A stretch of 62,575 bases of DNA, counting the filler, from Sluysia triapertura (Eukaryota): assembly GCA_046118255.1 (NCBI GenBank). It is 5 parts of 5 records of this genome, joined end to end, with 100 filler letters (N's around TTAATTAATTAA, not from the genome) between each part and the next. Parts side by side here need not be neighbours in the genome. Positions count along the whole stretch, not along the records: positions 1 to 14,278 come from JBJNIA010000455.1; 4 more parts are not named here. One strand, 5' to 3'. A model generated the notes under the pieces. That model saw only the letters and a program-made list of their open reading frames with translations. It was not told where the DNA came from and did no database searches. The translations under genes were made by a program, and so were the position numbers. How positions within the stretch are numbered: position 1 is the stretch's first letter; every line of letters begins with the position of its first letter. Shown here one piece after another: positions 1-62,575 of the stretch.

Positions 1-2104
1 ATTTGATTTATAAAAATATATAGAGATTCAGTTTTGTTTGATTTCAGTTTTTATAAAGAAGGGTTATTAATTTTATTAAAAAACACAACAATAGCAATCG
101 AAAAGTATAAGAATGGATAAGCATACATTAATTCTATCAACATCATACGCTAATAAAACATTTTCTTATAATCGTAAGTGAAAAACCTCAAAATTTCCCT
201 ACAATATGTATGTATATGCTTTTAATAGAACTATTAAAAATGATATGACAGTTTTTGTAGTAAATAATCATTTAGAAAACCCAAGTCCGATGAAGAAACT
301 ATCATGGCTATATTTTAGTACTTATTGATATAAGACATTTTGTAATATCATTGATAAATCACGAGACAAAATTAATTTATTCAGAATTAGATTAGGATAA
401 ATTAAATGACCTTAATTTAATGTTGGATTGGTATGTTCCACAATCATGTCTAGACGATTCAAAAAATTTAGAAAAGAACGCTCGCAGGAGTCGTTCTAGA
501 TTACTACAATTAGTGCCTACCGTGTTGTACAGAAATTTATCAGTTATAATAAATATTTCATATGTTGAACAGTTATTTGAATCATTATGTATTAACATAT
601 ATATTAATGTTTTATGTATATTTGATATTTTATTTTGATATTTTAAATATTGAAATTAGTGATGTATAAAATTTACATATTAAAATTATTAATGTATTTA
701 TTAAAAATATTAAATTATTAAATTTAAAAAATACAAAATTAAAAAATATAATTAATTTAAAAAAAATATTAATGTTTTAATTATTAAAGTTATTATTTTA
801 TTTATAAAACTACTAAAATAGTATTTAGAAATACTATAAATAGTGAATCGCTACATTTACACAAATATGTAATTTTGAAGTTTAAAAATTATTGATTTAG
901 TGATATTAACGGTTTATTTATAGTGGGATAAAAGAAAATTATTTCTTTAGAAACATTATTAATATTCGAAACAATTATTTGGAAAAACTAATTAATTTGA
1001 TATTAACAATTTATTTATAACTGGAGAAAATAAGATTATTTGTTTGAAAAATTTTATTAATATTTGGAAAAATTAATTTATATTAATCGTTAGGTTTATG
1101 CTTTTTTAAGAGTAGTTAATTTATAACTATATAAAATAAACTCAAACTGAACTTATAAGCTGAAAGTATATTTAATACAATAAAAAATTATTTATTAACA
1201 TTTAATCACAACATATTAATTATACATTAATATTGTTTAACATTTATTCCTATAATATAGACGAATTTTTTAATTTTTGACATTTGACATTAAATTAACA
1301 CTTTTCAACATTTATAAACGAACTTTTAAGTTTTGCATAAAATTTTTATTTATGTGTTACGCTTTCTAAATCTATTTGATAATTAACAATTTCTATTTAT
1401 TAATTGTATACGTGTTTTAACTTTTATATACTTGTTGTTTTTTAATAAATAATTTATTATATTCGAATTTGTGTTTTTTAATAATTGGAAATATTTTAAG
1501 TAAAATAAATCTGAATTGATACGGATAATTTTTAATGTTGACTATTTTCCAAATTATAATAAAATCTTAATTGAGGAAAGCCAATAAGTATCTAAATCTA
1601 AGAAACAGGTAGCATCAAAATTAAATATCAACATAAGCCTCCAGTTCTTATCTTTTCTTTCTTAAAAGCTGCGAATATATGTGCTGGCCCTTCAGTGAGT
1701 AAGTTCAGTATCATTGAGAATTTACGTTAAGGATAAGGCATTTAATCCAAATTAAAAATCTTAATCACATCATAATCTAAACTTTCCACGCCTATATTAG
1801 TTTCAACATTAAAAGAGATCACACCGACTGTACACGTACTCAGTTTTATTGTTGCATTAAAATCCTAATTAGGACGTCTTCGCTTAGATTTTAATCGTAT
1901 CTAATTAGGCGGACTAACCTTCAGAACTTTCTTATCTGGCAAGTTAGTTTAGTTTAAATAAAACTATTGCAAAACTAATAATTATGCACTAAATCTAATA
2001 TCATTATATCATGAGCAAACATTTTCTATTAAGTTATCAAATTACACAAATTTTAATTAAGTCAATTAACAAATGTACGTTTAATGTTTTAACAAATAAA
2101 ACCT

Positions 2105-2521
2105 TGTAAAGGGTTATTTATTCGCATTTGTCATTCTTTTGTTTTGATTCAATTATTTTATACGCTTATTGCTACATTATGATTCATCGTAATACCTTAT
2201 CTTAATTCTTTAATGATGTTTCTTTTATTTTCTTATCCTGAATCCTGAGCCCGAAATTTCCCCTATTCTTCACTAATCCCAACAGGTATCTCAGTGTGCC
2301 CAAAGGTTTCCCAAACTCATCTCAAGCATCCACAAAGACTCATCACCTTGTCATTGGAACTCCAAGATATACTTCAATTCTCAAAATAATCCCAGACACT
2401 TTCATATTCATCATTCTCACTCCATAATCATTTCTATCCATTACTTTGTATCAGTTTTTCTTATAATTTGTAATTCCATGTTTCCTATTCATCTCTACTC
2501 CACATTTCGGTCATCCCAACA
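2105..2521 (-). mobile_element. Solo-LTR-like repeat (family B), starts TGTTGGGAT and probably ends CCCTTTACA
   Basis: The minus strand from 2521 reads TGTTGGGATGACCGAAATGTGGAGTAGAGATGAAT...GAAAAACTGATACAA and is colinear with 36675-36823 from the same first base. An AATAAA lies at ~2223 (-) and a candidate TACA end at 2105. The TSD is poor (ACCT vs AAAT), so the 2105 end is uncertain. Confidence 0.5.
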
Positions 2522-3229
2522 AAATGACTGACAAATACTACTTATAATATGATTTTAAGATGGCTCGTAAGATTATTTGCCTAATAAGAATTTATTACAA
2601 AGAAACATCTAAAATTATGTTCCCACAAGGATTTAAATTGATAATCTTCGTTAAAATAAAATCATTTTTACTTACATCAAAGTCCGTTGACAAGTATAAA
2701 TTCATAACAGTAGTAAACTTATAAGCTTTTAAATATACATAAATCAGATTGTTCCATGTTCAAGAAAATCCACCAAGTTAATTATAATTCACTGCCAATT
2801 TTAACATTAGTTGTCTTACATCGTCTTTTTTCAGCCATATTTCCTATATATTGAATTTTTGCTTACAATTACTATAGCTCACAAAATTTTAATGAATAAG
2901 TTACCTAAATTAAATAGTGACTTTAATCTGCTTAAAATAAAATATTAAATTATTAAATTTAAAATATTAAATTAAAATATTAAATTTGAAATATTAAAAT
3001 TAAAATATTAAATTTCACTTCCGCTTCTTATGAGTTAATTTTAAATAGTTAAAACTGTTTTAATATGTAGAATTTAATTTCAGGAATTATTTAATACTTT
3101 ATTTTAATTAAAAAAATTAAATTAAAATTTATTTAATTTAAATAATTATTAATTTTTCATGATATATTTAATAATTTGATATTTACATTTAAAATAAACT
3201 ACATATTTTAATTACTTATGCCTAAAAAA

Positions 3230-3600
3230 TTCAAGAACGGTCGTTGGTCTAGTTCTTCAAGCTCAAGTAGTAGTTCTGGTTCATTTGAAGGAAATAAATG
3301 GGTTAAAAAAGAAAAAAAAAGACAGAAAAAAATGTTGAAAAAAATGGGTAAAGTAAGTGCATGCATTTTAATTTTTGATAATGCATAGGGTCACGTAAAA
3401 TAAATGTGTTAAAAATTGTATTAATATTATTGATATGTAATACCTTATTCATACATTTACTTCGTCGTACTTTTTGGACAATACTAACATTTGTGTTGCA
3501 GAACTATGGTATTATGACCTGTTAAGGCATTAACGTGCTAATAAAATTAGAAATTATAGAATGAATTTGATTAAAGGTGTTTTTGCATGCAAATTTGTAA
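3230..3600 (+). pseudogene. Highly decayed pogo/Tigger-type transposase fragment
   Basis: TTAATTTTTGATAATGCATAGGGTCAC translates as LIFDNA*GH, like the LxxDNAPGH motif of DDE_1 transposases; many stops and frameshifts. Confidence 0.35.
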
Positions 3601-5049
3601 AACAACTCGTAATCCACACATTTTAATTTGTTTAGATCAATTTTCGATTAAAAAAAATTTTTTATTTATAAAATTATTTACCTATTGTCTCTATTGAATG
3701 TATATAATGTAAATTGACTACACTGTTTAAAGTGAACTAATGTTCGGTGGTATTTATGTGCTATGTTTAAGTTTGGATGAATTCAGTATAAATAACATTC
3801 TAATATATACTGAAATATATTTACTGTAAATGTAACTCGTATGAGTGTAAATTTTACTTCCTTAAATGTTATATAATATTTTAATTATTTTAAACTTTTA
3901 AGTAAAAATTTTAACTTATTTTGAAACATGTAATTACTTATTTAAATGATTAGTTTAAATTCAATATTTGCATTAGATAAAAATTTAGTTTTCAAGCTCT
4001 TTTATGCTGCCAAATGCATATATAAATTTAGCGAATCTAAGATGTAACTAGCCAACTGTTGCAAAGCTTATTGTGTGTTATTTAGAATTAATAAAATTAT
4101 ATAAATTTATTTAATCTTAACCATCTCAAAATCGAGTGGGTATAATTTGAGTGATAATTTTCAGTATAGATCTGTAAGTGTTTTTATTTAGAAAATGAAT
4201 CTTTAGTCTTTTCTCGTTAGTTCTTTTAGCCTTAAGCACCTAGCAAAATAATTTATCCGGGTCTGAATCCATTTGTAGTAATCGATTAATATTCCTTAAG
4301 GCAAGAAAATTCATTTATATTCTTACACTTATGCATTTATCTTATAATACATGAAATCAACGATTAATACTATTAATAAACTCTTTAAATGATATATTCA
4401 CTTAATTATACAATAAGGCTATTTTATGGTAATTATGGTAATAAAATTAGTTAGTAGATATTAAGATCGCTCTTAATATCTGAATTAGATTTTAATGATA
4501 TTTTGAGACTATCGTTAAATAGTTGTACAATTTATGAGATTTTAAGTTAAATTTTATCCCTTAACTTTTAAAAAGTGTTTTAAAACTTATGCATGCAATA
4601 CAAGATGTTGATCTAGCATTTCCAAATTGAAAATTTATCACTCTTTAATTTTTTGAGTCACACTACTTTTTGTACGACAGTTTCTCTTCTAATTTTTTTG
4701 TGTGAATAATAGAATTTTTGTTCCTTTTATACTTTTCAGAAATAGTCCAATTTCAATTATTTTCGTAAAATTATCATCGATTATCATAATTATGTTCCAT
4801 GCATAATAGTAAAATTATCGTCAAAGATTTCAATAATTTCGTTTTCTAAATATTTGATTGTTTTCGTAAATGTACAATAATTACAGCAATTAAGTTTTTA
4901 CTGAAATAAAATTATATTAAATTACGAATAATTAATATTATTGTACTTTATTACAACTCTACAAATATTTCCCCTCTGGAAAAGATTCGTCCATAAATCA
5001 TAAATCATAAATAATTGATAGACTAAAAATTGACCTAAAAAGTTTTTTT

Positions 5050-6160
5050 AGTCAGAATCGTTGAAGTCGAGGTCAGGTGGTAAGTAGTCAAATAGAGCCA
5101 GATGTGGTGGTGTAGGGGTTTCTTCTTCTTGTCTGCTGGTAGATAGGTGGAGAATTGTTGTGATTCTGGCTGATGTGGTTCCACGAAATCTGACGTAATT
5201 AGTTGATCAATGGAGGTATGATCTTATAGTCAGTAGGAGGTAATGAAGGAGTTTTAGATTTTAAAGAAATAGATTTAGAAGAAGTAGTAAGAAAATATGG
5301 CATACATTTAGAAATGAAGGTAGAGTCCTCACAATTAAAATCAAATAAAGATACTAGGCCAGATACTAGCCGAATACAGTTACTTTAGGAAGAAAGTTAT
5401 TAGTACTAGTGTAGGAAATAAGGTGGTAATTTGTCATAAATCACACCCCGTAGCCACCCAAAAGAATCAAGTATGAGCCGGGAGTTTAATGAAACCAAGA
5501 ATCGAATCAGTATATTTAGCCTCTTTAAAGACAGCATCACTAATGATATGTGAATTTTGGCTTCTCTATGGAATAGTACAAGTAGATCAAGTGATATAGG
5601 TTCTGCCATAAAGTCCAGTTCATATTGAAATTCTGCAAAGACAAGGCGATCCTCATCAATGACCAAAAGTGACAGGACGTGAGTATAGAAAGTCTACTAT
5701 CCTATGGCTCAAGATTGGACTTGTCATTGGCTAATAAGTTAGGCAAAAAGGTTTGAAAACCAGCGGAAGGTAAATGGAATACCAGAACTATAGACCTTGG
5801 AAATTCCGAGGCTTCGATAAAAATTTCGCAAATTCTAGTTAGATATAAAATGAAGGGTTGAACCACTATTAATTCGCAAGAGCAACCTTGACGACACCAC
5901 GCGCTACTGCAATGTACAAAGACTCAAAGTCGTCCAGTGCATCAGCCAATCCTGCTAAGGTAATGCGCGGGTGTTTATTGATAAGGAAAAAATGTGTCGT
6001 CAGGTAGAAAAAATCAGGAAAAAAGGCAGGAGTAGAACTCTCAGTGCAAAAACGATCTATAGGGAGGTAGAAAGATTTTACTTGGTCGATGAGTTTTGCT
6101 TGTAGAATGGACATTTTAAATTGTTTACAAAAAAATAAAATGATATACATAAACAAACAA
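5050..6160 (-). pseudogene. GC-richer decayed coding remnant, possibly the N-terminal Ulp1-like region of a retroelement
   Basis: A frame through ~5690-5600 reads FYTHVLSLLVIDEDR, resembling the HxxLLVID motif at 44763-44845. A frameshifted HTDSFG..GV follows near 5450-5475, then a Pro-rich stretch. Includes track ORFs 5406-5666 and 5869-6156. Confidence 0.3.
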
Positions 6161-6949
6161 ACAAAAATAGAATGCGCAAGTTCATTTCTAATCGTTATTT
6201 AGTGTTTATAATGTACATTATAATTTTAGGAGTACCTGCCTTTTTAAGAAAAGGGTTACTAAGTAACTTGGTATTAATTAGATTTAGAGAATTTCGTGAC
6301 TTGTATAATTGTTTCCGTTGTCTTCTACACGACTCCTCTAGTGGATAGTTCGGTTTGTATAGTTCGTATAGTTAGTTTATATTCAGAGAAAGCATGAGAT
6401 TGTAAAATTTCAAGACCTGAATATTCCCGGATCACGTTGTGAGCAGAAGTTGATGAAGGTTCAATATATTTGATAGTGAACTTTTACAATAAATTTCGCA
6501 TTTTCTAATTGTGACTCGACACGAAAGGAAGGGTTTATAAGATGAATCAAATAGAAAATAAAAACAGCGAAAATGAAATCTATATCGGAAAGGAAAAACT
6601 ATTGCGTAATATTTCTTAATGGAGCATCTGCAGATGGAACAAATTGTGAATCTCATTTTAGCTGGAAAGAAAAAGTATATAATAACAGGATAAATACAAT
6701 GAATAATTTGCATACTATTAAAATTTAGTAAAAAATAACCAATAAATTATATTTTATCTAACTAAAAGAAAATGATCACACATGATCAGGCGATTAGAAT
6801 ACACATCTAGTCACATCTTATGCCTTAATAAAGAAATGACTGATAAATTTGAATTAAGTAGTTCATTATAAGTATCAAAAAGAATTATCGCTAAGATAAA
6901 ATTACTAATGAAAACATTATTAGAATTTGTAATGGTTTTGATACATATA

Positions 6950-9190
6950 TCTGATAGTGAGTATCCTTTGCTTAATAAGCATATTGTTCTTATTGTTTCG
7001 TGGTAAAAACAGTCTTATTGAAAACATTTCTTTTGTCAGTGTTGAAATGGAAACAGTGTTGCTTTGTACTGTAAGTCCTGTGTTGATTTGAAATAGTTGA
7101 TATTCAACAAAATATAATCCAATGGAAAACCTGCTAACATACGTCTGATTCGTTTTTTTGCACCAGCTCATACACCATCGCACTGTAAGATTGATTAAAT
7201 TAACCTTGTTTCTTTTGATAATCGCATATGTATCTCTTTGATTTGCCTCTATTATTACATGAAGTTGCACGTTTTTGGTATTAGTTTTTCCATATATGCG
7301 TTTATAGGTTTTGGATATGCATCAGTGATACAAGTTGAACACACGCAAACCATTAAAGTTGATCGTAAATTCGTCTTTTGCCAGTTACTGTATAATTAAT
7401 GGTGAATGATTTCTCGTAGCTTACTCATAAATCACAGGTGGCAATAATGGTAATCCTGGTGGTGGTGTATAGTTAATTCGAAGCGGAAAAGTTTAAGGAT
7501 CATTATTATCATTAGAAGGTAAACATGGATATTTGCATTTGGATAATGATCATGAGTATAACTATAGCAAAGGCAATGATGAATAATATTGTAGCTACTA
7601 TTAATATTACAAGTATCGGATCACTTTTCAACATCTCCGATATTATCAAATGTTTTCTTGTTCCCATTAATGTGAAATGTAAATTTCTCATTTTATTCGA
7701 TGAGATAAATTCGTGCAATATCTTTCTTCAATAAATAGAAAGTCACAGCATAGAGCAAAGGATTCGTAAATTTCCCAAGTACTGAAATTGAGTCTAGCAG
7801 GTTTTAGACGAATAAATCTAACTCTAATATTACTATGTTACATTTTAACTTTTATTTCTGTATCTGAATTTATAAACATGTCCCTATCATTAGAACTAGA
7901 GGCATTAAATTTTTTATTTCCTTTAACTTTTTGTAGTTTTCTGCCGAAATTAATTAAGTATGATCCAAATGAAGTATGAAATTGCAAAAATTAAGAGAAC
8001 AATGAATATACAATATACAAGTCCCAGTGTGATTGCCTATCATTAACATAAGATGAAGTACATTTGTTAGGCTTCTATTGTGGATAGTATGGTGAAATAT
8101 CAAAAATTTTAGCAACTGACTTTAATTTTCTTGTAGTGCCGTATCTATAAATAATCTTTTCTACTAATAATTGTTCATCAATTTCGTCATTTGATATGTT
8201 TCAGGCTATTTAATAATGTATTTATTCCCGTCAATTGTTTCCGGAAGGTGATAATAATACAGACATGAGTTTTAGAGGTATCTTTCTTTTTACTCATGTA
8301 TTCTTTCTTTACAACAAATTGAGCAAACATTGCACCACTTTATATCATTTTATATATTTTCCCAGTAGCATTTGTTTCTTATTCCGGACAATGTTTTTCT
8401 CACGCAACTGAATTAAAATAAATATGTTTTATTATAGTTCTATACTCATCTTTTGTGTTTCTAAACCTCACCATTCCTTTAATAATGGCTAATCGTTTTG
8501 ATTGAGTTTCATTTAATATTATTTTAGCTTTAGCGTCTAAAATGAATGATATTTCTTTGTCTTACCTTTGATGTTTTATGATTTCTGAATTTTACATTTT
8601 CCGAAATTGTCGTCTGAATGAAATTTAGGTAACCGTTATCGCCTACATTTAGACATACAATCAGCTTCCTTGTTTTTCGTACCTAGTTTATAAATAATCT
8701 CTAAGTCAAATTAAACCACCTATTTAATCTACTAAAGGCTTATGTTCTGTATACAAGACATTGGCTTGTGTATGTTTTAAGTGCTTCCAAATTATTTTTA
8801 TTTTTGTCTTAAAATTGCTCCAATAGCATAATTACTAGCTTCAGTTGTCAGTATGAAAAGTTTATTGACATCTGGAAAAATTAATATTAAGTAAGCGAAA
8901 ATGCTTTTGTTTGCTCGTGTGTCCATTTAAATTCCACATATTTTTCATTAACTTTCTCAGAGGTTGCGCTATTTTAGATAAATTTTTGACAAATCTATAG
9001 TAATTTGTTAGTCCGGTTACAGAAATTTAACTACTTCCTCTATGTTTGTAGGATTTTATTTGATACCGTAGGTTTTATTTTTAACCTTGCCACTTTTAGT
9101 CTCAAAATCCTTATGTCATCTACATAAACCATGACAATTTGGGTTTAACATTCAAATTTATTTTCTCTATTTTCCTGTTTCTTAAGTTAT
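6950..9190 (-). mobile_element. Ty3/Gypsy pol remnant (RT C-terminus, RNase H, integrase)
   Basis: Minus-strand translations: GLTNYYRFVKNLSKIAQPL (~8955-9013), ILIFPDVNKLFILTTEAS (~8834-8888), TEHKPL (~8732-8751), HFTLMGTRK zinc-binding region (~7655-7685), PLRINYTPPP (~7455-7487). The order RT-RH-IN is Gypsy; multiple stops and frameshifts. Confidence 0.85.
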
Positions 9191-9248
9191 ATTCTTTAGG
9201 TAACAATTTGCATCTATCAGCACGAACCAAGAATGTTCCTGAATTGAT

Positions 9249-9752
9249 TTAATTTGGATCCTTGATAAATAAAATAGTTGATGTGGCTTTCATGATTTCA
9301 TTTGAACCTTTGAAAGGTTTATATAATTTTAAAGAGTAACCTGGTTTAGATAATGAATAATCAACCAGTACGTTATCACCACCATGGTCATATTTTTTTA
9401 AAGGTTCTTGGGAATATTTAATTTGTAAGCCTGTAATTTTATTAAAAATGAAATCATTAACCGAACTGTTATGATGTGACGTCACAATCCATTCCTTTTT
9501 CCAATTCATTAACTCTTGACACTGTATATAATGATTAAAGGATGATGATATTTTATTCATACGAATATTACAAACATGTGTACCGTCTGAAAAATGATAC
9601 CATTTCAAATTAGAATCAGAACATTGTTGAATAACGTATAAAAAACGTATTGGTAAAGCTGCCATACATTTGTTTTCACCACATAGTTTAACCAAGTTCT
9701 TTTTTATAAGTGTTACGCCATCAGCATTGAAATTTCGGAGTAAATCGTCCAT
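9249..9752 (-). CDS. Orphan 167 aa ORF, probably part of a longer disrupted reading frame
   Basis: A 504 nt open frame with ordinary globular composition in very AT-rich DNA. Coding-like sequence continues upstream to ~9940 (with stops and a frameshift) and past the TAA (INSGTFLVRADRC). No family recognised. Confidence 0.45.
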   Translation of the reverse strand: MDDLLRNFNADGVTLIKKNLVKLCGENKCMAALPIRFLYVIQQCSDSNLKWYHFSDGTHVCNIRMNKISSSFNHYIQCQELMNWKKEWIVTSHHNSSVNDFIFNKITGLQIKYSQEPLKKYDHGGDNVLVDYSLSKPGYSLKLYKPFKGSNEIMKATSTILFIKDPN

Positions 9753-9998
9753 AATAACTTTAACTAAAAATTTTTAAAAATGTCTTGTCTAAATTTTTTG
9801 TCTATAATTTGATTATAATTGTCTGGATTTTTCTTGTGTCTAACCACAATTTTTCAATTGAGACTAGAATCAAATTTTGTATGTAATTGGTTATCATCAT
9901 ATTAAAGATTCGTCATTAAAGCAATTTCGTCATCATATTACCAAAATTAAAAATGTTATTTTATTAATTGATAAAAAAGTTTATATTAGTGATCTTAG

Positions 9999-10154
9999 TG
10001 TTAGACTTCGTACAGTAGAGTGACCGGAGATCGATCCCGGGATCTCTACCTGCACAGTTCGATGCTATACCACTGAGCTATCAGCTCCGTCTAACAAATT
10101 TATTTTATTATAGTCAATTTTATCAAATGGCACTTTAGGCCTTTTACCCCAACA
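9999..10154 (-). mobile_element. tRNA-bearing TG...CA mini-element (family A), complete copy with TTAG TSD
   Basis: Termini TGTT (9999) and AACA (10154); TTAG at both 9995-9998 and 10155-10158. The minus strand has the leader TGTTGGGGTAAAAGGCCTAAAGTGCCATTT, A box TAGCTCAGTGG and a degenerate B box GGATCGATCTCC. Confidence 0.85.
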
Positions 10155-12101
10155 TTAGTTTTAATATATATCTTAACCATGTAAAGTACTACTATAACAT
10201 TAAACCATTGATATTGACATTCTGTATGCAGTCAAGCCATTGATTAATACACAATTATTAATACATAATATATTAATACATTACAATATATTTATTGATT
10301 TTTTGATATTATTTATTTACTAATTTTATATGGCAAAATTTATTTATTAATTTTATCTGGAAATGATGTATGAATTTATTAATTTTATCTGGAAAATTCT
10401 AAAGTATGTTTTATTAATTACTTTATTAAATTTTTATTTTTAACTTTTAATATTATTATTTTAATCAAACGTGATTATTTTCGAAATATTTTGTTTTAAT
10501 CTGATCTTTCAAGGTCAGATTGTAACTACTATAAAAACAAGTTTAATTTTCATAATTTACACATAATTTTTAAAGAAAAAGATTTCATAATTTGTTTACT
10601 AGTTTTCAATATTTGGTGAAGTTGTTAATTTCAAAAGGACCAATCTATTAACAAAGGAAAAAATCACGATAGATAATTATTATTAAGACAAGATATTATT
10701 ATAATATCGTTTGCAACATTTATACTTAAACTCATTTAATAAATTTGGACCATATAAAGGTCTATAGTAAAATCATTTTTATAACTTTTTAAACTTTATT
10801 ATAACTAGTTCTATCTAGTTATTGTAAAATTTCGACTACATTTCTTTTTAACCTATTTTATATTATTCTGTCATTGTTAATTAATAAATTGTTTATTGTC
10901 TATATTGATTTTTGTAATTTTAATATAAAATATGTAATAATTGAAGAAGCTTTCATACACTAGAATTTAATTCTAGTAGGTAAAATCTTTTAAACTGATC
11001 CAATATAACGGGATTTACGCAAAATCATTATTTTTAAAACCATAAATTAAATATGGCACATGTTTCAAAACAATCCTAGTGCAAAATGTAAAGAAAAACT
11101 AAGCCCAAACATAACATCAAAGTATGAATGTTTACACGATTGGTTGCGATCATTTTGATATGAGTGAATTTATTGTGGATTTTTGTAGTTTTTAATTTGT
11201 GTTGAGTATAAAAGTATAACAATGTGCAAGATGGATTTAATGTAAACTTTTATGAATGTGAGTGGTAATAAGGCTGGGTCACCACAAGTGCAGCATGTGT
11301 TGTTTGTTAAGAGAGAAGATTTATTTGAGGAATTAATATTAATGTTATTTATTATTCAACCATTTGTGATAAGAAAGATATATCCTTTGAGTTGATAATA
11401 TCGAATAATGATGCCAAGACTTTTGCTTCTTGCACGTTTCATCCCCTTTCGTCGGGTTGATCGCTCTTCTGAACCAATGCTATGGAATTTGGAAATCTCA
11501 TCTTAATATAAAAGGGTATGAAAAAAATACGAATTTGTATGTACAAATGTTGCTGATGATGCAATAATTTGCCGTAATATTTGAATATTTGAAATATTAT
11601 TTTATCGCATAACGATTATGTCATTAGGGCTGATGAATGTGTATTATAATTGATTTACGAGTATTTTACTTCTAATTTATTTATTATTCGATAAAATTAT
11701 TTATAATATTTAACTTATTTTCGTGCTAATTATGATGTAGACAAAATAAATGAAATAAAATATTATTTAATTTTTTGAGTTTTGAATTTAAAATTATTAA
11801 AGATTTAATTTAAATTATTTAAAAGATGCAAAATAATTATTAATATTATTATTGTATAATTATCATAAATTACGTGTTGCAAAATCAATAATAAACAGAA
11901 ACAGAATGTAAATAAGAAATATAATAATTAATGAACCAAATCATCACATTATATTTATGGATTATATCGAACAGAATCGATAGTCTCAATGAATAATGGT
12001 ACAAGTATTAAAAAGAAGTAATTAAAAGAAAATTAATGATAAATGACAAGTCTATTCTCAGAATCTATAATTATATATCAGTAGCCATTTCTTGAATAAA
12101 T

Positions 12102-12872
12102 TTATCCAACATTAATAGCAACTTCATTGGCATAAATTCCGTATAATTCCAAATATTGTGCCGAACGAGTATCACTACTCCATTTATTACCGGTAGGAGT
12201 AAAAAAAATGTTGGGTAAGGTATAATAAGGAAAATAAGAACAATCGTCTACCTTATCTAAAACCACAAAATATCCGACATCGTTAGGACAAGAACCATAT
12301 ATATTATTAATATAAAATTTTCTTGAAATTATATTATTACTGTCTCCATTGATACTAAAATAATTAAAAGTTTGTCTTTTCATTTTAGTAATATCATACG
12401 GATAAACAGATACCAAATTATTCAAATTAAACCATGTTAAAATTGTATCATATGAATTAACATTAAAAGTCATATTTACTAATACTTCTCCAGATTCACT
12501 TTTTGCTTCTAATCTAATCATTATCGGTTTCATTGTGTTCCAGATTTGAAATAAATTACTTTTAAAATTGCCATTTTCATCTTTGTACGAAGAAGGAAAA
12601 TAATAAATATTTGTTACACTGACTCCAGAACCAGCAATAATTCGAAGTAATAAATGAATTTTATTCAATACAAATTTCACATAGCCATGTTCGGTTTGCA
12701 ACATGTGATCATTTAGATAATGATAACGACACGTTCGTATGTCATATTCGAAAATGGAACTTTGCTTTAACCTAGCCGAAGCAGCACAATCCATTACTGT
12801 CGGGATTTCGTTATTTTTTGTCATATTTATTAATTGAAAAATATTTAACAAAATAAGAAAGATGTATTTCAT
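12102..12872 (-). CDS. Intronless secreted protein of an uncharacterised invertebrate family
   Basis: Intact 256 aa ORF from ATG to TAA with signal-peptide-like MKYIFLILLNIFQLI. It has a short PAN/apple-like C..FEY...C segment and the motif string WFNLNNL...FNYFSINGD...RKFYINNIYGSCPNDVGYFVV..DC. TATA-like TATATAT lies ~50 nt upstream. Confidence 0.85.
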   Translation of the reverse strand: MKYIFLILLNIFQLINMTKNNEIPTVMDCAASARLKQSSIFEYDIRTCRYHYLNDHMLQTEHGYVKFVLNKIHLLLRIIAGSGVSVTNIYYFPSSYKDENGNFKSNLFQIWNTMKPIMIRLEAKSESGEVLVNMTFNVNSYDTILTWFNLNNLVSVYPYDITKMKRQTFNYFSINGDSNNIISRKFYINNIYGSCPNDVGYFVVLDKVDDCSYFPYYTLPNIFFTPTGNKWSSDTRSAQYLELYGIYANEVAINVG

Positions 12873-12916
12873 TGTGGAAATTATAAACAGAAAAATAAAA
12901 CTTTGAGAAATTGAAA

Positions 12917-12935
12917 AGATAAATATATAAGATAA
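12917..12935 (-). promoter_or_regulatory. TATA-like box flanked by two GATA (AGATAA) motifs upstream of the secreted gene
   Basis: The plus strand reads AGATAAATATATAAGATAA, 45-63 nt upstream of the ATG at 12872. Such motifs are common by chance in AT-rich DNA. Confidence 0.3.
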
Positions 12936-13305
12936 AAGCCATTGGAAACGGACTATTGTCTACGATGTATTAAATTTGTGATATTAAAGTAAAAAAAGTT
13001 TCGGCTTCATCCATTATTCAACAAATATTCAACAAAATGAGAAAATACAATATTATTATTATTATTTAAAATTTTAATATTATAATAATTTAGCAGTTAA
13101 TAAAATTAATAAATGTTTAATGAAGTAAATAATTTTTACTCAAAAATTCAAAGTCAAGAAAAACTTCGAATTTTGAAAATGGAAAAACGATAATTTATAT
13201 ATGTCATTAAAATATAGTGAACGAAAAGTAAGAATGAAGAATAGTGTTTAGTATGCTTACTTATCCAAGAAAAGACCTAAGTAAGAACATTTTAGAAGAC
13301 TTATA

Positions 13306-13334
13306 TGTTGGGATATAGGCCTAAGGTGCCATTT
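13306..13334 (+). mobile_element. Family A 5' terminus only
   Basis: TGTTGGGATATAGGCCTAAGGTGCCATTT matches the 28165 copy at 27 of 29 nt; downstream sequence is unrelated to the tRNA module. Confidence 0.75.
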
Positions 13335-14223
13335 CACAGCTAGACCGGAGGATTTTGACAAAAAGGAGGTCTACTACTAAAGTTACGTAAACACTTACCT
13401 TACAAAAAGAATATTTCCTTATAAAATTTAATTCTGCAAATTTATTTAGTCTGAAGCTAGTGTTTAGTTTAATTTCTTAGTTAATATCAGATTCGCTTTC
13501 TATTCGTGAATAAAGTTTATAAATATTTTATATAGGATAATACGTAAACAGGATCTTCAAAGAAAGATTTATATATTTGTAAAAAAATCAATTAACAATA
13601 ATAATATTGAAACTATTTTTAGGACCGCTATTTAGCAATATTATTTTCAACAATAAATTCTTCAATATTAAATAACCGTAGTGGTTAATTATCTATTTAT
13701 ACTCTTAGTATTACGTAGTTTGGTTTCTTAACATTTAATGTGGTTCCCTTTTAAACAGAACCAACAAAATTAATTTTTTAAAGTACAAACCTTTTTATAA
13801 TTCTAATACCAAAAATCAATATTAGATTTGTTGGGGCCTGTCGATTCTTTAAATCAAAAGATTATAATCTTATCGAATCGTGGAAAATTTTAATTATGGG
13901 TCATTAATCTTACAACAATATAGACATTCAAGCGAAATTATTTACTTTTACTAATTAAAATACGCAGTGATACAATAAAGAGAACATTTAATGAATTAGA
14001 TATAATAAATGAATAATATTTAATATATAATGACGTGTTAATACCAAATAAATTTGTTAATAGATTTAACTGTTCATTTTGATTACTGTTCTCTTTTATT
14101 ACTTTGACCGTAAGGGCATATTAATTACATGATCCTAGTGATTATAGTGATGATAATGGCTATCTACATTATCGCTTTTAACTTTAAAAGTAAATTCAAA
14201 ATTAAGATAGAGATAACATAGAC

Positions 14224-14278
14224 CAGTGGTGTCAAACCTTTTTGCTTTACGGGCCGCATGATTTGCCTCCGTGGGCCG
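14224..14278 (+). mobile_element. hAT (Charlie/SPIN-like) terminus, cut by an assembly gap
   Basis: CAGTGGTGTCAAACCTTTT...GGGCCGC terminal pattern preceded by ACATAGAC, which fits the TAGA-centred 8-bp target typical of this group. Confidence 0.7.
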
Positions 14279-14378
14279 NNNNNNNNNNNNNNNNNNNNNN
14301 NNNNNNNNNNNNNNNNNNNNNNTTAATTAATTAANNNNNNNNNNNNNNNNNNNNNNNNNNNNNNNNNNNNNNNNNNNN
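14279..14378. other. Assembly gap with artificial TTAATTAATTAA spacer
   Basis: The same N-run/TTAATTAATTAA/N-run 100-nt block recurs at 25604-25703, 36824-36923 and 51323-51422; a plain N gap lies at 37142-37272. Confidence 0.97.
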
Positions 14379-14520
14379 ATTTTTAAGGAGTTAATTTTGA
14401 TAATTACTTCACGTGATTTTTACAGGTACGCCATAGGTAAGTCGTATACTGTAAATGGACTCATAAATATTAATTATTTTGCTGTAGGTAAGTCTTTAGG
14501 TTAAAAAAAGAACCCAGCAA
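14379..14520 (+). repeat. Dispersed repeat, inverted copy at 50632-50770; likely pogo-related
   Basis: High identity to the reverse complement of 50632-50770 (shared GTCGTATACTGTAAA.GGACTCATAAATATTAATTATTTT). The copy at 50699 reads TA-CAGTATACGACTTATC, like a pogo TIR. Confidence 0.8.
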
Positions 14521-14999
14521 CTTCAACAATCATGCTAAATGTTTCAATTTGGAAAGTGGTGAATTTACAATAGAATTTGTTGATAATTTCAATGAACTTG
14601 ATCTACTTGATAAATATCAATTTATGAAATTAGATTTTACTGAAGATGATGTAACCTGGTAAGTGTTTCTAGAAAGGAATGTTATTGTGCTATTCAATTA
14701 ATAAAAAAATACTTCGACCAGCCCGACATGTTTGATTTTAAAGCTATTGAATCAAGTCTCAGAAGTCTTCAAGAAGAATAAAAATATAATTGGATGATAA
14801 AAATTAAAATGTTCGTTTGATTTTTCTTCTTTCTTGTTTTTCTTACTAAAAAACTCCTCTTAACCACCACATTTTTAAATAAAATTTATGTAAATTTTTA
14901 ACAAATTAAAAGACAAAATGGCTAAAAAAATAAATAATTGATGTTTTAAAAAAATTAATTGAATAGTTTAATCAATAATAATTAAATTGGACATTTTCA

Positions 15000-16030
15000 A
15001 GAAACATCAACTGGGCTTAAAAGTCTTTATTAGTGAAAATATTTATTAGCACAGAATAAAAAAAGTACCATTATTTTGAGTGATTAAAAAATCAGTTAAC
15101 GGCTGCGATAATATTGTTGGAATAGATTGGTGTCAAATTCAAGCTCGTTTAAACGATGAAGATCAATATTCAACATATCTAGAATATGACACGTTATAAA
15201 GAGTTAATACACCAATAGACTTCAAAGAAGCAGGTAATAAAATTAATGTTGAGAATGTAAAGGCCAACGAATTTGGTGAATTAAGATAATACGTTCATAA
15301 TTTAAGAAATTACAGTTACCACTTGAGAGACGTGTAAAATATGAAGATATGCAAAAGATGCAAAAAGTTACAAAGAGTTAATGCGCTAATGAACGAAACA
15401 GGGAATGTTGTTAATGATCAGAATGAACAAATTTATGAAGTTTATGATTCCCAATTGGTTGTACAACAAGTGAAATATAATGATTTATTAAAGGATATTC
15501 GAATTTGTCTACAAGGTTTAATAAATAGTATCTTATTCCAACAATTTATACGGCATGTCGAAGTTATCATACCGAATTTCTTCTTAAAAGATCCTATGGA
15601 TGAACTAAAAGAAACAGAACTAATGTTGAAGAAGATATTTTAAATGAAAACTCGATGAAAATTTATTCTTTCCATGATTGTGTCATTTTACTGATTATTA
15701 ATGTGTTAACTCATTATTGTTTTTGATAAAGCTTTATACAATTCGTTTTTTATGAGTAGTTCATCCCTCAAAAATAGTTTAACAAAAAGATGAATAATAA
15801 AAATCTAGTAATTTGTGTTAATTTGATTAAATATTTTGGTACTGATCTAAATATAACAATTGGGAAATACCAATGTATAAATGAATTCCACAGGATAAAA
15901 GAAATAATATATGTTTTTTAATCCTTCCATATGGAATACAATATTTTTTAAAGGTATAGAATAAACAGATGTTATAAGTTAAAGATAAAGTTTAGTAAAG
16001 ATTACGATAAAGACGATTAAGTTCTTAAAT
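15000..16030 (+). pseudogene. Decayed hAT-like transposase remnant
   Basis: Motif traces NGCDNIVG (~15098, cf. TDG..NMVG), QGLINSILFQQFI (~15512, cf. GLNHRQFxxFL) and FNP (~15917); lies near the hAT end at 14224. Confidence 0.35.
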
Positions 16031-17231
16031 ATATGCATAACAATTAAACTTAATTGTAGTGTGATTTTTAACCGTAATACATTCGTGTGTTTGCAAACAC
16101 ATTTCAATTTTTTCGTTTTGAATACTTTAAACTTTATATTCATTACTCCACCTCTCGTAAAATGCTTTGTAAAGAATTTGTGTTTTCCGTATCATCAATT
16201 AAGTGTCAACGTTTTTATTTTTTTAAAACATGAACCTACACCCACATCTTCATCAACAAATAACCATAAAATATACAACATAATCCTTTTTACTCAATGT
16301 ATAACTCTGTGATGTTCTTTTTTATTATAATTTGAGTAACATAAATTTGCATTTAAGGTCAGTGACATGCAATAACAATAACATTATCAAGTTGTTCAAA
16401 ATTAATTTCCACTTTAATAAGGACCTTAAGTCCATATGAATCTTACTTAAGCACCTTAAGTTTCATCACTCAATCATAGTACTTATGAGTACATCTAATT
16501 AATTAATTTCAATTTCATAAAATTTTTACTCTGTAAAGGCTCTTAAATAACCTCATTATTTTAATTTCCATCCTTACAAAATTAAACCATATGTTCAAGC
16601 TAAGTCACTAGTAAAACTGTCTATCTACTTATTATACTTGTAATTTTTACATAAAACTTAAATTATAAATTATTTAAATCAGATTTTTTGAAGCATTAAA
16701 TAAAAAAGCACAGATTTTTAAATGAAGCTATTATAACTTAATTTTAATTTAATTTTTTATTTTTCAAATTATACTGCAATATCTAAAAATATCTTTTTAT
16801 AAAACTGATTTCAGATCTCTACATTGTATCAGAAACAACATCCACGTTAATTTGATTACTTCGTTTATTATGCGAGTAAAAGTATGGTATATGGTAATCT
16901 TTCCTCACATCATAACTAATAATTGGCCAAAGGTTAGTTTAAAGTTAATTTACAATGTACGTCTATTTCCTGAAATTTTAAATTATTATTATCTATTTTA
17001 TTATTAAAATGAAATTAAAATTATTAGAAACAAACATTCATATATACTAAGATTATCATTTATTTAGAAAAATGTATAGTGACACTAAGTTGAATGTGCA
17101 TAATTTTAATAGATTTTTTATTTTAGGATTTTTTAATATATTTTAGTGAAATACATATTCCTTAAATATTATACTACATACTTATACAGCTTATATTAGT
17201 TTTAAGTTAAATTGTGTTGTTAAATAACATA

Positions 17232-18020
17232 CAGTCAACCCTGTTCAATATAAACCCTGCTTAATAAGAAAAATTAAGTCATAAATTATTGAAAACCGAG
17301 AAGCGGAAAATTTATTATTGTTAGACAACGCACCTATTCACCCAAAAGACTTCGAATTGAGCAACATCGAATTATTCTTTTTCCCACCAAATACGTCATG
17401 TCTTATTCAACCTCTTGACCAAGGAATTATAGAAAGTTTTAAAGACTATCATAAGAAGTTTTTGAGCATGTCAATGAATTTTAATTTAAATAATAACGTT
17501 ATACAAGAGATATGGTGCAAAAAGGTTGATTTGTATCAAGCAGTGGTTTGGATTGCGAAATCATGGAATAGTGTAAAACCAGCGACTCTAATTATTTTAC
17601 CAAGTCTTTCGAAAATGCATGTGAATGCTGAATATGATGATTTTCCATGTTTTGTGAGTAATCAAAAACTTGATGAACATCTCACATTTGATCTAGTAGA
17701 GAAGTATGAAAAAGAAAGTTCTGTCGAAGAGGTAGAAGATGCAGTAATGACAGGATACGAAGCCTATGAATATGCAAAAAAAACTTGAAAAATACTTTCA
17801 AGCTGATAAGATGTACAAAAAAGGATCTAATTGATGAAATTCAAGGAGAAAAAGCACCCACACAATTAAAAATCAGACTTTATTGTGTCAAAAAATAAAA
17901 ATTGTAATAAGTATAATAAATATAATTTTTCTGAAAATTATTGTTATTGTTATGTTAATGGATGTTCATATTATTTCTTAATATGATCATTTGAAAAAAA
18001 ATATTAAACAAGGTTAACTG
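17232..18020 (+). mobile_element. Internally deleted pogo/Tigger DNA transposon
   Basis: TA + CAGTCAACCCTGTTCAATAT at the left and ATATTAAACAAGGTTAACTG at the right (17/20 inverted match), enclosing the DDE_1 ORF fragment. Confidence 0.85.
17318..17788 (+). pseudogene. pogo/Tigger DDE_1 transposase C-terminal fragment
   Basis: LDNAPIHP...NIELFFFPPNTSCLIQPLDQGIIESFK...W motifs; the N-terminal HTH and the first catalytic Asp are missing. Confidence 0.9.
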
Positions 18021-18323
18021 TCCTATTATTTCAAGTCTTATGCTCATCTGACTGCATAACTTAAAAAAGTTTCCTCTGTTTATAATGACATGAATAGTAT
18101 TTATTTAAAGTATAATATATCATTATTTATAAATTTTTTCCGCTTTTGTTTCTTTTGAGCGAATAAATCGAAATGAATTATTATCTGTTGAAACTATATA
18201 TGAATAATGACAAATACATTAACATTTCTTGAGGTTATTCAGTTTTATTTATTAGTATTTTTGTTGTTTACCTTCAATTTTGACTCAAAATAACTCATTG
18301 TAACATTGTTCAAGATTAGGTTA

Positions 18324-18446
18324 CACTCAAACCTGTTTTTACGCGATTTTTTGTGCGATCTCATAGTTTAATTAATTCATGAGACCTCACAAAAAACGCA
18401 CAAAAAATCGCACAAATAAAAAATCACATAAAAACAGGTTTGAGTG
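18324..18446. mobile_element. Tc1/mariner-superfamily MITE (123 bp)
   Basis: 29-bp TIRs CACTCAAACCTGTTTTTA(C/T)G(C/T)GATTTTTT with TA on both sides (18322-23 and 18447-48). Confidence 0.9.
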
Positions 18447-18899
18447 TACACAAAAATACATTATAAAAGGTATTAATGCATTTGAACATACATATATACA
18501 TATATATAAAATACATCTATTATCAGAAAATGCATCAATTCATAATCCAAAATAAAGCATAATGATATTAACAATAATATGGATAGTATGAATGTAATAG
18601 CTAAAATAATTATAATGAAATAGTTATAATATGATTATGACTTTAATGCATAAGATACGTATATTGTATAAGCTTTGTATATTTTTTATTGTATAAATTT
18701 TATACCAAATTTAATAAAATGTAAATTAACATTAGCATACATAAACTCAATTCTTCCGACAATTTAAAATCTTTTATCTTAATTATCATTAATATTATTT
18801 AAACAAAACAAAAATATAAATAATTTCGTTTTCTTTAAAAATACATAAATTTGTAATTCTTTTTCTAGCTGTAACATATTTTATAAATATAACATCTGT

Positions 18900-21150
18900 G
18901 GAATTACATCACATCTTTAACATGGTCCTTTATGGGTTTTATGGAACACCTTAAAATGAGATTCGACGACAAGGAATCATGTAATTCGTAATCCCGATTC
19001 ATCTGTGAAGAAAGGCATGTCAAAGGTTGTAGCCTTCTTCTGGGTTTTTTTGTTGCGTTATAGGAATATTGGCGTGGACATCTGATCCGCCGAGCAGCTT
19101 CTGCGTTATCGTGATTATAACCCATCGAATATGCTATAATCACAGAAAGTTAGATGTTCCCGTAGGGGTTTAGATGTATAAGAAAGCCATGCGTGTTCGT
19201 GTTCGTGTTCTTGTAACGTTGTTTCGCAATGCGCAAGCAGTGTATTTGACTTGTACAGTAATTCTGTCATTGCAGGCGTAATGTTACGATTTATGTTGAA
19301 AACTTAGTTATACTCCGTTTTGTTGGTTAAAGTCTGATTAGGCTTAGGTAGATTTTGGGTACTTAGTGTTTGCGGTAAAGTAATGTTAGTAATCTCTGTA
19401 GGTTTTTTAGGTTGAGTCAATTTCTGGTTTATGTTACCTTTTAATTTTCGATCATTTTGTTGATTATTCTGTTTAATTTTATTGAACTTGTATTGATTTG
19501 TTAGAGTAAAAACTTTTCGATGGCCTATTTGATTTGGTCAGATGGTGTATTAGTGTTATGCTTAAAGCACCTGTCATTACTCTGAGATATTGATTTGTTT
19601 CGATTGTTTTGGATTTGATACTGTACGTTCTGGTGATACTGTGCTCAGTTGGTTTGGATATATGACTTGTTTTGAATTTCTTGGTTAAATTGATTATATC
19701 GCCGATTCGTTTTTGGATCTTTGTTACATTATGGTTGGACAGTATCTCGGCAGAACTTATGGATTTTCTCAATATACCAATTTTGCAAACTTGAGCGTAG
19801 GTTTTGTTATCTAGTAGATGTCCATTTATATTTCGGCGAGTGGTTATTTTGAGAAGTCTCTCCTGGCTTGGCGTATCTATTGATTTTAAAACCTTGAATT
19901 GGCTTGTTTGACTTATATTTGGAACGCTCCGGAATAAAAGAACGGGTCAATGTGAGACCGAAGCCGTACCCAACGATTTTATTATACTTGTTTGTTTTAT
20001 ATGTTAAGGGTTTGAGAGTTGTTTGTGAGTGTGATGGTTTATTATGTAATAATGCGGTAAAGTATTGTGTGTAAAGTAAAGGGTGTATATTTGTTTTGTT
20101 TGAGGATGTTTGTATACTTTTAGCGGTTCTACATTTGTGTTCTGTAATGTATTGTTTTGCAGTGGTGGTTGTTTGGGAAAGGTTGTGTCTGGTATTTTTG
20201 TGTCTTGATTTGTCGCCTTTTGAAAATGATTGAATATTTTCTGTTGATTCTATAGGGTGCGTACTTGTTTTATTTAGAGTAGTCCATGTATTGTTGGTGG
20301 TTAGTTGGTTCGTTGTTGATACAAAGTTGTTCTCGTGGTGGTTTATTTTGTTTCACAGAATACTGAGTGGAATCGGAACTTATCTGTTATAAATTTTCAT
20401 TCATTTGGTGTATTAGGTTTACCCGTTGTTCTCGATCGATTATGTTGGTATTGATTTAAGTATTATAAGTATTATAATAATATAAGTATTATAAATGTTT
20501 AAGTAGTTATAAGTATTATAATGATCTCTGGTATTATTCTACACGTATTAGAATAAAGTGCCCATCAGTTATGTTTTTGTTGCTGAGTAGTTGTATCATG
20601 TTGTTGACTATGGTCTCTTCAATATCGATTTTCTACTAATGTGGACTTTTGGAAGTATAGGTTCAAATGTGGACATTTTGTTGGTTTTTGATTGATTGAG
20701 TACGCTAATTTGCATGAAACCTGTCAATTTTTTGGTGTATTGATTGTTGGTTTGTGTTTGGTACAGGTGTTATTGTTTTCTGTGCAAATTGTTTTTGATG
20801 TTTGTATTGAGGAGATTGATATATTTATTGTGTGGTTAGAGTGATTAGAACTTATTTGTTTATCAGTTTGTAGAGTAGTTTGTTGGAATATGTTATTTTT
20901 GAGTAGGTATTGTTCTGAAGGATGTTGGTCGTTTGTGGACCAATATTGTGTTGATGTCATATAGTGTTAAAGTGTTTGACTTTCTTTCTGAGTGTTGTCT
21001 CCCTGTAATTGTTTGTGGTTAGCTGTGAGGGTTATAACTGATTCTAATCAAAGTCTTTATACTAGCAATATTGTTATCTCCTATAGGAAGCTGGGTTTGT
21101 GTAGGAGTATGTTTACGTCATTTATTTTTATATTGAGTTTTTGTGGTCTT
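18900..21150 (-). mobile_element. Decayed retroelement-like N-terminal/ORF1 region
   Basis: Strong G+T skew on the plus strand over 2.2 kb. Minus frames are T/N/K/Q/S-rich, with KTYAQVCK (~19782-19806) and ESHFKVFH, like the end of a C2H2 finger (~18940-18965). No RT seen. Confidence 0.4.
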
Positions 21151-21525
21151 TTGTAGTGTATGGTGTTTAAAAGGATGATGTTTATTTTTAATGTTACTTT
21201 CATTTATAATTATTTTTATTTTCTTTAAATTGATTATCAATTTCTATGAGATTAATTTTATTATTATCATACTTTTACTATTGTAATTTTTATTAATATT
21301 AACACTGTTATCATCATCATCATCATTAAGAACACCAACAATAAAAAGAAAACATTTTCGTTAGAGATGATGATTGTTGATTATTTACCATCTTCTGCAT
21401 ACATAGTCTGCCTATTTGGATCATATAATGTTGCGTCTGTAGGATCTGTTCTTATCCATTTGTAGATAATAACTTTCTTAAATTGGACTTAGATTGTCAC
21501 GAATTTATTTAGAGTTCTATTTAAG

Positions 21526-22147
21526 TAAGGTGACCAGACGTCCCACTTTAGGCGGAACAGTCCCGATTTTTCACAATTTGTCCCGCGTGCCGCGACGTTT
21601 TTCAAAAGTCCCGACTTTTAGAATTAAGTTAAATTTTATATTTATGAAAGTCATTGTTTTCCATTCTAAGAATCCTACGGGATAGGACGACTAACATATT
21701 GCTTTTGCTACCCAGTTACATTGTTTTTGTCTCTCAGATGATACACTTCGTGTTCGTACTGCGTGCTAGCAAGCTAATTAAATAAATAAATATTACAAAT
21801 CTGCTACTTACCATAGAAAATTAAGGTAAATTTTCTTAAACTTCTCTTAAAATATTCGTAGTCTTCATATTTTATATTGATGACAAAAAGTATATAACCG
21901 ACCTTAACCTTAAAAGAAAGAAATATACGAATAAAATTTACGAATAAAAAATCTACTGAAACAAATTCGCTCAAATAAAAAATATGTCAAGTAATAAAAT
22001 ATTATACATTTTTTATATTTATAAATTATACTTATAAAATAAAAAAATATTACATTATTATTTTTATTCTGTATGAAAATTTTTGTTGATACCTCCCCTT
22101 CCTTCAGAGTTGACTCGCTTTGTCCATCTAAAAATTTGGCCACCTTA
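21526..22147. mobile_element. Non-autonomous hAT element (Blackjack-like termini)
   Basis: TAAGGTGACCA...TGGCCACCTTA inverted termini (10/11) with subterminal GTCCCG repeats; the 8-bp TSD is poorly preserved. Confidence 0.7.
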
Positions 22148-22642
22148 AACATAACCAATCTGCGTCAGCATGAGTCCACTGACCTCAACAATACAGTTAC
22201 TGATGAATAATTCTGCGGATCTTATTTGCACAGGATGATAAAAATATTAATAATAGTATCACCACTTGTCGCCAATAACTAATAATAACACTGAATTCAT
22301 TTGACATATTTTATTACTTAAAAGAACCAATATGCGTCCAAAATAATAAATGAATCAAGTGTACAAAATCAGTAATAAGAATAACCCCAAAGCTAAAATA
22401 AATGAATCAAAATTAGATATAGATAGTAAAATCATAGACGCGAAATATAAAATGCTATTTGGATTCAAAAATAAACACATAAGAAAATATTAATTGTATT
22501 GTTAAAAATAATAAGTACCAATTGAAGAGAATATCAAATATTATAAATTTATTAATAAATACACGGCAAAGCTTATTTTACATCCATTGGTAACTTAAAA
22601 TACTCAATTACATAAAAATTGTGAAAGTTGCTATTGGTGTTG

Positions 22643-22749
22643 TGTTGAGATACAGGCCTGGAGTGCTATTTAGTATAATGATATTATAATTGACTACAAT
22701 TATAGCTCAGTAGTCAGTAGCCCGGGTTCGAATCCCGGTCAGTCTAACA
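22643..22749 (+). mobile_element. Family A copy with internal deletions
   Basis: Leader TGTTGAGATACAGGCCTGGAGTGCTATTT, A box TAGCTCAGTAG, perfect B box GGGTTCGAATCCC, end GTCTAACA; flanks GTTG/ATTG (3/4 TSD match). Confidence 0.8.
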
Positions 22750-23019
22750 ATTGAATAAAAATAATTTTCTATTTAAAGAAGAGATTTTGTTACATATTTT
22801 ATCAAAAGTAAATGCAAGAGTATAATTCAAAATCGTGACGGTATGGAAGTATTGAATATTTCTTGGGAATAATTTAACAAGATAATAATAAGATAACAAT
22901 AATAAGATAAGTAAGAAGTTTTATTTAGTTTTAAGAATCTACCTGAGAATATTTAATCATGGAAAGATTATGAAGCATTTGCAAAAAGCTTTCGAATACT
23001 TATTTCACTGTATACTTTA

Positions 23020-23058
<39 letters not shown>
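23020..23058. repeat. (ATT)n microsatellite
   Basis: Perfect trinucleotide run; others at 23259-23321 and 25251-25312. Confidence 0.95.
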
Positions 23059-23258
23059 TAATTTTTGTTTTTAGTGCTCAAAAGGGAAGAGTAAGTACTT
23101 CACCGAATCGATATTCAGCACAAAATGAAAATAAGCGGAAACCTCCACGACCGTCGGAATTACAATCAACTTCAAATGAAAAAGAAAAAATGACCATTTT
23201 AGAAGAAGAAGTCAGTAATTTGTATTAAATTTAAAAAATACTATAAATGCAATATAGG

Positions 23259-23321
<63 letters not shown>

Positions 23322-23955
23322 TGTTATTAAAAGTTATGTTTTCTTTTATTTATTTATCTTTTTTAATAATTCATCTAAATTGAGAATAATCTTCTTTTCC
23401 ATACATTACGTCACAATTTGTAGTCGGTTATGATGTAGTAATTATATTTCAATTTGACAACTATTCAATAATAAATTCATTCTTAATAATATGTCAATTA
23501 ATGAGTATAAATGGTAATATTATTTTTATGATTTAAGTAGCAAATTTTGGGATGTTTTTAAGGATGTTTAAGGCATTTGTTGAAAGAAAGTCTCGTATAA
23601 ATTGATATACGACATTTTATTATGTAACTTCGTACACTGTGTCATCCTTGAAGTAAAAGAGAAGGTGTTTAATGTGATATATTCATGACAAAGTGTTGAG
23701 TTTAAAAAATGAAATATATCTCGTAATAATTACAGACTATAGCAACATAAAAATAACTGAGTTTTTCAGAATTTTAAATGTTTTTCCTTATCGATATTAT
23801 CTAGCGTTAACGAGATACAACTTGTTAAATAAACAGGTGTAAGAGGACATCTTAAATGTTTTCATAGATTCATCGAATAAACATTTCTTTAATCACTGAA
23901 CTTTACCATTAAGAAACAAAGAATTTTTATTCTAACGATAATCTTCGAATTATCA

Positions 23956-24054
23956 TTGGCTTGGTGCATAAGTTCGTGCGGTTTTTTACAATTATGAAAA
24001 ATGCATATTGATCAATAATAAAAACCATACAAAAAAACTTATGCACCAACCCGA
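23956..24054. mobile_element. mariner MITE (99 bp)
   Basis: TTGGCTTGGTGCATAAGTT / AACTTATGCACCAACCCGA inverted ends, resembling TTAGGTTGGTGCA mariner TIRs; TA at the right flank, CA at the left. Confidence 0.8.
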
Positions 24055-25249
24055 TAATTTCAACTTTTCCATCTAAAATGGCACAATTCATCTGATTGGT
24101 TGATCATGTTATATGGTTTTACGCACATTTAACGTAATAAATATTATATTAAAATAATTAATCTTTCAATGATCAAAATTTTAAAAAACAATTAACGTTA
24201 TTCGGGTTATTTTAAATACCTATCTCAAATGTGTATTAATATTTTAAGTAGGTATTTTATGCGGTCTATTTAAAATAACCGTGTTTTCTTACTAAATTAA
24301 ACTTACCTAAGCAAAATGTACTCTAATAGTTATGGCCTCAACCAATGTATGCGATTTGTTTTTAATCTAACTTAAAAGACACACCTCTAGGATTTCAACT
24401 TTATTTTTGTAAAGTATAACTAATTATTGAAACTTTAATGATGTATTTAAATATAACTGCTTATGAATTGGCTTTGTAATTCTTTTGTTTTTCTGCACTT
24501 TTATATTTACACTCTATTTTTAACTTTACTTATAAATTATTACTAATTTGATTATCAACTTCAATCTTTTCTTCTTTCTTATATTAATAATAGAAAACTA
24601 ACAAATGAGGTTTATTAATTACAAAAGAAAACGTTTGTATACCAAAAATTATAATATCCAAACATTTAAATAATATATAGTGCAAGGCAGTAAAATAATA
24701 ATAATAATAAATAATTTAATGAACTAGATTCCTCTAGTGTATTTAATTCAAATTTTTAAAAGAGATTTTGTAACCGGACCTAAGCCAGTGGAAGAAAATT
24801 AATCTATTTTACTGTGCGATTTTGTACCATATTTCTTTCAACTAAATCGTTAAAATATTTTTAAAGTATTCTCAGGAATCAGGTGTTTCCAGGTGCGATC
24901 TGAACAAATTTTCTTCGAAGAATGCTAAATTCTATCTTTTAATTGTCAGGGTCAAGTCCATTTTGATGCCAAAATTCGATTCGTAGGTCAAGTTAGAAAT
25001 GACGATGTTATTATCAGTTTTTTGTTAACTTTTTTAAAATTTTACGAATTCGTAAAAATTCTCCTTTATAATACTTATTCAATTTTACTTATCAAAATAC
25101 CATGTATATTATTTCATATTATCTGTTTAACAGCTTTAATTTTTACAAACAATTATAAAATTTTTTAATTAATTTATATTATATTTATTTTCACAACATA
25201 ATTTTTTAGATAAAATTTAATGAAGTAAGCTAGTTTTTTCTACGAACTG

Positions 25250-25312
<63 letters not shown>

Positions 25313-25389
25313 TAATAAGAAATAATAAAAGTGTAATAAATAACTTAGCTGTAATGTAAAAATTTTCTTATTTCTTTTGCTTAATCTCT

Positions 25390-25603
25390 TTACACTCGAC
25401 TTATTTCTCTTCTTAAGAATTTAGATCTTCTTATCGCTTGCTAAAATATTCAAATATTATTTTATTATTAAAATCCTCACTATATGTTATCAATTCAAAA
25501 CTCTTTATAAAACTCGTAACTACTTTAACTTTATTTAAATATTATCACTTTATATTAAACTTAACTGGAGTCGTGAATTACAATACTCGTCCTAATTGTT
25601 TAG
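25390..25603 (+). repeat. Dispersed repeat homologous to 58480-58700 (probable Gypsy LTR/UTR)
   Basis: Shared TTATCACTTTATATTA..CTTAACTGGAG...ATACTCGTCCT..TTGTT; the second copy abuts the 5' side of a Gypsy remnant. Confidence 0.65.
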
Positions 25604-25754
25604 NNNNNNNNNNNNNNNNNNNNNNNNNNNNNNNNNNNNNNNNNNNNTTAATTAATTAANNNNNNNNNNNNNNNNNNNNNNNNNNNNNNNNNNNNNNNNN
25701 NNNAAATTCCTTTAAGCCATTTTGAGTCGCAAAAGCTAGTAATTTTTAAAGACG

Positions 25755-25758
<4 letters not shown>

Positions 25759-25798
<40 letters not shown>
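25759..25798. repeat. (AT)n microsatellite
   Basis: Perfect dinucleotide run. Confidence 0.95.
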
Positions 25799-25800
<2 letters not shown>

Positions 25801-25912
25801 CGAAAAACTGCGAGTCGGAATCATTATTTATGCACATTCAACGTCGAGAAGATCGTTCAAAACTCCTGCACATATAAATACATTTTTGGGAAATCAGAGA
25901 CATAATTATATC

Positions 25913-39949: not shown

Positions 39950-42900
39950 AAAAATGGGAAGATTTACAAACATTCATAAAGAAGAGATAATTTTGGTTGT
40001 TGTCATATTGGAAAATTCAAAGGATTTTATTAATATATTAAAGGGGTAAAAAGAAAGAAACTATATTATTCACTTCAAACCAAGAAAAGGAAACCTAAAA
40101 GTAGAGAATTAATAGTTAAGTGGGATGTTGAAGAAAATTGTCTTTATAGATATTAAAAGAAGATTCTAGGGATAGCTTGATACACTGGTGTGCCAAACCA
40201 GTAATATCACCTTTACGGAAACCAAACTTTTTAAGGACAGGATCATTTTTTGGATCCGAAGAACCAACTACAAATGTGTCTAGGGAGACAAGACATTTGA
40301 TTTGGTCTTGGAGTTTTTGCGTCAGGTAATATTAAATGTTCAGGCCGTTTGAAAGTTTTCATAATCATCAATAGGGGATCTGATGTCTATGAGAAACAGT
40401 ACCTTGCGCTTGAATATCAGGTTGCCTATAATCTCTAACTAAGGGGTTTTGAGTATTTTTTTCACCGAAAAGCTCATTTGTTTTAGTTTACTAAGTAAAC
40501 ATTCTACAATTTTATTATACCTTACTGTACGGCCAGTGATGGTATGCGGGCAAAGAGATAATACATGGGCAAGAGTTTCTTTTTCGAAGCCAACGACAGG
40601 CAAGAGGAAGATTAAGTCGAATGTTTTGGAGACAAAAATTAAGTTTTAGAATATTATTCCTGGCTTTAGTCATGAAAATCCAACACTGGTTTCTTAACTG
40701 TATGGAAAAAAGACGACCAGTTAGAAGACTTTTCATTAAACATTCGACAAAGCAACCTTGAACTTTGCGGGATTTTCAGGAATTTGTGTTGGAAACGTTA
40801 ATCAGCTCATGCAAATATTTCCCCAATTTATCTCTATGAAACAGATTAAATGTGATTTCGAAATCTCCAAGGATGTCACATTTAACATTCAGTTTAATGT
40901 GTTCCTCACAATAAAAGAAGCTGACTCTCATTTTATATCTGAGGAACAGGTTAAGGATTGATTGACTAATTTTTGTCTACCATGTCTGAAGTCTTGCGCG
41001 TTTGTCGGCTTTAACGCCATTTAGCCATATAAGGGCATCAGACATATTATCATCCTTATTCACTCTGTCAGAAGCGACTCTGAGTATTTCTTCTAAAGTT
41101 AGGGTGCGAATTAGGGTTTTTCTACTATTAAAAAATCAGAAGGCACTTACTATATTCTGGCAGATATAGTCATCGTAAGAGAAAATTAAACTGAATCCAC
41201 CACGATTTTTATGGGCAAAGAAAAATGAATTGTTAAATGAAAAGTTTTTCAGACAGAGGAAGCACTTAAGTAAATGACGCATTTTCACATATCCAATTGT
41301 TTGTTCTTGGATTGCCTTACGTGAGGACTAGATAAGTTTTAAGTGTTTATATTCATATTGCGCAAAAGAAAGGGAAGGCGCAAGTGAATAAAGTTGCGAA
41401 ACATGATGAATTTGTTTCTGAAACTTAAAGTAGAATCCTGTATTTTACAGGCCAGAGTTAGGCTTCATTCAGGTCAATCAAATTATGTTTCTTGAGTTCA
41501 CAAAAGGGAACACCCAGGTAGATTTTTTCTCAATTTTTAATGTTCATAATTGGTGTGTTATTGATAAGTAGAAAGGTTTGTATTACATGGAATATTGTAA
41601 AAGTAGAAACATTTGTTGGGGCAAAAGATAAGATTCGCAGATTTCTCATGTTCTGCGATGGATGTAAGTGTTCTTTGAAGTAATTATGTTAAGTAGCAAT
41701 TAGTGCAATATCATCTGCTTAAGAAAGATAAGGGGAAATGATATTCCGTCAATTGATATGGAACCTTGACCAGAATTAAATCTGTGAAAGAGACAGAAAA
41801 GGATCATGGAGATAGGACAACCCTGTTTAACTCTACATTTGATTGAACGGGATTAGTTACAAGTTTGTTACATTTGTAACTCATAGGCCTTTGATAAGGT
41901 TTAGGGTATGTTGATTTAGACCCATGAGTGATAGAGTGTACTAGATCAGTTGGTGGGGGACAGAGCCAAAGGCATTGGCTAAATCAAGAATTATCACGTG
42001 AATCCATTGGAATGTAACAACGCTGCCTGCTGAGAGCTTATTAAGTTACCACTATGTATCCACTAAGAAGGCGATCGCTTAATATTTACAACGATCGATA
42101 TGTACAGTCGATATGTATAGGTCATCAGGATGAGACTTAGTGCGCAAGGTGGAATTTATTCGGTTTAATTATAAGTAGGGTGGTGAAGGTTTTCCAGGCC
42201 CGTGGCATTTTTTGAAGGGAAATAATTTTATTAAAGAAAAGACATAGAAATGTAGCCGAAAGATCTCCATTTTAAATATTTTCAAAAGTAATCTTGTTTG
42301 ATCCGGGAGCGGATTTTTTACAAGATTTTAGGGTGATCTGGATTTCTGTTTCAGTTATTGAATCATTACTTGATGCGTCTTTAAAGTAAGGCAGCATTCC
42401 AATCTGAGATGGATCGAAAGGAACGATCCCAGACCCATAGTATTGACAGATTTCAAGCGCTGAGGGAGTAAAAGGAAGGACTCGGTACCTGTAATCAATG
42501 GAATGTTTTAGCCTGAATCTGTTGAAACATTTTGTCCAAATCAAAATTGATAGATTCCGAATTGCGTGTTTCTGTTTAAGTTGTGAACTCTTTTTAAATT
42601 GAGAGAGGATATTTTGGGTGGTAAAAGTTTATGTATGAATTCACAAAATTCGGAAAACGCATCATCAATAGAAAGGTTATCCTTATGAATTCTATTACGA
42701 AGGGATTGAATAGAGAGATGTGGGTATTTACCTTTTGTGTTCTATATATTATTTTGTATATCAGGGTTACGTTTGTATTGTAGAGCGATATTACAAATAA
42801 AGGGATCACAATCACTAGGACCAACCTGAGTTGAGTAGGTTATACGTTTATGAAGGACCTCTTTTCTTGGTGGATATATTGGCAGTCGTGACATTTCTAA

Positions 42901-45150
42901 AAAAATTCACAAAGGAGATATAAGTGACAGGAATGGTTTCCAAAGGATCAACGATGCAATAAAAGTCGTTACTTCTGTTAAATATAAGAAGAATCCAGTG
43001 ATTTATCAATGTTTAGGATCCAGTAGAAATGTTACCAAGTTGCACTTTTGGGAATGGGAAAATTGTTTAGAAATGTTTTTTCATCATTGAACACTGCAAA
43101 GTTAGCAACAATAGAATCAATCACTACTGAGTTAGCGTCAGAGCCTATAGATAGTCAGTCGGACTGGTGGATAGAATCCAGATCATTGATAGTTGGGATA
43201 AAGTTAAGTTTAGTGGAGGTAGTATGAATTATTAGATGTTTGGAAAGCGATGTTAAGTTGTGAAAGACGAGAACAGGAGCATTTAATAACGAGCTTGGTA
43301 TAAATAAACTTACGTTTCTTACGCTGTTGTCGTTTGAGGCTATGGGAATCGTTAGGATTCAGTTTTTGTGTAATCTCGCAGGAGGTACACTGACCATGTT
43401 AGGAGAGAAGATACAGAATAAATGATTTGGGTGTCATTCTCCGGTACACAGGCATGATAGTGATTCTTTTCCCTGCGCCGCTGATGTTACTATTTAATAT
43501 ATTATTGTGCTCAATATGGGACATGGTGAATTCTTTCCATGTTTAGAATGTACCACAGGTGCACTTTACTTTTAATTCATTCGTAGGGTTAGTGAATTTG
43601 TGTTTCCTGATAAAGTGTCTACGGAGTTCACTACAATCAGAGAAGTTCTTAATTGTAAGGCCTTTCATGTTACAGTCAAGGAGGGAACATTTAATGCAAC
43701 CCTTAGGGGAGATAAAGATGTGGGAGTCAAATTTATGTATTACAATTGTTGAGTTACTTAAAGAAGTGATGCAGTCATCGAGGTCATCTGATGAAGAAAT
43801 TGACTGGTTCTCAGTGGTAGTGGCTTGTTCTTGCAATCAGGAACTTTCAGGACACTCGTTAGAAATAAGCTCAACAGCAGGGTCCTCACCGATCGTGGTG
43901 CAGGATAAATTTACATCAGAATCTTGCAGTGGTGTGTAGCGTGAGAGCTTTCTGGGATTATCTTTGGGGAAATAGGAGGAGGTAAAACAGTAGGAATTTG
44001 GGGTACAACAGTAGTCCTAGTAGGAATGGGACTATCAGCAGCTTTATGAATGGGAGGTTTTATCACTGCTTTAGTATGAGGTGCCAATTTTATCTAAAAA
44101 TTATTGTGTTTGAATGGTTTCTCTTTCCACTCAATTTGTTGGAGTAGGACTTGGCGATTACCATTATCTCTAAGTGGTAATTGAGGTCTGGGTCGATTAC
44201 GCTTGACCTTTTTAGGACGCTGGTTGTATGAAGCCTTGGGTTGTGAGACTGTCCATTGTATAAACCGGGTAGGTGGCAAGTCTTTACTAGACTTTGCAAC
44301 TTTGGCCGAAGTCGCTTGTCGTTGGTGAGGTGTGACAGTCCCCTGAAGAATGAGGGTGGGTAGTTTCATTGATTTTGTAATTTTCCTTTGATATCCTTCC
44401 AATGTGTCAAGTCTTTGGGTTTGTCAGTTTTTATAACCTCGTCACATCTTGCTTTATTTGGGGGATTTCAAAATCCCCATAATTTGTATCTCAGGGCATG
44501 GATGAGGTGCCGGTTTACTTTTATGGAAAAGTGGCTCAGGTTGAAGAAAGGCACGAATTGCCAGAGAATCAATTTTTAGAAGTGAGCGCTTAGCGCAAGT
44601 GCCTCCAAATACCCACAGACCATGACACCGCAGTCACATGAATTGGTCTGTAAGTGAATGGGAATGGGGAATTTTGGAAGAATGTGATATTCCTAAGATT
44701 TAGTAGGGTATATATGCGCTGACAGAGTCTTTTACCTTTAGCATTTGTATTTTGATCATTGTGTCGTCGAGAACATAAGCACAACCATCATTAGTATCAA
44801 TAACAAGGATAGAGGAATGAGCTCTAATGTACATAATTGGGCAGAAAGTTGGCAACCGGGTTTATATCCTTTGATTGATCTTTTAAAGAGGTAAATATTT
44901 TTGTAGTATGGTTCGCATAAGGACAATGTTAGTTGTAAGGGCAATGCTAGTTGTTCACAAGGAAGAAAAGTAAGACTCAACTTCGACTTCAAAGAACCAC
45001 AGGTCATTTGAATCAGGACCTCCCCCTATGCGTGATTTAGAATGGACGAAAGGATATATGGTTTTATTGGTAGGACAACTCCCCTATAGAATGGGAAAAT
45101 AAAGATGGGATGAAAGGACAACCCCTTACATATTTTACAAAGTAGGGACG
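39950..45150 (-). mobile_element. NeSL-type (RLE clade) non-LTR retrotransposon with Ulp1 protease, decayed
   Basis: In order on the minus strand: DLWFFEVEVESYF, PIMYIRAHSSILVID..YVLDD (44763-44845), QTNSCDCGVMV (Ulp1/C48; 44618-44650), C2H2 fingers (43230-43700), KSAPG (~42305-42320), LDLANAFGSVPH (~41953-41990), VKQGCPISMILF (~41800-41832), *ADDIALIA (~41696-41722), YLGVP (~41510), CCHC CR..ETLAHVLSLC..RYN (40510-40600), RQPDI (~40420) and FVVGS (~40265). Boundaries approximate. Confidence 0.92.
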
Positions 45151-45269
45151 ACAATAAATAAATAAAAATAAAAATGATTGGCATATATAAATTATGAAAA
45201 CATCATACAAACAATTAAAGTTCAAACATAAAGATAGGATCATAACATTTATTAAAAAATATACAAATT

Positions 45270-46400
45270 GTGAAACGGCAGCAGTTTGGTCATGGCCTTG
45301 ACCCCAGCAACAGAACTCTCGATCGTTAGGATAACCATCTTCGGGTTCGAAAAATGCAGCAACACTGGTAGGTCTAGATGTGTCATCCACAGTACCATCT
45401 TCATTCCAGTCAGGAACAACTGGAACAGAAGCGATTACTGCGTGGCAACCACGAGCAGCAATATTTCCATCACCACCAATATCTTGTTCTTCTAGTTGAG
45501 TTGAAGTTGCAGTAGCAGGACCTGTGTCATTATCGGTGAAATCATCACATTCTTCTTTAGCGTCTTCTTTTACATCTGGACCATCATTGTCATCATCTTC
45601 AACTTCATTAGGAACAACATTTTCTTTTTCACAAGCATGATGGTATTATCATCTTCATCTTCATCGTTTTCTTCGTCATTGTTATGCTACTCATAAACTG
45701 GATCTTCATCTTTACCATCACCTCATTCTAATTCATCTTCATCAACATCTTCTTCAGGAGAAACTGCATCTCTGGTACCAAGAATACGTTTTTTCCTTCG
45801 GGATGGGGTTTCGGCATCATGATCTGTATCATATTCTTCATCAAAATCACAAACTGCATCTTTATCTTCATCATCATCTCCATCGGCATCTTCAGCATCA
45901 CTAGTATGTTGTTCTGCCCAGGATGAGCTTATAGTAGCAAAATCGGTATTAACATCAGTATAATCATCGTCGTCTGTATCATCATCTAATTCATCTGGAT
46001 CTGGGTCATCTTTAGTTTCTACATCTTCATCTACAACATGGGTAACATCATCTGCACTAGGAACATCATCTGCAACATCTTCAGAATCATTATAATCATC
46101 ATATTTTTCTTGGTTTGGATCATTATCTTCTTCGTCATCATCTTCAGATTCATCAACATTTTCATCATCTTCTTGCTTTTCATCATTGCTTCACTAGGAT
46201 TAGACACAGAAATGAATCTGGTACCTAGTACAAGTGAGAGGTAACTCACATCAGTTTCTTTAAAAATGGCATTGTTGCAGGCACCATCCATCCATACTGA
46301 CCTGGAAGGCAACTCGGGATGATTATGAAAGAGGTACCTCAATATTCGACACATAGGTATTGTGCACTCCGGAAAAACTTTCTTAAAGTGACAAAATGCC
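45270..46400 (-). pseudogene. Disrupted ORF with a short Cys/His N-terminal region and a long Asp/Glu-rich tract
   Basis: FCHFKKVFPECTIPMCRILRYLFHNHPELP..., then about 250 codons dominated by GAT/GAA with a basic patch PSRRKKR, ending FEPEDGYPNDREFCCWG; at least three frameshifts and two in-frame stops. Confidence 0.6.
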
Positions 46401-46462
46401 TTTTATTACAGTCAATTATACTATCATTATTCTAAATGGTATTTTAGGTCTTTACGTCAACA
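46401..46462 (-). mobile_element. Family A 5' terminus/leader without tRNA, fused to the acidic ORF
   Basis: Minus strand TGTTGACGTAAAGACCTAAAATACCATTTAGAATAATGATAGTATAATTGACTGTAATAAAA aligns with the leaders at 22643 and 10154. Confidence 0.7.
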
Positions 46463-46506
46463 AATGAACATGATATTAAATTAATTTTAGTTACATTACA
46501 GAAGAT

Positions 46507-46577
46507 AGCTTTCAGTCCAGACTAACAACTTTATTTTAATATCCTAAATGGCACTTATTTAGACCTGTACCTCAACA
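46507..46577 (-). mobile_element. Family A 5' half (leader, acceptor 5' strand) of the split copy
   Basis: AGCTTTCAGTCCAGACTAACAA (18/22 to consensus)...AAATGGCAC...CTCAACA, followed by GAAG (46578-81). Confidence 0.8.
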
Positions 46578-49500
46578 GAAGTGCAAGTGTTATGACTTAA
46601 AAAGACTTAACTTATGTTTGCAAAAAAGATTCTGGAGGTTGGTTCGCCTAACAGATACGATTTAAATCGGAACGAAGGCAGTATATTAGGATTTTAAATT
46701 TAAGAATGTAATATTTTAAGTTTAAGAATAGTCACATATCAATTTAAAACTTTCAAATCGGGTATGTAGTATTTACTGAAGACAAATATATTCAATTAAA
46801 ATTATATTTTGAGTCTTCTTACGGTCTAAAATGCAATGATAAAACTCAGATTTCAAGTCTAACAAAATAATTGTATTTTAAAAAATTAAGCTAGCTTTAT
46901 TACGGTCTAGCAGAATAAGAATTGATCTTAAATCCTCCTACTGTAATAGCACAATGTAAGACTAATGCAATTTATTACTGCTTAAAATAAAGGCTATACA
47001 ACTGCCTTGACAACAAAAACAAGAATATCAAGTATAAAAGCAAATTACAAAATATAATAATAATGATTTGGCCACTTAAAAATTTTTGTTTTTAGTGGAA
47101 TGATTTTATATTTAATTTGACTTAGCCTTATTACGATCCAAGTAAAAAATAATTTTATTCTGAGTAGATTTTAAATTCTCCCGGTTACGGTGAGAATTAT
47201 AAACTTAAAGAAAAACATTCTTACTTTCATCGATTTTTTTATTTTTTAACAAATGACGATTAGAAAATTTGGTTAAATATGGCTGCTAAAATCCAGCGCT
47301 TATATACTAAATTTTAGCCGCCATATTTGTTTTCTTTTCTCATTTATAAAATGATTCATTTAAAAAAATTTACAATTTTTCATAAATTGATTTGTTTAAA
47401 CAAAAGTTATAATTTTAAGTTATAAAATTTTAATTTACTTTATTTAATTTATAAAAATAATAATTAATTTAATCAAATTTATAAATATATTATTATAATA
47501 ATTGATATAGAAATTAAAATATTTGAAATAAATAATAAAATAAAACATAAATGCATAAATTAAAGTTAATCAAAAGTTATATCTAAAATCAAAAGGTTAT
47601 ACCCAATAGAAGGAATAGTTTGAAATTCAAAAGTATTCACCTCGAACTATTTGAGATGCAGCATAGAAGGTACGAGTGATTAAGCGTAAAACATGTTGAT
47701 TTAGTGATAAAGCAAATGCAAATTATGATGAGATAAAGGTTAAAGCAGACATAAAGTATGGTTAATGAAATGTTAAATGTTAAATCAAACGCAAAAAGTT
47801 ATGAACAAAGGCTGAATGAGGATGAATATAAACAGCTGTGTATCCAGTACAGATGATGTTAAGCTGTATCAAGTTAAGCTAATCTAACTGTAAAGACTAC
47901 TATAGAAGGCAATCTGGAATTATAAAATAAAAATAAAAATAAAAAAAAAATAATAATGATAATAATAAAAATAATAATAATGAAATATTAATTAAAATTA
48001 AAGAAGTAATTACTTGAGAATCGAATATTGTTTCTTAAATGAAAAGTAAATATAAAATGTTAAAAGATTTACTTTGGATTTTAGACTGTCATTTAATATA
48101 ACAAATAAACCTTAAAAATCTAAATAAAAATAAATAAAAAATGTTTAATTTTAATTTGAAAAATATATAAAAACATATTTTCGTAAATAGCTGATTTGGT
48201 ATAAAATCTAAGATCAAAATAAAACAACCACAATAAAAAGTTTAATTATCATGTCGTGGAAATTACTCTGCGTGGTTTTACATTACACGTATATTGAATT
48301 GAGACAGTGTTATCGGAAAAATATTGTTGGAGTTTTTTTGGTAATTCAATTTGTTCCTGTATTGTTCTAGTTGATATTGAATTGTTTGAAAATATTTGTA
48401 TTCCAAAGTTTAAACAGATTGATCATATTGAACATTATCTAATAAGCAGTTTTTACGTAAATTTTTTAAGTTTGCAATTATAAAATTTTTGTATCCATTA
48501 AGAGACAATTTATTTACGTAAAATCTTGTTAAATAATCTCTAGTTTCGCTAGAGAAAATTTATTTAGTAAAATCTTCGAAAATCTTTAGAATATCACTTT
48601 CTAATTATAAATTGTTTATATATATATGCGCTAGATATGCTAGATATTTACTTGATAAGCGAGAATAAAAATGAGAATAAAAGTGAGTTCACAAACGTAC
48701 TAGTCTTACAATTAAGGCTAGCCGTTAAATTTAAAATGAAGCAAATTTCTTAACTTTGTGAAGGTAGATTCATTTATATTTTCTCTGATTCTTATATGTG
48801 ATTAGAATATTAAAGGAGATGTTAGTTTTTTCTATAGTTCTTAAAAGGAACTAATGATCTAAAAATACTTGCTCCGGTTCGTAAAAATAAACCGATATTT
48901 AATTATATTTTAATTTTCTCAATTAACTAATATGTATTAATAAAATTTTAATGCAAATAAAAATCAAATATAATATAAATGATTATATTACGTAGATTAA
49001 CTTTTAATCGATAATCGTTTAGTTAGATTTTAAAATGTAATTTTACTAAGTTAATATTAAACGTTAACTCAAATATTTATTAAAAGAAAGTACGTATATT
49101 TTACTCTGAGGTTTTAAACTACCGCTTTACCTTAAAAAAATAAAAACTAACCACTACTAATGGAGAAATAAAATAAATCGATAAATTGTCTAATGTATAG
49201 TCTTCCACTAGCTTGAAATCATTTAGCTCCAAAATATTTTGTTTAATCACAAAAATTGTATGTAAATGTTCAAAAAATTCCAGCTTTAATGCTAGATTAT
49301 TTTGACCTTGGATGATAATTAAAACAAAATTAATTTAAGAATTAGTCGTTAGTTTTCAAATTATTATTAATTATTATTAATTATTATTCAAATTATTAAA
49401 CGATTAAAGATTTTGAAACGATTTTAAAACGATTAAAAATAAACTTACATTAATATTAAATCCGATAAAATTATATAATAATATCATAAAATCGATAAAA

Positions 49501-49649
49501 TATAAATAGACATTTAAATATAAATAGTCAAGTAATTAAATATTCACACAATTACATATTTATTTGGAATTTTTATAAACCTTTTTGTTTAATCGTTGTG
49601 CATAATAAACATTTAGAGACTTTTGAATCTTTGTGTTGTTAAATTAAGA

Positions 49650-50500
49650 ATAACAGAGAAAATTAAGAAGTAAAGATAAATACTTTTAAAGTTAAAGTAA
49701 AATGTTTAATATAGAATAGTTTAAAGAGTCAAATAAAAGAGAATTTATATTAATTTTGACAAAGATTTCATAATACAAAGTTATATTTTTGAAAAAGAAA
49801 AATAAGAGAAGATAAAATTCTTAAAAAGTTAATAAAGAAATTTAATCATAAAATAATTAATTTTTCAGAAATTAGTATGGAGTTGCTTCATTAACTAAAT
49901 TAATAGAAAAGTAGTTCATTTAGATAACAAAATGTGATAAATGCCTAATAATATTGTATTGTTTAAGGAAAATAAACTATGAATTTAGGAGATTTATAGA
50001 CCCTCTTTAAAATTTAATAAAATTCTATGAGAACGTAGCGTTAAGCACAAACCGTTAATTGTAGGTGAACCTTATTTGAAATATAATTTGCTAAATAGTA
50101 AGAAAAACACTAGCAAAACAAGTCTTGAAATAATGGTTATAAAAGAAGAAATTCGTCGTTTATAATGGAATATCACGATTTAAAGTCTGGCATTTAAATA
50201 ATTATATCAAAATTTTGCTTGTTTTGAAACTCTTTTCTTTTTATTTGTATAAAAGTTTAGATATTAATTTTTTTAAAAGTAATTCATCCCCCAGACTTAA
50301 TATTGATAATGTGCTAAATTAATAAATATATTAGAAATAATGCAGTGTCAGTAAATAAAAAAATTTTCGGATTTCATATTCATGTTTAAATAAACTACGT
50401 TAAACTCGTTTGATGATAAATTTAAAAAATACGAGAGAACAACTAGATGAGGAAATTGGTAAGGATATCTTATTTTTAATAAAGTGAGGAAATTATAAAC
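49650..50500 (+). pseudogene. Decayed Tc1-family transposase
   Basis: LVWSCF (~49872, cf. VWGCF) and frameshifted SPDLN.IDNV (~50286-50312, cf. SPDLNPIENLW). Confidence 0.6.
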
Positions 50501-50631
50501 TAGTGTTAATTAAAATTAGAAAAAATCAAAAATTGAGTAAAATTTTGAAAGATAACATAGTATTTCTTTTAAAAGCCATAATTAAACTTAACTATATGTA
50601 TAAACTTGATAATTGTACATTTACTTTTCAA

Positions 50632-50770
50632 TTGCTGGGTTCTTTTCTAATCTAAAAGTTTACCTACAGCAAAAATAATTAATATTTATGAGTCCGTTTA
50701 CAGTATACGACTTATCTGTGGCGTACCTGTAAAATCACTTAAAGTAATTATTAAAATTAACTCTTTAAAA
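50632..50770 (-). repeat. Inverted copy of 14379-14520
   Basis: Direct alignment by eye, high identity. Confidence 0.8.
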
Positions 50771-52119
50771 AACGTTCAATTTCTGTCTGACACTGTTTAA
50801 GTAAAAAACGGTTAATTTATGATCGAAATTGAATAAAGCTAAACTAAATCAATCTTTAAATTCAACAGTTTAGTTTAAAAAATGTGAATCTAATATCCCT
50901 TACTACCAACAACAAATTACTCCGAAATAACTAATTTTCTACTTGAATCTTAATATCCTTAGTTCTCTTGGAATAAAATAATAAAACACAAAAGAATTTG
51001 ATATTTTTATTAATTAAATGAACGTCTAAAAATGTGGTATTAAGTATAGTAAAATATTTAAGATAAAAAACTATAAACTAGTGATAACAACAAAAAATTA
51101 TTAAAAATATCGAAATGTGCTCCAAATGACAATAATAAATGTATAATAATAAATACGCACTTTAATATAATAAGAGTGTAGCTTTAAAAACTCCACCCTA
51201 TGATAATAAAGTTGTGATTGATCTTAAGGACCAACAAAAAGTATATGAATTTATATTTTAGAAATAATTTTATTAATCGATCTTAAGGATCAATCGTACA
51301 AAGAAGATTTTAAGTAGAAGTTNNNNNNNNNNNNNNNNNNNNNNNNNNNNNNNNNNNNNNNNNNNNTTAATTAATTAANNNNNNNNNNNNNNNNNNNNNN
51401 NNNNNNNNNNNNNNNNNNNNNNAAGGGTGTGATGGGTGATGTTGTTTTATGTGATGAAATTTTATTTTATTATTGAGTTAAGGGGTTGGCCACTACAAAG
51501 ATTATTAATTATTTTCTTTTTTAAATAATTATTTTGTAAATTTAATATTTTCGTAATATTAATAAGTAAATTATTTTGAAAATTATTATTATTGTTATCA
51601 CTAATTTAGGTATTGCTAATTTATGTCGAGAGATGATATGTTTGAATGCACCATATTAATTCTAAATTACAAAGAACTTTGTTTTCTTTTTAAATACATC
51701 TTAATTTTCGATTTGACATTTTTGCGAATATAGTTGTGGAATTTCCGAAATACAAATGTTATGTAAACCATCATCTACCTTATTACCGTATGTATCATTA
51801 TCAAGTCATTCATTCATTCATTATCCTCGAGAAATATTAATGTCTTTGATGTGATCGAGTGGTAGAATATTGTGAGTTTTGGTAATTAAATAAGTAGTTA
51901 ACAAGGGTTTTAATTTAAAAAATGCATTAATTAAATTAGTCGGAATTAGTTCACAGAATTCAGACTTAAGGTTCGTTACGAAAACTAGAAATTCAAAATA
52001 AAACTTAGGCTTAAGACCGTGTCTAATCTTTTTAATTGTCAAGTATAAAGCAAAACAAATATTCATTTTATCTATTTCAAAAATAAAGTTTAAATTTTTA
52101 CAACAACAATAATAATAAT

Positions 52120-52800
52120 ATGTATAAAGTGCGATATCAGTGCATGATACAAAATAAAAACTTGAATTAAATAAAACCTTACTGGCCAGAAAGGCTTTAA
52201 CTTCAGCTTCCATTTTAAATGAACTATCAGTTTGAATTAGAGATAAAGCAACAACCATTTCTTTATAAGATTTAATAAAAATTAAATCGTCTAGAGTAAC
52301 AATATCAGCTAGTATCCCGCGTCAGGTCCATTACTGATTTAACATGAGAACATTTGAATTTGATTCTAATAGTTTTTTTTACATCACCAATGATTAAATC
52401 TGCTGGCAGATTATGCGTGAACTTGTCTTTAAGATACACTACAGTATATTATAAATGATTTAGCTTACCTTCGACTTCATCTTCACAAGTAATATCGGTC
52501 GTTGGATTGCATAATCCAGGTTTAAAGCAATTTAAAATTTGTGAATTAAAAACACTTAATTTTGGTTCTAATAATTTCTCTAAATCGCCAATGTTTAGTT
52601 CGCCAATGGATAGACTTTCCTTCAAAATATACCACAGTAAATTCTAAATGGCTTATCTTACCTTCGGCTTCATTGATAACTTGTTCACAAGGATTAGGTA
52701 CCTCATTGAAGAGGGTTCCTAACAATTCATCGCCTTTGCTACTTTTATTATTCATCTCAATTCTGTTCATGAAAGCCGCACGAAAACATTTGGCATACAA
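52120..52800 (-). pseudogene. Disrupted ORF with an internally duplicated ~65 aa module, function unknown
   Basis: NEAEGKISHLEFTVVYFEGKSIH..IGD and DEVEGKLNHL*YTVVYLKDKFTH..IGD occur in tandem; stops and frameshifts. Confidence 0.5.
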
Positions 52801-52975
52801 ATAGATTTTGAAGTATGTTGTAATAATTTTGAAAATGAATATATAAACAAAAATAATTAAAGTAATAATAATTATAAAAGTAATAAAAATAATAAAAATT
52901 ATAAAAATAGTAAAAATAATAAAAATTATAATAATACTAAAAATTGAAAAAATAATAAAATAAAAAAATATGATA

Positions 52976-52976
<1 letters not shown>

Positions 52977-53008
<32 letters not shown>
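52977..53008. repeat. (GAT)n microsatellite
   Basis: Perfect trinucleotide run. Confidence 0.9.
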
Positions 53009-53722
53009 TAGATGGTAATCAGAGGGGAAGGAACTGTGATATTGATAAAAGTGATTTTAGTGAGAGATTTGGAGTTCGGAGAGCATGATTTACAGTTTAA
53101 GTTAATGTGAGAAATTAACAGTTAAATACGGAATTTTATAAATTTTGAGGGTAACGAAATTATAAAGATATGAGTGGCACCACAGTCTTTAAAAACGTAA
53201 GAATTTGCAGATTATACCCTGATTTTGATTTATACTCTAAGCAGTATAATTCTTTAGGATAAGATGTTAAATAATTATTCTTGCTGACTGATTCAATAGT
53301 AAACGAACTTTCACACTTTTTTCTGTGGAACTGAATACGATATAACACTACTGAAATCTGTACTATTAGTTATCAATAGTAATAAATTTTTTAATATTGA
53401 TATTTTCTTTAATTAGTATCTACATTTTTTATCAATACAATTAATGCTTTGTGCCTTGTTCATTTTTGAATCCACGTGGCACCCCATACTTCGTAATTTT
53501 GTGTTTAGCATCTTATTTATTTTAGCATTCTAGTTCGATCTATTATTGTTTATTATGTATTCTAATTTTTCTTTATAGAATATTACACATTCCTTCTCTA
53601 CATTCTACGTTGCTGTAAATTATACCACGTTAAGTATCTATTTCATAACGTTTTGCAAATTTATTTAAAGTTTTAGTTTTAAATTTTTTTTCATTTTCTA
53701 CAATTATAATATGAATAATTAA

Positions 53723-54090
53723 TCCTTTCATGACACGATGCTTTTCCGACAGTTTTTTAAAGATGATTCGTCAAATGCTACCTTTATATCAAAAAGATCT
53801 TTCATTTGGTACCAAAACATGAAAGTATTCCCTAGAAGGATAAACATTTTGCGCAATATAGATAAAAAATAGATAAAAAATTTATATTCACTTATGTACT
53901 TCAAGAAATAACTAATGACAAAAGGGTTCGAAAGGTATGACAGCCAAAGAGAAATACTGAGAAGAAAACCACCATTCGGACCAAGAAATCTTCAAAAAAT
54001 CTGTGTTGTAAAAAGGAAAAAGGAAGACTAGATATGACTGTAATGTTGAATTATGTTAACAGAGTGCTTCACTAATTATCATACGAGAAA
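53723..54090 (+). mobile_element. Deleted piggyBac element: left end and C-terminal Cys-rich domain
   Basis: Left end TTAA-TCCTTTCATGAC; frameshifted KICVV..RKTRYDCNVELC..ECFTNYHT (53995-54085) matches the piggyBac CRD. Right end not located. Confidence 0.65.
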
Positions 54091-55206
54091 AGAAACTTTT
54101 AGATGAATTAAAATAGCATTTCTTCTGAAACTATATGATATCTTGCAAAATATTGATTATTAGATAAAGCCAGTTCCGATATGGTTAAGGAAAATAAGTT
54201 AATTTTAAACAGCTCTCGCTACCAGGTAAATGAGTTTAAACAAGATTTTAGAAATAGAAATAAGTTTCCTCAAAAGCCAATATTTTTTTGGACCGACAAT
54301 TTTGAAATTTTGGCAAACGAGATAAAGAAAATAGAAAACCATAAGCAGAAAAGTCATTCGCTTTATGTGGATATAATAAAGACTAATTTAAAGTATTTGT
54401 AATTTTGCAAAAGATTGAGAAAAAAATAAATGATAAAAGATAAATTATTTATAATTGTTAAAGCCATTGATAAAAATGATGACAGGAATTCAACGATTTA
54501 AGTTACTTTATTCGACAAGCAAGATCGGCTTATCGAATTTATTATTTTCAGGCTATATTTTCCAGCCAATCTACATGGTTCAATTGTTACTTCTTCTGTT
54601 CTTGTAACAGAATTTTTTTATTATTTACACAATTCCTCATTTGACTTGATTCATGATTCAGTTGATTTCATATTACAAATATTATTTGTGACATAATGTG
54701 AATATAATATTTTTTATTGTAAATATTATCTGTTATTAAGTTATTAAAAATTTTAATTACATTAGAAAAATTAATTAATTTATGAAAGTACATTTTTTGA
54801 AAAATAAGATTTAAATCATGTTTATTAATTCAATGTTTATATTTTTTGAAAATTAATAATAAATAAAATTTAAATGTTTATTGCTAATTACAAAACTTAA
54901 TGCAAATATTTATAAATCACTAATTCAATGTAAATGTGATTGACAAATAAAGCGAAAAGTGCACAATTAAAATCGGCATATAAATAACGTCTCTATGTTT
55001 ATGTGACCACCAGTGTTAAGAGAAAGAAAAAATTAATTGGAAGAGAAAACATTGTTAATTGAATATTTATTCTTTGGAAACATTATTTGTGGAATCTTTC
55101 GTAACAGTCGTCATTATAAATTCGATCAAAGTGGTGTGTACCGAAACAGTATTTTCGAAGTGGAATTGATTGGAAATCCTGTTGTGGAATTTGTGCACTT
55201 ATTACA

Positions 55207-55792
55207 TAAGTAAGCTAGTTTTTTATAATGAGCATTGATAAGCTTTGCGTTAAAATCACGACTTAAAATCTGTTTTATTTAAAACCCAAGAATTAATCCT
55301 GGGTCAAACTCAGTACTAAAATTTTAAATTGAATATTTATTTATTATTTGATATTTCGATTTTCTTTGTATTAAATACTTTTATACGTAATAGAACTTTG
55401 TTCAACAATATTATTTGATATTTTCGATTTTATACATTTATACGTAATAAAATTTTGTTCAACAAAGTATTTTGTTTTCTAGGAAGGGATAAAGTATTAT
55501 ATTAGCAAGCGGACTAAAATTAGTTAATAGAATCGAGTTAAAGAATTTTCGTAAATCGAGTCAATAAGTTAAGAAATCCGAAGTAAAGTATTAAAGTATT
55601 CTTGAATAATATAAGCAGCGGAAAAGTTAGATTACATCATTAAGAATTAGAGAAAAGACCAATTATTGACCTTTATATTCATTAAGCTTTACTAAAACCT
55701 GTGAACACATCCGTATACGATAAATCGTGTTAAACAGGCGGACCCATTTTAAATTTCCTTTTATAATTGTTCAAAGCTAAGGAAAGCGAACA
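55207..55792 (+). repeat. Family C second copy
   Basis: Colinear with 25913-26536; ends GAAAGCGAACA. Confidence 0.7.
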
Positions 55793-57399
55793 ATATTACT
55801 ATGTGCGTTGAAAATAGTTGTTTCGTAATTTTTTTAATATTTCACTTTATTTAGTGTTTTTCAATATTATTTATTATATGGCCAATAATGTTTTGAATTG
55901 CATCTATAATAACTGTGCTATAATTAATTTAAGTTATATGGCGAATTTCTTTCTCTAGTTGAAGTAATATAAAAGATTTTAAAAATTTTTATTTATTCCG
56001 TAAATACAGTCGTGGTTTCATCACATAATTTATTTTTGTTTTCTTAATTTTGTGACACTTTTTGAGTTATTTCATTTTTACTTTTATCTGCAACTACTGA
56101 GCCTTGAAATTGTTTCGTTTAGTTTAATGAGTTGCAAAAATTTTATTGAATTACATTAATTTTCTTAAATACTTAAAATTTATTTTTATTATTAAAAATT
56201 TTCTTTCACAAAAGAAAATGTAAGATTAATATAGACAAAGTAATATTAAATGATTATATTCTTTTTTCCCATATAATAATAATTGATTATTATTTATTGT
56301 TTTTTTGAGTCAGACTTTTAGTGTTTTACATTGATAATGCATTCTTTTGAATTATGTTTTATAAAATTGAACTGAAGTTCTTCATTTGCTTCTGTAGATA
56401 AATAAATATTTTAAAATAATTTCCATTAAAGTATATTATTCCTGCAAAATGTACAGATTAAATTTCAAAAAATAGAGATAACTACAGTTTAAAATTTATT
56501 AGAATAGTTAACACATTATATTTTAATAATCAGTGTTATTATTATCATCATCATTATTATAATTATAATTATATTTATTATTATTTGGACATATTTATTA
56601 TGCAAGCTAAGTATTTTTCATTTTAAAATTGTAAATAATAATTATTATTATTTTCACCACATTTTAGAACAAAAGTGATGTCATTTTTTGATATGTATTA
56701 ACTAAATAATAATTTTCATAAAAACTGGCATAACCTTTTTAAATTAAACTATTTTGATAAGTCTAATGGGTTTCAATCTTCTTTTGATGTAACTGATATA
56801 ATCTTTATTAAATAATGGTTTAAATTTAACCTCATTTGTAATTTTTAAATTTGATTGGTCATGAAGATCGTTAATTTTTGCTGGTTATAATATCAAAAAG
56901 CGGAAACTGAAATGAACATATTTATGACATAACAATTTCCAAAGGATACATAATGATATAAGAAAAGTAATTGGTTATACATTGTTAATTTTTCAAATTT
57001 CTCAACTGGCTACCACAGAATGTTAATTTACTTGAGTACCAAAAATGCATAACAAAAACGTATTACTAAAATGACAAATTCTAAGCGCTTTTAAGTACTT
57101 ATTTCATGTTAAATATAAGAAAGAAGTGTACATAAAAATTATTAATTAATAAATTAAAATAAAGGCTATAGAATTATTAAAACGGATAAATTCTAAGAAA
57201 ATGAAACATTTATTTTTATAAAATCAATAAATAATGCAATAAAAATTTTATTGCTTTAAATATTAAAATTATTCAGAATATATTTTACATTTTTCTTTCT
57301 CTTGACTCATTTTAAGTCGTTATAATTCTGAATTATGATATTTAATGTTTATTTTGTATAAATTCGGTAAATCAAATTGGTTTATAATTAGTATTTATA

Positions 57400-58430
57400 T
57401 CATGGGAAACGCTTCGTTCAGTGACTCTGTCGGTCAATTATTGTTAGTGTGTATGGACTGACGATATTCATGTGAATAGTTTCGAATAAAGCAATTCCAG
57501 TTTTACGTGTTTGTGAATTTTCACAGCTTGTCAGTATTTGCGCCAATGTTTGATGTCTGCGTACTGGAGGCCAAAAGACTTTAGAGCACTAAACATTGGT
57601 GTGTCTTTAGTTCCGGAATAAGTCGCATTGTGAACAAATTAGAATGTTTATGTATGAAATTTTTAGCATAAGACTGGACGTGAGATGTCTTACATTTTTG
57701 GTCGAAGTAGATTCCATCGCGAAGTGATGGTGTTATAATGAACTTCTAAATCTCTTAACCAGTTTGTAGGTTTTGGTACATGTCTTCAGCAGTAAGCATT
57801 GTCTGAAAATCGATACTGTTGATTCCTACATACGATAAAGTATCCGGAATGTATTAAATATTGAAAGTAAATGTGACAGAAAAGTGATGTGTCGTTCTCT
57901 TGATATTAGATTCTTCATTTTAAAAATGTACAATAATGGTTTATGATCTGTTCTTAATGTGAACTGTGCTGCGATCAGTAAATATTCGAGATAAATATAG
58001 TTGAATATTGCGTTTGTTTTGCAGATAGTTTATATGAATAGATTTCGACTGGTCTTCAGGTGTCTTCTTGTATCCATACGTACTGGGCCTATTGCTTCGT
58101 TTGAAGCGTCAGTGGTTAGTATGAACAGTGATTATGACAGAAGAATGCCAAACTTTCCATCTGCAATACTGCTTCTTTTGTTTCATGAAATAGGCCAAAG
58201 ACGCTAGCTGTGCTTTTATTTAAGAAGCGTTGACAGATACGGCAACTTCAGTGTCAACTAGGAAATCCAATGTGTTATATTGGAAATTTAGAAATATAAT
58301 CGGCACAATGAAAATGCTGTTAGTCGCCAGATGTTATTTTTTGAAGTTGTGCTGAAGGTTTTAAAATGAGTGTAGCCACCCAGTATTCTTTTGCTAATGT
58401 TTGAAAGTGTATATGATGCATGTGTAATAA
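57400..58430 (-). mobile_element. Ty3/Gypsy remnant (gag end, protease, RNase H, integrase; RT absent)
   Basis: FLVDTEVAVSV (~58232-58265), FILTTDASNEAIG (~58086-58124), FTLRTDHKPL (~57935-57964), VHNATYSGTKDT (~57601-57636) and IHMNIVSP (~57454-57477). Confidence 0.85.
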
Positions 58431-59659
58431 TGTTTTTGTGTCAAAAATGTATAATTTTCTTTGCTTCTTCTAAGTCTTTAAAAATTTATGTGTTATCTCT
58501 TTATTTTTATTTTATTAAAACTTTATCAAATTTAAATATGTCTGAATACTGTTTTATACTTTAAAAACTCTTGTTATTTATTATAAATTCAAATCTCTTT
58601 ATAGAATTTGTAATTATTTTGAACTTTTCAATTAATGTTATCACTTTATATTATGCTTAACTGGAGGTATGGATCGTTATACTCGTCCTCGTTGTTCAGG
58701 ATAGAAGTGCTTACATCTTTTTAACTCTTTAAGTATTAATAGATTCTAAAATTATTAAATCCTTCTGTGATTGATTATGTAATTATATGGGCTCTACTAT
58801 CAAACCCTTTCGTTAACTAAATATTAAAAATATATAACAATTATTAAATTCGAATAGAGCTTTAAAAGTATATAATTGAATTAAATCGACTAAATTTGTT
58901 AATTTCTTTAATTATCAATATAAACTTTGTTAATACTTAATTTCAATTTATTACTTTAATTTTTAGAATTTTAAAGAAATTTTACTCAAACTGATTTTTT
59001 TAAAATTAAGTCAAATATAATTACAGTTACTTTATCAATCAATCAATCGATTCAGTTTGTTGGAATTACTGTAATAATAGGATTTCCCAATATTTTGCAA
59101 TCTTCCGATAAATGCGATTCTCCGATAATTTTCAACCTTTGAAATTTTAATTGTGTGTTGTGGTTGTAATTTCGGGTCTTTTTATAGTCGCAATTTCAAT
59201 ACAATTCAATTAATCCAATTTAAATATATAATTAAAAACCACAATAATTCTAATAATAATAATACCACGAATAATTAATTCAATAGTAATTCAATTTAAT
59301 ATTAATACAACAAATAATAAATTGAATAGTAGTTCAATACCACAAATAATAAATTATGAATATAATTAACCACATATATACACATACGCATTCTTTATCT
59401 GTATTTTTATTATTTTTATTATTACTATGATTATTATTATTATTATAAATTTTTACATTTTTTCTTTTAATTATTATTTTTATTAACTTTAAAAATGAGT
59501 ATTATCTTTAGTAATTTTATTAACTTTTAAAAATGAATATCTAATAAAAAACTACTGAAAAGTTGTAATTTAAATCAACATATTTATAAGTCAAACTTTA
59601 TTAAATGAAATTTTCAATACACATGACTATAACTTAATATTTTACACTATTATTATTAG

Positions 59660-59729
59660 TATTATTACTATTACTATTATTACTATTACTATTATTACTA
59701 TTACTATTATTACTATTACTATTATTATT
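59660..59729. repeat. (ATTACT)n hexanucleotide repeat
   Basis: Tandem TATTAC units grading into ATT. Confidence 0.9.
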
Positions 59730-62575
59730 GCTTCAATTAAAATACATTAATATTAAAAGTAGTTTTAATTTTTAGGTACACGCCAAGGACAAAATTAATA
59801 TTTATAATACATAAGCAAAATATGTAAATTTATCAAGCTTTTAAATGAATGCTATGTCTGTTTTATATTACTAAAAATTATATTGTTTATTCTAATGTAT
59901 GAAAATTAAAATTATTCACAAAAAACAATGATATGAGAGTTATAAGCAATCATTAATTCAAGCTTCTTGTAGCCAGGCTGAGATAAAAGAATTTGTATTA
60001 AAGTAAGTTTGTTATCTGAAGATTCTTAAACGTTTCAATTAAATAATCAAATTTTTCTCAAAAATCATGTCTATCTATAATAGATTTTACTATCACTTTT
60101 GTATTTTTGAGTAATATTTTTATGATTTCTTTGGTAATTTCTTTAATGAAAAAATTGTAGTTTTCTTACTTCATAACCTACAACAAAATAAATTTCAGAA
60201 GGGTCCGGTTACAGTAAACGACTTACAACATAAAATGGGACTTACATTCTCTTTAAAAATGGAAAATGTAACTGAAATGAAAAGTGAAACTTAACCTTCA
60301 ATTTTTTTAGTCATATCTTTATATCTTAACTTATGTAAATTACTTTATTCTTGCATTATTAAGGCAATCTCTCGATTTAGTTACTTGTAATTTACATATT
60401 AGCAGAGAGTCTTAAACTCCCTATTCAATAAATCACAAAAACATTTTACCAATTATCATTTTTATTAACAAAATCAAATAAAAGAGTTTTAGACAACAAA
60501 AATTGGTTAAAAGTATTATTTCATAATTAAAACCTCAAAGGTATTTAATTTAAAATCTAAAAAACTTTAGTTGTAAATTTTTGCCATCATTAAATCGGGA
60601 TTTAGAAATGTACTGAAATAAGATTTTGGGTCGATTGTAAAGTTTCGACTCCAATAGACAAGACTAATTACCATTTATCAGTCAATATGAATGAATGGAA
60701 TTTCTAAAGTTTTCTAGAAAATTCTTTTTGTCTTTTTAGAAAATAATAATTATTTTTTCTAAACTTAACTCAGCTTTTGCATTTTTAAAGATTTTTAAAG
60801 GTTCTGATGAAAACCTAACACAAAAATTACACCAATATAGTTTAAGTTTTCATTTAAGCGAAAACTTAAATGAATATAAAATTTTTTGCATAGCTGTTTT
60901 ATGTTATTTTTTCAATGGTGAAATAGATCATTGTACAAAGTAAATTAAAATCATTTATTCTCTAAATACACAAATTATAATGTTCATAAAATTGTAATAT
61001 TTTAATATCAAATTTGAACAACTGTATTATAATCAATTTAGTTTTAAGTTTCATAGCCTAAAAGTAAATTCGTTATCACTGATTCTAAATGCTTCAGTTT
61101 AATAGAAAAGAATAAAAAGATAATTAGATTGAAGTAAATTATTTAATTATGCAATATCTTTTTAAAAATGAACTTTTATTTATTCATTTTAATTACTGAC
61201 ACTAAAAATCTGAATTGCCCATATTATTATTATACATCTTTAAAAAATAATATTATATTTGTTCTGTTTTTTCTTTATCAGCAACAATTATGTTATGCAA
61301 AATGGGTTCGCCTGTGATTTACGATTTGTATCTCAAGGAAGACGTAATCACATGATGAAAATGAGAAAATACTGCGTAAAATAACCCCAATAATTATATC
61401 GCTTTATTTTACTTACTCTAAATCAATAAACAAAATAGGCACTAAGACTTATTATAAAATCTAGTGTAATTTAATTTATAACGATAATACGACAGAATGC
61501 GTAAAGTGTCCTTACTTATTATAATATCTGAGGTCTTTTACTTTTACTTAATCAACAAATGAATAAAATAAATAAATACTAAGTTTTATTACATAATGGT
61601 AAAATTTTGTACAACAGAATTTTATATATGAGACAATATTAAATCCAGGATTGCTCCTGATTAAACTCTTTCAAATGATTCTAATCCAGGAGAATGCTTG
61701 AATGTAATTAGAGTGATTTTTCGTGTATTTTAATGCTAACAAATTAAAGCATAAAATCATATTAAAAATCAACTTAAGGATTCATGGACCTTGTTTATAG
61801 ACAAAAATAAGCAAAATCCGGAATACTAATTGTCAAAGAAAACTGTAGCTGGATTTCCAATAATTAATATTGAATTACAATAAATTGGTACCGCCTTTAA
61901 AAATAATTGAAAGTTGTTTTAATCTGTAATGATTCCACAAAAATTTTCTCAATTTGTCGTTAACGTTGTTGTGAATTTTAAATGTTGACCTCTATATTCC
62001 ATTAGATAAAAATATTAATTCCAGTTAACTAATTAAAAATTCATTTTTATTTTTATTTTATCCATTTTTATGAGAAAGATAAATAAATTTTATGATTATA
62101 ATATCTGAGTCCGTAAATTAATGACTTTGTTATTGAAATGTAAATGTGAATTTTATATTTTATTGTGAGAAAAAATAAAGATAAAATATTAATTTGTTTT
62201 TTATGATACAATAAACTATTTGAAATTGCTAAAATTTCGATTTGAATTTTATATAATTTTTAATAAAATGTACCAGATAAAATTATTAATTTTATGTAGT
62301 TTTTTAATAAAATAATATTTGTATGCATTATTATTTCTACAATCACATTTATATACATTATTAATTTCTACATATTTTGTAATATTATAGTAATAAAAAA
62401 TAAAAATATAACACACAAAAACAAATTATATGTTATATAATTATGGTTAAAGTGTGGAGGGCATCATTATCATTTTTATTCTATGTATTAGTTTGATCTT
62501 TTTTATTTTATAATTTTCTAACTTTAAGAAAACGAGTTTAATTAAACCAAAACAGTTAACTAATTTCCATTTAAA

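What the first reader, a model, noticed from the sequence alone, without database searches (positions are those of the whole stretch)
9995..10158. tRNA-carrying mini-element with integrase-type ends (TGTT...AACA, 4-bp TSD): not a SINE
Seen: about 7 copies or fragments in 62 kb (9999, 13306, 22643, 28165, 32606, 39663+46507, 46401). Four-bp flanking duplications are perfect twice (TTAG, GAAG) and 3/4 twice (GTTG/ATTG, AGTT/CGTT). A ~65 bp conserved leader sits upstream of the tRNA-like unit, a T4-T5 run follows it inside the element in two copies, and there is no A-tail. Known: SINEs start at the Pol III start site, end in a tail and have variable-length TSDs. TG..CA ends with 4-bp TSDs mark Gypsy-type integrases and Ginger transposases (TGTNR ends). 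Plant Cassandra TRIMs carry 5S rRNA sequence in their LTRs. Inference: this is a tRNA analogue of Cassandra (solo LTR of a Pol III-driven TRIM) or a non-autonomous Ginger-like element carrying a Pol III cassette. I cannot tell from the sequence whether it has been described.
Basis: partly seen in the sequence, partly recalled or inferred. Interest (0 to 1): 0.88.

Follow-up and report, generated by a model that had tools for sequence, protein, structure and literature searches.

The report
Solo LTR of a tRNA-bearing mini-retrotransposon
The 156-bp unit is a decayed solo long terminal repeat of a 407-bp non-coding LTR retrotransposon whose repeats carry a tRNA-derived RNA polymerase III cassette, a design already described in 2024 as 'Helenus' but apparently not yet reported from a flatworm, which this genome appears to be.

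Summary
Window 9999-10154 (tRNA-like unit on the minus strand) is one copy of a high-copy family with sharp TGTT...AACA ends and a 4-bp target-site duplication (TTAG here). The duplication is perfect in 20 of 40 copies, against 2% in mismatched controls and 0 of 40 for 5 bp.

Many copies occur as direct pairs that flank a 93-bp internal domain, which starts with a primer-binding site for the host tRNA-Trp and ends with a purine-rich tract. The element is therefore a 407-bp terminal-repeat retrotransposon in miniature (TRIM), and the window copy is a solo LTR. Each LTR has a ~67-bp leader, a tRNA-Ala-derived unit with A and B boxes, a T4 run and a 13-bp tail. The Ginger and SINE readings are rejected.

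The architecture is not new. Kojima 2024 (PMC10886601) named such elements Helenus (TRIMp3, with Cassandra and Ajax), and animal Helenus also make 4-bp duplications. This family is absent from that paper's sequence file.

The host looks like a flatworm (mitochondrial AAA=Asn, all genes on one strand), a phylum not on that paper's list. Pol III transcription and the autonomous partner remain untested.

Verdict: new member of a known kind, modest interest.

The parts
9995..9998 (.). Target-site duplication, left copy (TTAG on the + strand, CTAA on the element's strand)
   Evidence: It is identical to 10155-10158. The 4-bp TSD is perfect in 20/40 family copies against 2.2% in controls.
9999..10154 (-). 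Solo LTR (156 bp) of a Helenus-type TRIM, with ends TGTT...AACA
   Evidence: It matches 86-91% to the 40 scored copies, out of 4055 first-look candidates. The ends are sharp in the 36-copy alignment. The same unit flanks the internal domain as direct repeats in complete elements.
10088..10154 (-). Leader (U3-like, element positions 1-67). It holds TATAATAAAAT and, at 10089-10096, TGTTAGAC, which is the inverted complement of the LTR's last 8 nt.
   Evidence: The second half of the leader is the part that differs between subfamilies A and B.
10016..10087 (-). tRNA-Ala-derived unit. The A box TAGCTCAGTGG (10070-10080) is intact; the B-box region (10026-10038) is mutated to GGATCGA.
   Evidence: Less decayed copies are called tRNA by ARAGORN (Ala-cgc, or an 8-nt anticodon loop). 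They also match Rfam RF00005 at 41-49 bits against a gathering score of 29. The window copy is below threshold.
9999..10015 (-). Tail. The former T4 terminator is decayed here to CTGT and is followed by ACGAAGTCTAACA, a U5-like end that finishes in the integrase-type CA.
   Evidence: A T4 run is present at this place in 43/55 LTRs.
10155..10158 (.). Target-site duplication, right copy (TTAG)
13306..13334 (+). A 29-bp 5' fragment of an LTR of sister subfamily B (TGTTGGGATATAGGCCTAAGGTGCCATTT), truncated; what follows is unrelated.
   Evidence: many 100% matches to these ~30 nt only; subfamily B copies carry the same internal domain.

Best explanation
Window 9999-10154 is a solo LTR, left when the two LTRs of a 407-bp non-autonomous LTR retrotransposon (a TRIM) recombined after integration.

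The complete element reads LTR (156-157 bp), then TT, then a PBS for the host tRNA-Trp, then a 93-bp non-coding internal domain that ends in a purine-rich tract (GGGTGAGATA), then a second LTR, all flanked by a 4-bp TSD. Each LTR consists of a ~67-nt leader, a 72-nt tRNA-Ala-derived unit (G3:U70, A73, A box, B box, broken anticodon arm), a T4 run and a 13-nt tail ending in CA. This is the Helenus/TRIMp3 design.

Shown here: the anatomy, the TSD, the PBS complementarity, the copy number and the age of the copies.

Inferred: (1) The tRNA-like unit acts as an internal Pol III promoter. A genomic RNA would start at the tRNA-like unit of the 5' LTR, read through that LTR's T4 and stop at the T4 of the 3' LTR. 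That gives R = tRNA-like unit, U5 = 13-nt tail and U3 = leader. (2) Reverse transcription is primed by tRNA-Trp, and integration is done in trans by the enzymes of an autonomous LTR element. For animal Helenus that element is thought to be Gypsy-type, which fits the 4-bp TSD.

The copies are old and the window copy is dead.
For: Ends and TSD: (20/40 perfect 4-bp TSDs against a 2.2% control, and 0/40 at 5 bp).

Paired LTRs around a uniform 93-bp internal domain. There were 35 internal domains, 1534 first-look candidates, and the 40 scored were 94-100% identical to the query. Complete elements with perfect TSDs include L015 CTTT, L058 GAAT, L045 TTAT, L053 AAAG and L044 AAAA.

PBS: a host tRNA-Trp(CCA) gene lies at L097:1450-1521. 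TGGTGAGCCC is complementary to its 3' end plus CCA and is intact in 24/33 copies. A relative in L093 has 39 nt of exact complementarity.

tRNA origin: ARAGORN and Rfam tRNA at 41-49 bits against a gathering score of 29.

Pol III design: A box in 32/55 LTRs, B box in 29/55 and T4 in 43/55 of these decayed copies. In most complete copies the ~245 nt between the two terminators has no TTTT, whereas only 5% of 245-nt stretches of this AT-rich window lack one.

The same architecture, with a 4-bp TSD in animals, is published (PMC10886601).
Against: There is no RNA evidence: no RNA run holds the element, so Pol III transcription, its start and its stops are untested. A TATA-like TATAATAAAAT ~15 nt upstream of the tRNA-like unit could equally serve Pol II.

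The model needs read-through of the 5' LTR's own T4.

No autonomous partner was found, so 'Gypsy-type' rests on the TSD length and on the literature.

LTR-LTR identity within elements is only ~90%. All copies seen are therefore old, and A and B boxes are intact in only about half.

Some complete elements lack matching TSDs (10 of 15), as expected from decay or recombination between elements, though this was not shown.

The T4-free body is only a p~0.05-type observation.
Confidence: 0.9

Rival explanations
1. It is a TRIM, but the tRNA-like unit is a passenger: the fossil of a SINE or tRNA insertion into an ancestral LTR. The element is transcribed by Pol II from the leader's TATA-like box, as ordinary TRIMs are.
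For: TATAATAAAAT lies ~15 nt upstream of the tRNA-like unit. The T4 directly after the tRNA-like unit in the 5' LTR would stop most Pol III transcripts before the PBS. There are no RNA data. Kojima himself states that Pol III use is unproven for Helenus.
Against: Subfamilies A and B differ in the leader but hardly in the tRNA-like unit and tail. The A and B boxes match the consensus in the less decayed copies. The body is free of T4 on the sense strand. The related Cassandra gives Pol III transcripts according to the literature.
Confidence: 0.25
2. It is an ordinary tRNA-derived SINE (SINE2) mobilised by a LINE.
For: It has a tRNA-like unit with A and B boxes, a high copy number and a short length.
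Against: There is a 67-nt conserved leader upstream of the Pol III start. There is no A-tail or simple-repeat tail. The ends are fixed TG...CA. The TSD is strictly 4 bp (20/40, none at 5-6 bp). Direct pairs flank a PBS and PPT.
Confidence: 0.01
3. It is a non-autonomous Ginger-like (or other DDE) DNA transposon carrying a Pol III cassette.
For: It has TGTT...AACA ends and a 4-bp TSD. An internal TGTTAGAC mirrors the last 8 nt.
Against: The terminal inverted repeat is only 4 bp. The units occur as direct repeats around a tRNA-Trp PBS and a PPT, which is the signature of reverse-transcription-based LTR elements. No transposase-bearing long copy was seen.
Confidence: 0.02

Closest known systems
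Helenus (TRIMp3), Kojima 2024, Biology 13:119 (PMC10886601)
   Same: [quoted passage not shown] It has a PBS complementary to a tRNA 3' end, a PPT, a 4-bp TSD in animals, many solo LTRs, and a tRNA-like unit that is not a functional tRNA. Its size (LTR 157, internal 93, total 407 bp) falls within the published range of 311-1263 bp.
   Different: None of six diagnostic strings of this family occurs in any family of the paper's sequence file. The host appears to be a flatworm, a phylum not among the six animal phyla listed. The PBS is for tRNA-Trp, which the paper reports for only one hymenopteran family. A relative carries a 39-nt copy of the primer tRNA.
Cassandra (plant TRIM with 5S rRNA sequence in its LTRs)
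   Same: Both have a Pol III gene-derived promoter module in each LTR of a non-coding TRIM.
   Different: Cassandra carries 5S rRNA rather than tRNA, occurs in plants, is 565-860 bp long and shares no sequence with this family. The paper does not give Cassandra's TSD length, and I did not check it.
Ajax (nemertean TRIM with a 5S promoter fragment)
   Same: It belongs to the same TRIMp3 concept in an animal.
   Different: Ajax has a 5S-derived module, a 5-bp TSD and a tRNA-Leu PBS.
ta-TRIM of taeniid tapeworms (Koziol et al. 2015, PMC4558846)
   Same: It is a TRIM family in a parasitic flatworm.
   Different: As far as I know (only the abstract was seen), ta-TRIM has no small-RNA module in its LTRs. 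No sequence comparison was made here.
tRNA-derived SINEs (SINE2)
   Same: They have a tRNA-derived internal Pol III promoter, are short and are abundant. Kojima proposes that a SINE2 inserted into an LTR gave rise to Helenus.
   Different: SINEs start at the Pol III start site, end in a tail, have variable TSDs and depend on LINEs. None of this applies here.

Membership tests
Helenus / TRIMp3 | Two direct LTRs flank a short non-coding internal domain (a TRIM of roughly 1.3 kb or less) | tested here: met
   LTR 156-157 bp, internal domain 93 bp, second LTR, 407 bp in all. This is seen in L015, L044, L045, L051, L053, L054, L058 and others.
Helenus / TRIMp3 | tRNA-derived sequence with A and B boxes inside the LTR | tested here: met
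   ARAGORN calls about half of the copies. Rfam tRNA scores 41-49 bits against a gathering score of 29 in five copies. TAGCTCAGTGG and GGTTCGATCC are visible in the alignment. The window copy itself is decayed.
Helenus / TRIMp3 | PBS complementary to a host tRNA, directly downstream of the 5' LTR | tested here: met
   TGGTGAGCCC, 2 nt after the LTR, is complementary to the 3' end plus CCA of the host tRNA-Trp gene at L097:1450-1521. It is intact in 24/33 copies. A relative in L093 matches 39/39 nt.
Helenus / TRIMp3 | Polypurine tract directly upstream of the 3' LTR | tested here: met
   GGGTGAGATA abuts the 3' LTR and is nearly invariant in 35 copies. It is short and only 8/10 purine.
Helenus / TRIMp3 | Fixed-length TSD (4 bp in animal families) | tested here: met
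   20/40 copies have a perfect 4-bp TSD, against a 2.2% control and 0/40 at 5 or 6 bp.
Helenus / TRIMp3 | Transcription from the Pol III promoter | not testable with these tools
   No RNA run holds the element. The only support is by sequence: the boxes, the T4 run and the T4-free body. The founding paper also leaves this unproven for Helenus.
Helenus / TRIMp3 | Mobilisation by an autonomous LTR retrotransposon (Gypsy in animals) | tested here: inconclusive
   19 sites keep an intact 15-nt tRNA-Trp PBS, and 15 of them follow the same CTAACATT junction.
SINE2 (tRNA SINE) | Starts at the Pol III start site, has a 3' tail and has variable-length TSDs | tested here: not met
   There is a 67-nt conserved leader, no tail, and a strict 4-bp TSD.
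Ginger DNA transposons | Long terminal inverted repeats and a DDE transposase in autonomous copies | tested here: not met
   The terminal inverted repeat is only 4 bp. The copies are direct repeats around a PBS and PPT.

The most novel reading that the evidence does not exclude
This may be the first Helenus-type (TRIMp3) family in Platyhelminthes, a seventh animal phylum, present in thousands of copies and shared with at least two other sequenced organisms.

Its internal domain begins with a 39-nt reverse-transcribed copy of the primer tRNA-Trp that stops exactly next to G37. That would record plus-strand synthesis reading past position 58 of the primer up to the next blocking modification.

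If the tRNA-like units of intact copies still bind TFIIIC, thousands of dispersed Pol III sites would shape this parasite's chromatin.
Probability: 0.55. Interest if true: 0.4.

Novelty: new member of a known kind. Interest (0 to 1): 0.3.

Why it matters
The finding settles what this abundant repeat is. It warns annotators that thousands of 'tRNA genes' or 'SINEs' in this genome are in fact LTRs. It extends the known host range of Pol III-type TRIMs, probably to flatworms. It gives a clean example of tRNA-Trp priming with an extended primer copy. It does not reveal a new kind of mobile element, because the architecture, the name and the 4-bp TSD rule were published in 2024.

Tried and rejected
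- ARAGORN and Rfam found nothing on the window copy, because it is too decayed.
- Three pattern searches for a tRNA matching the PBS failed. I had wrongly assumed a perfectly paired acceptor stem or a GG before the T-loop. only hit a pogo-like DDE transposase gene. A looser pattern then found the tRNA-Trp gene.
- Pfam and the 5.8-billion-protein search found nothing for the two window ORFs. The Atlas gave only weak PAN-domain look-alikes from molluscs and cnidarians, so the host was typed from its mitochondrion instead.
- Only DNA runs hold the element, and organism names are coded, so there is no expression test and no species name.
- The internal domain as a whole folds no better than shuffles (z = -0.65). 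Only a local 7-bp hairpin (ATGTTTG/CAAACAT) is predicted.
- The autonomous partner could not be examined.
The tool ignores terminal N and showed nothing extra, and I did not repeat it. One search used fully specified letters and gave only places.
- I built no consensus of the element. All statements rest on real copies.

Full report
**What is in the window**

Positions 9999-10154 hold a 156-bp unit that begins TGTT and ends AACA, between two copies of TTAG (9995-9998 and 10155-10158). Read on the minus strand it has three parts:
- a 67-nt leader;
- a 72-nt tRNA-like unit, with an intact A box (TAGCTCAGTGG) and a mutated B box (GGATCGA instead of GGTTCGA);
- a 17-nt tail ending GTCTAACA.

ARAGORN and Rfam do not call this copy. 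The window is very AT-rich, about 25% G+C.

**The family**

The assembly (G000) has 619 Mb in 263,945 contigs. It gave 4055 first-look candidates for the unit, and the 40 scored were 86-91% identical to the window copy.
- In an alignment of 36 copies with flanks, similarity starts exactly at TGTTGGGG and stops exactly at GTCTAACA.
- Among 40 copies with both ends, the 4 bp on either side are identical in 20 and agree at 3 of 4 positions in 8.
- Mismatched pairs of flanks agree 2.2% of the time. Registers of 5 and 6 bp give 0 of 40.
- There is no A-tail.
- The duplicated tetramers are AT-rich and show no clear consensus.

**It is an LTR, and the complete element is a TRIM**

Five of the first 30 loci carried two direct copies 93 bp apart. 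A search with that spacer gave 1534 first-look candidates. The 40 scored were 94-100% identical to the query, and most were flanked by the unit on both sides.

The spacer is nearly invariant in length and sequence in 35 copies. It starts with TT and then TGGTGAGCCC, and it ends with GGGTGAGATA directly against the next TGTTGGG. Complete elements are 403-407 bp. Several keep perfect 4-bp duplications around the whole element: L015 CTTT, L058 GAAT, L045 TTAT, L053 AAAG and L044 AAAA.

This is the anatomy of a terminal-repeat retrotransposon in miniature. The window copy, with its own TSD, is a solo LTR left by LTR-LTR recombination.

The two LTRs of one element are on average 90% identical (range 84-94%). 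That is the same as the identity between unrelated solo LTRs, 91%. The copies therefore stem from an old burst, and none seen looks recent.

**The tRNA-like unit**

- In less decayed copies ARAGORN finds a cloverleaf in about half of the loci. It reports either tRNA-Ala(cgc) or an 8-nt anticodon loop.
- The Rfam tRNA model matches end to end at 41-49 bits, against a gathering score of 29.
- The acceptor stem pairs perfectly with G3:U70 and A73. From general knowledge these are the alanine identity marks.
- The anticodon arm does not pair, so this is not a working tRNA.
- Among 55 decayed LTRs, 32 keep the A box, 29 keep the B box, and 43 keep a T4 run right after the unit.
- Subfamily B has a different second half of the leader but practically the same tRNA-like unit, tail and internal domain. 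The 29-bp fragment at window 13306-13334 is of this B type.

**The primer**

My first searches for a matching tRNA failed because of wrong assumptions. A looser pattern found a genuine tRNA-Trp(CCA) gene in an AT-rich contig, at L097:1450-1521 (67.8 bits in Rfam).

Its 3' end plus CCA is complementary to TGGTGAGCCC. This 10-nt stretch is intact in 24 of 33 copies, and 11 nt are intact in 2.

A degenerate relative in L093 carries 39 nt exactly complementary to tRNA-Trp from its CCA end back to position 38, stopping next to G37. The main family has the same 39 nt with three small deletions totalling 7 nt. The first third of the internal domain is thus a copy of the primer itself.

My inference rests on what is known of retroviral plus-strand strong-stop synthesis and of m1G37 in animal tRNA-Trp. 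Synthesis appears once to have read past position 58 of the primer, up to the next blocking base. This was not tested.

Nineteen genomic sites keep the intact 15-nt PBS, against 0 in the control, and 15 of them follow the same CTAACATT junction. The autonomous partner therefore remains unknown.

**How it probably works**

The mechanism is inferred. The tRNA-like unit would serve as an internal Pol III promoter.
- RNA would start at the unit in the 5' LTR and pass its weak T4.
- It would then run through the PBS, the internal domain and the leader of the 3' LTR, and end at that LTR's T4.
- This gives R = tRNA-like unit, U5 = 13-nt tail and U3 = leader.
- tRNA-Trp primes reverse transcription. 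A partner's integrase joins the TG...CA ends and makes the 4-bp duplication.

In support, the sense strand between the two terminators has no TTTT in most complete copies, while only 5% of 245-nt stretches of this window lack one.

Against it, there are no RNA data: only DNA runs hold the element. A TATA-like box in the leader could also serve Pol II.

**What is known**

Kojima (2024, PMC10886601) described exactly this design as Helenus, and grouped it with Cassandra and Ajax as TRIMp3.
- These are TRIMs with a tRNA-derived sequence in the LTRs, a PBS and a PPT.
- Animal families make 4-bp TSDs and fungal and plant families make 5-bp TSDs.
- Animal families are probably Gypsy-dependent.
- The tRNA-like unit is not a functional tRNA.

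[quoted passage not shown] Its sequence file does not contain this family: of six diagnostic strings, four are absent and the other two occur once each, in unrelated families. Its PBS figure lists tRNA-Trp for one wasp family only. Later papers in the library only cite it, and I found no flatworm report.

**The host**

- The only invertebrate-type mitochondrial contig (C243991) is 14.9 kb and 22.5% G+C, and every long ORF lies on one strand. Nearly all predicted tRNAs do too; the two on the other strand are weak calls. It has trnW-cox1-trnT.
- In an alignment of its cox1 with a vertebrate cox1, AAA codons pair with Asn six times and never with Lys. ATA pairs with Ile or Val, and TGA pairs with Trp. 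This is the echinoderm/flatworm code.
- Two AT-rich nuclear-like contigs carry decayed copies of this mitochondrial DNA, at 88% and 81% identity. This ties the mitochondrion to the main genome.
- The host is therefore most likely a flatworm, probably a neodermatan. I put this at about 0.85.
- The assembly also holds three different vertebrate-type mitochondrial contigs (46% G+C, with the WANCY tRNA cluster, ~80% identical to one another) and a vertebrate-type tRNA-Trp 3'-end match (C118396; ARAGORN calls no tRNA there). These look like fish DNA in the sample.
- Two further runs, labelled as other organisms, hold related copies that include the internal domain.

**Verdict**

The Ginger and SINE readings are rejected. 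The architecture is already described, so this is a new family of a known kind, probably in a new phylum. Interest is modest.

Noticed in passing
G000 C219470, C200653, C192378 (L077-L079); C118396 (L090): Three different vertebrate-type mitochondrial contigs are in the assembly. They have the order ND2-W-A-N-C-Y-COX1-S-D-COX2-K, 46% G+C, and are ~80% identical to one another. There is also a match to the vertebrate-type tRNA-Trp 3' end at C118396, although ARAGORN calls no tRNA there. Together these look like DNA of several fish species mixed into the assembly, either host tissue or contamination.
   Followed up: partly
G000 C243991 (L080+L083), 14,925 bp: This is a near-complete AT-rich mitochondrial genome (22.5% G+C). 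Every long ORF and nearly all predicted tRNAs lie on one strand; the two tRNA calls on the other strand are weak. The codon reading is AAA=Asn, ATA=Ile and TGA=Trp, which points to a flatworm host.
   Followed up: partly
G000 C37458 (L081:5834-7137) and C90747 (L082): These AT-rich contigs carry nuclear copies of the flatworm-type mitochondrial cox1 region (88% and 81% identity, with in-frame stops).
   Followed up: partly
L093 (G000 C178197), minus strand ~1525-1487: A degenerate relative of the element has a PBS region exactly complementary to 39 nt of the host tRNA-Trp (positions 38-76 with CCA), ending next to G37. The main family keeps the same stretch with three small deletions. The same locus also holds a non-LTR reverse-transcriptase fragment (FLAYADDL).
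   Followed up: partly
window 10089-10096 and 9999-10006 (all copies): TGTTAGAC directly before the tRNA-like unit is the exact inverted complement of the LTR's last 8 nt, GTCTAACA, so the tRNA-like module is bracketed by an 8-bp inverted repeat. It could be a relic of an older, shorter LTR or of the insertion that brought in the tRNA-like unit. This remains unexplained.
   Followed up: no
G000, 37 sites: The intact-PBS junctions lie 31 on the forward and 6 on the reverse strand of their contigs, and many sit 50-90 nt from a contig start. This suggests that the assembler broke repeatedly inside the LTR of one multi-copy, possibly longer, element.
   Followed up: no
L073, L075 (G000 C101003, C213922): These loci hold copies of a pogo/Tigger-like DDE transposase gene. 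In L075 a solo LTR of the Helenus family is inserted just upstream, with TSD TTAT.
   Followed up: no
window 12102-12872 (minus strand): This is a 256-aa ORF with a signal-peptide-like start. It has no Pfam family and no homologue in the large protein search. There is only a weak feature-level resemblance to PAN/Apple-domain clusters from molluscs and cnidarians.
   Followed up: partly
L015:1380-2030 in runs X2 and X3: Two runs labelled as other organisms contain contigs that cover the internal domain and parts of the LTR, with ~9-12 differences per ~100-135 nt. The family is therefore shared beyond the source sample, either with relatives or through cross-contamination.
   Followed up: partly
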